This document shows, one piece after another, positions 1 to 64,000 of a stretch of DNA of 64,000 bases (within the stretch, counting starts at the first letter, position 1; every line of letters begins with the position of its first letter). Source of the stretch: a virus (lineage: Duplodnaviria > Heunggongvirae > Uroviricota > Caudoviricetes); IMG/VR virus record IMGVR_UViG_3300044765_000092, positions 1 through 64,000 of that record, one strand, 5' to 3'. The translations under genes and the position numbers were made by a program. The notes under the pieces are model-generated. The model did no database searches, was not told the DNA's origin, and saw only the letters and a program-made list of their open reading frames with translations.

Positions 1-5
1 TCAGC

Positions 6-35
6 GGGGTGCGTGGTGGTCCCACCACGCACCCC
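6..35. repeat. Perfect 14-bp inverted repeat (GC-rich hairpin)
   Basis: ggggtgcgtggtgg-tc-ccaccacgcacccc; no U-tract follows. Confidence 0.8.
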
Positions 36-53
36 TCAAACATAGAGAACCCA

Positions 54-563
54 ATGTCTGAAGTTCATACCATCCTGGCAAACGAAGCGCGCAAGACCGA
101 GATCCGTCAAAAGATCGCGCGATTCCGCGGTGTGCTGGAAACAACCAGCTCTGTGATCAATAAGCTGTCTTCGGTCAACGACGACACCACGATCTCGTTG
201 AATCGTGCAATCGACGAGCTTGCCGCCCTAGAAATGGGTAGTGGTCCAGGCGTTACTGACACTTATGGACCCAAGTCGAAGCTGACGTTGTTGCTCGATC
301 GCGAACGCCTTGCCGCAAAAGAAGCTGTCTACGAACTGGTACAGAAGAACCCTAAGTGTACTGAAGCGGAAGCTGTGATGGCTTGGGATCGTGCGGCGAT
401 CTCTACGCATAAAGACTTGTTCGAGTATCCACTCCAGTCTGGTTCGGTGTTCTTGCGTGTGTATCGCACTCTTCTGGTGAAGATGGCACAAATACGAGAG
501 GACAGTTGGGAGGCCCAAAGGCAGTGGTTGGCAAAAACACCGAGAGCTAAGATTTTCAAGTAG
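54..563 (+). CDS. Hypothetical phage protein (helical)
   Basis: ORF 9..563; ATG at 54 has a gaga RBS-like element and lies downstream of the hairpin. Confidence 0.7.
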   Translation: MSEVHTILANEARKTEIRQKIARFRGVLETTSSVINKLSSVNDDTTISLNRAIDELAALEMGSGPGVTDTYGPKSKLTLLLDRERLAAKEAVYELVQKNPKCTEAEAVMAWDRAAISTHKDLFEYPLQSGSVFLRVYRTLLVKMAQIREDSWEAQRQWLAKTPRAKIFK

Positions 564-609
564 TGATAATACCCACCGCCGTTTAGGACGTGCCTGCGAG
601 GAGACAACT

Positions 610-861
610 GTGTCAGGCTATCTACTCCGTGTCCTTATCGCAATTGATCAATTAGGAAACGCTGTGTTGGGTGGACGCCCAGACCAGACTATAAGTGCAA
701 GGTGTTGGGAACATCGATCGCGAAGTCGAGCACACGGGTTAGCCTGTATGTCAATCGATCTACTGTTCTCGAGCCTCGGTTCTATGCCACAACATTGTAG
801 ACGCGCGTATTTGGCTGAACGTATGCGCATCCACAACAACTACCATACTGATTATGACTGA
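610..861 (+). CDS. Conserved small phage protein, family often found near tail-fibre/lysis genes
   Basis: Motif LIAIDQLGNAVLGGRPDQTISAR; gagga RBS. Confidence 0.7.
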   Translation: MSGYLLRVLIAIDQLGNAVLGGRPDQTISARCWEHRSRSRAHGLACMSIDLLFSSLGSMPQHCRRAYLAERMRIHNNYHTDYD

Positions 862-1948
862 TCCAACTGTTCACAACAGTCTAACTGGCCTTCAAGGTGG
901 TTATTCAGGCTCCCGAGGTCAGGAGTTTTACCACTTGTCGATGTCTCAATGGAACACCATTGCGGCACTGGCACAGACTGGATACCAGACCCCAATCACC
1001 ATCCCTCAAGTTTCTGATCCACAGAACTGGTGCTTGAGTCTGGGCCGAAATCAAGCTAATCAGATCGTGTTCCAGTGGCGTACTACGCTGCCAACGATCG
1101 ATGCGACTATGGCCGGATACGTGCCGACTGTTGATGTGACTAACGGTCAGGCTCAGATCACATGGAAGCTCCCAGGAACCGAGTTGTCGCATCAATCGCT
1201 GACCAATCTGTGCGGTGGCACTGACGGTCAGTTCTACCACGTCAATTCGGCACAGGCCGCGTGGGTATCGGATGCAGCAGCCACTGGCGTCAAGATCAGT
1301 GACCTGAATCAACGCCTGACCGCGGTTGAAAACGTCATCACGTCGTTTCAAAATCTTCCGATTCTTGGTCCCGGTGTGTTAGTCAGTACCGGGAGTTCGT
1401 GGAACGATCTGCATTTTGTTCAGGGGACGACCGCTGGTCAAGTACTGACATGCACGCCCGCAGCGCAATCAGGTTGGTCGGTTGCGACACCCACTGATCC
1501 TGATTCAGCGGGTGTGTCTGAGACTCTCGTGCTCGACGATCCTAGACTGCCGAGCACAGCCACCGATGGTGACCATCTTGCGTGGTCACAACAAGGGCAG
1601 CGCTGGGAGACTGTCCCCTCACGGGTAGTGCCGGTCTTGAACACGAGTGTGAGTCTCACACTACCAGCCACATCAACCGTCAAGGTCTATCGGGCTACTC
1701 ACCCGACTGATCCTGTACGGATTACTCTCCCCAATCAAACAAACACTCCTCTCGATGTCGGTACTTTCGTCACTTTGGTCCGGGCTGGAGCAGGTTCTGC
1801 GCTCTTTACAGCCGAGCCGGGCGTCCAACTTGTCTACCGAACAGGCTATTCCACCTACGTCGACTTTGTTGCCGGCCGAGCCTACGCCCATAAGGTCGAC
1901 ACCAATGTTTGGGACATCTGGGGTGATCTTGCCACTAGCGCAGTCTAA
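854..1948 (+). CDS. Tail fibre-like structural protein
   Basis: Two HxSLTxLxGG..FYH motifs; C-terminal ITLP...VGTFVTL...KVDTNVWDIWGDL domain resembles the C-terminus of the 9950 fibre. Confidence 0.6.
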   Translation: MTDPTVHNSLTGLQGGYSGSRGQEFYHLSMSQWNTIAALAQTGYQTPITIPQVSDPQNWCLSLGRNQANQIVFQWRTTLPTIDATMAGYVPTVDVTNGQAQITWKLPGTELSHQSLTNLCGGTDGQFYHVNSAQAAWVSDAAATGVKISDLNQRLTAVENVITSFQNLPILGPGVLVSTGSSWNDLHFVQGTTAGQVLTCTPAAQSGWSVATPTDPDSAGVSETLVLDDPRLPSTATDGDHLAWSQQGQRWETVPSRVVPVLNTSVSLTLPATSTVKVYRATHPTDPVRITLPNQTNTPLDVGTFVTLVRAGAGSALFTAEPGVQLVYRTGYSTYVDFVAGRAYAHKVDTNVWDIWGDLATSAV

Positions 1949-1967
1949 TTTTAGCAGCAGCAACATC

Positions 1968-2549
1968 ATGAGCACAATCAACGCGACACTAACTGACCAG
2001 GACTTCCAGTCGGCAGCCAACATCTTGAACTGTGAGGTCGCAGCCATAAAGTCAGTGGCCGATGTCGAAACCGCTGGGGCTCCGTTCTTTCCCAACGGTT
2101 GGCCGAAGCTCCTGTTCGAAGCTCTGACCTTCCACCGATACACAGGTGGTAAGTACGATGCGACGGCACCGAACATCAGCTCACCTACCTGGAATCGTGC
2201 TCTATACGGCAAGACTTGGGACGCCGAGTTCCAGCGCTTCCAGACTGCGTGTACGCTCGACCGACGAGCCGCAGTCATGTCGTGTTCGTGGGGCATGTTT
2301 CAGATCATGGGCTTCAACTTTGCTCTGTGTGGCTACACTGACGTTGATGCATTTGTCAACGACATGAAGACCGATGTGGCGCATCATCTGAGTACCTTTG
2401 TTCAGTACGTCAAGCACATGCGTTTGGACGTGTGTTTGCAGAATCACGATTGGGTAGCGTTTGCTCAACGCTACAACGGTCCGTCTGAGGCTGAGAATCA
2501 CTATCACGACAAGCTGGCAGCCGCTTACGCGAAGTTCAAAACCACTTAA
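1968..2549 (+). CDS. Endolysin, N-acetylmuramidase (DUF3380/Muramidase family)
   Basis: AAIKSVADVETAG, PKLLFE, SWGMFQIMGFN and FAQRYNG motifs; likely start ATG 1968 just after the upstream stop. Confidence 0.9.
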   Translation: MSTINATLTDQDFQSAANILNCEVAAIKSVADVETAGAPFFPNGWPKLLFEALTFHRYTGGKYDATAPNISSPTWNRALYGKTWDAEFQRFQTACTLDRRAAVMSCSWGMFQIMGFNFALCGYTDVDAFVNDMKTDVAHHLSTFVQYVKHMRLDVCLQNHDWVAFAQRYNGPSEAENHYHDKLAAAYAKFKTT

Positions 2550-2572
2550 CTGAAAGTGGAGTGAGGTGGGCT

Positions 2573-3598
2573 ATGCCTATCAATTCAGATAATACCCCGG
2601 TCAGCAACATTCTCTACAGTGTGACCAATGTTTCCGAGTCAGTTCTAGTGTTCGGCAACACTCGAATCGACCCTGACCAAACGGCTCTAATATCGGTTGA
2701 CTACTTTGACAAGATTCAAGCTCTGTCCATCTCGGGCCAACTGACTTACAAGTTAACCGATTATCTATCTAGTCAGATCGATCAGGAACTTGGGACCAAT
2801 GCTTGGCGATTTGGCGGAACTGCCGCACCTGCTCCGCCGCCATCTTGGGGTGGAATCGGTGGCACGATCACCAATCAAACTGACCTCATCAATCTGGTGA
2901 ACAACAGTGTGTCGGGTAAGCTTGACACTTCGTTATTGGCTGACGCTACTAACGGTGGGGCTGGTCTTGTCGGTTACGACGACAACGCTACATATCCGGA
3001 TGCTTCGATCGGTCGAAAGGCGCAGGCACTAACAGCTTATGCTCGTAACTTGACAGGCACTCCGAATCAGGTAATTCTGACCCCGGATGTCTCAGGTAAC
3101 CTGACGTTCAGTCTACCGCAAGATATCGGCACGTTGTCAAGCCCATCATTCGCTTCGCTATCGACCACCGCCGCGTGTCAGTTTCCTGGCATGGTCTCTG
3201 GCTCGACTCCTGCGTCTGGGGTTGTTGGTGAATATCTGTCTAATCAATTGACGAGCGATGTGATCGCGTTGTCTAACACTCCGCAGGGTGTGATTGGATT
3301 GACGTTACCGGCTGGCAACTTTATTGTTCAGGGGCTTGCGGTCTTTAATGTTGGATCGGGGACTCTCACTTATAGTGGTGTAGGCATCGGGGTATCGACT
3401 ACCGTACTACCTCCCGATCCATATGTGTCGGTCAACGTTCGGAACGCTACTACACCGCAGGTGAATCCTCGCCTGCTATCGCCACCCCGATTTGTTCATT
3501 CGACTTCCTCTTCAGTCACTTATTACCTGATAGTTCAAGCTGCGTTTAGTGCTTCGTGTACTGTCGACGGCTATATCTGGGCTTATCGCTGGTGCTAA
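2573..3598 (+). CDS. Tail fibre / virion appendage protein
   Basis: WGGIGGTITNQTDL fibre motif; N-terminal module shared with the 6877 and 9950 ORFs. Confidence 0.65.
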   Translation: MPINSDNTPVSNILYSVTNVSESVLVFGNTRIDPDQTALISVDYFDKIQALSISGQLTYKLTDYLSSQIDQELGTNAWRFGGTAAPAPPPSWGGIGGTITNQTDLINLVNNSVSGKLDTSLLADATNGGAGLVGYDDNATYPDASIGRKAQALTAYARNLTGTPNQVILTPDVSGNLTFSLPQDIGTLSSPSFASLSTTAACQFPGMVSGSTPASGVVGEYLSNQLTSDVIALSNTPQGVIGLTLPAGNFIVQGLAVFNVGSGTLTYSGVGIGVSTTVLPPDPYVSVNVRNATTPQVNPRLLSPPRFVHSTSSSVTYYLIVQAAFSASCTVDGYIWAYRWC

Positions 3599-3601
3599 AT
3601 C

Positions 3602-4588
3602 ATGGTCATGCCAAGTTACCCCACTTTGTGTACGACCAGTCGAGGGACTGTTGAGTTCAATCGACAAATCACGGACGGGAACGGGAACTTATTCCCACAC
3701 AAGTGCGACATATACATTCCGAATTCCAAGATCACAAATGTCTGCGTGTTCTTGCACGGTGGTGGTGGAACTAAGGGTCAGTTCGCAGCTCAACTCCACG
3801 TCGGATACTACCCGTACCCACTTGTGAATTGGACAATGCTGTCGTTCTGGCAGACGATCGCCATCTTCCCACAAGGCCAAGCGTGCAACGGCGTGTACGA
3901 TCCGACTCTGAATCCTCTGGGAGTCACTACACCAACTGCTTTTACGTGGTTCAATTGGTTCATGTATTCGGGTGTAGACGATATGGCGTTCTTGACGGCC
4001 ATGAGTTCGTACATCACCGGTCGTTGGGGTTCAGTTGGAAAGAACTTGTGTGGGCACTCCAGCGGTGGAATCATGTGTGCACGGGTCTGGCGTGAAAAGC
4101 CAACGCTGTTCAGTCACTACTGTTCTTCGTCTGGGCCAGCAGCGACTCACTATTTGTCGCAGCCAGTAGTGCCGAAGATTCGCAGGCCATTGCTGCTCGA
4201 CATCGGAGCGTTGGACGATAAGTTGATGATCAAGGATGGACCAGCTGGTCCAGGCGATCACTTTTACGACCAGATTCTACAGCAGAACCCTGACGACTGG
4301 TCAAAAGCGGATTGCGAATTCCCGGCTCACGGTACACACATGGGACCGTGGTACGACCTACAGCAAATGGCGGCGGCCGACAACCAGCCTCCAGTTCAAC
4401 AATCATCCGGTGTGTTCTCGACCGATGCATTCGGTAATCCACAGGGAATTACCACGTGGAAAACTGGGTCACAAAATCAGATCTGGTTGAGACGACTTGA
4501 AGCAGCAAATCACGATGTTCCGTCGCACGAAGCTGCGTTAGGTGGCCGTCTAGTTAATCAATGGATGGGCTTTATCGCTACCAATTGA
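3602..4588 (+). CDS. Alpha/beta-hydrolase esterase (PHB depolymerase/LpqP-like)
   Basis: VFLHGGGG oxyanion motif, DDMAFL, GHSSGG nucleophile elbow, C-terminal His. Confidence 0.8.
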   Translation: MVMPSYPTLCTTSRGTVEFNRQITDGNGNLFPHKCDIYIPNSKITNVCVFLHGGGGTKGQFAAQLHVGYYPYPLVNWTMLSFWQTIAIFPQGQACNGVYDPTLNPLGVTTPTAFTWFNWFMYSGVDDMAFLTAMSSYITGRWGSVGKNLCGHSSGGIMCARVWREKPTLFSHYCSSSGPAATHYLSQPVVPKIRRPLLLDIGALDDKLMIKDGPAGPGDHFYDQILQQNPDDWSKADCEFPAHGTHMGPWYDLQQMAAADNQPPVQQSSGVFSTDAFGNPQGITTWKTGSQNQIWLRRLEAANHDVPSHEAALGGRLVNQWMGFIATN

Positions 4589-4600
4589 TTCACATTCATT

Positions 4601-5086
4601 TTGATCCCGACACACGGAGGTTCTGTGTTTATCGACTATCGATCCTTGACAAGCGACCAGGTCGCTTGCTTGAACGAACTAAGAACCTCAGCGTCGAACG
4701 AGGCAGTGCTGCACAAAACCATGGACATGGTTAACGAGTTGGTGAACGTATTGAGCGGTGCTCGATCAACTCACGTACAGTGGCAGTTCAAGTCTTCGTT
4801 TGATACGCATGCTCAGCTGCCACCCGCTATAGTGACTACCAAACCACGGTTGATCGTCTTCGTTGAGAGTGAATTGAACTCACAATCAACTCGCTTCCGC
4901 GTGGTCCACAAATTAACGTCGGTTGTACACGCGTTGAACAATCCGATCACTGCGTTCTACACAGAAGATCGGCAAGTTGGGTTGCTAGACTGCGATCCAC
5001 TTGTGTCTCGTTTGCTGATGTGGTTTGAATTTGACCAATCTGTTGATCTGCCATCGGTCACACGATTCGTGACCCGCAAGCACTAA
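4601..5086 (+). CDS. Hypothetical protein
   Basis: 161-aa ORF filling the gap in the + block; start uncertain. Confidence 0.5.
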   Translation: MIPTHGGSVFIDYRSLTSDQVACLNELRTSASNEAVLHKTMDMVNELVNVLSGARSTHVQWQFKSSFDTHAQLPPAIVTTKPRLIVFVESELNSQSTRFRVVHKLTSVVHALNNPITAFYTEDRQVGLLDCDPLVSRLLMWFEFDQSVDLPSVTRFVTRKH

Positions 5087-5113
5087 TTTGATGGCATCAG
5101 TGAACCTGAGAGT

Positions 5114-5899
5114 GTGCCAAACATCATGACAACCCAATGGTTGAACAAAGGCCGGATTGCTGTATACGCTCGAACAGAGCAGGCATTTCCGGCCCTCGAC
5201 TTTTTCAAAGAGTCGAAGAAGAGCGGCCGCCTAAATGTCGGGTCCAACACGATGGACCTGACGGTGCCCGAATTCGGTGGTCAACCAATACCGCTTGACT
5301 TCAACACCTGGCTGCCATTCGCAAGTCCGTACTACAAGATCAGCGCCGATCCGCGTGATTACGTGATTGTGCCCGTGATCGTAATGCCAAGTGATCTGCC
5401 GAATCGTAACGGAGTTGCCTTTCCGCTGCGCGAACTCGTGCGTTTCCACCCGCACCTAGGCCAGCAAGCGTACAAGACGTGGAAGGGCAAGCCTACATTT
5501 CGCGAGCACGATAACAAGGAAATCGAGAAAGCGCACGGCGTAATCATTGATTCGTTCTTGCGCCCGCTCCGCGGATGGGCAAACAACAAGGTGTGGAAGG
5601 TTAATCTCCTACTCGGATTTGACCGAAGCAAACACCCAGAGATCGCAAACAACATTCTGCAGGGTGAAGACAACGCGTACTCTATGGGTGCGTGGGTCAA
5701 CTCGTATGAGTGTTCCCATTGCGGTCAAGAAGTCGGCAAGGGTTGTAATCACTTGCGTGAGAACTTGAATGACTTCTACGAGCTGGGTGGAAACCTAGTG
5801 TTCAAGAATTGTGTGGGCATTGAAGGTTTCGAGTGCAGTTCGGTGGCAACACCGGCTTACATCTCGGCCATCAGTGACGAAGTCAAACAGCTGAGTTGA
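5114..5899 (+). CDS. Prohead (capsid maturation) protease, HK97/assemblin-like, with Zn-finger insertion
   Basis: PTFREHD (His), YSMG (Ser), FECSSVATPA (ExSxVxxPA motif); CSHC...CNH insertion. Confidence 0.75.
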   Translation: MPNIMTTQWLNKGRIAVYARTEQAFPALDFFKESKKSGRLNVGSNTMDLTVPEFGGQPIPLDFNTWLPFASPYYKISADPRDYVIVPVIVMPSDLPNRNGVAFPLRELVRFHPHLGQQAYKTWKGKPTFREHDNKEIEKAHGVIIDSFLRPLRGWANNKVWKVNLLLGFDRSKHPEIANNILQGEDNAYSMGAWVNSYECSHCGQEVGKGCNHLRENLNDFYELGGNLVFKNCVGIEGFECSSVATPAYISAISDEVKQLS

Positions 5900-5909
5900 G
5901 TGTCGGGCG

Positions 5910-6329
5910 ATGAAAGCAACTCCAATCGTGTCAGTTTCTGACACTCACATGCGTCAACTGAAGATGGCAGCACTTATTGCCATCAATGTTCCTGTCTTGT
6001 GTGCAGGGCTCTTCCAGTCTTCAAGTCTGGTACGCGCCCTGATCGACAGTGGTGGCTATCTTGGTTATTCGAGCCTTGCTCTTCTGTTTGGCTTGACGGT
6101 GGCAGCCGCGCTCACGACTGCTGCTCGATTCAAATCCAGTTTGATCAACTGGCTCTGTGGTCATCAGGGAATGATATGGTGGGGAATCGGAGTTACCTAC
6201 TCCGGTTTTGCATTTGTGCTTACCCGAGCACGATTCGACCTCCTATCGACTCTGGTATTTGGTGCATGCGCCATCATCACGATTGGCATTGCCTTTCTGG
6301 AGGTGAGCGCAAAGAAGGGAGGCAGATGA
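5910..6329 (+). CDS. Membrane protein (about 4 TM)
   Basis: Four hydrophobic segments. Confidence 0.65.
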   Translation: MKATPIVSVSDTHMRQLKMAALIAINVPVLCAGLFQSSSLVRALIDSGGYLGYSSLALLFGLTVAAALTTAARFKSSLINWLCGHQGMIWWGIGVTYSGFAFVLTRARFDLLSTLVFGACAIITIGIAFLEVSAKKGGR

Positions 6330-6838
6330 ATTCCGCGACGTACAAAACCTTGCACATCATTGCAATGAGCATGGCAACCACTTCAGTAGCCGCTGCTCAA
6401 GTGACAATGGGGCTTGGTGACACGCTGTGGAGCATTGAGCTCGGAGACTGGGTCGCCATTGCGTTCTTGAGTACGACATTTGGTTTGGTGGCATTGTTGC
6501 AGCGCCTGAATCGCAACGAAGCCCCGACTCATTGGTTGCGCTTTGCGTTGGCTCACATGCTTGGCAGTTTGGTGAGCGGGTTCACTATCTTTCTTGCGTT
6601 GGAAGCACAAGGTACTCCTAATAGATTCTTCCAAGCACTTGCTATCGGATGCGCTGCGTTTATCGGCGCGTCGGTAATCGACCGAATCGCGGCCCGTGTC
6701 CTCGCTTCGGTTAATGCTGTTTTGGGTGGAAGTGTAGAACAGCAGCTCAGCCAGTTGGACGAGCAGCATTCGACATCAATGCCTGACAACACATCCAATC
6801 CAGTTTCGGGTTCTGAAACTGATGCCAACAAACCCTGA
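6326..6838 (+). CDS. Membrane protein, holin candidate
   Basis: ATG at 6326 overlaps the upstream stop (ATGA), ggagg RBS; 3-4 TM segments and a hydrophilic C-terminal tail. Confidence 0.5.
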   Translation: MNSATYKTLHIIAMSMATTSVAAAQVTMGLGDTLWSIELGDWVAIAFLSTTFGLVALLQRLNRNEAPTHWLRFALAHMLGSLVSGFTIFLALEAQGTPNRFFQALAIGCAAFIGASVIDRIAARVLASVNAVLGGSVEQQLSQLDEQHSTSMPDNTSNPVSGSETDANKP

Positions 6839-6864
6839 CCGCGGTCAGGGTGTTTGCTTTCTTC
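6832..6864 (+). terminator. Probable intrinsic terminator
   Basis: Perfect palindrome accctgaccgcggtcagggt followed by gtttgctttctt. Confidence 0.55.
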
Positions 6865-6876
6865 TGGAGATCTCAC

Positions 6877-8217
6877 ATGCCGTATTCCGTGCAGAATCTG
6901 ACCCGAAACGTTTTGACATTCGGGACTGCTGTTGTTCAAGCTCAAAGTTCGGCCATAGTTGACGACTCGTTCCTGCCGGAACTGACTCAACTCAGTGCCT
7001 CGGGCCTTATCTCTTACTCTGCCGTCAATGGTGGCGGTGGCACCAGTTCTGTTACTGTGGTTGACGATCTGGTGACCGGTGGTTCGACCAGTGCTCTGAG
7101 TGCTCAACAAGGTGTTGTACTCAACAACTCGATTAGCACGCTAAGCACTCAGGTCAATACGCTGGTACCCAAGTCGTCGATCGTTAACGATCTGGTGACG
7201 GGTGGCACTCAAGTGCCACTCAGTGCGCAACAAGGCGTGGTCCTCAATTCGGCTGTCGCAGGCAAGCTCAATACCAGCTCCGTTGTCAACGATCTTGTGA
7301 CCGGCGGTACTGCGGTTCCACTGAGCGCCCAACAAGGTGTTGTACTCAACGCCGCGCTGGCAAACAAGGCTCCGTTGGCGAGTCCGGCGCTGACAGGTGT
7401 GCCAACGGCCCCGACAGCAACTCTGGGTACGAACACGACTCAGCTGGCAACAATGGCGGCTCTCCAAGCCGCGCTCGCCGCCTCCGGTCGCCTGTTCCAA
7501 GGGTCTGGTGTTCCGTCCAACACGCTTGGTATCGATGGTGACGGTTATGTCCGTATGGACAGCCCTTATGTCGGTTCGTTGTACCTCAAGTCGTCCGGTG
7601 CGTGGAACGTTGCTCAGACCACAACCACTTGGGCTGGTCGTCCATCGGCATCGTCCAACACGGGCGCTGTAATCACCGTTAGTGACTGGAACATCGACTT
7701 CTATTCCGACGGTACGAACTGGATTCCAGTGAACAAGCGTCTGCCGTTTGTCACTTATGCGACAGGTACCTCGTCCCTCACTACTGGTACGAACAGTGGT
7801 ACTCTGGCGTCGACTGCGATCATCTTCACTGATACGATCCCGGCTGGTCTGGTGATTCCTGGGTGCAAGATCGAATTCGAAGGTCTGGCGCAGTACGCTG
7901 GTACTTCTGCGTCGGCTGCGGGTAAGGCGTTTATTGTCACTGACAGTAACGCCACTTGGTTCATTTCGCCTGCCCCAAGCAACACGACCAAGTCGACTGC
8001 TGTGCGGATGACTATGCGGGTCGACAGCACAAACGTAGCAAAGCAGGTTATGATCTTTGCATCGAACTCGTCGGATACCAATGGCGCGACAACGAATGCG
8101 CCTCAATTCCTGACGAATAACTTTGTCAACGCCTGTGCCTTCCAGTGGCGCCTCAACGCCAACACTGACGACAGCTATCAGTTGCTGAGCCGTAGCATCA
8201 CCATCTACTATCCGTAA
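6877..8217 (+). CDS. Tail fibre protein with three tandem repeats
   Basis: 3x V(N/D)DLVTGG...LSAQQGVVLN, then the KAPLASPALTGVPTAPTA..NTTQLAT fibre motif; ggag RBS before ATG 6877. Confidence 0.85.
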   Translation: MPYSVQNLTRNVLTFGTAVVQAQSSAIVDDSFLPELTQLSASGLISYSAVNGGGGTSSVTVVDDLVTGGSTSALSAQQGVVLNNSISTLSTQVNTLVPKSSIVNDLVTGGTQVPLSAQQGVVLNSAVAGKLNTSSVVNDLVTGGTAVPLSAQQGVVLNAALANKAPLASPALTGVPTAPTATLGTNTTQLATMAALQAALAASGRLFQGSGVPSNTLGIDGDGYVRMDSPYVGSLYLKSSGAWNVAQTTTTWAGRPSASSNTGAVITVSDWNIDFYSDGTNWIPVNKRLPFVTYATGTSSLTTGTNSGTLASTAIIFTDTIPAGLVIPGCKIEFEGLAQYAGTSASAAGKAFIVTDSNATWFISPAPSNTTKSTAVRMTMRVDSTNVAKQVMIFASNSSDTNGATTNAPQFLTNNFVNACAFQWRLNANTDDSYQLLSRSITIYYP

Positions 8218-8257
8218 TCAGTAGCCTCGTGGCGCGTGTTAATGGAGTTTGACTCTT

Positions 8258-9880
8258 ATGCCTCTTACTAATCGCTTTCGACAGCGTCAGGTCGAACGCC
8301 TCACGCCAGTAGCTACGAAATACGCCCGAAAGCTGACTGGAGCGTGGGCCGTCAACTACACGGAGGACCCCAACGTCCTCCAGTGGTACGACTTTCTGCA
8401 ATGCAACCCCAGTCAGCTCTATATGTGGGCGGGCACGACTCGCTACAATCAGTTCGCGAGCCTCATCAGTTCCCAAAAGGCACTGAATTCACGAGCTAAA
8501 TGGGGCGCCTATACCATCGCCTACGAGAACGGTGGTCAGTGCAGTTTCATCGATTCGATCTCGCGCTCTGGTTCGAGCGTCACGTTCAACATCGTTGACA
8601 TGACTGCCCAAACGGCCAAGGCCCCGGATTCGAACATCACGAGCACGAGCCAGATCATTGTGATCGGTTTGTCGGGTAGCGCCGCAGTCTACAACGGAAC
8701 GTGGACAGCTACTGCGGTTGGCGCCTCGTCAGTGACTGCCACCGTCACTGGTGCGGCTACCTCAGGTCCGACTGGTGTGTCATCTGCCAATGGTATGGTG
8801 GCAAGCACTGCTACAGTCGCTGGTCATTGGTTCACCACTCTTAAAAACAACGAGTCGTTCTATCTGCACAAGCAGGGGAACAGTGGCCGTCGCACAGCGT
8901 GGAGCACGAGCTACAACGCGATCAACATGAACCTGAGTCGAAACACGACTCCGGATTCGTCGACTGGTTATCGTTGGCCTCAGACGTGTGCGAGCATCTA
9001 CCGGGAAATCTTCGACAACATCGATCTGGACTGGGCGTTTCTCGACAACTACATCGACCCACGTAACGACGTGATCAACGATGTCCAGTTTGGTACTGGT
9101 GCTCGTGGTACTGAAGACTTCTTGATCGATGGCGTTGGTCAGTCAATCACCTCGACTCTGGGCCTTAGCGCCCACCGTCAAGGCTGTGCTGACTACGCTC
9201 AAGCCATTCGCTCGTTTGCCGCCTCGACTGGCAGTGGCAAGTCCAAGTCGCTGGTCTGCATGGGTAACCATGACAGTGCAAACGGTGTGACGCTCACAAA
9301 CGAGATGGCAAATAGCCTGGAGTACGCGTTCATCGAGAACGTGTTTGCCGGCTATGGTGATTCGAACCGTGCATCGATCCTGAGCAGTGCCGCTTACGGT
9401 TTTAGCCACTTCTTCAATCCAGCTGGTGGCAACGGTTCGATCCAGGCATTCGTGCCGCAGCTGATGGCTCCTCGATACGTGTTCTTGGATATCGAACCTA
9501 CCTCGTCTACTCAATACGAGCTGATTCGCTTTGGCATGGGTATGTGCTGGTTGCATGACAATGCAATCCCCATCATCTATCCACAGAGCGGTACTCGGGT
9601 CGCTTATGACGAACAAAAAGTGGGCGTGGGCAACGCGATTGACCCGATCCCAACTGTTCCGTATTCGGGCACTTTGTGGAAGCGCCAATACCAGAACATG
9701 CTGGTGTTGGTCAACGCTGGATCGTCTTCGCAGTCGATCGATCTGACTGGTACTCAATGGAAACGAATCAACGGTACTGGTGATCCTACAACCAATAGTG
9801 GCGGGTCTGCCATCAACGGCTCGTTTGTTGTTCCGGGCTGGTCGGCACGGATGTTGGTCATCAACGATCCGGGCACATAA
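8258..9880 (+). CDS. Putative polysaccharide depolymerase, GHL15-like glycoside hydrolase
   Basis: ESFYLH, DWAFLDN and C-terminal LWKRQYQNMLVLVN resemble hypothetical glycosyl hydrolase family 15; sits among tail genes. Confidence 0.6.
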   Translation: MPLTNRFRQRQVERLTPVATKYARKLTGAWAVNYTEDPNVLQWYDFLQCNPSQLYMWAGTTRYNQFASLISSQKALNSRAKWGAYTIAYENGGQCSFIDSISRSGSSVTFNIVDMTAQTAKAPDSNITSTSQIIVIGLSGSAAVYNGTWTATAVGASSVTATVTGAATSGPTGVSSANGMVASTATVAGHWFTTLKNNESFYLHKQGNSGRRTAWSTSYNAINMNLSRNTTPDSSTGYRWPQTCASIYREIFDNIDLDWAFLDNYIDPRNDVINDVQFGTGARGTEDFLIDGVGQSITSTLGLSAHRQGCADYAQAIRSFAASTGSGKSKSLVCMGNHDSANGVTLTNEMANSLEYAFIENVFAGYGDSNRASILSSAAYGFSHFFNPAGGNGSIQAFVPQLMAPRYVFLDIEPTSSTQYELIRFGMGMCWLHDNAIPIIYPQSGTRVAYDEQKVGVGNAIDPIPTVPYSGTLWKRQYQNMLVLVNAGSSSQSIDLTGTQWKRINGTGDPTTNSGGSAINGSFVVPGWSARMLVINDPGT

Positions 9881-9896
9881 AGTCAAGTCAGGTTTC

Positions 9897-9946
9897 GGGA
9901 GTGTAAGTCCGTTGGGCCTACACTCCCATTTGCTATGGGGTAGCAA
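9897..9946 (+). promoter_or_regulatory. Two consecutive hairpins upstream of the long fibre gene
   Basis: gggagtgta/tacactccc stem (9897-9927), then ttgcta-tgggg-tagcaa (9930-9946) just before ATG 9950. Confidence 0.5.
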
Positions 9947-9949
9947 CTC

Positions 9950-12900
9950 ATGTTTCTCGTGACCAACCAGACGTCCAGCGTACTCGCTTTTGGACGGGTC
10001 AACATTCCGCCACAGACAGCTGAGTACGTTGACGATTCGTACTATACCAAACTGGTGACGATGCAGGCCCAGGGCCTCATCACGTTCACGCAGACTAGCA
10101 GTGATAGCCCGCCTCCTCTCCCGGGTTCCGGTGGAGCTGGTACTGGCGACACCGTGACCAATGTATCGTCTGCGGTTGACGGCCAGATTGCTGTCTTCAG
10201 CGGCACGACGGGTAAGGTACTGACTACTGCGTCGGGCACCGGCCCCGTCAAAGTGAGCTCTGGTGTTCTGAGTGTCACTCAGATCAACCTGGCTTCGTCT
10301 TCTGAAGTGACTGGCAATCTTCCAGTCACGAATCTGAATAGTGGCACCAATGCCCTGAACACAACTGTGTGGGCAGGTGACGGCACCTGGAAACAGGTAG
10401 TTCAGAACAATCTGAACACCTCGTCTACCATTGCTCCGTCGGCTGACGCAGTCAATAACGCTATCTCCACGATTAATACATCGTTGGGAACCAAGGCCGT
10501 TGACACTGCGGTAGTCCACAACACAGGCAATGAGTCGATCAGTGGCACAAAGACTTTCACGTCGAGCCCTGTGGTTCCGACCCCGAGCGCCAACGACAAC
10601 AGTACCAAGAGTGCGTCTACTGCGTATGTAGATTCGGCGATTTCTGCCCTGAACTCTGGCCTGTTGAAGATCAAGGGCAACATCGATTGCAGCGCCAGCC
10701 CCAACTATCCGTCGGCTACTCAGGGCGACGCATACGCCGTCTCGGTCACAGGTAAGATCGGTGGCGCTTCTGGTACTGCGGTCGAAGCTGGTAATCTGCT
10801 GCTCTGTACAGCGGCTACAAGCGCGGCCGGTAATCAAGCGACAGTCGGTTCCAACTGGATTATCCTGGAACACAATCTACAGGCTCCGTTGCTGGCAGCC
10901 AATAACCTGAGCGAAGTCAATCCAGCAACCGCTCGTACGAATCTCGGCGCCGGTGACACGAGCTCCAACACCTCGACGTCGGTTGACAGCGAAATTGCGC
11001 TCTTCAGCGGTGCCTCTGGCAAGACGATCAAGCGTGCCACTGGTACCGGCTTTGTCAAAGTCGCGTCCGGTGTGATGAGTACGAGCGCGTCAGTCAATCT
11101 GGCTACGGATGTTACTGGCAATCTACCAGTCGGCAATCTGGCGAGCGGTACTGGTGCGAGCGCCACTACTTTTTGGCGTGGCGACGGAACGTGGGCAACA
11201 CCTGCCGGTTCTGGTGACGTCAGTTCTAATACTTCCACGGCTGTTGACGGTGAAATTGCCCTGTTCAATGGTACGACTGGTAAGTCGATCAAGCGCGCTA
11301 CTGGCTCGGGTCCTGCTCGTCTGACGTCCGGTGTTCTGTCTACTGCGTCAATCAATCTTGCGTCAGCTGACGTGACGGGCAATCTGCCCGTCACCAACTT
11401 GAATAGCGGAACGAGCGCCAGCGCCACTACTTTCTGGCGCGGTGATGGTACATGGGCCACTCCTGCTGGTGGCACTGGAACGGTCACTAACACTGGCGGT
11501 AGTCTGGCTTCGAACTCTCTGGTTCTTGGCGCTGGCACTAACGACACAAAGACGGTTGCTGGTATTACGACTGATGGTGCTTCGAAGATCAATCTTGGTC
11601 AACCAGGAGTGATCACTGGTTCTGTGTCGTTCGCTAACACGACAAGTGGTTCAGTCACCATTGCTCCGCCCAACACCGGAGCGCTGGGCGCCGCGGCCCT
11701 CACACTGCCTATCGCAACCGATACGCTGGTGGGTCGTGCTACGACTGATGTGTTGACCAACAAAACGATCACTGGTGCGTCGAACTCGTTGACTGTTCGT
11801 CTTGCGAATGATGTGACTGGCAACCTCCCGGTCGCCAATCTTAACAACGGCACTGGTGCCTCGAGTTCCACTTTCTGGCGTGGTGATGGTACATGGGCCA
11901 CTCCGCCGACGACAAGCGGCACAGTCACTAACACAGGTGGCAGTCTGACGGCCAATGCTCTGGTCCTCGGCGCTGGCGGTGCTGACACTAAGGTTGCGGC
12001 TGGTATCACAACTGACGGGACGAGCGCGCTTACTCTTGGTGTGCCAAGCACATCGACTGGTAGCGTGGTTATGAACCAGGCGAACAATGCGTTTGCCGTC
12101 ACTCTCCAGCCGAACGTCGGAGCCACAGTCAGCACTACGCTGCTCCTTCCAGTCAACGCGGCTACTGTTCTGGTGGGTCGCACGACGACTGACACCCTGA
12201 CCAACAAGACGATCAACGGTGCGTCTAACACACTGACTGTTCGTCTGGCTAACGACGTGACCGGTAATCTGCCCGTCACTAACCTCAATAGTGGTACCGG
12301 AGCTAGTTCTACCACTTTCTGGCGAGGGGACGGTACTTGGGCGACTCCGGCTGGTGGCGGCAATGTATCAAACGCTGGAACACCTACTAATGGTCAGGCT
12401 GCTGAATGGACATCGGCGACTACGGTTCAAGGTGTTTCGGTCACAGGTACTGGTAACTACGTCAAGGCTACGAGTCCGTCGATTGCGACACCTACACTGA
12501 CCGGCATTTGGACTGCGTCTGGTGCTCAGGTCACGGCTGCGGCCGCGATGGCGGGCACTGTGATCGACGTGACGCAGATGCTGAACAGCAAGAGTGTCGC
12601 TGTAGACACAACGTTCACTTTCAGTGGCACTCCGGCTACCGCCGATACTTGGTTTGGTCTCACATTGACAAACTCGGACACTGTTGATCATACGATCACA
12701 ATCCCGAGTTCGTATTCGATGAGTCGTCAGGCGACGATTACGACCTTTGTGCAGCCGGCTGGCACAACTTATCGCCTTCTGTGGCGATACACTGGCTCTG
12801 TGTACCGTCTGTTCGGCGAACCGGCTCCGGTATTCGACGCACAGGCAACGATTGCTAGTGCTGCGACTACCAATATCGGCTCGACCACGAGTGTCAACAT

Positions 12901-13510
12901 CAGCATTACGGGCACGACTACGATCACTAGCTTTGGCACTGCTACGGCTGGCACTTATCGTCAAGGTTCGTTTGCTGGTTCCCTGACACTGACATACAAC
13001 GCAACGTCGTTGATTCTGCCGGGAGGCGTGACCATCACTACCAAGGCTGGTGACACGTTCGGTGCCATCTCGTTGGGTGCTGGGAACTGGTTAGTTCTGT
13101 GGTATGTTCGTGCTGCTATTGCTGATACTCGTGCGGACCTCCAAGGCACTGGTCTCAACAACGGCGAAGTCGGGTTCCGTGGTATTCCGATCAATAGCCA
13201 GAGTGGCAGCTACTCACTGGTCGCTTCTGACGCTGGTGGTTGCATCTATCATCCGTCCGGAGCAGCGGCTGCTACCTACACGATTCCGGCCAACTCGTCT
13301 GTGGCGTATGCTGTTGGCACAACCATCATGATCGATAACGATCATGGCGCGAGCGGCGCCGTCACAATCGCGATCACGACAGATACGCTTGAACTCGTCG
13401 GATCCGCCGGTTCGACTGGCACTCGTACGTTGGCAATCGGTGGTCGGGCTACGATCCTCAAGGTTACGGCCACGAAGTGGCGTATTAGCGGAAGCGCGGA
13501 GCTTACATGA
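9950..13510 (+). CDS. Long tail fibre protein (1186 aa, modular repeats)
   Basis: G/T/S/A-rich; five VTGNLPVxNLxxGT...WxGDGTW repeats; C-terminal fibre-tip domain. Confidence 0.9.
10307..12349 (+). repeat. Five dispersed ~90-bp coding repeats in the long fibre gene
   Basis: Units start near 10307, 11111, 11372, 11813 and 12257; synonymously diverged. Confidence 0.85.
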
Positions 13511-15387
13511 GTGGTGCTATTCTTGCTGCAATTTCCTCGTTGCTTGGTGTCGTAAGCAATACGAAGAACATTGTCTCCAAGACATGGTCGCTGCAAGCTA
13601 GTTTTGATGGAGTCAAGTACGGTCTGTACCCAAATGGCGACAAGCCTGCTGGGTACCAGACTGCTCCGACTCTGTTGGCAAACGACGTAGCAGACGGCCA
13701 GATTACTGGAGGCATCAACGGCAACGGGGTACCAATCCGATTGTTCGGCTATTCATTTGGTACCCGATCCAATCTTGGTCTCACGACAGGGGCCAAGGTT
13801 TATTTTCGTGACCCGTTGGGTGACAATCTATGGCATGAATGCGCATACTACTGGTATCTGTCAACGAGCAAAGTCTATTCAAAACTACAGATCCAAGAGC
13901 TTTGCATCGAGCCCGGGGCACTCGGCGGCTCGATGGTTAACGGTCGGTCTTTGGATATCAAAGTCACCGTCAATGGTACTGACACCAATATCCTGACTGC
14001 TGCGTTTAAGATTCAGCCCGGGAACTTTTTCTACGTAGACCACCAGAACGGTAGTGACACTACCGGAGCTGTCAACGATAAGACTAAACCATTTCAACAT
14101 CTACAAGTCTACAACACCGGAACAAGCTCTTACACAGGGTTGTGGGCGTCCCTGACTTCGACAGGAGGTGACACAATCCTGGTCAAGGGCACGACCTCCG
14201 ATAACCTCGGTGTAGAAGGCAAGTATTGCCGTTTCTACTCAAAGACTGGAAGCGTTGCCGACGGAACTACTGGAAAGGGATCAATCAAGATCCTCAACTG
14301 GCCTACGACTTCAGGTGCAAGCACTTGGTCGTTTACGGGGCCGGCGGCAGACAATGGCGGGATTCACGGCTCGATTAGCGGTCATTACGGGACTGACGGC
14401 AAATACGTCACCCTCTCTGGCTTTACTGGAGCAGGGAACGCGACCGGGAATAGTGATGCAGCTCCAATCAACGGTCAGTACGGGGCGATTGGTTGGCGAG
14501 TCTTCAACTGCGAGTCCCAATGGCAATCAACTGTCACTGGAACTAATCACGCCCGCGCTGGCGCCATCGCAGGGGAGTGGGAAAGCTCGCTCATCTTTGG
14601 TTGCCATCTTCACGATGTGTGGGGCGACTCCAACCAGGAAAACCACGGCATCTACATCGGCGATGGCGCAAATGTATGCTCGAAGAACGTTGAGATCGCC
14701 TACTGCTACATACACGACATCACTGCTGGCTCCGGCATTCAGTGCAACAACAGTGCGGCATCCGACACCTTCCAAGGCATCAAGACGCACCATTGCTGGA
14801 TCGAGAACGTCGCCAAGTACAGCATCAACGCCAACAACACAGTGCTGAGTTGGGATGTGTGGAATAACATCCTTGTCAACCCAAGTAAGAACATCTTCCG
14901 GGTCGGCACGCCTCAAGCAAGCGCAGTGTTGAATTTCGTACACAACACTTGTGTCCAGTCTAGCACGAACAACTCCTACACTGGTATGACGGCACAAGAA
15001 TCGGCAGGTATCACCAGTGGTACTACCAGTATCAAGCACAACATCTTCTATAAGGCAAACAATACTGGTGGCCTGACCTTCACTTCGTTTGGCTCCGGCG
15101 ACACCGGTGTTGCGATGGCGGAGAATCTGTACTTCGATGTCACTGGTACTGAAACTACAGCCCCGAGTAAGGACACAACTGGGATTTACGGTGATCCTAA
15201 GTTTACTGACTTCGTCAACAAACTGCTGACTTTGCAGACTGGTAGTCCGGCTATAGATGCTTGTGCCTCGGCTGAGGTGATCGCAGTAGCAAGTGATTTC
15301 TATGGTATGGCTCGTCCAGTCACTGGAACAAGCGCGCCTGGAGCTAGTAAGAACGATATCGGTGCTACAGAAGGGGTGGGTGTATAA
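13507..15387 (+). CDS. Tailspike / right-handed beta-helix depolymerase
   Basis: Parallel beta-helix pattern ([20 protein letters not shown]); C-terminal [21 protein letters not shown] motif; ATGA overlap with upstream gene. Confidence 0.8.
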
Positions 15388-16881
15388 ATGGCACACGCTT
15401 ATGTAGGAGGTGCGTCAAACGCTACGTCGTCGAGCGTAACCTCCGTATCAGCAACCTACGCACCGACCGCCGGTAATGGACTGTTAGTCACAGTCTATTA
15501 CCAGCAGAGCTCGAGCCGCGCATTCTCCGATATTCAGAATCAGAGTGGTACTTCGCTTAATCCTGTACTGCTGTACACCGGTGGTCTAGAGGACGCGTCG
15601 AACTACTCGGGTTTCTACGTGGCTTTCTGTCCCAATGTTCCATCAGGCATCACTGCCGTTAAGGGTGTGTTGGGATCTGCTAGCTCAGCAGGTATCGGTA
15701 TCGATGTGCGTGAATACTCGGGCCTAACGACTATTGGTAGTCAGGCAGTCGGTAACGCAGTCCAGAACACGTTCACAACAACAGCCAACGCGATCACCGC
15801 GTCTGCTACGCCAAACGCGCAGCCCGGTCTGATTTTCGCAGTTGCGACCAACGTGTCAGCCGGTGCATCACCACCCTCGGTGGGCACCGGCTTTACGTCG
15901 CGTGGCACTCCGTCTTTTGCTCTTGCATTCGGTACTGTTCAGTTCCGTATCGAAGATGGATCATATTCGTCGCTGTCATCGACTGCGGCGACCATGACCA
16001 ATGCTGGAGCAAGTGGCAACGAGATCCAAATGATCATGGGCTTGATCCCGGACGCAGCTCCGCCTGCGACTCTGTCAAGTCCAGCTCTGGCCTCGTATGC
16101 TGACGTTTCTGCCACTGGTACGGTCACAAGTGACACGGCCGGTGGTACTCTGTACGGTGCTATCACCAACACGAGTGCAACCCCGACGGCTGCCCAAATC
16201 AAGGCTGGTGGTGGCAATGTGGTGTCTCATACGAGCATCACAGCCGCGTCAGGTTCTAACAGCGTCACGATCACCGGGCTGACGGCAAGCACGACCTACT
16301 ATGGTCCGTGGTTTGTTGAGAACAACGGTTCTGACTCCAATATAGTCGGTCTTGCTACTTCGTTCACGACCAATCCACCCTCGCCAGCAATCAGCAGTTT
16401 GAGCAGTAGTTCCCCAACCGAGGGATCGACGCTGACCATAACGCTGACCAACGGTGGTGCGTCTCAGGGTACCGTTACTATTGGTGGAGTGAATCAAACG
16501 GTGACCTCATGGTCGGCAACGAGCATCCAAGTCACAGTTGTGTTGGGGTCCAACAAATATGGATCAGCGCTGAACCTGATCGTGACCTCGTCGTTGGGCT
16601 ATTCGAGCACTCCTTACAGCGTGTCTGGCGGCATACTTCCAGCCTCGGGTTGGTCATACATTAACATGACTACACCAAATGCTACAACAACTGCTCGTCT
16701 TACATCGGTGAGTGTTGACCTCGCGTCAGCTGACCAGATTCATTACGAGAACAAGAGCAATTTGGTGACGGTCGCAGCCGACGGAACAATTGCAGTTGAT
16801 TCGTCAGTCACATCCTGGCAGGCTCGTGCCTGGACCGCAACTTATGGTTGGGGTGCATACTCGACGCAGACTATGTTGTGA
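15388..16881 (+). CDS. Ser/Thr-rich virion adhesin with IPT/TIG (Ig-like) domain
   Basis: PAISSLS..GSTLTIT..QGTVTIGGVNQTVTSWSATSIQVTV. Confidence 0.7.
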   Translation: MAHAYVGGASNATSSSVTSVSATYAPTAGNGLLVTVYYQQSSSRAFSDIQNQSGTSLNPVLLYTGGLEDASNYSGFYVAFCPNVPSGITAVKGVLGSASSAGIGIDVREYSGLTTIGSQAVGNAVQNTFTTTANAITASATPNAQPGLIFAVATNVSAGASPPSVGTGFTSRGTPSFALAFGTVQFRIEDGSYSSLSSTAATMTNAGASGNEIQMIMGLIPDAAPPATLSSPALASYADVSATGTVTSDTAGGTLYGAITNTSATPTAAQIKAGGGNVVSHTSITAASGSNSVTITGLTASTTYYGPWFVENNGSDSNIVGLATSFTTNPPSPAISSLSSSSPTEGSTLTITLTNGGASQGTVTIGGVNQTVTSWSATSIQVTVVLGSNKYGSALNLIVTSSLGYSSTPYSVSGGILPASGWSYINMTTPNATTTARLTSVSVDLASADQIHYENKSNLVTVAADGTIAVDSSVTSWQARAWTATYGWGAYSTQTML

Positions 16882-16936
16882 TCAACGCGCGCGCGACTAA
16901 CGTCAGCATCCATAGAGTGTTACAGCTCTGTTACAG

Positions 16937-16974
16937 AATAGGCGGTGACCGAAAGGCATCGCCTATTTTTATTT
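16937..16974 (+). terminator. Intrinsic terminator ending the tail-fibre cluster
   Basis: aataggcggtg-a-cc-GAAA-gg-catcgcctatt followed by tttattt. Confidence 0.8.
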
Positions 16975-17009
16975 GGGCGCACAACCTCATAGCTGCTCAA
17001 GGACAAACA

Positions 17010-18176
17010 ATGGAACATCCAATTCTGCGCGTACTCTTTATTCTCAAACGACGTCATCCAGGACCTTATGGCCACTGGAACTACAGCCCTGATGGGCAAT
17101 CACTGCCAAGCGGTCTTAGCGTGTCAGCCAATCAGGTGGCAATCGCACTGAGCGAGCTCGGCATCGATAACAAGACGGTCCAAGTGGTTGACAACAACTG
17201 CATCGACCGCGAAGTCACGGCCTACAAGCCCACCCACGTCGTGATCGAGGCGTATTGGGTGGTTCCAGAGAAATTTGATGTGCTGAAGCGGCTGCATCCA
17301 GGTGTGACCTGGATCGTACGCAATCACTCGAAGACTGAGTTCTTGGCCAACGAAGGTATGGCCTACGGGTGGACAATCGAGTATCTGAAGCGCGATCTGT
17401 ATGTAGCGTGTAATTCCGGGACCGCCACTTGCGTCTTCAAAGAACTTGCGCAATCGATGGATCTCCCTCAATCGAGGGTGATCGAGCTATCCAACTACTA
17501 CGATCTAACTGGCGCTGAAGATCCACATGTCAGCCAGTTCAGTGTCTGGTGGCATAAGCTGCACCGGGAACTTGGTACCGAGCGGTCCAGTTTTCCGGCC
17601 GACCTCGAGACTGATGGCCTCCACATTGGTTGCTTTGGCGCCATACGTCCGTTGAAGAACCACATGAACCAGGCGCTGGCTGCCATTCGTGTAGCCGATC
17701 GTCTTGGAGTGGAACTCGCGTTCCACATCAACGGCAATCGTGTGGAGGGTAATGCCGACCCCTTTGTCAAGAACCTGCGCCAGTTGTTTGCCAAACACCC
17801 ACGCCATCACCTGATCGAACACGAATGGGCAGATCACGACAAGTTCCTACAGATCGTTCGGAACATGCATCTTGTGTCGCAGGTATCAGTGTCCGAGACC
17901 TTCAATATTGTGGCCGCTGACGCTGTATATTGTGGAGTCCCAGTCGTTGGTTCGGCCGAGATTCCGTGGTTAGACGATGAGTACGTGGCAGAACCTAACT
18001 GTGTCGCTAACATTGCTGACACAATGGAGTATGTGCTCCAGTATTCGGGCGAGCATGTTATTAACGGCACGATCAAGAGCCGCAAGCCCTACATTCATGC
18101 AGATCAACTCCAGGGTCTGCGCGAGTATGTGGGTGCAGCCAAACGTGAGTGGGCACGCTTTCTACTCGGTCGCTAA
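17010..18176 (+). CDS. Glycosyltransferase, GT-B fold (GT4-like)
   Basis: IGCFGAIRPLKN and SETFNIVAADAVYCGVPVVGS motifs; aagga RBS before ATG 17010. Confidence 0.8.
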   Translation: MEHPILRVLFILKRRHPGPYGHWNYSPDGQSLPSGLSVSANQVAIALSELGIDNKTVQVVDNNCIDREVTAYKPTHVVIEAYWVVPEKFDVLKRLHPGVTWIVRNHSKTEFLANEGMAYGWTIEYLKRDLYVACNSGTATCVFKELAQSMDLPQSRVIELSNYYDLTGAEDPHVSQFSVWWHKLHRELGTERSSFPADLETDGLHIGCFGAIRPLKNHMNQALAAIRVADRLGVELAFHINGNRVEGNADPFVKNLRQLFAKHPRHHLIEHEWADHDKFLQIVRNMHLVSQVSVSETFNIVAADAVYCGVPVVGSAEIPWLDDEYVAEPNCVANIADTMEYVLQYSGEHVINGTIKSRKPYIHADQLQGLREYVGAAKREWARFLLGR

Positions 18177-18181
18177 AACAC

Positions 18182-18208
18182 AAACGGGAACCCTAGGGTT
18201 CCCGTTTT
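18182..18208. terminator. Bidirectional terminator between convergent blocks
   Basis: Perfect 26-bp palindrome aaacgggaaccctagggttcccgttt. Confidence 0.85.
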
Positions 18209-18215
18209 CATTTGG

Positions 18216-19031
18216 CTATCGCTTGTACGAGCCCGGTACTGTTTCACCGGAGTAGGTTGTTGTTCCTCCGTCGCCGCCTGTGCCGCCGCCGCCACTGCCG
18301 GTCGACTGATCTGGTGTATATCCAGTCGGGCCGACCATCACCGTTACAGACGGAGAGGCTACCATCGGCGGTTCAGCATAAGGGGCTGGATTCACCCACG
18401 TAACGCCGCGGCCTTGCGTAAACTCACCGTATTCCAAGTGTCGAGCAATTGGATCTTTTCTGGTATTTGTCGTCTGCTCGTTGGTTTGATAGACAATCGT
18501 GCCGCCGACATGGTCTGGCGCGATGACGTTCGGCACCACTTGTTGCTGATACGTGTACATTGGAGTAAACGGGGTCGCCGGTGTCTCTTGGTGTTTGTGT
18601 TTGGCGATCAGGTCGTTTAGGGTCTCACCGTCACGAGGCGTTGGACCTTTCGGTGCATCCCTCTCGGCCCTGGCCTTGCGGATAGCTTCCCGCTTCTCCA
18701 ACACTAGGCCGAGATACGCGATGTAATCCTTGATGGTCTCGTCCAGCGATTCGGTTGACATCGGATCGTCCGATACGTCCAGGATATTCCATCCCAGCTT
18801 TTTCAACTGAGCATCCAGGCGGTCACCTTTGCGGATGATCGTGAAGTAGGCGCCGGTCCCACCACGCTTACACCAGCTGGATCCGTACTCAGCGTCTTTC
18901 TTCTTGCAGGTGGTCACGCACTCGGTCATGAGCTGTGCCATACGCTCGAAGTTCGTATACGGCACATACGACTGCATTTCAGTCGCGTTCTCCGTGTCTG
19001 TACGCTTATCCATCGTTCGCCGATCCGTCAC
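18216..19031 (-). CDS. Nucleotide-modification-associated helical protein (Nmad1/DUF1599-like) with low-complexity tail
   Basis: KKKDAEYGSSW...IIRKGDRL...ESLDETIKDYIAY; start overlaps the stop of the TS-like gene. Confidence 0.7.
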   Translation of the reverse strand: MTDRRTMDKRTDTENATEMQSYVPYTNFERMAQLMTECVTTCKKKDAEYGSSWCKRGGTGAYFTIIRKGDRLDAQLKKLGWNILDVSDDPMSTESLDETIKDYIAYLGLVLEKREAIRKARAERDAPKGPTPRDGETLNDLIAKHKHQETPATPFTPMYTYQQQVVPNVIAPDHVGGTIVYQTNEQTTNTRKDPIARHLEYGEFTQGRGVTWVNPAPYAEPPMVASPSVTVMVGPTGYTPDQSTGSGGGGTGGDGGTTTYSGETVPGSYKR

Positions 19032-20149
19032 TGCTTCTGTCCTTCCTTAGCTTTACGAGCTGCCACCCGACGCAGCAGCCACTGATAGCCATTTACCGTC
19101 CAGTCGGTTGCCGGCCCGAAGTTCGTGTCCAGGAAGTGCGCAGCTTCCTCTGGTCCCTTGTTCTTGTACAGCCAATAGGCCGAGCCCATAGGCCAGACCA
19201 CCTTTTGATAGAACTCAGTACCGAAGTCTTCGGCTTTCAGCCGGTCAAACGATTTGTACGCTTCAAGCAGCAGGATTGTGTCGGCATCGAATGCACCACG
19301 TTGATCTGCTCCGTCAAACAGATACGGTGTAGGATCGTAGTTGAACTTCGGCAAGCCTCTGGCCCATTCATCAGCATATTCCAGAGTAAACGCGTCGCTT
19401 ACGCGGTCCGTCCCATGGGCATAGTCCGACCGAATGAATCGCTTGGTGATGTCAAACTCCAGATACAGATGAAGATTCGAACTCACTTGATTGTAGACTC
19501 CTACGTCTACAGTCTTCCCATTGATCTGGCCGAGAGCACACGCCACGTACTCTTGTAGCATCGAGAAGTGCACGACATTGGCGCCCAACGCACCAAAGAT
19601 GCTATCGTTGCTACGGTTGAACACCGTCATGTCCAGTTCGTAGCTATGCCTCAGCTCTGTCAAGTAGAACGTGCATGCCAGATTGCAAGGCACGTCATAG
19701 GTACCGTTCTGAACAGACTTGGGATCGTGAAGACCATCCCACATTTGGAGCACCACGCGACGGCTTGCAGGGTCACGTGCAAGCTCAGGAATCACCCACT
19801 GGCTCAACTGATCGTGATTGAAATGATTGCGCCACCGATAGCCATACGCTCCGTTGAGTACCTTGCCATCGTCGCTGTAGTTCTTCATGTTGGACGCGTA
19901 GTAGGCAGGCAACTCTACGTCGTTGCGGCCACCGAGCATCCACAGGCTTTCCATCAGGTGGAAGAACGGATTGGCATCCCGTACCGGGCTCACAACCACC
20001 CGATTGCGTGGATTAGTCCACCGCAAAATCACTGGATTGCGGAACCGGAGTACCGGTCCGTTGCGGCTCTCGGATTTGAGGCCGCGGACCAAAATCTCCG
20101 GCAGTAGCAGTTGCTGCATCTTGTCGATGCTATGTGATTCGTATTCCAT
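19028..20149 (-). CDS. Thymidylate synthase superfamily, probable dUMP hydroxymethylase
   Basis: ANPFFHLMESLWML, YGYRWR, SRRVVL, catalytic PCN, RSND...GAN (Asn at the dUMP-specificity position), NLHLY; context next to a 5-hmdU kinase-family gene. Confidence 0.85.
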   Translation of the reverse strand: MEYESHSIDKMQQLLLPEILVRGLKSESRNGPVLRFRNPVILRWTNPRNRVVVSPVRDANPFFHLMESLWMLGGRNDVELPAYYASNMKNYSDDGKVLNGAYGYRWRNHFNHDQLSQWVIPELARDPASRRVVLQMWDGLHDPKSVQNGTYDVPCNLACTFYLTELRHSYELDMTVFNRSNDSIFGALGANVVHFSMLQEYVACALGQINGKTVDVGVYNQVSSNLHLYLEFDITKRFIRSDYAHGTDRVSDAFTLEYADEWARGLPKFNYDPTPYLFDGADQRGAFDADTILLLEAYKSFDRLKAEDFGTEFYQKVVWPMGSAYWLYKNKGPEEAAHFLDTNFGPATDWTVNGYQWLLRRVAARKAKEGQKQ

Positions 20150-20158
20150 GGCTTGTGA

Positions 20159-21391
20159 TTACGACTGGAGTTTATGGAATCTGGTCGCTTCGTGCAACCC
20201 TAGGGCGATTGCCTGATGCATGTCCAAGTATTGGTACGAACCTAGGCGCCCGGAGAACCTGATGTGGGGTACTTCCTGGAGTGCAAGCGTTGTGTACTCT
20301 GAGTACAGTCGTTTGTTATCCAGGTTTGGGACAGGGTACATCGGCACGTCCTTTGGACCGGCCTCTCTTGGCAGTTCTGTTACCACGGCTGTGTGGTATT
20401 TGTTGATCGGTAGCTGACTCCTTGGCAGTGGTTGGAGTTTGGACATCAGCGTGTATCGAGTGGCTCCTGTAAACTCCTTTACATTGCTCAGTATGTTGTA
20501 GGTGGTAGCCACCGCAGTACCTGCCGTCGCTTCACCCCAGATGGTTCGTACCTCGGTCCTGAAGTCGATCGTGCGATAGCCAAGATGCCCAAGTTTGTAA
20601 CCAAAGAACTGATCGATCGGACCTGTGTAGAACGTGGGCAAGCCCCTGGTTTTGCTATCTAGGTCTTCGTACTTGGTTGACGTGCGTACCTCAAGGCGAT
20701 CACCGCATCGATCAATGATTCGCTGCACAAAATCCGTGTATCCCTTGGCCGGAAGAGCCTGATACTTGTCAGTGAAGTAGCGGTCGTCGAACGAATTTCG
20801 GAACGGCACCCGGTTGATCACCTCCGGCATTCCGGTTTCGATCTTGTCGAACGGTAGGCCCCACATCAGCTCAGAATACCTGCGACACACGACTTCCCTG
20901 AGCACTTCAGCCAAAGTCTCGAACGCCACGCATTGAGGATAGTCCAATTGCTTGGCTCTATTGGCTAGGTCACCGAGTCTGATCACGCTATCGGCGTTAA
21001 ACTCAGAATCTAGTGCATGAATCACCGAGTAGTAGAGCTCAGCGTTGAGCAGGGACGTTAGACTCCCTCGGTTCAGCGGCAAGCTAAACGCTTTACCGCT
21101 GTACTCGCCCATCACCCGGTGGTAGTACGGAACCCATTCACAGAATTCGTTGACAAACTTCCACACCATATCACTGTTCGTGTGGAAGATGTGCGGCCCG
21201 TACTTTTGCATCCACACGGATACCGACGTCGCTCCGTCTGTATCGAAATGCTCGACCCCGTCATACACGTTGCCTCCAACGTGATCGCGCTGATCGATCA
21301 TCAACACATTATACCCGTGTTGAATAGCTCTGTGGGCAAAGCACACACCGGTCAAACCGGCCCCCACAACGAGAATTGTCTTATCTACCAA
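20159..21391 (-). CDS. glf: UDP-galactopyranose mutase
   Basis: VVGAGLTG FAD motif, HVGGN, YGPHIFHTN, RYFTDKYQALP, YTGPID, GRLGSYQYLDMHQAI; ORF extends to 21433 but TTG at 21391 has a ggag RBS. Confidence 0.92.
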   Translation of the reverse strand: MVDKTILVVGAGLTGVCFAHRAIQHGYNVLMIDQRDHVGGNVYDGVEHFDTDGATSVSVWMQKYGPHIFHTNSDMVWKFVNEFCEWVPYYHRVMGEYSGKAFSLPLNRGSLTSLLNAELYYSVIHALDSEFNADSVIRLGDLANRAKQLDYPQCVAFETLAEVLREVVCRRYSELMWGLPFDKIETGMPEVINRVPFRNSFDDRYFTDKYQALPAKGYTDFVQRIIDRCGDRLEVRTSTKYEDLDSKTRGLPTFYTGPIDQFFGYKLGHLGYRTIDFRTEVRTIWGEATAGTAVATTYNILSNVKEFTGATRYTLMSKLQPLPRSQLPINKYHTAVVTELPREAGPKDVPMYPVPNLDNKRLYSEYTTLALQEVPHIRFSGRLGSYQYLDMHQAIALGLHEATRFHKLQS

Positions 21392-22004
21392 AGTGGTCTC
21401 CAAAGTATAGGTAGTCCTTGGCATAAAAGGCATTGATCAAGCCTTTCTCCTCGGTGGTCAGATCCTCAGCCCGAAGGGATCCGGCCTTACTACTCTCATT
21501 GTCGTGACCCATTACGATGGCCATCCCCATGTGATTGGCCACCATAGTGACCAGGGCATTAGGATTAGAGGTCACAAAGTCAGCAACCATCTTTCCGTTG
21601 GGCAACACTAGGAAGTTCTTCTGCGGACAGAAGTGGACAAACCGCATGTCTGCCACCGTCAGTGCTGGATACTCAGTAATCAGTTTGAGCAAATCACCAA
21701 CACTCATGTCGTGGATTCTGCGGCTCCTCGTGTAGTTGTAGGCGCTGATAAAGCGGTCCATCGGATTACGCACCACAGCAAACACTAGATGCGTGCGAAT
21801 CCGAGTCTCCAACTCAGGAAACGCATAGAGTTCGTGGGCCTGAATGTGAGCCTTGTCGACCGTCCGTTGGAGCTGCGGCACGAACTTAGGCCCCCAATAC
21901 TGATTGTTCGAGTCGTCGTGCTTCATCAGTGCATTTCGCACGCTTGTTCCGGCAGCCTTGGGTATGTGGATAAACACCCATGACCCTCGATCACTGTACA
22001 TCAT
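21381..22004 (-). CDS. Carbohydrate sulfotransferase (Sulfotransfer_2 / HNK-1ST-like)
   Basis: 5'-PSB motif FIHIPKAAGTS, 3'-PB motif VRNPMDRFISAY, HFCPQ, C-terminal FYAKDYLYF. Confidence 0.88.
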   Translation of the reverse strand: MMYSDRGSWVFIHIPKAAGTSVRNALMKHDDSNNQYWGPKFVPQLQRTVDKAHIQAHELYAFPELETRIRTHLVFAVVRNPMDRFISAYNYTRSRRIHDMSVGDLLKLITEYPALTVADMRFVHFCPQKNFLVLPNGKMVADFVTSNPNALVTMVANHMGMAIVMGHDNESSKAGSLRAEDLTTEEKGLINAFYAKDYLYFGDHFGR

Positions 22005-22008
22005 GATG

Positions 22009-22605
22009 TCAGAGTACCTCGCGTGTGACTGGTGTGTCAGGCCCTAGATCAAGCAGCCGCTTAGACAAAGTCTCTGCAATGGTCTGAAACTGCTCTTCGT
22101 TCTTGTAGTTCTTGACTTCAATGTCGACGTGCGACGCTGGCGCCGTGTACATCTTGGACGTGTCGGCAAATCGAGACTCTTTGGGCGTAATCGTGTTCAT
22201 CCACACCTTGTAGATGATGACCGCGCGTGTCGAGCCAAAGAACGAACCGGCACCAAGACGGAACGCATTGTCCGTCTGTTCAGTGGGGTTGACAAAGTCA
22301 ACGAGTGCAAACCTATTGAGCCCCTCGCCGTTCGTTGGGTGACCAGCTAGATTGAGGTAACCGTACGGAGGACTGACAGCCAAACTTGAGATGGCGCCCA
22401 TGCGGTACGCCTGGACAATCCGGTCTCTGACTGAGAACCCCAGGTCCTTAGAAATCCATCCACGGATCATGTCAGCATTGATACGCACTGAGTAGGGCAG
22501 TATGTCCGCTAGCTTGTCAGCCAGCGTGGTCTTTCCCGACCCCGGCAGCCCTTGGAACAGGACGATCACCCGCTGATCAGGCACCTTGATCTTGATGGCG
22601 CTCAT
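22009..22605 (-). CDS. cysC: Adenylyl-sulfate (APS) kinase
   Basis: GLPGSGKTTLA P-loop; NADMIR..ISKDLGFSVRDR matches the CysC D.D.R...DLGFS..DR signature; VDFVNP. Confidence 0.82.
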   Translation of the reverse strand: MSAIKIKVPDQRVIVLFQGLPGSGKTTLADKLADILPYSVRINADMIRGWISKDLGFSVRDRIVQAYRMGAISSLAVSPPYGYLNLAGHPTNGEGLNRFALVDFVNPTEQTDNAFRLGAGSFFGSTRAVIIYKVWMNTITPKESRFADTSKMYTAPASHVDIEVKNYKNEEQFQTIAETLSKRLLDLGPDTPVTREVL

Positions 22606-23615
22606 TTTGCCCCGCTGTACTTGTTCTTCATGTTAGCACCGCCGTCCTTTTGGCTACGCACCATCTTTGACAGCTCGCACATACAGTTGCTGTAGTTCGA
22701 CATCGAGATCTCTTCGAATCCGGTTCGCATATCGTTGGTCCACCATTTATTTGGTACCTTGGCCTTGACTGCTTCATTTACCAGTTGGCGGAACCTCAGC
22801 ATTTCCTCGTGAATCTGCTTTGGTGATAGCTTGCCGTTCATGCGGCCCGTGCTCATCCAGTTCGTGCCCTTGCGCGTACCTGGACCTGGACTAGTGAACG
22901 TGTTGTAGTCCTTGGCCCGCTTTAGCCACTGATTCATATACGACAGGTCGACCACAACTTGATAGGCTAGGAACGGACCCCATCCGTGGTTCTTGGTCAG
23001 TTCGGCGACCGCGCCACCCATCGTGCCTCCGTTCCTAGCCCTGCACGCTGCTTGAAACGGTTGTCGATTGTGCCATAGCTTATCGAAGTTGAAGAACGTG
23101 ATGGCATACGGCTTTTTGAACTCAGTGGGCGGCAGTTCACCCTTTGGAGTGACCGAGTTGACGATATACGCCCCGGTCACCACCTTTTCTTTCCGCTGCG
23201 CGCGGCCCCTAAGCACACCGAAGAACTTCTTGGCGTCCCACTTCTTGGTGGGCCACGCACCCTCGTCCATCAGCTCCTGAAGCGTATCCGGCCAGTTGAT
23301 CACGCGGGTAATTGCCAGCATGAACGGCAGGTCCGGATGGTCTTGATATCTGTCCATCACATTGGACCGTACCCACTTGCTGACCCGATCTAGTTCGCGG
23401 TACACGTTGGTGAACGAGAAATTCTGCAGGATTGGGTCGTCGGTCCAAGGCTTGGGCTGCTTGAGCACTTCCTTCTTCAAGTAGATCTTATGGCGCTCGA
23501 CCACAAATTTAGCGCACGCGTCGACGCGTTCAGCCTCGTCCGGAATGAAGTAAGGGAACATGCCCTGGTTTTGGAACAGTTCCCCTTGATTCTTGTCGCT
23601 CTTTGTCTTTGTCAC
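22602..23615 (-). CDS. 5-hmdU DNA kinase family (aGPT-Pplase1, helical glycosylase-like fold)
   Basis: ERHKIYLKK...PWTDDPILQNFSFTNVYRELDRVS, TGAYIV, GWGPFLAYQVVVDL, PGPGTRKG, NCMCELSK. Confidence 0.85.
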   Translation of the reverse strand: MTKTKSDKNQGELFQNQGMFPYFIPDEAERVDACAKFVVERHKIYLKKEVLKQPKPWTDDPILQNFSFTNVYRELDRVSKWVRSNVMDRYQDHPDLPFMLAITRVINWPDTLQELMDEGAWPTKKWDAKKFFGVLRGRAQRKEKVVTGAYIVNSVTPKGELPPTEFKKPYAITFFNFDKLWHNRQPFQAACRARNGGTMGGAVAELTKNHGWGPFLAYQVVVDLSYMNQWLKRAKDYNTFTSPGPGTRKGTNWMSTGRMNGKLSPKQIHEEMLRFRQLVNEAVKAKVPNKWWTNDMRTGFEEISMSNYSNCMCELSKMVRSQKDGGANMKNKYSGAK

Positions 23616-23627
23616 CTGAACTCCGTA

Positions 23628-24041
23628 TCAGAATTGGACCCCGTGGTTACACCGTTCAATGCCCAATATGGACTTGATCTTTTCTTGCTGTTCCCGGGCC
23701 CCAACTGTTCGACCTTTGTCGAAGAATTGCTTGCACACAGCCGCAATGTCAACGATGTGATCGGAGTTGAGGTCTATCTGGCTTAGGCGCATGACCGAGC
23801 GCTTTTCGTTCCATGCACCTCGACCAGCCGTCACATGCATCAAGTGTAGCTCCAACTTACCTAGCTGCTTTACCACATCGTTGAGCTCGACTCGAAACTC
23901 CTGATGGCCGACGGTCACCAACTTGTTGTTGGTCTCGTTGATCCAGCGCAACAAGTATTCTTCTGGCGTTGCTGGTTCCAGTTTTGGAAGCGGGCACGCG
24001 CCTTTGAATGGGTCATAGCCTTCACTCGTCGTCGCCATCAT
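23628..24041 (-). CDS. Hypothetical protein
   Basis: ORF inside the modification operon; likely ATG 24041 or 24038. Confidence 0.6.
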   Translation of the reverse strand: MMATTSEGYDPFKGACPLPKLEPATPEEYLLRWINETNNKLVTVGHQEFRVELNDVVKQLGKLELHLMHVTAGRGAWNEKRSVMRLSQIDLNSDHIVDIAAVCKQFFDKGRTVGAREQQEKIKSILGIERCNHGVQF

Positions 24042-24240
24042 CGTCCCCTTCGTCTTCCGTGTAATCTGACTCCTCAAAGTCAGAGTCAGTCATTACTGAG
24101 AATACCGACACGTCTACAGCTGAAGACACGGCCACCACACTAGCAGCTGCCGACTCGTTAGCAATAGCTTCTTCTACGGCCTTGCGTGCAATTTCACGTT
24201 CCGTGATGCTGTCACACCTGACAATTACGATGGTCTTCAT
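24022..24240 (-). CDS. Small protein with acidic C-terminus
   Basis: 72 aa; start overlaps the TAGT-like stop (TAATG); D/E-rich tail. Confidence 0.55.
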   Translation of the reverse strand: MKTIVIVRCDSITEREIARKAVEEAIANESAAASVVAVSSAVDVSVFSVMTDSDFEESDYTEDEGDDDGDDE

Positions 24241-25202
24241 TACGGCTCCTGTTTCGCGCGTTTCCAGTTGCGCTTGAACGTTGCGATGATCTCGTCCCGT
24301 GGCATCTCGTCCGGGTACTGAAAGATCTTAGGTGGTTTGATCAACCCGTGCTCTTCACAGACTGACCTCACGTAGTCTTTGCTGGCTTGAACGTGCTGTG
24401 GCTTTACACCCTTGACCGCACGCTGGAACCACTTCTGAATCGTCATTCCACCGCCGCGGTTGCCGTTCTCTTTTGCACCAGTCACGATGCCTGGGAACAT
24501 GCGCGCCATCTTGAGCGCGCTGTCTAGCTTCACAAAATCATCACGATAGGTGGCTGTCCCTGTGACCGACAATTCCTTGACCGTTGAATGGTTGTACACC
24601 AGACCGTAGTAACAGACAGACGACCGTGTTGCCTGTAGCACTTGCAAAGGTATTGCGAGGTCAGTGAACATAAATGTTTTGTTGAACCACAGTTGGTCAC
24701 GCTTAACGAGCTTCTGTATCGTGCCCCTGCAAAAACCCGTGACAACAAAACCTACCGTGTTGTGCTTGATCAACGACTTGCGCGCGTGTTGCTCGGCCAT
24801 GAACTTCGATGCCAGGCTGACGCACTTGTGATCGTCGTACAGTGTAGGAAGCACGTCCAGAAATTCGTGGGCAAATGCTTTAGGGTCAGCCTTTGCGGTG
24901 TTGTATCGCCCGGCCCTTCGATCCCACACATACATGCCAACATCGTCGTCGAGAACAAAGTAGTTGGACTCCATGTTCTGTGCCAACCACTGCCGCTTCT
25001 TCGGCACACAATCTATGTGGGTGGGCCACACCTCGATCGACTTTACGGTCGAGGCCCACTCACGCTTGTACTCTTTGTACTGCGATGGCACTACCCACAA
25101 CTCCACCTGCTGCTGAACCTTTGGAGGCAGGTTCTGCAACGTGATTTGTAGCCGTGGTCTGCCGTACGACATGATTATGAATCGACAGCCGCTACTGGTC
25201 AT
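24240..25202 (-). CDS. GT-A glycosyltransferase, TAGT (TET-associated / base-J glucosyltransferase-like) family
   Basis: IIMSYGRP..ITL, LWVVPSQYKEY, KKRQWL, FVLDDD (DxD); likely ATG 25202. Confidence 0.75.
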   Translation of the reverse strand: MTSSGCRFIIMSYGRPRLQITLQNLPPKVQQQVELWVVPSQYKEYKREWASTVKSIEVWPTHIDCVPKKRQWLAQNMESNYFVLDDDVGMYVWDRRAGRYNTAKADPKAFAHEFLDVLPTLYDDHKCVSLASKFMAEQHARKSLIKHNTVGFVVTGFCRGTIQKLVKRDQLWFNKTFMFTDLAIPLQVLQATRSSVCYYGLVYNHSTVKELSVTGTATYRDDFVKLDSALKMARMFPGIVTGAKENGNRGGGMTIQKWFQRAVKGVKPQHVQASKDYVRSVCEEHGLIKPPKIFQYPDEMPRDEIIATFKRNWKRAKQEP

Positions 25203-26514
25203 CCTTGCTTCGCCTTTTCTGTCGGTCTTCTTGTTTCTTGAGTTGACGATCAATCTTTGTCAAGAAACGTTCGGCGTTGGCTTGGATCTTCTTGTTGAGC
25301 TTCCCCGTCTCGAGCTTCGGATACACACCGGCAGGCTTACCCTGAGCCAACTTGATGTAGTCAAGGCTGCTCTTACGATAGTCGAAGAACTTGAGCAGAA
25401 TCTTCCGGCCACGATCGATGATGGCTTGCGCATCGTCCTCGTGCAGATGCGATACGTGGTCGATCAGCTCGGCCAGTTCACGTGGCTTGCAGTCGTGCGC
25501 GATCTCGAAGTGAGTCTTCCCTGCCTTGAACATCTGCAGTTGGAACCCTTCTTCGATCATGTTCTCACGCACACATATAGGAACGCAACCGTTGTTATAG
25601 CCTTCGATGATGCTGCGGTTGAAGTGACAGCCCAAGGACATGAACTTCTTTGACCAGGACGTGTCGACCATCACACGTGACCTGCGATACAACTTCTGCA
25701 GATCAGCACTCGTCAGCAGACCCCTGTAGTCCATGCCCGCCTTCTCTGCCTTGGCCCAGATGCCTTTATACTTGTCCTTGCACTTGTCAGGACTCGTCAT
25801 GTAGCGACGTTCGATTCCGTCACCCGCCATGATCATGTGCGTGTTCTTGATATACGGCACGGCTCGCACTGTCATGTCCATGTGCTTCCATGCTTTCCAC
25901 ACGTGAGCGCTCACAGCCTGAGGCTTGCGTTCTGACCACGACCTCATCTTTGTCCAGTCGTACACCGGATGCGGAGCACCGACAAACGCCCTAGGGGCTG
26001 GGAACCACGACAAGGCAGCGTAGCCTGCTTGATTCGTGCAACTGATTCCCTTGACCTTGTCAGCCACGTGGATCAGATGAGGATACAGATCACGGAAGTT
26101 GGCATCGTGCGCACTAATGATCTGTGGAACATCGACGTCGTACAGGCGTTTCCACCATCCGTGCGTGTCGACAGCTCCAGGCTTTGCCGGGTTTGGTCCC
26201 GGGATCTCGTGAATGATCAGATCGTACTTGGACGCTCGCTTTTGCCACTTGAGGATGCGTCGCTTCGACCCATAGCTTACGATCGGTATGCCAAAGTATC
26301 CGGCAAGAGTGTGACATTGTGCGCCTGGGAACACGGAATCGTAAGCGCCATCCCTCTTGGTCTTGCCTCGCATCTTCGGATCGAAGTCAGCATTGACCAG
26401 ATAGCAGATGTCTACTTCGTGGCCAGCTTCTGTTAGCCCACGGGCCTTGAATTCGAGGTCCGCGACTATACCTCCCCAGTCTTGGATGTCGAATACGGTG
26501 AACAGAATTTTCAT
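25192..26514 (-). CDS. GT-B glycosyltransferase, first gene of the modification operon
   Basis: MKIL...DWGGI N-terminal loop, WKHMD, MAGDGIE, FNRSIIEGYNNGCVPI donor-binding motif. Confidence 0.8.
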   Translation of the reverse strand: MKILFTVFDIQDWGGIVADLEFKARGLTEAGHEVDICYLVNADFDPKMRGKTKRDGAYDSVFPGAQCHTLAGYFGIPIVSYGSKRRILKWQKRASKYDLIIHEIPGPNPAKPGAVDTHGWWKRLYDVDVPQIISAHDANFRDLYPHLIHVADKVKGISCTNQAGYAALSWFPAPRAFVGAPHPVYDWTKMRSWSERKPQAVSAHVWKAWKHMDMTVRAVPYIKNTHMIMAGDGIERRYMTSPDKCKDKYKGIWAKAEKAGMDYRGLLTSADLQKLYRRSRVMVDTSWSKKFMSLGCHFNRSIIEGYNNGCVPICVRENMIEEGFQLQMFKAGKTHFEIAHDCKPRELAELIDHVSHLHEDDAQAIIDRGRKILLKFFDYRKSSLDYIKLAQGKPAGVYPKLETGKLNKKIQANAERFLTKIDRQLKKQEDRQKRRSKDDQ

Positions 26515-26542
26515 GTTTGAGCTAGGAGAGTCTCTACTCCAG

Positions 26543-26550
26543 CATTTACA
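26543..26550 (-). promoter_or_regulatory. TGTAAATG promoter-like motif heading the modification operon
   Basis: Same octamer precedes five other gene starts (see findings). Confidence 0.6.
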
Positions 26551-26974
26551 CGCCTATTGATTGGCGACTGTGGTGATCAACAAACTTGTAGTCACCTGCT
26601 ACTGTAGTAATGACCCCCGATCGATTCCATACCGGCCTGATGTACGCAATAGTACCTAAGCCACAAAAAGTATCCGCAAACGCAAGCGAGCGAAGACTCG
26701 GGGTATTAATTGCGTCATCGCACATCACTGAGAATTCGCTGATCTTTCGATTGGCTTGTAGGCTCTGCAAGAAGTGCGAAAGATAGTCGTGAATTAAAGC
26801 TTGACGGCCGCTGATGTCTGTACGCATACGCAGGCTGTCGTCCAGAACTGACTTGTACGCCTGCTCAATCGCCATTGTTACGAGGCCGAGGGTCTCGTAC
26901 TCATAGCCAGTCATGACCATAGAAGCTTGCGGGTTGACCACCGAAATCGCTAGTCCTGGGACAATAGATGTCAT
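26546..26974 (-). CDS. Hypothetical protein
   Basis: 142-aa ORF, ATGA overlap with upstream gene. Confidence 0.6.
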   Translation of the reverse strand: MTSIVPGLAISVVNPQASMVMTGYEYETLGLVTMAIEQAYKSVLDDSLRMRTDISGRQALIHDYLSHFLQSLQANRKISEFSVMCDDAINTPSLRSLAFADTFCGLGTIAYIRPVWNRSGVITTVAGDYKFVDHHSRQSIGV

Positions 26975-27531
26975 TTCTGATTCTCCATTTTCGCCACTTC
27001 AGTGGCTGGCAGTAACACGTAGTCGCCGACGGTGTTAAGACGCACGTACAGCTGACACAGCATTTCCGGCAGTGTGATCGTGCGCACGAGTTTTCCCTGC
27101 TTGTCGGTCACCACTGAGTAATAGCTGATGAGCACGCGTTCAGCCCTACCGTCTTCTGGATCAGTCTCCTTTTCGATAGGGTGCCACGCACACGCACTCC
27201 AGAATCCAGGATCGGCATGTTCTTGATCCTCGCTTGCCCGTGGGCAATACGTGATATCCGGTGCCATATTGAGCATCGCCTGGTCTTTGAGAAACAGATC
27301 CATCGCCCCGCCAATGTCCGACGACGGATTGACTGGTACACGCAGACACCCGTCTCTTATGACTATGCACTCTTTTAGAGTGTAGTCCGTCACGATAAAT
27401 GGATCCAACGTCTTGTACTCTGGGTGAGCACGAGCAACTGCCAGATCAAGCAGCGGACCAGTCAGGTCCCTGATCTTTATGGCTACTGTCGCTGTTGTAG
27501 GTGTAGACTCTTCCTGGCTCGTATTCGACAT
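26971..27531 (-). CDS. NinX/DUF2591-like phage protein
   Basis: IRDLTGPLLDLAVARA...NPSSDIGGAMDL pattern. Confidence 0.6.
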   Translation of the reverse strand: MSNTSQEESTPTTATVAIKIRDLTGPLLDLAVARAHPEYKTLDPFIVTDYTLKECIVIRDGCLRVPVNPSSDIGGAMDLFLKDQAMLNMAPDITYCPRASEDQEHADPGFWSACAWHPIEKETDPEDGRAERVLISYYSVVTDKQGKLVRTITLPEMLCQLYVRLNTVGDYVLLPATEVAKMENQK

Positions 27532-27598
27532 TCGTTGCTCCGTTCAGTTTGTGCTTGACATAGCAGCGCATGGCCGCTGTCAGTGGATCAGGTCCGTA
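27521..27598 (-). pseudogene. Remnant C-terminus of a second NinX-like gene
   Basis: Translates as YGPDPLTAAMRCYVKHKLNG directly after an in-frame TAA. Confidence 0.5.
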
Positions 27599-27619
27599 TT
27601 ACCCAGTCAATCGTGCAGT

Positions 27620-28033
27620 TCATTCGATGATTCCCTGTAGTTCCCAACGCTCTCGGCTGAACTTATAGAGTAGTGCCCAATTCTCGAACCCACGCTCCCT
27701 TGCGATCTGGTCTAAGACCTCCGTATGCAGCCGTCCAGGTATGGTCTTCCTGATTTGCTTGGCTTGTCTACGCAGTCTTTCTATTTCGTTCGGAGTGAAC
27801 AGCCGCTTTTGTAGCTCGTATTTTCCGCTATACGATGGACGCAGTTCGATTAGGTGCAACTCCTTGGCCCTCTGTTCCGCCACCTTTGCAGACATGCTGT
27901 CCTCACTAGGCACGCAGATACATTCGTCTAATCCAACTCCGTACAGACTCGCTAAATCATTCGCGCTCACAAAGTGCATTTGGCCATCGGTCTTTGACAC
28001 AACAGGTCCTGGAAACAGCGCGTACTTGATCAT
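27620..28033 (-). CDS. Hypothetical phage protein with C-terminal small helical domain
   Basis: ATG 28033 overlaps the upstream stop; LRRQAKQIRK..LDQIARERGFENW tail. Confidence 0.6.
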   Translation of the reverse strand: MIKYALFPGPVVSKTDGQMHFVSANDLASLYGVGLDECICVPSEDSMSAKVAEQRAKELHLIELRPSYSGKYELQKRLFTPNEIERLRRQAKQIRKTIPGRLHTEVLDQIARERGFENWALLYKFSRERWELQGIIE

Positions 28034-28422
28034 GGCATGCCCAGCACTCGACGATACAGGCGAGCAGCGTGATCGTCCGGCACGCTCAGTAACGACAGCC
28101 ATTGCCCACGTTCCCGCTTGGTACACTCCTGGTCGCTCACGACCATCATGTTCAGCGCGTAGAGGTACACACCAGCTTCTCTGTGCAAAGTGTCCACTTG
28201 CTTGAGTACCGATGCCGGCCAGTAGTAACGGATGTCGTTCAAGCTCAACGCCGATGCGTAGAGCATCAGGTTCATGATCTGCGGATTGGTACCAAGAACC
28301 TGATTCGACTTGTCTGCGAATTCCTTGATGTTCGGTCGTGCTGCCTGTGTAGCTACCAAAGTAGTTGAGTTGCTCAACAGTTTGAGCAACTGCGATTCGT
28401 TGAACGGAGTCAGCATCTTCAC
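28030..28422 (-). CDS. Hypothetical protein
   Basis: 130-aa ORF with 4-nt overlaps on both sides. Confidence 0.55.
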   Translation of the reverse strand: MKMLTPFNESQLLKLLSNSTTLVATQAARPNIKEFADKSNQVLGTNPQIMNLMLYASALSLNDIRYYWPASVLKQVDTLHREAGVYLYALNMMVVSDQECTKRERGQWLSLLSVPDDHAARLYRRVLGMP

Positions 28423-28682
28423 TTCCTACCAGCTTGATGTTCGACTAAAACAACTTCGAGGTCTGACCGCACCAGATTCGACACAGCTATTTCGAGTTCG
28501 TGGTCCGAGCGCTCATCGGTCTGCGGATCAAAGCCCTGCACGTCAGCAATATCAATACCACGGTTCTCAAGCATATCACGGATCAGCTGGAGAACCGCAC
28601 TCTTTCCAGTACCGGTCTTGCCCGACACTGTGATCGTCACTTGCTTGTCTTTCACTTGTAGTCTCACCCCAACAAGTTCCAC
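28419..28682 (-). CDS. Small protein with P-loop-like motif
   Basis: ITVSGKTGTGKS in only 87 aa. Confidence 0.5.
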   Translation of the reverse strand: MELVGVRLQVKDKQVTITVSGKTGTGKSAVLQLIRDMLENRGIDIADVQGFDPQTDERSDHELEIAVSNLVRSDLEVVLVEHQAGRK

Positions 28683-29356
28683 ACGTCCTTGGTACGACTG
28701 TCGAGCACCGTGTCTTCGATCTTGTAGCGCCAGACCTTAAATCCGTGGTCCTTGAGTTCATTAACCAGACGCATCGTCCTGTTCTCGATGTCGTGCAGAC
28801 TTTGCCCATGACCAGTCATGAACGTGTCCTTGGCCGATCGTTCTTCGGTGTCGGCCTCACGCTTCTTCATCAGCAGATCGGCTACACGGAACTTGTATTC
28901 GGCAGCTAGGATCTTGGCTTGTTCCAACCGCGCGTCGAACACTGGTTCGATTGTCACGTGAGATTCAAAGTAGAGCTCAGATCCATCGGACCTCGGGGTT
29001 CGGCGGTCTGTGTAGTCAATTGGTTTGCCCGGATTCCGATAGATAACAGATGGGCCGACTTCGTCAGCATCCAAACACGTACACTCGATAGTTGCCCATT
29101 GGTCTTTCGGCCAACATTCGACACCATCAGGTTCCAGTGACGCAAACGACACGGTTTTGCCCGGACGCCTGCACGTGATCAGATATGCCTCAGGACCTAA
29201 CGTCTGTAGCGGCCTACGCTTTGTCACCTCGCGATCAAACGCAAGTACCATCCCAGGTGGTGTGTTAGCCTCGGCCGCCGATCCTACGTCTTTCGTGCCA
29301 TCACCGCCGGCGCCGGCCAGCACGATCTCGAGACTTCGTTGCAGTTTGTCTTTCAT
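28664..29356 (-). CDS. Hypothetical phage protein
   Basis: 230-aa ORF, agga RBS. Confidence 0.65.
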   Translation of the reverse strand: MKDKLQRSLEIVLAGAGGDGTKDVGSAAEANTPPGMVLAFDREVTKRRPLQTLGPEAYLITCRRPGKTVSFASLEPDGVECWPKDQWATIECTCLDADEVGPSVIYRNPGKPIDYTDRRTPRSDGSELYFESHVTIEPVFDARLEQAKILAAEYKFRVADLLMKKREADTEERSAKDTFMTGHGQSLHDIENRTMRLVNELKDHGFKVWRYKIEDTVLDSRTKDVWNLLG

Positions 29357-29358
29357 GT

Positions 29359-29667
29359 TCAGTCCTTGATGTTGAACGCTTTGCGAACTTCCTGGTTCTC
29401 CAGGTGCTTGGCCCTAGCACATTCAGCGTAGGCTTGAGTGAACTGCCCGTAGTTGTTGACCACCGTCGTGTCCTGTGCGTCAGGCAGCTTTGGCAGTTGC
29501 TTGCATTCGGTCAGCAGTCTACGATCAAAATTTACCGTGTCGTTGCCCGACCCGACCGGAGCAGTCACCACGCCCTTGTCGGTTGCACACCCCGTCAGCG
29601 TTAAGATCAGCACGGCGGCCATGATGGCCAAGATAGCTACCAGCAGCGTAGTAAAGTTCCGGTTCAT
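29359..29667 (-). CDS. Outer-membrane spanin (Rz1-like lipoprotein)
   Basis: Signal peptide with lipobox LTGC; two further Cys; directly downstream of an Rz-like gene. Confidence 0.75.
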   Translation of the reverse strand: MNRNFTTLLVAILAIMAAVLILTLTGCATDKGVVTAPVGSGNDTVNFDRRLLTECKQLPKLPDAQDTTVVNNYGQFTQAYAECARAKHLENQEVRKAFNIKD

Positions 29668-30215
29668 TTCGGTGGTTCTCCAATCTGAGTGTTTGCGGTA
29701 TCGATCAAGTTGTTGACCGTGGTTGTGAACCCGGCGCTAAAGCGGTTGCACACCAGATTGCCGTCCTCGAACGTGATCGGTAGTTCTGCCTGCGTGTTAG
29801 GGTCCTTGACCTTGACGATCTGGACCTTGACTTGCGACTGCGCGATCTTCAGCGCCTGTGTGTAGTTGCTGATGATGCTGTCTACACGTTTTGCTGTGTC
29901 GGTCTTGAACTGATCCAGTTGATCCGCTGCTTGCTTAGAGCTTGTTTCCAGCGCTGCGATCTTATCTTGACGCTGTTTGTCTAGTGCTTGGTACTGCTGG
30001 ACCACTGATTGAAGCTGAGCGATCTTCGCGTCGTATTTGTGGGCCGCCCATCGATACCCACCGTAGAGACACACGACAACTACCACGACCTCGACTAATA
30101 TGTCGGCCGCCAGTCTCGGATTGGCTTTGGCCCAACTCGCTATATCACCAAAGACTGTGAGAAATATCGAGGTCACCCAACTGAACAGCGAGCGGAAGAG
30201 TAAAAAGATTCCCAT
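29664..30215 (-). CDS. Inner-membrane spanin (Rz-like)
   Basis: N-terminal TM helix, then coiled coil and a C-terminal Cys; 4-nt overlap with the lipoprotein gene. Confidence 0.7.
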   Translation of the reverse strand: MGIFLLFRSLFSWVTSIFLTVFGDIASWAKANPRLAADILVEVVVVVVCLYGGYRWAAHKYDAKIAQLQSVVQQYQALDKQRQDKIAALETSSKQAADQLDQFKTDTAKRVDSIISNYTQALKIAQSQVKVQIVKVKDPNTQAELPITFEDGNLVCNRFSAGFTTTVNNLIDTANTQIGEPPK

Positions 30216-30219
30216 GTGA

Positions 30220-31179
30220 CTAGACCAACATTGCGCGAACGCGCTCTACCATAGCCGGGCTACAGTTGAATGGATCGGAACCCGGCTCCCGCTTCCATAG
30301 TGCGACGTACTTGGTATCGAAGTGGTGTCGCACGTCCTTTAGGATGTGACGTGTGGCCTCGCGACCCGCCTTGTCACCATCCATCATCAAGATCAAGCGC
30401 TCAGGTTTAGCTCGTTCGAGCTGAAAGCGTTTGCCCTCGTACCAGTTCTTGGCACCTAGTACCGACATGGCCGGAATCCCGGCCTGGAGCAAACGCAGAC
30501 TGTCACGCGGTCCCTCACACAAAACCAACGACCGTAGATTCTGTCGCTTCATCAGCTTTACCGAGTAATCGAAGTAGAGCAGACCGTAATCCCGCGACCA
30601 CAGACCCGGAGCGTTCCAATACGATGGTTTGCTCTTGTCCTTAGGCTTTTCGATTTCGGCCTTGACGTATCCCTTGAGCTCACCACCAATGAACACAGGC
30701 AGCCACACGAATGTGACAGTAAACGTCGGACTCAACGCCAACTGCCCTAGCCGCGCTCCGATCTTCGCCAAGAACTTTGTAGGGACACCACGCCATGTCC
30801 TGAAGTCAAAGTCCTTGAACTCGATGTCCTCATACTCGTCGGTCCATGTGGTTTCTTGGTCCTCGGGTTCTTCGTCCAAAAGACGGTCTCGGAACTTGGA
30901 CGGGTCAAGGTACGAGTCACTGTTCTCGCGGTGCTCGTCACCGATAGGCTGAAGTCCAGCTTGCAACGCCAAGTCGTTGAACTTGACACTCTTGTTGCAG
31001 GCAAAACACCGGAACCAGCCGAGTGGTATGCTCTTTAGTGGATCTAAGTTGACCGATCCACTTGGATTCTTGTCTGGGTGGAAAGGGCAAACGATCATTG
31101 CGGATCGTTCGTTGATACGCTTGGCCGTAGGCATCAAGCTCAATTGTTGAATGATGTGCTGGCGGAGGACTTCGCTCAT
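30220..31179 (-). CDS. DNA primase (Zn finger + TOPRIM)
   Basis: CPFHPD...CFAC; LCEGPRD; MDGDKAG; likely start ATG 31179. Confidence 0.88.
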   Translation of the reverse strand: MSEVLRQHIIQQLSLMPTAKRINERSAMIVCPFHPDKNPSGSVNLDPLKSIPLGWFRCFACNKSVKFNDLALQAGLQPIGDEHRENSDSYLDPSKFRDRLLDEEPEDQETTWTDEYEDIEFKDFDFRTWRGVPTKFLAKIGARLGQLALSPTFTVTFVWLPVFIGGELKGYVKAEIEKPKDKSKPSYWNAPGLWSRDYGLLYFDYSVKLMKRQNLRSLVLCEGPRDSLRLLQAGIPAMSVLGAKNWYEGKRFQLERAKPERLILMMDGDKAGREATRHILKDVRHHFDTKYVALWKREPGSDPFNCSPAMVERVRAMLV

Positions 31180-31279
31180 GATGGCACGTACTCTGGGTGC
31201 AGCTACATTTACAGGCCGACGGTCAAGGTCTGGGCCTAATTTTAGGCTGGCGTTGTAAATGCGTGTCAAGAGGTTAGAC
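31180..31279. promoter_or_regulatory. Divergent promoter region
   Basis: Strand switch; TGTAAATG on - (31206-31213) and + (31254-31261); gcctaa-tt-ttaggc inverted repeat between them. Confidence 0.6.
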
Positions 31280-31609
31280 ATGATTACCAGCATTCACATG
31301 GCTACCCAGGTTCAAGCGTATCTGAACGGCGACGTACAAACGATTATGAGCCTGATCGCCGAATCCGTTGCCCAATACTGCAAGACAGTTGTTGAGGCTG
31401 AGAAGCCTGTTCAGACAGAGGAGTTCGATCGTACAGTCTCACGTGTCGCGTGCAAGGCTATTGCTACATTTCACCCTGATCTGGAAGACCGACTTGACAT
31501 CAAGGTGGCACGAGCCCCGGATTCTTTGAATGGTCGTCTGGAGATCAAATTGCACCGGGAGTTCCGATCGCTGTTGGTCGCCAACCCTGGAGCGTGCTAT
31601 TTGCAATGA
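31280..31609 (+). CDS. Hypothetical protein
   Basis: First ORF of the + block; gagg RBS. Confidence 0.6.
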   Translation: MITSIHMATQVQAYLNGDVQTIMSLIAESVAQYCKTVVEAEKPVQTEEFDRTVSRVACKAIATFHPDLEDRLDIKVARAPDSLNGRLEIKLHREFRSLLVANPGACYLQ

Positions 31610-31625
31610 ACCATAAGGAACGATA

Positions 31626-31970
31626 ATGGCCTTTATCAAGAAGCTTGGGAATATCATAGCAGGTTTCGTAAGAGCGGTACCAATTCTGGTGCTTATGTCC
31701 GTACCACTTTCTATAATTGGTGGTCTGTTGTTTGGGCCGCACGGCCATCCACCGCCGATGGTGCCTGCTACCACTGAAGAAGTTTCTGGGTACACGCTTT
31801 CAAACGGTCTGGCAGACTGCAAAGTCTATAGAGTGTCAGAGCCGCATCGCGCAGACGAGGATTATAGAACCTACCTCGCGGTCAGGTGTCCGCACTCGAC
31901 AGTCACCACGACATACCACGTCTCAGGTAAATACGCGCACGACGAGGTCTCGATCACTAGTACACCATGA
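31626..31970 (+). CDS. Membrane-anchored small protein
   Basis: N-terminal hydrophobic helix, two Cys; aagga RBS. Confidence 0.6.
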   Translation: MAFIKKLGNIIAGFVRAVPILVLMSVPLSIIGGLLFGPHGHPPPMVPATTEEVSGYTLSNGLADCKVYRVSEPHRADEDYRTYLAVRCPHSTVTTTYHVSGKYAHDEVSITSTP

Positions 31971-32947
31971 AAGAACACCAGATCACGGCGCTGCTCAAGC
32001 GTGTACTCGACAAAGCAACCGAAGAGACAGTGACCGATGGTCGTGTTGACCCCAGGCGTGTGTTCTTTGTTCGCCCTTCGGCCTTTCCCTATTGCGGATT
32101 GAGGACCCTGCTGTCGTTCCAAGATCGACTGCACGAAGTTCCGGCCGTCGACTTCGGAGGCTCTTACTTTACTGGCGTCGGTACCACTGTCCACTCTGTG
32201 ATCCAGAACTACATGGGGTTCAGCCCTCACGTAATTGGTGATTGGAAGTGTCGGCGTTGTGGGACTGTCCGCCGCTTCAGCGAGCGCAAGCCCTGTTCCA
32301 AGTGCAAGGGTCACGACCTTCAGTACGAAGAGCTGGAAATCGTCTACAAGAACACGGCGCTTGGCCATATAGACGGGTTGATTCGCCTTGAGCCCAAGCT
32401 CGGCAAGAACAGCCCCCATGTTGTGATCGACTATAAGACGAGCAGCACGTTCAAGATCGACAAGGCGAACAAGTACCCTGGGACCTTGCCGCTGCGCGAG
32501 AACGTGTTTCAGATACGTGCCTACGTGCCGTTGATCGAACAACTGTACCAAGTTCCAGTCGTTGGCTGGTCGCTTATCTACATCAGTCGTGATCGCCCGT
32601 TCAGCAGTGGCCGTCATGTGGTCAGTCGACTGATGGACGAACCTGAGCGGGCCAAGGTGTTGAGGCGTGTCGATCATATCGTGCGTGTGCATCGGAAGGT
32701 GTTGAAGGCCAAGACTCTTGAAGACTTTGCGATTGTGCGTAAGCACAAGATCTGCAAGGATGCTGAGCACTACAAGGCAGACTACATGCTGGACAACAAT
32801 AAGTGCCCGTTTGCACCTATCTGCTTCAACGATAAGAAGCTAGACCAAAAGCTGGAGTCGTTGCACAAGCAACATCGCAAGGTGTGGCCGCTCATCAGTC
32901 AGGCCAGTATCGATATTCAATCCGAGCTAGGGATGCTGCCAAAGTGA
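31967..32947 (+). CDS. Cas4-like PD-(D/E)XK exonuclease
   Basis: RPSAFPYC, GTTVHSVIQ, GHIDG, IDYKT, QIRAY, C-terminal C...CPFAPIC; internal CxxC..CxxC. Confidence 0.8.
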   Translation: MKEHQITALLKRVLDKATEETVTDGRVDPRRVFFVRPSAFPYCGLRTLLSFQDRLHEVPAVDFGGSYFTGVGTTVHSVIQNYMGFSPHVIGDWKCRRCGTVRRFSERKPCSKCKGHDLQYEELEIVYKNTALGHIDGLIRLEPKLGKNSPHVVIDYKTSSTFKIDKANKYPGTLPLRENVFQIRAYVPLIEQLYQVPVVGWSLIYISRDRPFSSGRHVVSRLMDEPERAKVLRRVDHIVRVHRKVLKAKTLEDFAIVRKHKICKDAEHYKADYMLDNNKCPFAPICFNDKKLDQKLESLHKQHRKVWPLISQASIDIQSELGMLPK

Positions 32948-33840
32948 GAGTCTTCGTCGTCGACGCTGGCTACTACGTTCACAAGACGTTCGACGTGGTG
33001 GCCGCCAATCGGAATCCAGAGTTCATCGAAAAGAACTGCATGTCCACCCTGTTGTCCAGTGTCTGCAAAGACGCGTTGGTCAACAATGCGACACACGTAT
33101 TGGTCTGCTTCGACGGCGGGAACCAATATCGCAGGTCTATCTACAAGGACTACAAGGCAAACCGCCGAAAATCCAATGAAACACAGATCACCAAGAAAGA
33201 CGGATCTGTTGTCACTGTGGCAGCATCTCCTCACACTATGGCTCGACCAGCATTCGAAATGCTGCAATTGGCTGGCTTTGCCTGCTCACGAGTCAAAGGA
33301 TACGAAGCCGACGACTTGCTCGGAAGCGCAGCCACCTCGTTAGTTCCGCAAGGCGCTCACGTAGTGTTGGGCACGCGTGACAAAGATATGGCGTCGTGCG
33401 TTGGACCAAAATGCTCGTTGTTCTGGCCTACGGAGAAGCGGGTGCTCGGCCCGGACGATGTGTTTGCCCATTGGGGTGTGTACCCGAACCAGATGCGCGA
33501 CTTCTTGTGTTTGACCGGCGACGGTGTTGACAACATTCCTGGGTCAGGTTTCTCACCCAAGACGGCTGCCGCACTGTTGCAGAAGCACGGGTCGATCGCC
33601 AACTGCCTGGAGTCCGATAATGTTGATGCACGAAAGCTGAGACAGAAATCCAAATCGCTGCAGATAGCCCGGAAGCTAGTGACGCTGCGACGAGACATCA
33701 ATTATAAGCTGGACGATCTGGTGCCCAATGCACCTGATGTTGAGACACTATCGGAACTCGTCTGGAAGGTGCCAGACTCACTCAAGGAACTAGGTGATGC
33801 CCGAAAAGCTGCAAGATTTAAGGGGCTGTTCAGACGCTGA
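32944..33840 (+). CDS. 5'-3' exonuclease (PolI N-terminal / T4 RNase H-like flap nuclease)
   Basis: VVDA, CFDG, YKANR, YEADD, RDKDM, GDGVDNIPG. Confidence 0.92.
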   Translation: MRVFVVDAGYYVHKTFDVVAANRNPEFIEKNCMSTLLSSVCKDALVNNATHVLVCFDGGNQYRRSIYKDYKANRRKSNETQITKKDGSVVTVAASPHTMARPAFEMLQLAGFACSRVKGYEADDLLGSAATSLVPQGAHVVLGTRDKDMASCVGPKCSLFWPTEKRVLGPDDVFAHWGVYPNQMRDFLCLTGDGVDNIPGSGFSPKTAAALLQKHGSIANCLESDNVDARKLRQKSKSLQIARKLVTLRRDINYKLDDLVPNAPDVETLSELVWKVPDSLKELGDARKAARFKGLFRR

Positions 33841-33952
33841 TCTAGTAGACGAGCATCACTGGGCCGCTCTCGAAGAGGCTCTGCGCGACGAAGACGAAGA
33901 TCATCAGTTCCAGGCCGAAATCGCCTGGTCGATGCGTAACGAAGGACGATAG
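33797..33952 (+). CDS. Small acidic protein (51 aa, below the ORF-track cutoff)
   Basis: MPEKLQDLRGCSDADLVDEHHWAALEEALRDEDEDHQ...; aggtg RBS; fills the gap to the next gene. Confidence 0.45.
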   Translation: MPEKLQDLRGCSDADLVDEHHWAALEEALRDEDEDHQFQAEIAWSMRNEGR

Positions 33953-33954
33953 TC

Positions 33955-34326
33955 ATGAAAGACAAACAACCACTGTGGAAACGATGCTGGAACAAGCTCC
34001 AGTGGTGTTACTGGTCGATCTTCGGCTGGAACAGCGAGTGTGGTAAATACCGAGTGGTACCCGTGTGGATCGACTGCAGATTCTGCGGCTACGAGCCCCA
34101 GATGAAATACACAATGGGTCTGCGTCCTGGGGAGTTTTGGACACCACTCAACCGAATGGGTTTCTGGGCAGTGCCAGACTCGTTCATGTTTGGCTACACT
34201 GGTGATGATCGGTATCCACAAGCTACGTTCAAAGAAGCGCTGGACGCGGTGGCACGGTCCGTGATCATCAACACAAACAACGTTGTTCGTCCCTTAACAG
34301 TCGTGAGCAAAGATGGAAACTATTAA
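33955..34326 (+). CDS. Hypothetical protein (Trp/Cys-rich)
   Basis: 123-aa ORF, aagga RBS. Confidence 0.55.
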   Translation: MKDKQPLWKRCWNKLQWCYWSIFGWNSECGKYRVVPVWIDCRFCGYEPQMKYTMGLRPGEFWTPLNRMGFWAVPDSFMFGYTGDDRYPQATFKEALDAVARSVIINTNNVVRPLTVVSKDGNY

Positions 34327-34417
34327 GCGGCTCTTTCACGTTTTGATCGGTGGAGTGCTCATTGTGCTGAGCACCCATCTACTCGTGACCTACATCATCT
34401 ACCTCAAGCACCTATAA
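34313..34417 (+). CDS. 34-aa single-TM peptide (below the ORF-track cutoff)
   Basis: METIKRLFHVLIGGVLIVLSTHLLVTYIIYLKHL*. Confidence 0.45.
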   Translation: METIKRLFHVLIGGVLIVLSTHLLVTYIIYLKHL

Positions 34418-34428
34418 GGCAGTAGACA

Positions 34429-35493
34429 ATGCGCGTAAAAGAAGGCGACTACGCCATCTGTAAAGAACGACAAGAGGGACGAAAAGACCGCACGTTCCTT
34501 ATCCGAGTGGATCGCGTTAAGGAACATGCTGTGCTCGGTACGCTCGAACGCGATCCGCACATCAAGCGGGTGCAACTCGACGTCGAGACCAAGAATATCG
34601 TCTGCAATCTGGGACCGGATCCACATCCGGGTCGTGTTCATGGGATTGACACCGGGTTCCTTTACCGTAAAAGTTTCGACCACCCGTTCTGGGGTGAGAT
34701 CCATTTCTTCACTAAGCTTGACAAACTTACGATCAAGGCGTTCCGCTCAGCTTTGGACACCAGTGCGAAGATCGTGCAGAAAGCCAAGCTCCAGGAATTC
34801 ACTACCTGCGTGCTGACCGAGATCAGTGCCAAGAACGGTAAGTGGGCTGGCAAGTACATTCACGGCGGTCGAGAAAAGCCGAATCGTGTGCGCTATGCTC
34901 CGGAATTCGCAGCCGGCAACCGGGCAGCAATGGAGTATGTAATCTTGCACGAGTTCGGCCACGTTGTTCGGTTCAACGGGCTGACTACTCCCAAGTGGAA
35001 AGCTCGCTGGGTCAACGCCTATCGTCGTAGTGTCGAGCCCACGGTGGTCACCAAAGACCAGCTTCGTGCGTTCCACAAGGCAGTGTTTGCCAATCCGGAA
35101 GGCAGTGCCTCGTTCACCACTGCGCTCAACGACGCTGTCGAAGACAAGGAAGACAACAAGATCGCAATGAAGGCTATCCTTCGTTGGATCAAGGATACGC
35201 ACCGACTGACTGTCAAGGATCTGTCGATCCTGTATCAGTCGAAGAACATAGACGATCTGGAAAGCGTGTGGCCTACCGGGATCGTCGACACAAGCAAGCT
35301 CAAGCCTCTCATCACCGAATACGCAACGAAGAACCCCGAAGAAACGTTTGCTGAGGCGTTTGCATTTCATCTCACGGGCAAGAAGCTGCCCAAGTCAATC
35401 ACCGGTCTGATGGAAGAGTCTATCAGGTACGCATCCGTCAAGGGGGTTCAGCATGAAACAGATACGAGTCCAGGAGACAGCGGACAAACCTAG
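34429..35493 (+). CDS. Zincin-like metallopeptidase domain protein
   Basis: LHEFGH plus TEYATKNPEETFAEAF third-ligand motif. Confidence 0.7.
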   Translation: MRVKEGDYAICKERQEGRKDRTFLIRVDRVKEHAVLGTLERDPHIKRVQLDVETKNIVCNLGPDPHPGRVHGIDTGFLYRKSFDHPFWGEIHFFTKLDKLTIKAFRSALDTSAKIVQKAKLQEFTTCVLTEISAKNGKWAGKYIHGGREKPNRVRYAPEFAAGNRAAMEYVILHEFGHVVRFNGLTTPKWKARWVNAYRRSVEPTVVTKDQLRAFHKAVFANPEGSASFTTALNDAVEDKEDNKIAMKAILRWIKDTHRLTVKDLSILYQSKNIDDLESVWPTGIVDTSKLKPLITEYATKNPEETFAEAFAFHLTGKKLPKSITGLMEESIRYASVKGVQHETDTSPGDSGQT

Positions 35494-36187
35494 AACAAAG
35501 ATGGTCGGTCTGAGCGACATTAAGGCACGGCGTCAATACTGGGATATGTCGAATCCACGGTGGTCACCGAAGCACACTTGTCTGAAAGTCACAAAGGGTA
35601 ATGCGCTCGTCTACACGGAACTCTCGCGCGGTCTAACGGACAACTTTAAGAATTACGTGCTCACTTGGATAGCCGATCCTAGGATTGTCGACAAGCGGAC
35701 AGCATTGTCTGTAGCAAAGGAGTACACCTTCGACAACAAAAATCAACAGAGTCCAGTGCGAGCGGTGTTGTCCGGAGATTTCGAATCCAAAGGATTAACT
35801 CAAGTAGTGTTTGCTTGGGTTGAACAAAAGCTGCGTGGCCGTGGTGTTGGTCGAAAGCTATACACAATTCTGTACCGAAAGTCTAATCGTGGCCTTTTCA
35901 GCACCCCGATCAGCGAGATGAGTCGGAGTGCCTTTCTGCTTTGGTTGTCGTTATACGAAAACAATCCCAAGATGCGGATATCTATGGGTACGCGATTCAA
36001 GGCCTACGATCCGCTCATTAAGAGTCTGAGTAAGCTCGCAACCTGCACACCGTCACCAACATCTAAGCATGACGTTCTTATCCCACGCGAGTCCCTGTCT
36101 ATTTCAGCTGATTCAGCGTGGCTGAGCGACAGCGTTGACTTGTTCAGAAAACAAGGTGTGCGCTTGACTTTCGTTTGGCTGAAGTAG
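35453..36187 (+). CDS. GNAT-like acetyltransferase
   Basis: WVEQKLRGRGVGRKLY acetyl-CoA binding motif A. Confidence 0.55.
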   Translation: MKQIRVQETADKPRTKMVGLSDIKARRQYWDMSNPRWSPKHTCLKVTKGNALVYTELSRGLTDNFKNYVLTWIADPRIVDKRTALSVAKEYTFDNKNQQSPVRAVLSGDFESKGLTQVVFAWVEQKLRGRGVGRKLYTILYRKSNRGLFSTPISEMSRSAFLLWLSLYENNPKMRISMGTRFKAYDPLIKSLSKLATCTPSPTSKHDVLIPRESLSISADSAWLSDSVDLFRKQGVRLTFVWLK

Positions 36188-36197
36188 GAGACAATTT

Positions 36198-36602
36198 ATG
36201 ACGATGACCATTCGCCAGATCCTGGCGAAAACGCCGAATGATCGTAAGATCAGGGCAAACTATGTAAAGATCACTGAGCTCAAACGCAAGGCCAACAGGG
36301 ACGGCAGCACGCTGTTCCTTGCCAAATCGCATTCGTTCAAGGACAACGAAGGCAATACAAAGCGCGTCAAGGGCAACACCTATGTGACCCAGATTCGTGC
36401 TATGGGCAAGAGCGTGATCGTCGGTTGTACGTGTGATGATTTCTGGGCGACGTGGGAGGTCGCGCTCCACAAACAGGGCGCCGCACCTATCAAGTACTCG
36501 AACGGCGAAGAGCCCAACACACGTAACCCACTCAACATTCCAGGAGCATGCAAGCATGTTTGCGCGATGGCAAACATGCTGATTCGAAAGGGATACCTGT
36601 GA
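36198..36602 (+). CDS. SWIM zinc-finger protein
   Basis: CTCDDF...CKH; aggag RBS. Confidence 0.75.
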   Translation: MTMTIRQILAKTPNDRKIRANYVKITELKRKANRDGSTLFLAKSHSFKDNEGNTKRVKGNTYVTQIRAMGKSVIVGCTCDDFWATWEVALHKQGAAPIKYSNGEEPNTRNPLNIPGACKHVCAMANMLIRKGYL

Positions 36603-37657
36603 GTACCATCGCCTATCAGCACAGTCAGATGTTCGGTACCCTCAAGGGGATTACCGAACAGATTGACGTCAACCTTACGTCCTTCCAGTATTTGTCGGTG
36701 CTAGATCGACTTGTCTACAACGCTATTGCTCCTCTTATCGAGCATACTCAGTTCTTTGACGTGTACTTGGGTCAAGTATTGTCGTGGCAGACACGCAATC
36801 CAAAACGCAAGGCCACTGGCGTTGGACGGCAACAGTTCAGCGCCAACGTCGTTCTCTACTACCTACAGGACGATCCAGCCAAGAAGCTGAAGATCGTGCA
36901 AAAGACTAAGCTCGACAGAGGTATTCTGTTTGAGGCTCTGCGGCGTTGGCTCGATCTATGTATCGAGTACGACCAGATCAAGGACTTACCAGCAACTCCA
37001 GATCGGATCATCCATCTGACGGAGCTGCACTCCAAACTGGCTATGCGACCCAACGGAAGTCTACACTTTGCGTTTAGTAGCTGTCGGTATTGGAACGAGC
37101 AGGCTCAGCAGTTCAAGTCCAAGATCCTCGAGAAGTATGTTCGCAAGTGCCTGATGACAGCACAACGTGACTACAAGGCGCTGCAACACCGAGTTCCACT
37201 CAACGACATCATTCAGACCTATCTGATGGTGGCGAGCAAGGCGATTGATAAGTGCGACACTGACAAGGGCGTGCTGACAACCCACATCGAGAACTGGTTG
37301 TTGAGCGCTAAGAACGTCGTTGTGTCCACCTATCTGCAGGATGCGGCTGTGGCTGTAGCATCGGCTGCAACATCGTCAACGACGTCAACAACGGCCAGTC
37401 GGTCTAATACTTCGGTGTCGGGTTCTGTCTCGGGCCTGACGTTGATGGAAACAGTGTCGCTCGACGAAGCCGAAGACGTGGCTGCGGAACCTGAAACAGA
37501 CTACCTAGAAGAAGAGCAAGAGTTCGAGCACATGCGCCGTATCGCCAAGATCTTCGATTCTGCTGGTGTGGGTCGTATTCTGTTGGGAGTGCAAGAGTCC
37601 CTGTCAGTGAGCGACAAGCAAGCTCTTCACGCAGTGGCCGTCATTCCACGACAGTAA
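36599..37657 (+). CDS. Phage sigma-70-like transcription factor (region 2, no clear region 4)
   Basis: ILEKYVRKCLMTAQRDY...LNDIIQTYLMVASKAIDKCDTDKGVLTTHIENWL aligns by eye with sigma region 2.1-2.4; GTG start overlaps the upstream stop. Confidence 0.7.
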   Translation: MSTIAYQHSQMFGTLKGITEQIDVNLTSFQYLSVLDRLVYNAIAPLIEHTQFFDVYLGQVLSWQTRNPKRKATGVGRQQFSANVVLYYLQDDPAKKLKIVQKTKLDRGILFEALRRWLDLCIEYDQIKDLPATPDRIIHLTELHSKLAMRPNGSLHFAFSSCRYWNEQAQQFKSKILEKYVRKCLMTAQRDYKALQHRVPLNDIIQTYLMVASKAIDKCDTDKGVLTTHIENWLLSAKNVVVSTYLQDAAVAVASAATSSTTSTTASRSNTSVSGSVSGLTLMETVSLDEAEDVAAEPETDYLEEEQEFEHMRRIAKIFDSAGVGRILLGVQESLSVSDKQALHAVAVIPRQ

Positions 37658-37692
37658 GGCATGTAAATGCAGGTTCAGCGAACAGCAAACCT

Positions 37693-38772
37693 ATGAAAAT
37701 CAAGATCGACACTGACCTGTTGACATCGACTATCAAGTCGATCCAAAAATTGGCTCGCGCACCTCTGCTAATCGGCGAGGTACGCGGTAAGTTTCTACGA
37801 CTCACGGTGACGGGCGGCGGTAACTCGTGTTCGATGACCGTACCGTGTACTGTGATCGACAAAGGTGGTGAGCGCGAGTTCGCGGTCGATGGCAGCAATT
37901 TTGCATCGGCAGTCAACAAGCGCAAGGACCTGGAACTCGAGATCGAAGCGTCGGTCTTGAAAATGCGAGCTAAGGGTGGATACGTGGCTGAGCTCATGGT
38001 CCAACCTACGGAAGAGGTCGTGGTTGTCCCTGAACAAGTCAAAGAGGGTAAGGCCACGATGCTGGGCGATGCATTTCTCAATCGGCTGCGAACCTACTTG
38101 GCCAAGATCGAGCTACGTCCTCTCTTGTCCATCTATTCGCATGTGCCGCTGGCCGTCAGAGCCACGCCCAAGGGTACGTTTGTCGCCTGCTTTGATCACT
38201 ATCAAGCAGCATTCACGTTCGATCGCAAACTCAAATCCAAAGACGGCGAGGCCATCGACTTTGTGATCCCCAGCTCGTTGTTCTCAATGATTGCTGGTGA
38301 GATCAAGGGTCAGGACTACAAGCTGGCGATCACCGACACAGCGGTCTATGCCTACAACGACGCGTTTGAACTGGCGATCGCCACGTCGCAACCCGACGGT
38401 GAGTCGATTACGCTCGACAACGTGATCGAGCTGTACGAGGGGCTAGCCCAACGCAAGCTCGACAAGGTCGTACTCAAGACCGATTCGCTAACCAAGTTCT
38501 TCGACAATGCCAAGGCTGTGTACGACAAGGAAAGCGTGTTTGAACTCGTTGCCAAGGGCGGCAAGGGCAATATCAAACTCACGTCAGCGTTCGGCTCGGT
38601 CAAATCGGCGCTCAAGCTGGGCCACGGCTCCTCAGACATCAGTCTCAAGTGCGACTTCAGCTTCTTTCGGGCAATGATGGCCAAGGCGCCTGACACGTTG
38701 GAACTAGAGGTCGTACCCGAGTTCATCGTCTTCAAGAACAGTCCTGTAACCTACCTCATGAGTTTGGTATGA
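37693..38772 (+). CDS. DNA polymerase sliding clamp, DnaN (beta)-like
   Basis: 359 aa; MKIKIDTDLL N-terminus and three-domain beta/alpha periodicity as in DnaN; replication context. Confidence 0.55.
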   Translation: MKIKIDTDLLTSTIKSIQKLARAPLLIGEVRGKFLRLTVTGGGNSCSMTVPCTVIDKGGEREFAVDGSNFASAVNKRKDLELEIEASVLKMRAKGGYVAELMVQPTEEVVVVPEQVKEGKATMLGDAFLNRLRTYLAKIELRPLLSIYSHVPLAVRATPKGTFVACFDHYQAAFTFDRKLKSKDGEAIDFVIPSSLFSMIAGEIKGQDYKLAITDTAVYAYNDAFELAIATSQPDGESITLDNVIELYEGLAQRKLDKVVLKTDSLTKFFDNAKAVYDKESVFELVAKGGKGNIKLTSAFGSVKSALKLGHGSSDISLKCDFSFFRAMMAKAPDTLELEVVPEFIVFKNSPVTYLMSLV

Positions 38773-39098
38773 GCAACAACAATCGAACCTATACACCTGA
38801 CCGCTGGGAACTGGTCAAGATCACCAAAGGCACTCACTCGTACTACAGAGTTCTAGCTGGATGGGCCGGTGGATTCACCACTGGAGCTAGCTGGAAATTG
38901 AGCAGCGGCGTCAACGAGATCGAGAAGGACGACGAGGCCTACCACTTCCACAACGCGTCAGGTAGCGTTTACTCATGCCGATTCAACTCGCGTGGGCTGA
39001 CTGGCCTCACAGCGTCTGTTCTCAGTAACTTCCAGGCGGAGCTGGCAGCCGACGACACGACTATCGAGGTTGTAGATCCGGATGAGGCAACACTGTGA
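38769..39098 (+). CDS. Conserved phage hypothetical protein
   Basis: YTPDRW...YRVLAGWAGG...SWKLSSG pattern. Confidence 0.7.
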   Translation: MSNNNRTYTPDRWELVKITKGTHSYYRVLAGWAGGFTTGASWKLSSGVNEIEKDDEAYHFHNASGSVYSCRFNSRGLTGLTASVLSNFQAELAADDTTIEVVDPDEATL

Positions 39099-39337
39099 AC
39101 GACAATCTGGTTAGTGCCAAGGAACTGCGAGACCTTGGGCTTAAGATTCCGGACAACATCCCTGACTGTGCCACGACTCCGTGGCACAGTATCACCTGGA
39201 AAGCTGAGGGTGACCCGACTGTGGATCCTTCCACTAATGTCCTGGTCATGAATCTATCGTTCGTATTCAACGAAGCGTTTAAGTGGATCGAGGTTCCGAT
39301 GTTCGTTCAAAAGAAACCGGAGGATCAGTGCTCCTAG
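39095..39337 (+). CDS. Hypothetical protein
   Basis: 80-aa ORF, GTGA overlap. Confidence 0.55.
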   Translation: MNDNLVSAKELRDLGLKIPDNIPDCATTPWHSITWKAEGDPTVDPSTNVLVMNLSFVFNEAFKWIEVPMFVQKKPEDQCS

Positions 39338-39747
39338 ACGTACAGTTCTCGTACAACGCTCGGATCATCACGCCCATCAAAGTTCAAGACCGCCAATACT
39401 ACGTGCTGTTCCGGCGTAGCCAGATCAAGGGCCCGTTCTCGGTTCAGAACTCCGCATTGCAGGTACCAAACACGCTGGTACACATCGCAGACCTAAAGCC
39501 GATTCATCAGGACGAAGTTGTAGGCAACCTGTTCTTCAGCGGAGCCAACACGATGTGCAATGGCGGTATGCTTTTGGCCTACAGCGGCCTGTTCAAGACA
39601 AGCGTGAACTTTAGAACACCGACCGACTTCTCGGTCGATCTAGTGGTAAACACGCCAGATCTACAGGTGTTCAGTCAGCGGAACAAGGCAACGATGGTGG
39701 TGAGCCCGAGCATGAAACGCAAGATCAGAGAAAATCTAGAAGTATGA
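39328..39747 (+). CDS. Hypothetical protein
   Basis: GTG 39328 with ggagga RBS. Confidence 0.6.
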   Translation: MLLDVQFSYNARIITPIKVQDRQYYVLFRRSQIKGPFSVQNSALQVPNTLVHIADLKPIHQDEVVGNLFFSGANTMCNGGMLLAYSGLFKTSVNFRTPTDFSVDLVVNTPDLQVFSQRNKATMVVSPSMKRKIRENLEV

Positions 39748-40292
39748 CAGCCAAGACCGCAAAAGCACCAAAGAAGGCGGAGCTGCGCGACGCGCTGCGT
39801 GAAGACAAGACGTTTGCCAAGTACCGACGAATAGTCAAGATGGTGCGCGAAGCACTGGACCTTGAGGCACTTGAACAAGAGGTGATGCGCCTTCACGTGG
39901 GGCGTGAGAGCCGGACTCTTGACGGCACAGTCCCAAGCCCAGACAAAGTGTATGCAGCGAACCAGCAAGACGCTAAGTATCGAAGCCGAATGGCCGAGAT
40001 CCGCGTTCAGTTGTTCAAGCAGTCTGGCGCGTTGGCCAAAGCCACCAAGGAAGTACGTCTCTATCTGGCAGACGAGTACGGTTCGTATGTGAGTGGCCGG
40101 ACCGTGGCTGAGCGCAACACCTACTTCAATCGCTACATGAACACAGCGATTGCACTGACCGAAGACATCGACAACCTGATGGAGCGCATCGACTTTTTGA
40201 TCAAGGACATCGATCAGATGGGGTTTACGCTGCGTCGGTCGATAGATGTGCTCGAACTCATATATGGCAAGAACTCCGATAGGCATGTATGA
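39744..40292 (+). CDS. Helical protein, possible UvsY-like recombination mediator
   Basis: C-terminal IKDIDQMGFTLRRSID resembles the UvsY end; close to a UvsW-like helicase. Confidence 0.45.
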   Translation: MTAKTAKAPKKAELRDALREDKTFAKYRRIVKMVREALDLEALEQEVMRLHVGRESRTLDGTVPSPDKVYAANQQDAKYRSRMAEIRVQLFKQSGALAKATKEVRLYLADEYGSYVSGRTVAERNTYFNRYMNTAIALTEDIDNLMERIDFLIKDIDQMGFTLRRSIDVLELIYGKNSDRHV

Positions 40293-40555
40293 ACAGTAGC
40301 ACCACCAAACCAGGACCTAGCTTCTGCTGGCATTGCAATGGCGACTTGTCGCGCAACAGTCAGGGTGGGTGCATCTACGCCATAGTCATCGACCGCGACC
40401 TCAACGAGCACCGTGTTCATAAGACGTGCGTCGAGGATGCAACAGCAGAACCAGGTGTGACTGAGATCAAAATCCCCAAGAACATTAGCCAACACACAGT
40501 CGAGGAAGCCGCAGACGCCATTACACGTGAGATTTTGCGCTCAGCTGTAAAGTGA
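40289..40555 (+). CDS. Small Cys/His protein
   Basis: CWHC...HKTC. Confidence 0.55.
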   Translation: MNSSTTKPGPSFCWHCNGDLSRNSQGGCIYAIVIDRDLNEHRVHKTCVEDATAEPGVTEIKIPKNISQHTVEEAADAITREILRSAVK

Positions 40556-40559
40556 GTCC

Positions 40560-42101
40560 ATGCCGGTCACAAAAGCTATTTTGAAGGACGGTCTCTACGT
40601 GCCGATCCGATTCGTATCGCCGACGCAACTAGAAAAGGTGCGTCGGCGATATTCGTTTGACTTCTACGACAAAGAACAGATCTGTGAGAAGTGCGAGTAC
40701 TTTGAACTCCGTCCTTGCGAGACCTGTGCTAACTGCCCGAACTATCACGGTCGGGTCAATACATGGCGCCGTCACGAGACCAAGGAAGGTAAAGAGTTTT
40801 TACGCCTCCCATTCGGTGATATTGCGGGCGCTGAACGCATCTTTGGTCGACTGAAGATAGCGGACAAACGCCCCGAAGTGCCGATGAAGCGGCGCATCAA
40901 GTTCACGGGTGGGTTTGACGATGGTCGTGAATTCCAGATCAAGGCCATTCGAGCGATGATCGATCAGCAGTACGGTGGTGTGCTGAAGTCGGCACCCCGG
41001 ACTGGCAAGACGGTGATGGCCGCTGCCTACGTGTGCGAGCTCGGCCTCAAGACCGTGATCATGGCTGCTCAGCAGGAATGGCTTGATGGGTTCTACGAAA
41101 CGTTTGCTGGGTCTGAGACGCAAGAAGCGCTGACCAACGTGAGCAAGAAACGAATCGGCTTCCCCAAGACAATGGAGCAGGTAGACCAGTACGACATTTG
41201 CCTGTTCACCTACCAGACGTTCCTGAGTCCAAAGGGCCGCAAGTTTTTCGAGCGCATCAAGAACAAGTTTAGTGTGCTGATCGTCGACGAGGTGCAGACT
41301 GCTGGCGCTGAAGAGCTAGGCCGTATAGTCTCCAACCTGAACGTCAAGTACAAGATCGGCTTGTCGGGCACGCCCGAACGCAAGGACTCGAAGGAACGAG
41401 TAATCTACAAGCTCTTTGGGCCGATCTTCCATCAGACTAAGGCCAAACGCCTGCAACCGCAGATCCAGTGTCGGTTCACGAACATCACCAGCAAGGTCAA
41501 GTTGCCGCAAACCTGGCCCTACATCGTTCGCCGCTTTGAAGAAGATCCCGTGCGCCTGAAGCAGATTGCCAAGGAAGCACTCAAGGACGTCAAGGCCGGT
41601 CACTCGATCTTGATACCGTTCCACCGCACGGCCCCGATCAAGGCGCTGGCTGAGGCCATCAACAAGATGGCCGGTCGTAGGATTGCCGTGTCGTTTTACG
41701 GTGGATCGAAGAAAGCGGACCGTAAGACCTACGTTCAGCAGGCTCGCGAGTACAAGATCAAGGTGGTGGTCGGCCAGTTCCGTCTGTTGTCCACCGGCCT
41801 GAACATTCCACGGGCCTCCATGCTCTACGAGGTGACGTTGAGCAGCAACCCACCAAAGGCTGAACAGCGATTTGCTCGGGTGCTTACGCCATACGAGGGA
41901 AAGCCTCAACCGGTGATCAAGTATTTCCTGGATGATCAGCAGGTCCGTCGGTCGTGTATCAGCGCCGAGTACTGGAAGGTCATGCATCCGCAGTTCAGGC
42001 CAATGTTCGACCCTGCGACCAAGGAACTGTTCTTCAAGTATTTGGGAAAGAAACGCGAGCGGTGGTCAAGTGTAAATGACTACACTGGTGGTCGCATATG
42101 A
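40560..42101 (+). CDS. SF2 DNA helicase, UvsW-like, with N-terminal Cys cluster
   Basis: APRTGKT, DEVQ, LSGTP, TGLNIP, QRFAR; CxxC..CxxCxxC. Confidence 0.88.
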   Translation: MPVTKAILKDGLYVPIRFVSPTQLEKVRRRYSFDFYDKEQICEKCEYFELRPCETCANCPNYHGRVNTWRRHETKEGKEFLRLPFGDIAGAERIFGRLKIADKRPEVPMKRRIKFTGGFDDGREFQIKAIRAMIDQQYGGVLKSAPRTGKTVMAAAYVCELGLKTVIMAAQQEWLDGFYETFAGSETQEALTNVSKKRIGFPKTMEQVDQYDICLFTYQTFLSPKGRKFFERIKNKFSVLIVDEVQTAGAEELGRIVSNLNVKYKIGLSGTPERKDSKERVIYKLFGPIFHQTKAKRLQPQIQCRFTNITSKVKLPQTWPYIVRRFEEDPVRLKQIAKEALKDVKAGHSILIPFHRTAPIKALAEAINKMAGRRIAVSFYGGSKKADRKTYVQQAREYKIKVVVGQFRLLSTGLNIPRASMLYEVTLSSNPPKAEQRFARVLTPYEGKPQPVIKYFLDDQQVRRSCISAEYWKVMHPQFRPMFDPATKELFFKYLGKKRERWSSVNDYTGGRI

Positions 42102-42119
42102 AGGTAGCGTGAACGAACA

Positions 42120-43415
42120 ATGAGCCAAAAACCTACAACCGATTATACGTGGGAAGAAGACGAACTTGACGAAGCACTGCATCCAGGACCTGACTGGGAC
42201 CTAATGGAAGATGCACATAACGAGTCAAGTGCTGACAACGCTCACGAATCACATCGTGCAAGTCGTAGACCATGGAAACGCGCTGACGATGGTCAAACAC
42301 ATCTTCAATACGAGATGAATCGACAGCGATCGTACGATGGTCATTCGCGCTATAACGTGCGGGTTGAAACTAACGCTGAGTACCTATCTGTAGACGCTTA
42401 CGAAACAACGGACGAACTACGAATGCAAAAACACGAACTGGCCGAAAGTGGCGTGGTCTTTGGTGTCTACGGTGTAGACGAATGGGCGACCAACGCGTTC
42501 CTGCGTAAACAACTTGAGCTGGGCAAGTCATCGCTATGCGTAGCTGAATCATGGATCGTTCCTTCTACGTTCGATCTGCAATCTTGGGTGTTTGCCCTAT
42601 CACCTCAGTTCAACTTTACGAGCCCTCGCCGTGCGCTGGTGTTTGTGCCGTGGGGTCTATTGGAGGTCACGCTGATCCGCACCAAGCTGGTGATCGAGCT
42701 CAACGGTGAGCCTGAACCTGTTCTTGCGTTCCGTGACAAGATGGATGCTCAGTTCGAGCGGGCACGCAACATGATCCAATGGATCTACGACCGTGATGGT
42801 AGCTCGGTGTCGGTGCCGCTCAACTACCGACCGGCAATCAAGTCTGCGTACCCGTGGCTGTCAAAGCCGTTGGACGAGTATATCAATGACTACCTGAACA
42901 ACGACGCTAGTGTTCTGATTCTCATTGGTCCGCCGGGCACGGGCAAGACCACGTTCATCAAGAACGTGATCTACCAGTCTAAGGGTGACGCACGCATCAC
43001 CTACGATACAGCGGTGATGGAATCGGATGGTCTTTTCGCCAAGTTTGTGCAGGACAAGGCACAGTTCTTGATTCTGGAAGATTCTGACAACTTCCTGATC
43101 GCACGCGAGGACGGCAATTCGATGATGCACAAGTTCCTCAACGTGTCGGACGGCCTGATCAGCACCCGTGACAAGAAACTCATCTTCTCAACGAATCTGC
43201 CGTCCGTACGGTCCATTGATTCGGCGCTCATGCGTCCCGGGCGGTGCTTCGACGTAGTGGAATTCAGGTCGTTGACTCGGAACGAGGCACAAGCCGTGTA
43301 CGACGAAACTGGCAACAAGGCGGAACTGCCTGACGGTAACGACTTCACGCTGGCCGAGTTGTTCGGTCACACAGCATCGGGTTCGGTGCCGAATCGCAAG
43401 GCAGGCTTTTACTAA
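42120..43415 (+). CDS. AAA+ ATPase
   Basis: GPPGTGKT, ILED, LNVSDG, STN, DSALMRPGR. Confidence 0.9.
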   Translation: MSQKPTTDYTWEEDELDEALHPGPDWDLMEDAHNESSADNAHESHRASRRPWKRADDGQTHLQYEMNRQRSYDGHSRYNVRVETNAEYLSVDAYETTDELRMQKHELAESGVVFGVYGVDEWATNAFLRKQLELGKSSLCVAESWIVPSTFDLQSWVFALSPQFNFTSPRRALVFVPWGLLEVTLIRTKLVIELNGEPEPVLAFRDKMDAQFERARNMIQWIYDRDGSSVSVPLNYRPAIKSAYPWLSKPLDEYINDYLNNDASVLILIGPPGTGKTTFIKNVIYQSKGDARITYDTAVMESDGLFAKFVQDKAQFLILEDSDNFLIAREDGNSMMHKFLNVSDGLISTRDKKLIFSTNLPSVRSIDSALMRPGRCFDVVEFRSLTRNEAQAVYDETGNKAELPDGNDFTLAELFGHTASGSVPNRKAGFY

Positions 43416-43417
43416 GT

Positions 43418-43663
43418 GTGATACACACGCGCGCACACATGGCAACAGTAACGTTCATGAACGATCACAACGCAGTCGTGGCCGAGTCCAACATGGAGTT
43501 CTTGCCGCGAGTGGGTGACAACATCCAACTCGTCAATCTGGCGACAAAGCGGGCCATTACATACCGAGTGACAAGTATCACACACTCGATGGCTCCTCTC
43601 GTCGAAGGGGCTACGGCCCACGCATCGACAGCTACACTGGTCGGAGTGTCTTATGTCAGCTAA
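43418..43663 (+). CDS. Hypothetical protein
   Basis: LPRVGD motif; 81 aa. Confidence 0.5.
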   Translation: MIHTRAHMATVTFMNDHNAVVAESNMEFLPRVGDNIQLVNLATKRAITYRVTSITHSMAPLVEGATAHASTATLVGVSYVS

Positions 43664-43919
43664 TCAAACAAATGACCTACAGGAGTGGACGCCACCAAAC
43701 GTAGGCAGCATGTGGAAACACGAGAACGGTGTGATCTACACTGTGCTCGACGTACTTAACCTCGACGCAGCACCCGAACGCCGGGCCGAGTTCCCGGTTA
43801 TCATTGCGTACCGCGGACCGGATGGTAAGAGATGGGCATGCACGATTCACAAGTGGAAAGACAGCTACGATCGCAAACGCCTTGTGCAGATCCTAGGTCC
43901 TGTTGACCATGCAACGTGA
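43653..43919 (+). CDS. Small SH3-like (DUF1653-like) protein
   Basis: GSMWKHENGVIYTV...VIIAY...GKRW. Confidence 0.55.
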   Translation: MSANQTNDLQEWTPPNVGSMWKHENGVIYTVLDVLNLDAAPERRAEFPVIIAYRGPDGKRWACTIHKWKDSYDRKRLVQILGPVDHAT

Positions 43920-44502
43920 TTACCGTCTGATCAAGCTCGAACCCACGGCTGTTCCGGCGCTGCGTGTACGCGGCATGAACGGATCAGTCCTGGGCCAGCA
44001 GCCATATAGGCTAAAGCCCACGACGTTTACCAGCCAAATCGAGGGACTCAAGCCTAAGCTCTTCAGTCAAGCTCAGCAACTGCTGTCCCTGGACCAGTTC
44101 TTCGACAACCCGTTCGTGGCCCAGAACATCTGCTTGGTGAGTGCTCCAAACGATGGTCAAGCTAAATTGCTTGCTGCCTACATGATGCAGTATGCGCTGT
44201 GCAACACACCTAGCGGCAAGGCCCTTCCGTTGTGGCACGATCTGACCGGAGGGTTCGACAACCCGGTGTTGAAGAACAGTGTGAGCTGCAGTCTGCTTGT
44301 TCTCAACAACGTTGGAGCTGATAGCACGGCACCAAAGATCGAGAAGCTGCGTGATCTGCTGGAGACCTACTCCGACGTTCCGCGTGTGGTAGTAGCAACT
44401 GGAACTGATCCGTTTGCGTTCTTCACCAAGCACCTGTATCTCTCAGTCCACACGGTTGTCTACCTGACTACCGATCTTGTACGAAAGTCTGTTGACCTAT
44501 GA
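43909..44502 (+). CDS. Degenerate DnaC/IstB-like P-loop protein (helicase-loader candidate)
   Basis: LLVLNNVG at the Walker B position (canonical LLxLDDxG); Walker A eroded. Confidence 0.45.
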   Translation: MQRDYRLIKLEPTAVPALRVRGMNGSVLGQQPYRLKPTTFTSQIEGLKPKLFSQAQQLLSLDQFFDNPFVAQNICLVSAPNDGQAKLLAAYMMQYALCNTPSGKALPLWHDLTGGFDNPVLKNSVSCSLLVLNNVGADSTAPKIEKLRDLLETYSDVPRVVVATGTDPFAFFTKHLYLSVHTVVYLTTDLVRKSVDL

Positions 44503-44753
44503 CTGCTATCACCATCAACGGAAAGCTGCGACACGTTGGGTCCGACGTGTCGTACACTGAGATCACAAAACTGGCGTACATCATCGACATCCCTAGACTG
44601 GTTGTTGCCTATCGTCATCCGACAGAAAGTACGACCCGCGATTTGACTCGCGCAGACGGTCGAGTCAAAGTGCAAAACGGTACCACGTTCTTTGTCAAGC
44701 AGGCCGAAGAGGCTACTGCTACTGTTCAACCCAAGGAGAATACCAATGTTTGA
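44499..44753 (+). CDS. Ubiquitin-like (Multi_ubiq-type) beta-grasp protein
   Basis: ITINGK...VSYTEITKLA...VAY...L...VKVQNGTTFFV pattern. Confidence 0.55.
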   Translation: MTAITINGKLRHVGSDVSYTEITKLAYIIDIPRLVVAYRHPTESTTRDLTRADGRVKVQNGTTFFVKQAEEATATVQPKENTNV

Positions 44754-45315
44754 ACTCCCATTGTTCCTGGACATCGTGCTCTTCGCATGGTTCATGTCCT
44801 TTGCGGTCCTGGCTACACTGCTGGAGTTTGAGCCTGATTCGAGTCTAGGCGGTCAGCTAACCTCGCTGATCATAGGAGGCTTCCTCTACTGGTTGATCGG
44901 TACGCTTGGATACCCTCACGATTGGAAGACTCCGTTCCTGGTCATCCAGTCACAGGCTACATGGACGAATGCCGCGGCTTACGTCGTGGTGGGCGTGTTG
45001 TTTGCCTACTTTGAATGGGCGTGCTTCTGCCGAGCGGGCTATCGGTGGGCGCAAGAAGAACTCAAAAGCATTCGGAACGCCAGCTATTTCTATTACAAAG
45101 ATACTCTGAAGTTCCCGCGCGACAATCAGCCTACAGTAGCGAATTACGGTTCGGCATGTTCGATGTTCACAGCTTGGATCGTGTTCTGGCCGTTCTACAT
45201 CCCAGGGCTGGTCATCGGTGACTTGTTTGGTGCCGTGTGGCGTGCCGTAAAAGTGCCGATGAAAGCCAGCCTACAAGCAGTCCTCAGTCTAGCTATCAAG
45301 GTTCCGCATGAGTGA
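44746..45315 (+). CDS. Multi-pass membrane protein
   Basis: Four hydrophobic segments; aaggag RBS. Confidence 0.7.
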   Translation: MFELPLFLDIVLFAWFMSFAVLATLLEFEPDSSLGGQLTSLIIGGFLYWLIGTLGYPHDWKTPFLVIQSQATWTNAAAYVVVGVLFAYFEWACFCRAGYRWAQEELKSIRNASYFYYKDTLKFPRDNQPTVANYGSACSMFTAWIVFWPFYIPGLVIGDLFGAVWRAVKVPMKASLQAVLSLAIKVPHE

Positions 45316-45694
45316 TAATCTGTCTCAAACCTTTGGCCTGTATTTGCTGATCAAAGCCCGGCTCAAGGACGACGACTCTGACAAGACAGCGCCTATCGGC
45401 ACCGTAGCCTATGGGATTGGCGACCTGGAAGACAGCGTGTGGCTTGAATGTGATGGGTCACTGGTGCGCAAAGCTGAGTTCCCTGAGCTCTATTCGGTGC
45501 TTGGCGATCAGTACAGCCCTCCAAAGGTCATTCAGTCCAGTATCTCGATCGGATGGGTGGACACGGTCGTTCACTCCTGGTTGGGTATCCAACGCAAGTC
45601 CGTCCCAAACCCGGCCTACAACCCGGATTACTTTGGGCTGCCAAACACGCCGACGGATCCGTCCAAACTGGTCAAGACCAAGGTAGGACCATGA
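45308..45694 (+). CDS. Stand-alone phage tail collar domain protein
   Basis: PIGTV...WLECDGS...EFPELYSVLG..Y...FGLPN. Confidence 0.75.
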   Translation: MSDNLSQTFGLYLLIKARLKDDDSDKTAPIGTVAYGIGDLEDSVWLECDGSLVRKAEFPELYSVLGDQYSPPKVIQSSISIGWVDTVVHSWLGIQRKSVPNPAYNPDYFGLPNTPTDPSKLVKTKVGP

Positions 45695-46038
45695 CCACCG
45701 ACACGTTGCGCAAGCACGTAATCGAGGAATGCGCAGCTCACTTGGAGACAGTAGCTCGTCAGTTTATTGAGCTCGCCAAGGAACTGCGTGACAACGATTA
45801 CTTAGGCGCAATGTCTATGTCAGACATCTTCGGTATGGCTGCACGTGAGGTCCGTTTGTTGGACCCGGACAACAAAGAAACTGAAGAACGAAACCGCCAA
45901 CGTGTAAAGGAATGGCAGCAGGCTATTCAGCGTCAGACCGACGAGATCGAGCGACGTGATCTCGAAGAACCGGATGTTGATGAACAGCCAGCCGTAGGCT
46001 TTCCAGACATTGAACCACTTGGCCCTCAGAAACACTGA
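45691..46038 (+). CDS. Hypothetical protein
   Basis: ATG 45691 overlaps the upstream stop; agga RBS. Confidence 0.6.
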   Translation: MTTDTLRKHVIEECAAHLETVARQFIELAKELRDNDYLGAMSMSDIFGMAAREVRLLDPDNKETEERNRQRVKEWQQAIQRQTDEIERRDLEEPDVDEQPAVGFPDIEPLGPQKH

Positions 46039-47432
46039 TGAAACTCGTATCTTCCGAGTCAGAAGTCACCGCCCTAGCCGCTCTCTGTAGTCGCAACGTT
46101 GTCGTCGCCGGTACAGTCCTGGCCGGCGTCGACGATTCCTATTTCTACAACAGCTGGACAAGGGAGACATTCAAACGCATTGAGCAGATCAACAAGCGGA
46201 CTGGCAATCTACCACGTTGGCGCGAGCTGCTAGAAGACCCAAAGATAAAGGACACGACGAGGCAGAAACTTCGCAAGAGCGAAGTGTCGCCCGTCAAGTC
46301 TGTACCTGAAGCGCGTCGCCTTCTGGGCGGACTCAACAAGTACCGGCAACTCCGTGGTATGTTTGAGATGGCTGAGACTACGGTCAGCAAGCTCAATCAA
46401 TCGGCGGTTGATCCGGACGAAATGCTGGACGAGATTGCCAAGACGGTTGTGGCGCTTCGGCGGAACAAGTCTGAGTCCAGCGAGGTCATCACCTTCGGCA
46501 AGGGAAACAATAGCACAGAGATTGTCAAGCGCCTCTTGGACCCGGAGCAGGCTAACTACTTGCCGACCGGGTTTAGTGCTTTTGACGACGAGAACTGTGG
46601 TATAGGATTTGGCAATCTCTTCACCATCGGGGGTACATCTGGTGGTGGCAAGTCGACCGTGGCAATGCAGTTGGCAGTCAACTGGATGAACATGGGCGAG
46701 GACGTGACAATGGTCCCTCTGGAAATGTCAGAGGACGAAATGACCGCACGTCTGATGGCCAATGCCGCTGGACTTGATGTTCGTAAGATCCTGTTCCGAC
46801 GACTGTCTAAGGGCGAACGAGTCAAGTACATCAAGGCGTACAAGAAGTTTGTTCGTCGGGCAAAAACAGCCGGCGGTTCGTTCCGTCTGTTCAAGCCCAA
46901 GCAAGACATGACGATCGAGGAAATCATGGCCTCGATCTACCCGTTTGGCAGCCGAGTCGTAATCATCGACTACATTTCGCTGCTCAAGGGCGTCGACGGT
47001 GATGATGCATGGCAGAAGCTAGGGGCCGTGGCCCGTTACTGCAAGGTCTTTGCCGAGAACAACAACATGATCGTCGTGTTGCTGTGTCAGGTCAACGAAG
47101 AAGGTAAGATCCGATACGCTCAGGCCATCAAAGAACATAGCTCCTACTGCTGGGTGTTTGTTGCCAATCAGGCCACTCGGGAAAACGAGATCCTGAACGT
47201 CGAGCAGCTCAAGGCACGTAACGGGCGATTCTTTGACTTTACGCTCAAGACCGAAATGGCGTTCATGCGTGTGCGTGACATGGATACTGGTGAGCGTGAG
47301 AAATTGCAGTCGAAGATGAATACCAGCAAGAAGGGTAAGTCTTCAGGAGTTCCGTCCGACAAGAGCAAGTCGGAAACTGCTGCGGCTAATCCAACACCGT
47401 CCTATCTAAAGGACTTGGCTGAAGAGGTGTAG
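46038..47432 (+). CDS. dnaB: Replicative DNA helicase, DnaB family
   Basis: GGTSGGGKS, LEMS, IIDYI, LCQVN, KARNG. Confidence 0.9.
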   Translation: MKLVSSESEVTALAALCSRNVVVAGTVLAGVDDSYFYNSWTRETFKRIEQINKRTGNLPRWRELLEDPKIKDTTRQKLRKSEVSPVKSVPEARRLLGGLNKYRQLRGMFEMAETTVSKLNQSAVDPDEMLDEIAKTVVALRRNKSESSEVITFGKGNNSTEIVKRLLDPEQANYLPTGFSAFDDENCGIGFGNLFTIGGTSGGGKSTVAMQLAVNWMNMGEDVTMVPLEMSEDEMTARLMANAAGLDVRKILFRRLSKGERVKYIKAYKKFVRRAKTAGGSFRLFKPKQDMTIEEIMASIYPFGSRVVIIDYISLLKGVDGDDAWQKLGAVARYCKVFAENNNMIVVLLCQVNEEGKIRYAQAIKEHSSYCWVFVANQATRENEILNVEQLKARNGRFFDFTLKTEMAFMRVRDMDTGEREKLQSKMNTSKKGKSSGVPSDKSKSETAAANPTPSYLKDLAEEV

Positions 47433-47436
47433 TGAC

Positions 47437-47742
47437 ATGGGTATCAATCAAGGTGGGTGTAACCGGCAGTTCAGTCTGCCAGTAATACGTTCGAGTCTGC
47501 TGGCGAAGCTGGAATCGACACTGACGCCATTGCCACAATCGGCCAAGAAAAGTAAGGTTGGGCCTAAGAGAACAGACCCAGAGTCAAAACGCGGAAAGCT
47601 GATCGCTCGAGTACGTGGTGACAAGGATCTGCGAAATATGCGCACCTGCGACATCATTCAAAAGTACTCTCGCCAGCTTTCGCACAACCAGGTAATCAGC
47701 ATTGTGAACGGAACAACTGCTGGTCACATCGACCCTGTATGA
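47437..47742 (+). CDS. Small basic protein
   Basis: 101-aa K/R-rich ORF. Confidence 0.5.
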   Translation: MGINQGGCNRQFSLPVIRSSLLAKLESTLTPLPQSAKKSKVGPKRTDPESKRGKLIARVRGDKDLRNMRTCDIIQKYSRQLSHNQVISIVNGTTAGHIDPV

Positions 47743-48404
47743 AATCACGTACAGACAACGAGTCTCGTCGATCAGCGGTCTCGGTGCCTAGACACGGTCC
47801 TGGGCGCCTGCCTGAAGAAAAGTGGATGTCGGTCACGGCTGAAGACGTTGGGTCCGGGTTCAAAGCTGCGACGTTTGACGACCCTTCGGCTGTTGCACGA
47901 CGAAAGAACACGCGGATTATCCTTGACCCCTTGCAGAAACTGCAACTGGTCAAGGTGCGTGAACAGCCGGGTCCACGGGACTCGCAGTTCCTGCACGGTG
48001 ACTCGCGTTTCTTCTGCACGCTGTTCAAGAAACGCAAGCCCCAACAAAAACCAAAGCCCGATCAGCCTCCGGCTAAGAAACCGTTTGGGTCAGAGAAACC
48101 AAATCCGGTTCAGACGCAGAAGTTCAGACAGTCGCTGCGCAACAACATCCACCAAGTATCGAACTTCTTTCTTGACGAACTCAGCCCAAAGACATTGGCG
48201 CTTGCCACATCGTTGGATCGCGTTCGCAACATAACCAGCCAGTGGATCGACGACCCGATCGATCTACCTACTCAGTTTATTCATTCGCGGGCTATGCGTG
48301 CCGTCGAAATCCGTCTCGTTCGTTATCTGTGTCAGTATTTTGATCTTACGAAAGAAGAGTGTGCTCTCATGCTCTCTGAGTTTGATCGAAAGCTGAACTT
48401 ATGA
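47739..48404 (+). CDS. Hypothetical protein, terminase small subunit candidate by position
   Basis: Overlaps the start of the terminase large subunit gene. Confidence 0.4.
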   Translation: MKSRTDNESRRSAVSVPRHGPGRLPEEKWMSVTAEDVGSGFKAATFDDPSAVARRKNTRIILDPLQKLQLVKVREQPGPRDSQFLHGDSRFFCTLFKKRKPQQKPKPDQPPAKKPFGSEKPNPVQTQKFRQSLRNNIHQVSNFFLDELSPKTLALATSLDRVRNITSQWIDDPIDLPTQFIHSRAMRAVEIRLVRYLCQYFDLTKEECALMLSEFDRKLNL

Positions 48405-50653
48405 CAAACGGTTTTGACGAACGCACACGAGCTTACGTCGAAGAACTTTTCGGTGTTGCTGACCGGCAGGCAGCAACTGGATCCATCGAAGACCTACCAG
48501 ACGACTACAGTCCGGTAGGTCTTATTGCCTCCGAGTCAGACTTTGACTTGTCGAAGCTGGTGGACAACGCGCTGGACCCCGTGACGGGCGCTCCACGCGA
48601 CATCAAAATCCCCGAGAACGATTTTCCTGAGGCGAAGAACTACTTTGACTTCTGCCTCAATTTTCAAGGACCAGATTTCCGTTTCCCGTTCATCCGGCAA
48701 ATGTGGATCATGCTCATGCTATTCGGCGAAGTGTGTCCGCGTTGCACGCCCACAAAGTGGATGAACATTCACAATGTGCCAGTCGGTAAGGCTGAAGGGA
48801 TCAACCAAGGTATCTCGGTCGGCAACAAGATGCAGTTGCTGGACTACGGAACATGTCCACGCTGCAAGGTCACAAAGCGTGAACTGTTCGCCAATCGTGA
48901 GCTCAAGCAGTACCGTGAACTCGCGTTGTGCGTCGGCCAACGGGGTGGTAAGTCTACGACTGTTGCGTCCGGTGCGCAGTACATGCTGCACAAGTACCTC
49001 AAGTATCCGAGGATGAGCAGTCTATGTGTCGGTATTCAGGCCAGCACTCCGCTGATGGCCACATTCGTTGGCTACCGCTTCGCCGACGCGTTCAACCTGC
49101 TTTGGGATCCGATTATCAAGAACATCGATCAGAGTCCGTGGTTCACTGACTACCACGCAATGCTCGATTTCTACGGTAAGAAGCACGGCATTGAGTTCTA
49201 CCGTAAGAAGGACGTGTATCTGCGGTATGGTCATAAGAACCTGGAACTCTACCCAGCAGGCCCGTCGAAGCGAGCACTGCGCGGTCGTACGCGATGGCTT
49301 ACCGCGATCGACGAACTCGGCTGGTTCCCAGTCAACGAAGGGGCGGTCAAGAAGGGCATGACACCAGAAGACAGTGAACGCGAGCGTGCTGATGCTGACG
49401 AAGTGTGGAAAGCCCTTGACCGTTCGTTGCTGACGATGCGTGGTGAAGTGTCGAAGCTCTACGACAAGGGGTATAACAACTTCCTGCAGGCGTATGCTTT
49501 GAACATCAGTTCGCCGTCTAGTCAATTCGACAAGATCACACGCTTGGTCAACGAAAACGAGAACAGCCGACGGACATTGGCGCTTCGTCTTGCTACGTGG
49601 CAGATCACGCCTATGTTCCCACGCGATCACGAAGAAATCGTGGACGCGTATGAGAAGGACGCTGTAGGCGCTGAGCGTGACTACGGTGCTAATCCTCCGC
49701 AGAACGATGCTGCATTCATCGACATCCAGGTGGCTGAACGTTGCTTTACTGGTCTCAATCGGGCGTCCGTCCAATTCGAGACAAAGATTGTCAAAGACAA
49801 CATGCGTCGAGCTGGCTATGTCAATGCCACGAATCCAGCTCAACCGTGTCCACCGTGCGTGATGAGCATCGATGCGGGCTTGTCGAACAATAGCTTTGCC
49901 ATAACGGTTCTTCATTTGGACCAACTACGAAAGAAACAGTTGGACGGCGAGCATGTGACTACACGGGTCAAAGTCCCCGTCATGCTCGAGATTCAGCCTC
50001 GACCCGGTGCGAAGCTCCATTACACGCGAATCTACGAAGCGGTGCTCAGTCCGTTGATCAAAGCGTTCAACGTGCAGTATCTGTTTGCAGATCGTTGGAA
50101 CTCGGTTGCTCTATTGGATCGCGCGGCTGACGAACATCCGCAACTTCAGAGTCAGCAGTACAGTGTTCGATACGAAGATTTTGTGCTCACGCGCTCGTAC
50201 ATCGAAGAGTCCCGAATCGAGTTTCCGAAACTGGAAATGCCGACCGACAAGATCAAACGAGTTGAGGGAAAGTACCCCGACTACTTCGAAGACAGCCCGG
50301 CTGCGCACTTGTTGTTCCAACTGATGACTGTGCGAGACAAGGGCAAGACTGTCCTCAAAGGCCCCGGCTATACTGACGACATATTTCGTGCACTGGTATT
50401 GGGACTCGGTCGACTGATGTACCCAAAGATCTACGACGATATGGTGGAAAAGGCTGCACGAATGACTCGGGGCTACACCCTCGGTGCATTCTCTGCCGGC
50501 AGATCTGGGTTAGGTGCAGTCTACAGTTCACAACAAGCAAGCGGAGTTGCGGTCGTCAACGGGTACAGTTCGGGGCCAATGAGGACGAATACTGGAGCTA
50601 CAAACGGACAAGGGAACAGTGTTGTAGTCATCGGTACGCGCGGACCTTGTTGA
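48401..50653 (+). CDS. terL: Terminase large subunit
   Basis: Walker A GQRGGKST, RGRTR, Walker B AIDE, ISSP, nuclease SIDAG...TDD; upstream of the portal candidate. Confidence 0.88.
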   Translation: MTNGFDERTRAYVEELFGVADRQAATGSIEDLPDDYSPVGLIASESDFDLSKLVDNALDPVTGAPRDIKIPENDFPEAKNYFDFCLNFQGPDFRFPFIRQMWIMLMLFGEVCPRCTPTKWMNIHNVPVGKAEGINQGISVGNKMQLLDYGTCPRCKVTKRELFANRELKQYRELALCVGQRGGKSTTVASGAQYMLHKYLKYPRMSSLCVGIQASTPLMATFVGYRFADAFNLLWDPIIKNIDQSPWFTDYHAMLDFYGKKHGIEFYRKKDVYLRYGHKNLELYPAGPSKRALRGRTRWLTAIDELGWFPVNEGAVKKGMTPEDSERERADADEVWKALDRSLLTMRGEVSKLYDKGYNNFLQAYALNISSPSSQFDKITRLVNENENSRRTLALRLATWQITPMFPRDHEEIVDAYEKDAVGAERDYGANPPQNDAAFIDIQVAERCFTGLNRASVQFETKIVKDNMRRAGYVNATNPAQPCPPCVMSIDAGLSNNSFAITVLHLDQLRKKQLDGEHVTTRVKVPVMLEIQPRPGAKLHYTRIYEAVLSPLIKAFNVQYLFADRWNSVALLDRAADEHPQLQSQQYSVRYEDFVLTRSYIEESRIEFPKLEMPTDKIKRVEGKYPDYFEDSPAAHLLFQLMTVRDKGKTVLKGPGYTDDIFRALVLGLGRLMYPKIYDDMVEKAARMTRGYTLGAFSAGRSGLGAVYSSQQASGVAVVNGYSSGPMRTNTGATNGQGNSVVVIGTRGPC

Positions 50654-50707
50654 GATCAGCAAGTAATTTGATGGTGTGTAAGAGATTCCTAGTGGAGAAG
50701 TCTAATC

Positions 50708-50947
50708 ATGGCCCGCAGCAGCAGCACCACCAATAACACAGAACGCCGGATCCCTCAATCGATGCAGGAACCTGTGCAACCTCAAGGTGAAACCAAGCTG
50801 GTGAGCGCTCGCTTCGAGAACACTGAAGAGGGCGTTTGCCCTGTGTGTCACGAGCCAATGAAACCGACGTCGGCCAACGGCGTTGATTCTCTTGTCTGTT
50901 TGGCTCATCGCATCGTCATGCCTGTTCGGGATAACACCAATGTTTAA
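50708..50947 (+). CDS. Small Zn-ribbon protein
   Basis: CPVC...CLAH; ggag RBS. Confidence 0.65.
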   Translation: MARSSSTTNNTERRIPQSMQEPVQPQGETKLVSARFENTEEGVCPVCHEPMKPTSANGVDSLVCLAHRIVMPVRDNTNV

Positions 50948-52766
50948 GACTGATCGTCGGTTTAACGTCACAAGTTCGGCTCTCCGAACTACACGAGTCG
51001 GAGCCTCGGCCTCGCCAGTAACGGCAAAGGCAGGAGGCGCTGAAGTCGCCAACGTGTTTGGTCTCGGATTCGGCAACACGAGCATGAACTTTGCGTTGGC
51101 TGGGCCGATGAACAATTGGGGTATCCTCAATCAGTTCGTTCCCGAGCAGGAGCAAGGTCTACGCCGACTGTATCGTGATATCTACGATTACGACGCGGTG
51201 TGCGGATCGATTGTCGACATGTTGTCGGTCTTCCCGTTTTCTGACTATAGTCTTACGGGACTCGACGCTGACAAGATCGAGAAGTACGAAGAGAGTTTGC
51301 AGCGACTGAATATTCGGGCTTTGATGCCCGAGATCAGTTTGGCCCGTCTAGTTGATGGTGAGTTTGTTGGCAGTCTGATCTTCAACGAGAAGGAGAAGGT
51401 ATTCATCGATGTGATCCTCTACCCATCAGAGGATTGCCGTATCGAGGAACTGCCTCTCTACTCGATGGACCCAAAGATCGTTGTGCGGAACAACGAAAAG
51501 TTGCGCCGCATCTTGACCAGCAACGACAAGATGGCTGTGGCTATCCGTAGTCGATTGCCTGCCAGTCTGAAGCAAGCACTCCAAGCTCCAGCATTCGAAC
51601 TGGATCCGATCACAACGTTGTACGTCTCTAGGCGCACGTTGCCGGGCCGGCCGCCAACATCGTTCCTCAAGCGTGTGCTTCCTATCTATCTGATCGAGAA
51701 GACGCTGTTCCGAGGCACGTTGACTGAAGCTACTCGTCGTCAGCGCAGTATGCTGCATGTCACAATGGGTGACGATACACACGAGTTCACGCCACAGGAA
51801 ATGGCGGAGACCGTGAATCAGTTCCAGATGGCTGACGCTGACCCGTTGGGTGCTGTGATCGGTACCCGGGCAAACGTACAGGCCACAGAACTCCGCCAAG
51901 GTGGTGACTTCTGGAAGTGGACTGACACGATTGACACGCTGACTCCCTACAAGCTGCGTGCTCTCGGTGTGTCGGAAGCGTTCCTCAGTGCCGATGCGAC
52001 ATACTCGAATGTGGAATCTGGTGTGTCGGTCTTCATGGAGAACATCGACGCGTATCGTCAGCAAATGACGTATGAGGTGTTCACCAACAAGATCTTCCCG
52101 ATCATTGGTATTGCCAATGACTTCTGGAAGAAGGGCAAGGAAGTCAGCTCGGACTCGCGGAACAAGATTCTGTACCAGATGAGCAACGCAAAGGATCTCG
52201 AGATCCCGACCGTGCGCTGGCACAAGCGCCTTGAAGCCAAGTCTGACGACAATCAGATCGACCTACTGAACACGCTGTCGGAGAAGGGATTCCCTGTGCC
52301 GCTCCGTATGTGGGCGGCGGCCGCAAAGGTCGATCTCAACACTCTTTACCACGATCTGGCAGAAGACGAGTCGATCCGCAAGAAGTTGGCGCAACTCACT
52401 GGTAAGAAACCAGAAGACTTCCTACCAAAGGACGCCAACGACGAAGGTGGTGACGAAGGTGGAGGCCAGTTCGCTTCGCTTCGTGCGCCACGTCGTAAGC
52501 CGTTGCTTGCTCGTGACTTTGGCGAGTCTGGTGAGATCAAGGGACAGACCAAGAGTGGTAAAGACAAGTATATCCTGAACCAGAAGAAAGCTCAGCAAGA
52601 GATCAATCAGACAATCGCGCAGGCTACGGCTGCGCTTCAGGACCCGAATGTCAAGCGCGCGGCGCTCCGTCGGGTGGTTGGACAGTTGGGGCGTATCCCT
52701 GACATCATTGGAGGCTTGAACCGTGACCAGCAGCAAGCAATGCGAAACGGGTACCGGAGTATTTAA
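50940..52766 (+). CDS. Portal protein
   Basis: About 610 aa downstream of terL; LYRDIY..DAVCGSIVDML, RALGVSEAFL..ATYSN portal-like segments. Confidence 0.7.
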   Translation: MFKTDRRFNVTSSALRTTRVGASASPVTAKAGGAEVANVFGLGFGNTSMNFALAGPMNNWGILNQFVPEQEQGLRRLYRDIYDYDAVCGSIVDMLSVFPFSDYSLTGLDADKIEKYEESLQRLNIRALMPEISLARLVDGEFVGSLIFNEKEKVFIDVILYPSEDCRIEELPLYSMDPKIVVRNNEKLRRILTSNDKMAVAIRSRLPASLKQALQAPAFELDPITTLYVSRRTLPGRPPTSFLKRVLPIYLIEKTLFRGTLTEATRRQRSMLHVTMGDDTHEFTPQEMAETVNQFQMADADPLGAVIGTRANVQATELRQGGDFWKWTDTIDTLTPYKLRALGVSEAFLSADATYSNVESGVSVFMENIDAYRQQMTYEVFTNKIFPIIGIANDFWKKGKEVSSDSRNKILYQMSNAKDLEIPTVRWHKRLEAKSDDNQIDLLNTLSEKGFPVPLRMWAAAAKVDLNTLYHDLAEDESIRKKLAQLTGKKPEDFLPKDANDEGGDEGGGQFASLRAPRRKPLLARDFGESGEIKGQTKSGKDKYILNQKKAQQEINQTIAQATAALQDPNVKRAALRRVVGQLGRIPDIIGGLNRDQQQAMRNGYRSI

Positions 52767-53208
52767 GCTGGCTGTCCTGTGGTGCCAGTGGACCCCACAG
52801 ATAAAGACACGCATCGTTCGTGATGTATTGTCTCTTCAGCGGCTGGCTACCGTCAATCAAACTCAACTGGTCGTCGCGTGCGACGCGGAGTTGCATCCTC
52901 AGCTTGAGGCTCTCCGCGTCGGGGTGTCGTCTGATTTCAACGGGTCTGATATGTGGCGTGTATACGCCGTATCGCAGGAACTGTTGACTGACGAAACAAT
53001 GTCACGCATTCCAGACGACGTGACTGATGTAGAAAACATCTTCTTGATTGGTGGTCGGCCACCGCTGCCAACTATCAAAGATCAGCATCCGTACGACGCG
53101 ATGGATCTCAAGAAGGATTGGTACTCGATCCCCGATACGATGCCGTTGGACCAGCCTGCGCCTCTCAACCAAGAGCCAGACTACTACAGCATCAACCCTT
53201 TCCTGTAA
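52723..53208 (+). CDS. Hypothetical protein
   Basis: 161-aa ORF; start uncertain. Confidence 0.5.
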   Translation: MTSSKQCETGTGVFKLAVLWCQWTPQIKTRIVRDVLSLQRLATVNQTQLVVACDAELHPQLEALRVGVSSDFNGSDMWRVYAVSQELLTDETMSRIPDDVTDVENIFLIGGRPPLPTIKDQHPYDAMDLKKDWYSIPDTMPLDQPAPLNQEPDYYSINPFL

Positions 53209-53221
53209 GGAGCAGTTCAAC

Positions 53222-53563
53222 ATGGGACACACTTTTGGCGGCCTGATCTTCAATCTTGGTGCAGGCCCTTGGACGATGGTGATGATGGGTATTGCGTCGG
53301 CACTAGCCGGCATGATCAGTCATTGGGCCAAGGTCTATTTCAAGGACGGCGTCAAGCACTCGATCACCGACTGGTATATCTTCAAGAACCCAAAGGGCAC
53401 TCTGTTGGCCGTGGTCTCTATGCTGGGTGCTCTGTTTGCGGCGTTTGCTCCGCTCGACTATACGACGCTCAGCCTGTACCAAGTGATCACGCAAGCGTTT
53501 GCCATTGGCTACGCGGCTGACACTCTGAACGGTTTGACGTCAGGTGGTACTTCCACACAGTGA
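53222..53563 (+). CDS. Small membrane protein (holin-like candidate)
   Basis: aaggag RBS; three hydrophobic segments. Confidence 0.6.
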   Translation: MGHTFGGLIFNLGAGPWTMVMMGIASALAGMISHWAKVYFKDGVKHSITDWYIFKNPKGTLLAVVSMLGALFAAFAPLDYTTLSLYQVITQAFAIGYAADTLNGLTSGGTSTQ

Positions 53564-53584
53564 GCTCAAACTGTAAATGAACTA

Positions 53585-53629
53585 CACGTAACCCGGCAGT
53601 GCTTTAGACAGCGCGAGCCGGGTTTCGTG
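53585..53629 (+). promoter_or_regulatory. Long stem-loop just downstream of a TGTAAATG motif
   Basis: cacg/cgtg, aacccggc/gccgggtt and gtgct/agcgc stems. Confidence 0.5.
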
Positions 53630-53649
53630 CTATGTGGGCCTGACCTAAC

Positions 53650-54375
53650 ATGAAACGCATTGAGTTAGCTACACCAGAGATTTCGTACGAGATCTACTGT
53701 ACGGTGCTCGACAATCTGGGGACTGGAGCTGAGCTCGCGTTTGGCCTGCCAACCGAGCTCATCAAGTTCGGGCATGAGATCAAAGAGATTCTGGAGCGCA
53801 TCGGCGAGCGAGTGGCTGTTGGGTTTACGGACCTCATAACTGCGTTCAAGCAACGCGACGTGTTTTCCTTGCTCAAGGCCGTTCACTTCAATCTGAAGAC
53901 CGTGCTGCACGCGATGCTTGAAGTATCGTCCATAATCAGCAAGGGATTGATTCATGTCTTTGAGATTCTGGCCAAGAGCAATGTGGTGCGCGCTCTTCGC
54001 GATGGTGCCACTACAGTCGACAAAGTGCTGGACGAACACCCGCTGCTGCGTAAACTCACCGGACCGGTGCTCGCGGGTTTGTTGCTGTGGATTTGGTTGT
54101 CGATGACCTTCGTTGGTGATCCACGGTTCGATATGGATCTGACAACGGCGATCGATGCGTTCAAGGGCAACTTCAGTGTTGCTGACTTGTTCACCAGCCC
54201 GTCGGGCTTGGCGATGATCGCACTGCTAGGCACTGGATTCATGGGTCTGAGCGTACCGTGGCTTGGGAGCTCGGTCTACAATTTGATCGTAGCTCTGATC
54301 TACACCGGGTACAAAAAGCTACGTGATCGCAGAGCCAAGATCATTCAACAACAGCTTGAACTAAAGAGGTACTGA
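53650..54375 (+). CDS. Membrane-associated hypothetical protein
   Basis: C-terminal hydrophobic segments. Confidence 0.65.
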   Translation: MKRIELATPEISYEIYCTVLDNLGTGAELAFGLPTELIKFGHEIKEILERIGERVAVGFTDLITAFKQRDVFSLLKAVHFNLKTVLHAMLEVSSIISKGLIHVFEILAKSNVVRALRDGATTVDKVLDEHPLLRKLTGPVLAGLLLWIWLSMTFVGDPRFDMDLTTAIDAFKGNFSVADLFTSPSGLAMIALLGTGFMGLSVPWLGSSVYNLIVALIYTGYKKLRDRRAKIIQQQLELKRY

Positions 54376-54376
54376 C

Positions 54377-54580
54377 ATGATCGAAGACTTTCAAGACTAC
54401 CTGACAGCCGCTGAGTGCTTGCCCGCTGACGCAGTGGTCAAACGTGCGTTAGAGATTGCAGTCGAAGATCCGTGGTTGTCCGGTATGTTGTGGATGATCG
54501 CGTCGCGTAAGTGCGTGGTTATGGCTGCGTCGTGTGCCGAGCGCTATGTCGATGACCTCAAGGCCCGAAACAAGCTCTGA
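54377..54580 (+). CDS. Hypothetical protein
   Basis: 67-aa ORF, gagg RBS. Confidence 0.5.
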   Translation: MIEDFQDYLTAAECLPADAVVKRALEIAVEDPWLSGMLWMIASRKCVVMAASCAERYVDDLKARNKL

Positions 54581-54582
54581 CA

Positions 54583-56478
54583 ATGATGCAGATCGAACAC
54601 GCCGCAGTCAACTTCAAGAACAAGTCGCTTGATCAACTCAAGCAGTTGTACATCAAGTCGAAAGACCTCTACTACAATTCCCCAAACGGCAAGACGCTGA
54701 TGTCGGACAAGGACTTCGATACGCTCGAAGACTTGATTCGTGAACAGGATCCGCGGTGGAAGGGGTTTGGTGCAGGCATCAAGGTCAAGAAGTTCAAGGC
54801 ACCACTGCCAGTGCCGATCTTTTCCCTTGATAAGATCAAGACCCAGGAAGGCCTGACTCGTTGGTTCGACAGTCTGGAGTCCGATTCCCTGGTCCTGTCT
54901 GATAAGCTGGACGGGGCTGCACTCGAGATCGTGTACACCAAGGGCGTGCCGTCCAAGGCATTTACTCGCGGCAATGGCAAGATCGGTGGCGACGTTTCGT
55001 ACATCCTGCCGTATCTGCGCATTCCCCAAAAGGTGGGGACCACGAGCTTCATCATCCGGTGTGAGGGACTGTTCAGCAAGCAAGCGTTCCAGCGACACGC
55101 TCATGAATTTGATGCTGCACGCAACGCTGCATCAGGTGTGCTGAATCGTACGGACATCCACAAGGCGGTACGCGATCTGACAGTCGCGGTGATCGAAGTG
55201 TTGCAGCCACGGATCCAACCGTCCAAGGGTCTCAAGTGGGCGGCAACCAAGGGGTTCTTTGTCGTTCCGTACAAGGTGGTGCCGAAGTCCAAGCTCGACG
55301 TTGACGTGTTGTCCAAGTTGCTGGCCCGGCGTAAGGCCAACAGCAAGTTTGAGATGGATGGTCTGGTCCTGGTCGAAGACCGAGTTCATCCAGTACCGAC
55401 TGGCAACCCAGATTGGGGAATCGCCTTCAAGGAGGATCTGGCTACAGCCGACGCACCGGTCACTACTGTCGAAGAAGTGGTGTGGGCCATCAGTCCTAAA
55501 GGCAAGATCGTTCCGCGTGTTCGTGTATCGCCCGTCAAGTTCGGCGGAGCGACTGTCAAGTACGCGGCGGCATTCAACGCCCAATTCGTGGTCAAGCACA
55601 AGCTAGGTCCCGGGGCCAAGATCGCGTTGCAGCGCAGTGGCGACATTATCCCCGACATCCTCCAGGTGGTCAAGTCAGCGAACAAGCCTCAGTTGCCGCC
55701 ATCGGACATAGGCGAGTACAGCTGGGACAAGACCAAGGTCAACTTTGTACTTGTCAATCCGACGCAGAACGATACGTTCCGCCGTAAGGTAATGGCACGA
55801 TTCTTCGCCCACATCGGAGTCGACTTTGTCAAGGGCGGAGCCATCTCCAAGCTATACGACGCCGGGTTTACGAACATTCGCACCATTGTCCGTGCTACAC
55901 CCAAGGACTTTCTGAAAATACCTGGGGTGAAGGAAACGACAGCTAACAAGTGGTACGAGGCAATCCACAAGGTACTTGATCAGGGAGTAGAGTTGCCACT
56001 GTTGATGGACGCGAGCGGTGTGTTTCCGCTCGGTATGGGTGAAACCCGATTCCGTGCAGTGGCCGCTCAATACGACTTGATGAAGCTGATGCAGTTGGAC
56101 AAAGTGGGCATGCTGCGTAAGCTCCTTCAAGTGCCTGGCTTCCAAGCCAAGAACGCTGAAGCGTTTGTGATAGGGGCACCAAAGTTCCTCAAGTGGCTGT
56201 CAATCACGCAGATCAAGATTGGAAAGCCAAAGACCGAGAAGACCAAACAGTCCAGCTCCAAACTATCGGGTCAAGCCGTAACATGGACTGGGTATCGGGA
56301 TGCGACCCAAGAACAAACTGTCAAAGAAAATGGTGGTCAGATAGTGCCATTTGGCGGCAAGACGACAGTGCTGCTCTACAAGGCGAGCGGCAAATCAAGC
56401 ACCAAGATTCAAAAGGCACAGGACAAAGGACTCGTGGTCCTGACCTGGGATCAGTTTGTCAAGAGGTTCAAGCTATGA
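54583..56478 (+). CDS. ligA: NAD+-dependent DNA ligase
   Basis: YYN..MSDKDFD (domain Ia), KLDG, TRGNG, RNAASG, DGLV, AFK, RSGDIIP, HhH and BRCT. Confidence 0.93.
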   Translation: MMQIEHAAVNFKNKSLDQLKQLYIKSKDLYYNSPNGKTLMSDKDFDTLEDLIREQDPRWKGFGAGIKVKKFKAPLPVPIFSLDKIKTQEGLTRWFDSLESDSLVLSDKLDGAALEIVYTKGVPSKAFTRGNGKIGGDVSYILPYLRIPQKVGTTSFIIRCEGLFSKQAFQRHAHEFDAARNAASGVLNRTDIHKAVRDLTVAVIEVLQPRIQPSKGLKWAATKGFFVVPYKVVPKSKLDVDVLSKLLARRKANSKFEMDGLVLVEDRVHPVPTGNPDWGIAFKEDLATADAPVTTVEEVVWAISPKGKIVPRVRVSPVKFGGATVKYAAAFNAQFVVKHKLGPGAKIALQRSGDIIPDILQVVKSANKPQLPPSDIGEYSWDKTKVNFVLVNPTQNDTFRRKVMARFFAHIGVDFVKGGAISKLYDAGFTNIRTIVRATPKDFLKIPGVKETTANKWYEAIHKVLDQGVELPLLMDASGVFPLGMGETRFRAVAAQYDLMKLMQLDKVGMLRKLLQVPGFQAKNAEAFVIGAPKFLKWLSITQIKIGKPKTEKTKQSSSKLSGQAVTWTGYRDATQEQTVKENGGQIVPFGGKTTVLLYKASGKSSTKIQKAQDKGLVVLTWDQFVKRFKL

Positions 56479-57587
56479 AACGCATTGCAATTACATCGGA
56501 TTGGTGGGCAGAACTGAGCCCCGAAGGCCAGAAGGAATATCTGGCCGAACACCCAGATAGCAAGAAGGCACAGGAAGTTCGTCAGGCACAGGCTCAACAA
56601 CAGCATAAGCCATCGGAGAATAAGCCGGGGACCGGTATTGGACCCGAGTCGCATTCGGAAAAGCCCACGACCGAGAAGCCAGAGCACAAGGAAGCGCCAG
56701 CTCAAAAGCCTGCGGCCGAGAAAAAGGAAGGGCCGGAAAAGCCCGAGAAGCCAGAAGGTGAAAAGAAGGCTTCTCCACCGACGGTCGAGCGCAAGGTTCC
56801 GAGCGAGATGAAAAAGCCGGAGACCGAAAAGCCAGCTGAACCTGAGACTAAGACTCCGGCTCCCGCTCCGGCCCCTGCTCCAAAGGCCGAACACAAAGAT
56901 GAGGGTGAGGACAAGGGTGGTGAAGAAGCACCGTCAACCGAATCGGCACCCGACGCCCCCGCGGCTACTCCGTCTGGTCCTGTAGATCCTAAGTCGCTGC
57001 CAAAATCGGCGATGATCCACAAGCTCAAAGCCAAGATCAAGCGTTTGCACGGTCGCGACAAGGAATTCTTCGAGCAAGGTGGAGATGTTCCCAATAGTCC
57101 GCAACGCAAGAGCATTGCACAGCATGTCCGCGGCAAACACGGACTGATCATCAGCCATTTGAAGCAGCAGGCCCACGAATGGAAGTCTGGTGTAAACGCC
57201 CTGCACAAGCTGGGTCGAGGTAAACCACTGGATGATCATGACAAGCACGCTCTCAAGTCACTGACCAAGGACTTGATTGTCACAACGGGCATGGTTGCAT
57301 TTGGTGGTGGTCTGAGTCACGGTGTGATTCTGGCAGTCAAGCACATGGGTTTGGACATGATCCGTGACTCAGTGCTCAAGGCCGCGGCTCACGCAGTTGT
57401 GACCAAAGCTGCGCTCATGCATCATGTGCTTGCCACTGGTGGTGACCCAGACAAGGGTGACGCTGATTCGATCGACGATCGTCTGATGGAAGCGCTGCTC
57501 GAAGAAGTCACCAAGTTCATTGAGAGTGGTGATATTCCAGAGGAAGCATGGTCCAAAGCCATGTCAGAGATGGATATGAAGGACTGA
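56475..57587 (+). CDS. Probable virion/internal head protein with E/K/P-rich linker
   Basis: WWAELSPEGQKEYLAEHPDSK N-terminal motif; ~130-aa low-complexity region. Confidence 0.5.
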   Translation: MKRIAITSDWWAELSPEGQKEYLAEHPDSKKAQEVRQAQAQQQHKPSENKPGTGIGPESHSEKPTTEKPEHKEAPAQKPAAEKKEGPEKPEKPEGEKKASPPTVERKVPSEMKKPETEKPAEPETKTPAPAPAPAPKAEHKDEGEDKGGEEAPSTESAPDAPAATPSGPVDPKSLPKSAMIHKLKAKIKRLHGRDKEFFEQGGDVPNSPQRKSIAQHVRGKHGLIISHLKQQAHEWKSGVNALHKLGRGKPLDDHDKHALKSLTKDLIVTTGMVAFGGGLSHGVILAVKHMGLDMIRDSVLKAAAHAVVTKAALMHHVLATGGDPDKGDADSIDDRLMEALLEEVTKFIESGDIPEEAWSKAMSEMDMKD

Positions 57588-57589
57588 TT

Positions 57590-57976
57590 GTGAAGCGCAT
57601 CTTGGTCACCGCCAGTATGCCACATCGAGTACTGGAAAAGATGGCCAAGGACTTGCGGACCGACTTTGCAGACCGTAAGGGACGTAAAGACTGCAAGACC
57701 AAGGTCGTCGAGGGTATTCAACATCGACACAATCTGCACGACAAGATCTGGCTGTTCGGCTCACAGAACGAGGTGACGCACGCTGTACTTACCGATGCGA
57801 ATAACAACGTGGTGGTCGACAGCCTAGCCAAATCAGGCGGTGAGTTCAAGGCCGACAAGGGATACACATGGTCAAAAGACGCCGATGACACGGTGACCGA
57901 CGAGTGTGTATCGACCATCAGTGTCGGTCATTGGTTCAAGCAGTATCTCGAACCGGAGGGCTTTCAATGGACCTGA
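57590..57976 (+). CDS. Hypothetical protein
   Basis: GTG 57590 with aagga RBS. Confidence 0.55.
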   Translation: MKRILVTASMPHRVLEKMAKDLRTDFADRKGRKDCKTKVVEGIQHRHNLHDKIWLFGSQNEVTHAVLTDANNNVVVDSLAKSGGEFKADKGYTWSKDADDTVTDECVSTISVGHWFKQYLEPEGFQWT

Positions 57977-58872
57977 ACGAACTCCCGTCCATGGTGGCCG
58001 ATGCCTATTCGAAGCTCAAGCACACAGTAGGACATCCTGCGCCCGATGGGCGGGTCGAGCTGGTCAATCCCCCGAAGTTCCGCACTGACTTCCGTGTGTG
58101 CCGTATCGAAACTGGCAGCATGTTCAAGCTCCGCGTCATGAACGAACGGTACGACTACTTCAATGAACATGCGTTTGGCAACCAGCTGACCAAGCCCAAG
58201 TTTGAAGTGTCGAAGAACATGCCGCATGCCATCAAGTACGGGTTCTACCAGAATGGTGGTCTACACGGTCAATCACGCATAGTAATCACCGCCAAACTGC
58301 TTCTGCTACCGGACGATACATTGTTCAACTACGTGATGTTGCACGAAATGGCTCACCAGTTCGTGCGTGAAGTGTTGAACGTACTGAGCGGTGATCCTCA
58401 CGGCGAATGGTGGCAAGAAACAATGCGCCGGCTCGGTCTGCCAGACACTGCCAAGTACCACGGTGATGTCGAAACCGTGATGACCAAACAAGAGAAGCTG
58501 GAAAAGCAGAAGACAGTAGAACGTATTGTCGTACACAACATCACTGTCGCAGACATCAAACAGTTTCCGCCTCAAGGCACAATCTTGATCTGTCTGTCGA
58601 ACCACAAGCCAGTGTTGCAGCGCATACTGCCAGTGTTCTTCACGCAGAAAATGGACAAGGTCCTGGGTGCAGACCCGAAGATCATGAAGCGCGGTAAGCT
58701 CAATCTGTTCCAGGCTGACCAGCTATCGTACCCAGATCTCAAGCATCGGCGTAGTAAAGCCTACGCTGCCCTCGAAGACCCCGTTGTTGTTCAATACGCA
58801 AAGCGTGCGACGGAGCTAGCTACCAGACTCACAGATGGTACTCTTGTCCACCATATCGATGACAAAGCCTGA
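57967..58872 (+). CDS. SprT-like zinc metalloprotease
   Basis: YDYFN..FGNQL, LHEMAH, PHGEWW. Confidence 0.8.
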   Translation: MDLNELPSMVADAYSKLKHTVGHPAPDGRVELVNPPKFRTDFRVCRIETGSMFKLRVMNERYDYFNEHAFGNQLTKPKFEVSKNMPHAIKYGFYQNGGLHGQSRIVITAKLLLLPDDTLFNYVMLHEMAHQFVREVLNVLSGDPHGEWWQETMRRLGLPDTAKYHGDVETVMTKQEKLEKQKTVERIVVHNITVADIKQFPPQGTILICLSNHKPVLQRILPVFFTQKMDKVLGADPKIMKRGKLNLFQADQLSYPDLKHRRSKAYAALEDPVVVQYAKRATELATRLTDGTLVHHIDDKA

Positions 58873-59224
58873 CTCAATGTCTATTCAACAAGCTCACGAT
58901 CAAGTCCTAACCACAGTCAAGGCCCACGGGTTCAAGACCGAGAATCTATACCCGGCAAGCTGTCGGTTCTTGCGCCAACTCCCGTGTGGTTTGCGCCAAG
59001 AACTGACGGTCCGTAGCCGAGGACGTGAGAATCCGAACGAATTCAGTATCGAACTCAATCTGTTGAAGAAGAAGCGGTTGCTGCGCAACAAGCTCTTGGT
59101 CGGGACTATCGACGAGTGCTGCGCCTTTGTTATGGAGCACATCAATGAAACGAATTCAGACAACAGTTCCCACCGAGCCGAGGCAGCTGGGGCTACCACC
59201 ACTGGTTCAGCCCAAGGTGGGTGA
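58859..59224 (+). CDS. Hypothetical protein
   Basis: ORF continuing the + block. Confidence 0.45.
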   Translation: MTKPDSMSIQQAHDQVLTTVKAHGFKTENLYPASCRFLRQLPCGLRQELTVRSRGRENPNEFSIELNLLKKKRLLRNKLLVGTIDECCAFVMEHINETNSDNSSHRAEAAGATTTGSAQGG

Positions 59225-59648
59225 TACGTTGTTGCTCGATGGTGAGACGTGGCCTTTAGCCATGTGCGAAGGTAAGTGGGGTCACTGGCTGTACGATGAG
59301 TGTGGACATCGATATAGTGGCGAGTTCATCGCCATTCCAGAACACCATATCCTAGTGCAGGATCCACAGCGATCGAGGCCCGGTCATCCAGTGTGGATCA
59401 CGGGAATGCCGGCTGCCAAGGAGCGTCGATCACCATTGCGCGTTACAACCGTACAGACGTACAAGGTTAAGATCGGTCTGGGTGCCGAGCAACTGGAATA
59501 CGATATCGAGGCTGAGAACGTTGATCAAGCTCGACGTCTGGCTATAGGTCGTCTGTCACGTAATTTGAATGTAGTGATCCCGGTGCTCATCACTAGGTTG
59601 AAGACACCACCAAACTACATCCGCGTCGAACTACTACATCCACACTGA
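59145..59648 (+). CDS. Hypothetical protein
   Basis: ggag RBS before ATG 59145. Confidence 0.5.
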   Translation: MKRIQTTVPTEPRQLGLPPLVQPKVGDTLLLDGETWPLAMCEGKWGHWLYDECGHRYSGEFIAIPEHHILVQDPQRSRPGHPVWITGMPAAKERRSPLRVTTVQTYKVKIGLGAEQLEYDIEAENVDQARRLAIGRLSRNLNVVIPVLITRLKTPPNYIRVELLHPH

Positions 59649-59650
59649 TT

Positions 59651-61348
59651 ATGAAGACACTCACGACCGCTGCACCGAATCAGAAGCAGTTTGACGACCT
59701 CATTCGCCTCATGTACGCGGCCGTGATCTCTGTGTCAGATGGTCAGGCGGCAACAGGCGAGCTCAAGGCACAAACCATCGCGTGGTCAGCCAATGCCGCA
59801 AAGTTCGAGAAGCAGTACGATCTACCAGAACTCACCAATTCGTTGCGCGAAGTGGTAGCCGATCCGGCAGCTCTCGACGATGTGATCGACACGTTTCGGT
59901 CTTCCCGTCAGATTCTAAAGCAAATGCAGCTGGACCGTGAGTTCAGCCACGAGGATATTGACATCCTCAAGGCATCGTTTGCCTATCTGCTTACCAAGAG
60001 CGATCGTGCATTGCAGGCCCTGGTGAAGATGGCACCACGGCTACACACACCTCTGTTGTCTGCGCAGCTCAAGTTCGATGCGGGCTCCCAAAACACATAC
60101 AACAAGCCACTGCAGAAGATCGTATGGGCTGTGGCAAAGCGTAAGAACTCCAACAAGCTGACTAAGGACGAAGCAGAAGCGCTCAGGGAAAAGAACCCGG
60201 AGGTATACAAGGAGTACCTCCGTCTGCGTCGTGGAGTCAACGACGTGTGGAAGACCGAGCTGCGTAACTTTGTCTTCGACTCGGGCAAACCCATAGTCGA
60301 CTATCAGGCGGCGCTCAAGTTCCTGCAGAGCCAGGGTCTCGAACACACGCTGCCACCTCAGTATCGCGGCAAGATCGACGCTAACGGTGCTCTCTACACG
60401 ACGACGGGCAAACCCTTGGCCGGCGGTCTACCGAGTCCTGGGTTTACCATCAAAATGAACCCGGATTACGATCCGAAGACCGATGATGGCGCTGTGTTCA
60501 TGACCATCAACGACGAAACGGATGCAGTCAGCAAATATGTCTATACGCAAGACTTCGTCAAGCGTGCGACCAAGAGCAAACTTGAGAAGGTCAAGAAGCT
60601 AGACACAATGATCGACAACGTCCGCAAGAAGTGGATGATGTATGTCAAGCAGGGTGGCAAGTCGCCTCAGGCGGTGTGTTCGACGGTCCTTGAACTGCTC
60701 TACTTGTTCGGTGCTCGAATCGGTGATAAGGGTAACACAGCCAAGGGTAAGACCACGTATGGGCTATCGACCATTCTGGTCAAGCATGTCAAGGTCTCGG
60801 GCGCCAACGTCGTCATCGGTTACAATGGCAAAGACGGTGTGCGTCAGGTTCATAAGCTGGATGGTAGCACACCAGAAGGCAAGATCCTGGTGAGGAACAT
60901 CAAGATCCTATTGCACGGCAAACAGCCAAACGATCAGGTGTTCACTTTTGACTACGGCGATCGTACTGACATCCCAGCCAATCCGAAGATGATCAATGAT
61001 TGGTTCCACAAGCTAGGTATCCCACAGGGAGTGACGGTTCACAAACTGCGCCACGTTCAGGGTAGCCGTTTGTTCCGCGAGCTGATGGACCAGAATGCTA
61101 AGACCTTGTTTGAGCGTAAGGTCCCGCTGACCCAGACGCAGGGCAACCAAGCATTTGTCAAGTTGGCTGAGAAAGTTGGTCAGCTGCTAGGTCACATAAA
61201 GACCGCAGGTGGTCAAGCTAAAGTCACAGGGATGACCGCTCTTAAAAGCTACATTGACCCAGAGGCCCAGCTCGAGTTCTGGTCGCGGGCTAATCTACGA
61301 CCGCCCAAGTACCTCGAAAAGATGGGCAAGAACCAGGGACTGCTGTGA
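59651..61348 (+). CDS. DNA topoisomerase IB with long N-terminal extension
   Basis: Catalytic residues in GARIG (R), GKDG (K), HKLRH (R), LGH (H) and KSYID (Y); YGLST motif. Confidence 0.85.
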   Translation: MKTLTTAAPNQKQFDDLIRLMYAAVISVSDGQAATGELKAQTIAWSANAAKFEKQYDLPELTNSLREVVADPAALDDVIDTFRSSRQILKQMQLDREFSHEDIDILKASFAYLLTKSDRALQALVKMAPRLHTPLLSAQLKFDAGSQNTYNKPLQKIVWAVAKRKNSNKLTKDEAEALREKNPEVYKEYLRLRRGVNDVWKTELRNFVFDSGKPIVDYQAALKFLQSQGLEHTLPPQYRGKIDANGALYTTTGKPLAGGLPSPGFTIKMNPDYDPKTDDGAVFMTINDETDAVSKYVYTQDFVKRATKSKLEKVKKLDTMIDNVRKKWMMYVKQGGKSPQAVCSTVLELLYLFGARIGDKGNTAKGKTTYGLSTILVKHVKVSGANVVIGYNGKDGVRQVHKLDGSTPEGKILVRNIKILLHGKQPNDQVFTFDYGDRTDIPANPKMINDWFHKLGIPQGVTVHKLRHVQGSRLFRELMDQNAKTLFERKVPLTQTQGNQAFVKLAEKVGQLLGHIKTAGGQAKVTGMTALKSYIDPEAQLEFWSRANLRPPKYLEKMGKNQGLL

Positions 61349-61761
61349 TGCAACAGATCATTGTACTGAGTGCAGGAACCAAGGCCAGTCCTTGGTTCAA
61401 GTGTGAGGTAATAGCGCCGATAGGCCCGTTTGAAGCGGGCGACAAAGTGTACGTGAAGAAGAACACTGAGTATCCGCTACGCGGGGCTGGTGAAACCTAC
61501 TGGATCTTCGGATACAACACGGGTCGCGTTGCTCACGTCGGTCGTGATGTAGGTGCCTCGTTCATCCGCAGTGCCCTCAAGCGTGGCGGTAACGCCGCGA
61601 TCGCCACACCAGCACAGGCAGAGGCACTGACCCAACGATTCGCACCAATCGTTCAGCAGCTGATCAAGAAGTGGCAAACCGACCGCAAGAAGTTTCCGAT
61701 ACAGCCACGCATCCGCGAGATCAAGATTGAAGAACCACAACGCGATTGGTCGCACAAGTAA
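61345..61761 (+). CDS. Hypothetical protein
   Basis: 138-aa ORF, GTGA overlap. Confidence 0.6.
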   Translation: MMQQIIVLSAGTKASPWFKCEVIAPIGPFEAGDKVYVKKNTEYPLRGAGETYWIFGYNTGRVAHVGRDVGASFIRSALKRGGNAAIATPAQAEALTQRFAPIVQQLIKKWQTDRKKFPIQPRIREIKIEEPQRDWSHK

Positions 61762-61788
61762 AAACGGGACCCCTAGGGGTCCCGTTTT
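61761..61788. terminator. Bidirectional terminator between convergent blocks
   Basis: Perfect 28-bp palindrome aaaacgggacccctaggggtcccgtttt. Confidence 0.85.
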
Positions 61789-61807
61789 CATTGGCGCGGT
61801 CAGATGA

Positions 61808-62662
61808 TCACTTCACTTGTGCATACGTTGTAGACAGCCACTCACGCACTTCAGCTTGAGTTGGATAACGCCCATTCAGAACAGACGGTGCGCTGTCGAT
61901 GTACTGAGCAAGGAAGTAGTTGTCTTCCTGCGGATCTTCACCTGCTTCAAACGCCCACATCTTCTTGTAGCGCCGCGGCTTTTCCGAGTAGCCGTTCTCG
62001 ACACGAAAGGCATTGAGTGTTGCCTTGCCCATGTATCTGGCATACAGGTGATCGAACGACACACCCATCGAGTCAGCAAGACACAACACTTCGTAGACTG
62101 AACCTTGACCAGAAGCCACTGCGATCATGGTATACCGCAGTTGTTCACGAACAGATCGCTGGTCTTCGTTAGACCGATCTTCGTGGGTTAGGACAATGTC
62201 CTCGGCCACGGAATCCATCATACATTCCGTGGTTTCTTCGGAGAGCTCTCCAATAGGCTCATCGCCGATGCTACTTTCCACCACATCGGTGTACGACAGA
62301 ACCATGCCGACGCGGCTCGGAGGAAGATCCATCTCGTTCGAAACCCACAGCACCATTTCCTGACTCAGAACAAAGTGCAGTGTGTCCACCAGCTCGGTAA
62401 TGCAATTACTGCGATCGGTTTCCTTAGCGGTCCACCATTCGTAGCCCAGGCTGCCCATGAATTCGCCGAGTTCACCAAGAGCAGCCGCCGTGTAGTCGAT
62501 TGGCTTTTTGCCATCGATCAACTCATCGCTGAGGATCTCTCCGGCCACGCCTCGAAGGATCCATTCGTTTGAGTACGAACCCTTGTTCAACGCAGCCTGC
62601 ACACGTAGCAGGTCAGCAACTCGTTCTTTCGTCAGATTTTGGATCATGTTGGTTTGGTTCAA
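61808..62662 (-). CDS. dut: Dimeric all-alpha dUTPase (dUTPase_2)
   Basis: ELGE...YEWW, ELVDTLHF, Y.GK..LN.FR..NGY, KKMW...EDN. Confidence 0.85.
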   Translation of the reverse strand: MNQTNMIQNLTKERVADLLRVQAALNKGSYSNEWILRGVAGEILSDELIDGKKPIDYTAAALGELGEFMGSLGYEWWTAKETDRSNCITELVDTLHFVLSQEMVLWVSNEMDLPPSRVGMVLSYTDVVESSIGDEPIGELSEETTECMMDSVAEDIVLTHEDRSNEDQRSVREQLRYTMIAVASGQGSVYEVLCLADSMGVSFDHLYARYMGKATLNAFRVENGYSEKPRRYKKMWAFEAGEDPQEDNYFLAQYIDSAPSVLNGRYPTQAEVREWLSTTYAQVK

Positions 62663-63261
62663 TCGTTGATGAAAATGCGCTTTCTAGCGCGTATTGTTCG
62701 ACGGGAGAAATCCCCGGCCCGCCACCCGAGTCTAGCTAGGATGGCAATGCGGTTAGCATCGGTCATCCGTGTGTTCTTCGACGGTCGCACGATTCGTGCG
62801 TAGCCAGTGCTGCGCTGTACTATGATGATCCCAACTTGTGGACCTAGTCGGTTCATCAACTCAGCCGTTTGTTTGATCTTCGACCACGTCTTCTCCGTAA
62901 AACAGAAATAGAAGCGGTCGCACAGGTTAAGATACGAATTCCACTTATCGTCGGTACGGAAGTCAGCCACACAGCTCTTCACTTCGACGATCACCACATC
63001 ACCGTTTATACGGTTGCCTATCAGATCGGCTCGCCTATTACCCCAGGTCAATACTCCGAGCTCTTCTGTGCAGCTATACCCACCCTTTACAAACAGATGA
63101 GTGGCAGCCTCTTTGAGAGCAGCCGCCACTTCCTTGCGTGTAAACTTTGGACCTGACAACGCTTGTTCGGATCGCGCAGCGATCTTAGCTCGTTGTTCTG
63201 CCTCGCGTTTCAGTCTGGTGGCCGAACTACGTGCCTTTGGTCTACGTTTACGGCGTGACAT
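62659..63261 (-). CDS. MmcB-family (DUF1052) PD-(D/E)XK nuclease
   Basis: RRADLIG...IVEVKSCVADFRTDDKWNSYLNLCDRFYF. Confidence 0.8.
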   Translation of the reverse strand: MSRRKRRPKARSSATRLKREAEQRAKIAARSEQALSGPKFTRKEVAAALKEAATHLFVKGGYSCTEELGVLTWGNRRADLIGNRINGDVVIVEVKSCVADFRTDDKWNSYLNLCDRFYFCFTEKTWSKIKQTAELMNRLGPQVGIIIVQRSTGYARIVRPSKNTRMTDANRIAILARLGWRAGDFSRRTIRARKRIFIND

Positions 63262-63628
63262 TCCACCCAGACTCGAGACCCTGAACGATCACACCGTTTG
63301 TGTACTGCAGATAGTTGCCTGGGGCGCCAGACGCCGAGCTCCATTGGACACCAGGAATTGCTTGGTTCACGTCCATGTACTCGGCTTGCCCCTTGTAGTC
63401 GCCAGACACCGCTTGAGCGTGGCTCAGCAAGCACGCCATCATCGCCGGATTCTGCTTGCCTGTGATAATCTTGTCGGGCGTCCACAGCTGAACTGGCACA
63501 GTGCCGGCTGTCAGCGTGATGGCCGTTTCAGAACCGTTGAACGTGGTCTCGACCGCCAGCGTGTAGTAGCCGAGAACCTTTTTCGTTTCCACCTCGATGA
63601 TGGGAACGAACTTTTGCTTGTACGACAT
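63248..63628 (-). CDS. Hypothetical, possibly structural, protein
   Basis: ggag RBS; preceded by a TAATTTGA motif. Confidence 0.6.
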   Translation of the reverse strand: MSYKQKFVPIIEVETKKVLGYYTLAVETTFNGSETAITLTAGTVPVQLWTPDKIITGKQNPAMMACLLSHAQAVSGDYKGQAEYMDVNQAIPGVQWSSASGAPGNYLQYTNGVIVQGLESGWNVTP

Positions 63629-63688
63629 TTGGGTCTCCGTATTTGACCACCAAAGATGGTATCAAATTAACCGGAGATGCACCTGATG

Positions 63689-63985
63689 TCACTTAGGAGC
63701 GCCATACTTGTCAAACAAGCGCTTCAGCTCAGCACGTTCTTTTGCCTCGATGCTAGCCGACTTTTCTACATGCTCGTAGTACGGGATCCACGTTGACGGA
63801 ATCTTTCCTTGGCGTCCTGCGTTCCACGCCCTGACCTGATTTTCGAGATCAGTTGCACCACCGTCTCCAAACGACCCGTTGTGGGCTGCTGTCTCTCGAC
63901 GATTGGCTGCTTCCTGCAACACCATGTTGGCTGTTGCTTCGAGCAAGGCAGGATCAAAAAACATTCTCGTCTTGTTCATGTTCAT
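63689..63985 (-). CDS. Hypothetical protein
   Basis: 98-aa ORF, ggagg RBS. Confidence 0.6.
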   Translation of the reverse strand: MNMNKTRMFFDPALLEATANMVLQEAANRRETAAHNGSFGDGGATDLENQVRAWNAGRQGKIPSTWIPYYEHVEKSASIEAKERAELKRLFDKYGAPK

Positions 63986-64000
63986 CCCTCCAAGAATCTG

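Follow-up and report, generated by a model that had tools for sequence, protein, structure and literature searches.

An operon carried by a virus record of 238,018 bp (99% complete by CheckV; genome G000), whose first 64,000 nt form the window analysed here, appears on balance to direct the assembly of a sulfated sugar, likely including galactofuranose, on 5hmU in the phage DNA, to judge from its predicted proteins. The nearest cultured relative by the PF18723 gene of the operon is the Ralstonia jumbo phage RSL1 (49% identity). The gene set recurs in approximately 20 related viruses, among them a cultured one, which suggests that these phages probably coat their DNA with a sulfated sugar. The operon lies on the minus strand and starts with the GT-B gene at 26514; its genes overlap or abut in the order GT-B, TAGT, aGPT-Pplase1, cysC, sulfotransferase (ST), glf, dUMP hydroxymethylase (TS-like) and an ORF ending at 18216. 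The features concerned are as follows.

26543..26550, minus strand: TGTAAATG octamer, candidate phage promoter element at the operon head, 29 nt 5' of the GT-B gene
25192..26514, minus strand: GT-B glycosyltransferase, 440 aa, basic (pI 9.5); weak Pfam glycosyltransferase match, model pLDDT 87
24240..25253 (likely start near 25202), minus strand: TAGT-family GT-A glycosyltransferase, basic (pI 9.6); PF20691, E 8e-10
22602..23615, minus strand: aGPT-Pplase1 (Pfam HMUDK_hel), helical marker protein of the 5hmU pathway; PF18723, E 4.5e-44
22009..22605, minus strand: short P-loop kinase of the CysC type, predicted to convert APS to PAPS (APS kinase); PF01583, above cut-off
21381..22004, minus strand: PAPS-dependent sulfotransferase, Sulfotransfer_2 family, 206-207 aa; PF03567, E 2e-12; phrog_3347
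20159..21391, minus strand: UDP-galactopyranose mutase (Glf) homologue, divergent; PF03275, E 2e-41
19028..20149, minus strand: TS-fold enzyme with dUMP hydroxymethylase signature; phrog_5131, E 1e-95
18216..19031, minus strand: conserved ORF, phrog_1485 (function not assigned), found 3' of the TS-like gene in most relatives by synteny
18182..18207, minus strand: strong hairpin terminator at the operon end, 11-bp stem, top-ranked site of the scan
16848..18176, plus strand: separate GT4-like glycosyltransferase, acidic (pI 6.2), converging on the operon; weak Pfam GT4 matches

The cysC, ST and glf genes are three intact minus-strand ORFs, flanked on one side by the PF18723 gene at 23615-22602 and on the other by the TS-like gene at 20149-19028. 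The PF18723 gene and cysC share a 4-nt ATGA overlap (22602-22605), and gaps of 4 nt and 9 nt separate cysC from the ST gene and glf from the TS-like gene. With TTG 21391 (a GGAG just 5' of it) taken as the glf start, the ST and glf genes have 11 nt in common, and with the first ATG 53 nt. A sequence-only reading of this DNA had described the trio as tightly nested between a 5-hmdU kinase gene and the TS-like gene; the position, the overlap and the close spacing stand, but the PF18723 neighbour is not a 5-hmdU kinase. The TGTAAATG octamer, whose promoter function is putative, occurs six times in the window against 1.56 copies expected, a number reached in 1 of 100 shuffles, and the copies (26543, 31206, 31254, 37662, 42071 and 53572) lie near gene starts. 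The ORF at the other end of the operon (18216..19031) is possibly a dNTP pyrophosphatase, although this is a guess.

The case for a 5hmU base comes from the TS-like protein. Its catalytic residue is Cys155, the position of ThyA L143 is taken by an Asp (Asp152), as in MilA, that of D169 by Asp182 and the uracil-specific one of N177 by Asn191. These four residues constitute the dUMP hydroxymethylase signature, and the protein is predicted from them to be a dUMP hydroxymethylase. The gene is the sole TS of the whole genome, in which no ThyX was found. In the relative L015 the TS-like gene (~10973-13033) is interrupted at its catalytic Cys motif by an intein that contains a homing endonuclease. 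The match of the second core protein to PF18723 spans residues 30-322 of 337, the RSL1 homologue is ORF231 (49%), and Cys313-Glu314 is invariant. Assignment of this gene as a 5-hmdU kinase was rejected, as the product is without a P-loop or kinase domain and its PF18723 homologues carry the label aGPT-Pplase1. Those 5-hmdU DNA kinases that have been characterised possess a P-loop (PMC8989533). Kinase and aGPT-Pplase1 are fused in SP10 (PMC5889632 Table 3), and this fusion is probably the source of the Pfam name HMUDK_hel. Neither the P-loop 5-hmdU DNA kinase (PF18748) nor the clade-2 AADT (PF18724) gave a match in the 99%-complete genome, in searches in which no positive control matched either.

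Two genes would supply the sulfate. The CysC-like kinase retains the P-loop, the DxDxxR motif and the LGFS...DR APS-binding region, and its best PDB matches are APS kinases in every case. It falls below the NCBIfam equivalog cut-offs (TIGR00455, 33 bits vs 138.7), and with its shortened lid it is not a full-length equivalog with a complete lid. Because its orthologues adjoin CysD/CysN in four relatives and it has a sulfotransferase gene as a neighbour, it is predicted to work as an APS kinase. A role as substitute 5-hmdU DNA kinase was considered and rejected, since the protein matches APS kinases and not PF18748 and accompanies CysD/CysN. The absence of ATP sulfurylase claimed for the window extends to the whole 238-kb, 99%-complete genome, where no CysD-type domain (PF01507) was found, and APS would thus come from the host. 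In three relatives an FAD/NAD-binding oxidoreductase (NAD_binding_9) adjoins the in-cluster cysC (e.g. L005:11513-12793; L133 ~12431-13729). The ST has both PAPS-binding motifs intact, the 5'-PSB (HxPKxAGTS) and the 3'-PB (RxP..R..S), with H13, P15, K16, G19, R79 and P81 invariant and R84 and S87 near-invariant. Its model (pLDDT 91) finds sulfotransferases as fold matches, the nearest being heparan-sulfate 3-O-sulfotransferases with weak E-values. The protein is without the ~50-aa C-terminal extension present in its clade homologues. The clade sulfotransferases are not basic, with pI values mostly of 6-7.8 against 8.6 for that of the window, which counts against DNA as the acceptor.

The sugar donor and its transferases can be assigned in a similar manner. 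Glf retains the GLF domain, the FAD motif and the conserved substrate Arg/Trp/Tyr motifs and matches solved UGMs at E 6e-56, but scores 255.8 bits against TIGR00031, below the 303.75 cut-off, and its highest identity to any relative is 37%. It is predicted to supply UDP-Galf or a related furanose donor, though its substrate may be another NDP-sugar. In the T4-like Erwinia phage FBB1 and Aeromonas phages, glf lies directly 3' of motA (L002:7007-8071; L003:6995-8059) and is followed by a ~355-aa hypothetical gene, distant from any annotated base-modification cluster. The GT-B model has a GT4-type fold, with T4 alpha-glucosyltransferase among the top matches but not separable from other GT4s. Among its IMG/VR homologues (near-copies included) 75 of 79 lie next to base-modification genes, 50 adjoining a TS-like gene and 25 a TGT/DpdA-like gene. 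The GT-B is most likely the enzyme that attaches the first sugar to the 5hmU of the DNA, and the TAGT, which matches phrog_842 beta-glucosyl-HMC-alpha-glucosyltransferase (E 3e-18), is likely to be the second sugar transferase. A predicted precursor enzyme for a hydroxylated pyrimidine (TS-like), a TAGT and a GT-B are found in one operon, a combination characteristic of phage DNA base glycosylation systems. The same GT-B family is found beside phrog_24024 (weakly TGT-like) at 25 loci in T4-like phages (L204-L246, e.g. L212:8568-11350), with no TS-like gene nearby and a short cysC in 2 of the 25. A TGT/DpdA-like profile matched nothing in G000 or G006, or in the piece available of G008.

The linkage of these genes was followed in 22 distinct RSL1-like clusters with aGPT-Pplase1 (aGPT1) and TS genes and sufficient flank; querying viral contigs with an aGPT1 alignment was productive and a single-protein query found nothing. 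ST is present in 19 of the 22, each time together with one or more TAGT or GT-B genes, and nearly always adjoins one of these and not GT4. A cysC is found in 18 clusters, and four also have CysD and a short CysN domain; no downstream sulfur-assimilation genes were seen in the loci with added CysD/CysN. All seven clusters with glf (the window phage counted) have GT-B, and no TAGT-only cluster has glf. Two arrangements can be described: one, seen in seven clusters, combines GT-B, TAGT, glf and ST, usually in the order glf-ST-GT-B-TAGT-aGPT1-TS, and the other, of the RSL1 type, has multiple TAGTs with a sugar kinase-like gene, a nucleotidyltransferase and ST. Two clusters (L016, L120) consist of aGPT1 and TS with no glycosyltransferase, and both are without ST and cysC; the complete genome to which L016 and L019 belong has no ST, cysC, TAGT or GT-B. 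No ST, cysC or glf was found near aGPT1 at ~60 more distant loci. The proposal that these are nucleotide-modification genes and not genes of sulfur or cell-wall metabolism therefore gains from the linkage in 19 of the 22 clusters, with DNA as a predicted acceptor.

The trio had also been read as a single inserted unit, and this part of the proposal is not supported. All three genes belong to the regular set of the clade's clusters, in other orders, and nine relatives have cysC between aGPT1 and TS whereas none has glf there, so that the movable piece here is ST plus glf; only this pair is unusual between the core genes. GC3 gives no sign of an insert (0.66 for cysC, 0.61 for ST and 0.62 for glf; the genome averages 0.62, and the flanks are no different). 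Codon fit is low for ST (9th percentile) and glf (12th percentile), neither being outlying. The best trees put neither the ST nor the glf of the window within the clade's own groups, but a single clade is not rejected by AU tests (2000 replicates; p 0.07 for ST, 0.41 for glf), and a foreign origin is not established. The nesting represents a rearrangement or a re-acquisition inside a clade-wide system, composition and trees being compatible with either. The idea of swappable tailoring is borne out in another form, in that the sugar-donor slot varies between glf, a sugar kinase with a nucleotidyltransferase, and SqdB with GalE.

The last of these is found in L006, the nearest relative by GT-B (75%) and cysC (44%), with the order GT-B-TAGT-SqdB-GalE-aGPT1-cysC-TS and no ST within 10 kb. 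Its homologue of UDP-sulfoquinovose synthase (SqdB, 7785-8951) has a match to SQD1 (E 5e-75) but does not reach the NCBIfam equivalog cut-off. The arrangement SqdB-GT-B-aGPT1-TS was seen again in two unrelated contigs (SqdB at ~8700-9900 in L171 and ~8800-9900 in L173), and all three are candidates for sulfoquinovosyl-5hmU DNA. The presence of SqdB in a slot elsewhere filled by glf and ST suggests that a sugar carrying sulfur is selected for.

Every reaction in the following scheme, and the acceptor, is predicted from the observed gene identities, intact motifs, operon structure and recurrent linkage. The TS-like enzyme, by its active-site residues, would make hmdUMP, which would replace dTMP in replication, and Glf would provide a furanose donor, probably UDP-galactofuranose. 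GT-B would then move a sugar onto the 5-hydroxymethyl oxygen in DNA and TAGT would add a second, this order being a presumed one. CysC would turn host-made APS into PAPS, with which the ST would O-sulfate a sugar hydroxyl. The resulting anionic glycan may block restriction enzymes and alter the mark presented to enzymes recognising glucosylated bases. A wider proposal, which we advance more tentatively, is that RSL1-like jumbo phages have 5hmU DNA with sulfur-bearing anionic sugars reached by two convergent routes, an O-sulfated furanose-containing glycan in the window phage and RSL1 and sulfoquinovose in L006, L171 and L173.

The main challenge to a DNA acceptor comes from G006 (IMGVR_UViG_3300029993_000005), an RSL1-like genome of 230 kb (97% complete) that keeps an intact glf and a clade ST at the same locus (L125:8698-10894). 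It has ThyX and DNA methyltransferases, and no TS, aGPT1, TAGT, GT-B, cysC or TET was found in it, TET having been sought as a route to 5hmU. It also retains a GT-D/GT4 pair, the GT4 being homologous to that at 16848-18176, which is a candidate alternative partner for glf and the ST. Since glf and ST occur here with no 5hmU gene, the two may serve a non-DNA glycan, on a virion protein or the host surface, built by GT4 and, in some relatives, GT-D. Their position in the operon would then reflect shared timing, with GT-B and TAGT glycosylating 5hmU independently. We regard this as unlikely, although it is in keeping with the presence of GT4 in all testable glf-positive genomes (G000, G002, G006, G010) and with the position of the window GT4, which adjoins the operon and comes after tail-fibre-like genes. 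Against it, the complete genomes G003 and G004 have ST and cysC in the 5hmU cluster and no GT4 or GT-D, the window phage genome has GT4 but no GT-D, and the ST, as described above, touches TAGT or GT-B. The glf and ST of G006 may be either remnants left after loss of the core or genes with a DNA-independent use. Homologues of the window GT4 occur in RSL1, G002, G006 and G010, in each of which a GT4 and GT-D gene pair lies 5' of the DNA polymerase (ORF258-259 in RSL1; a further locus is L254:16662-18517).

The same caution applies outside the clade. Distant phage STs and short CysC homologues are usually unlinked to base-modification genes, and phage SqdB homologues beyond the clade are mostly unlinked to TS, so the linkage argument is valid for the RSL1-like clade only. 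The prediction that such cassettes travel with nucleotide-modification genes accordingly holds inside this clade and not for the distant homologues or for G006. The partial genome G008 (23% complete) has ThyX, a clade ST and, located separately, cysC. Its cysC cluster (L280:7180-17330) comprises FolE, radical SAM, a 505-aa protein, QueC, a PRTase-like protein, a 274-aa protein whose RTGS motif resembles that of sulfotransferases, cysC, QueD and GT2, and possibly directs a sulfated deazaguanine-type modification; no transglycosylase was identified in the cluster. Palindrome avoidance gave no interpretable split of ST-positive from ST-negative phages among seven genomes. In the window phage genome T-containing 6-mer palindromes are still avoided (mean O/E 0.72), which counts against the preferred reading. 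GC-only 6-mer palindromes are barely avoided there (O/E 0.89 vs 0.34-0.72 in relatives), which may reflect the restriction set of the host.

It is also conceivable, but improbable, that the ST acts directly on the 5-hydroxymethyl oxygen, the sulfate being a final mark or a leaving group for aGPT1 in place of the 5-HMUDK phosphate. 5-HMUDK was not found here or in four ST-positive relatives, and the invariant Cys-Glu of aGPT1 is reminiscent of the catalytic pair of the clade-2 enzymes (PMC8989533). However, aGPT1 occurs without ST in L016, L120 and the ~60 more distant loci and so does not depend on ST, ST is never in a cluster without a glycosyltransferase, its family and nearest folds act on carbohydrates, and replacement of ST by SqdB fits a sulfo-sugar and not a leaving group. 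We likewise give little credence to glycosyl-5hmU DNA that is unsulfated, with cysC and ST as passengers or as auxiliary genes for sulfur and the CysC-like protein perhaps another small-molecule kinase, for although short CysC-like kinases stand alone in Salvo, DLP_6 and RsoM2USA and the lid and NCBIfam scores fall short here, ST and cysC are retained in the cluster through many rearrangements, CysD/CysN are added in loci that show no downstream sulfur-assimilation genes, and the PAPS motifs of the ST are intact.

The preferred reading, a sulfated sugar on 5hmU DNA, has partial parallels in several known systems. RSL1 (NC_010811) has an APS kinase, ST, TAGT-type glycosyltransferases, aGPT-Pplase1 and TS-like genes in one cluster (ORF229-238), with ORF232 as the ST gene and ORF238 as cysC, but has three TAGTs with sugar kinase/nucleotidyltransferase-like genes, no GT-B, no glf and another gene order. 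Its GenBank record already names the kinase and the sulfotransferase, and no chemical analysis of RSL1 DNA was found in the literature searched. A phage UDP-Gal mutase belongs to the DNA galactosylation cluster of the Pootjesviridae; the galactosyl-5-hydroxycytosine cluster of Rhizobium phage RL38JI shares with the present one a TS-fold base synthase, DNA glycosyltransferases and UDP-galactopyranose mutase, but is cytosine-based, with a D169N enzyme and no sulfation genes reported (PMC13326640). The window enzyme retains D169 and N177, which points to 5hmU rather than a cytosine base. The 5-HMUDK/AADT hypermodification of M6, ViI and phiW-14 likewise involves dUMP hydroxymethylase, aGPT-Pplase1 and swappable tailoring genes (PMC8989533), whereas neither its P-loop DNA kinase nor its clade-2 transferase was found here, and the tailoring genes here encode sugar and sulfate enzymes. 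The T4 glucosyl-hmC and TET/5mYOX-linked systems have in common with this operon a T4 alpha-glucosyltransferase-like GT-B and a TAGT/phrog_842 GT-A (bioRxiv 10.1101/2023.12.21.572611), but here the base is predicted to be 5hmU and there is no TET, and sulfation is absent from that paper (0 matches to 'sulf'). No sulfated base or sulfated DNA-linked sugar was found in the literature searched, the 2013 Iyer paper lying outside that scope. The operon is a genuine conserved feature and a probable form of phage DNA glycosylation, whose predicted sulfation step is probably undescribed.

If this is correct, it would represent new chemistry for phage DNA modification, with a sulfotransferase whose acceptor is linked to DNA, and would provide an enzyme for labelling glycosylated or hydroxymethylated DNA with sulfate. 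The question is testable on RSL1, a cultured phage in which these sulfation genes lie in the same cluster. It would also follow that phage cysC, cysD, cysN and sqdB genes, counted as auxiliary metabolic genes of sulfur metabolism, can be DNA-protection genes.
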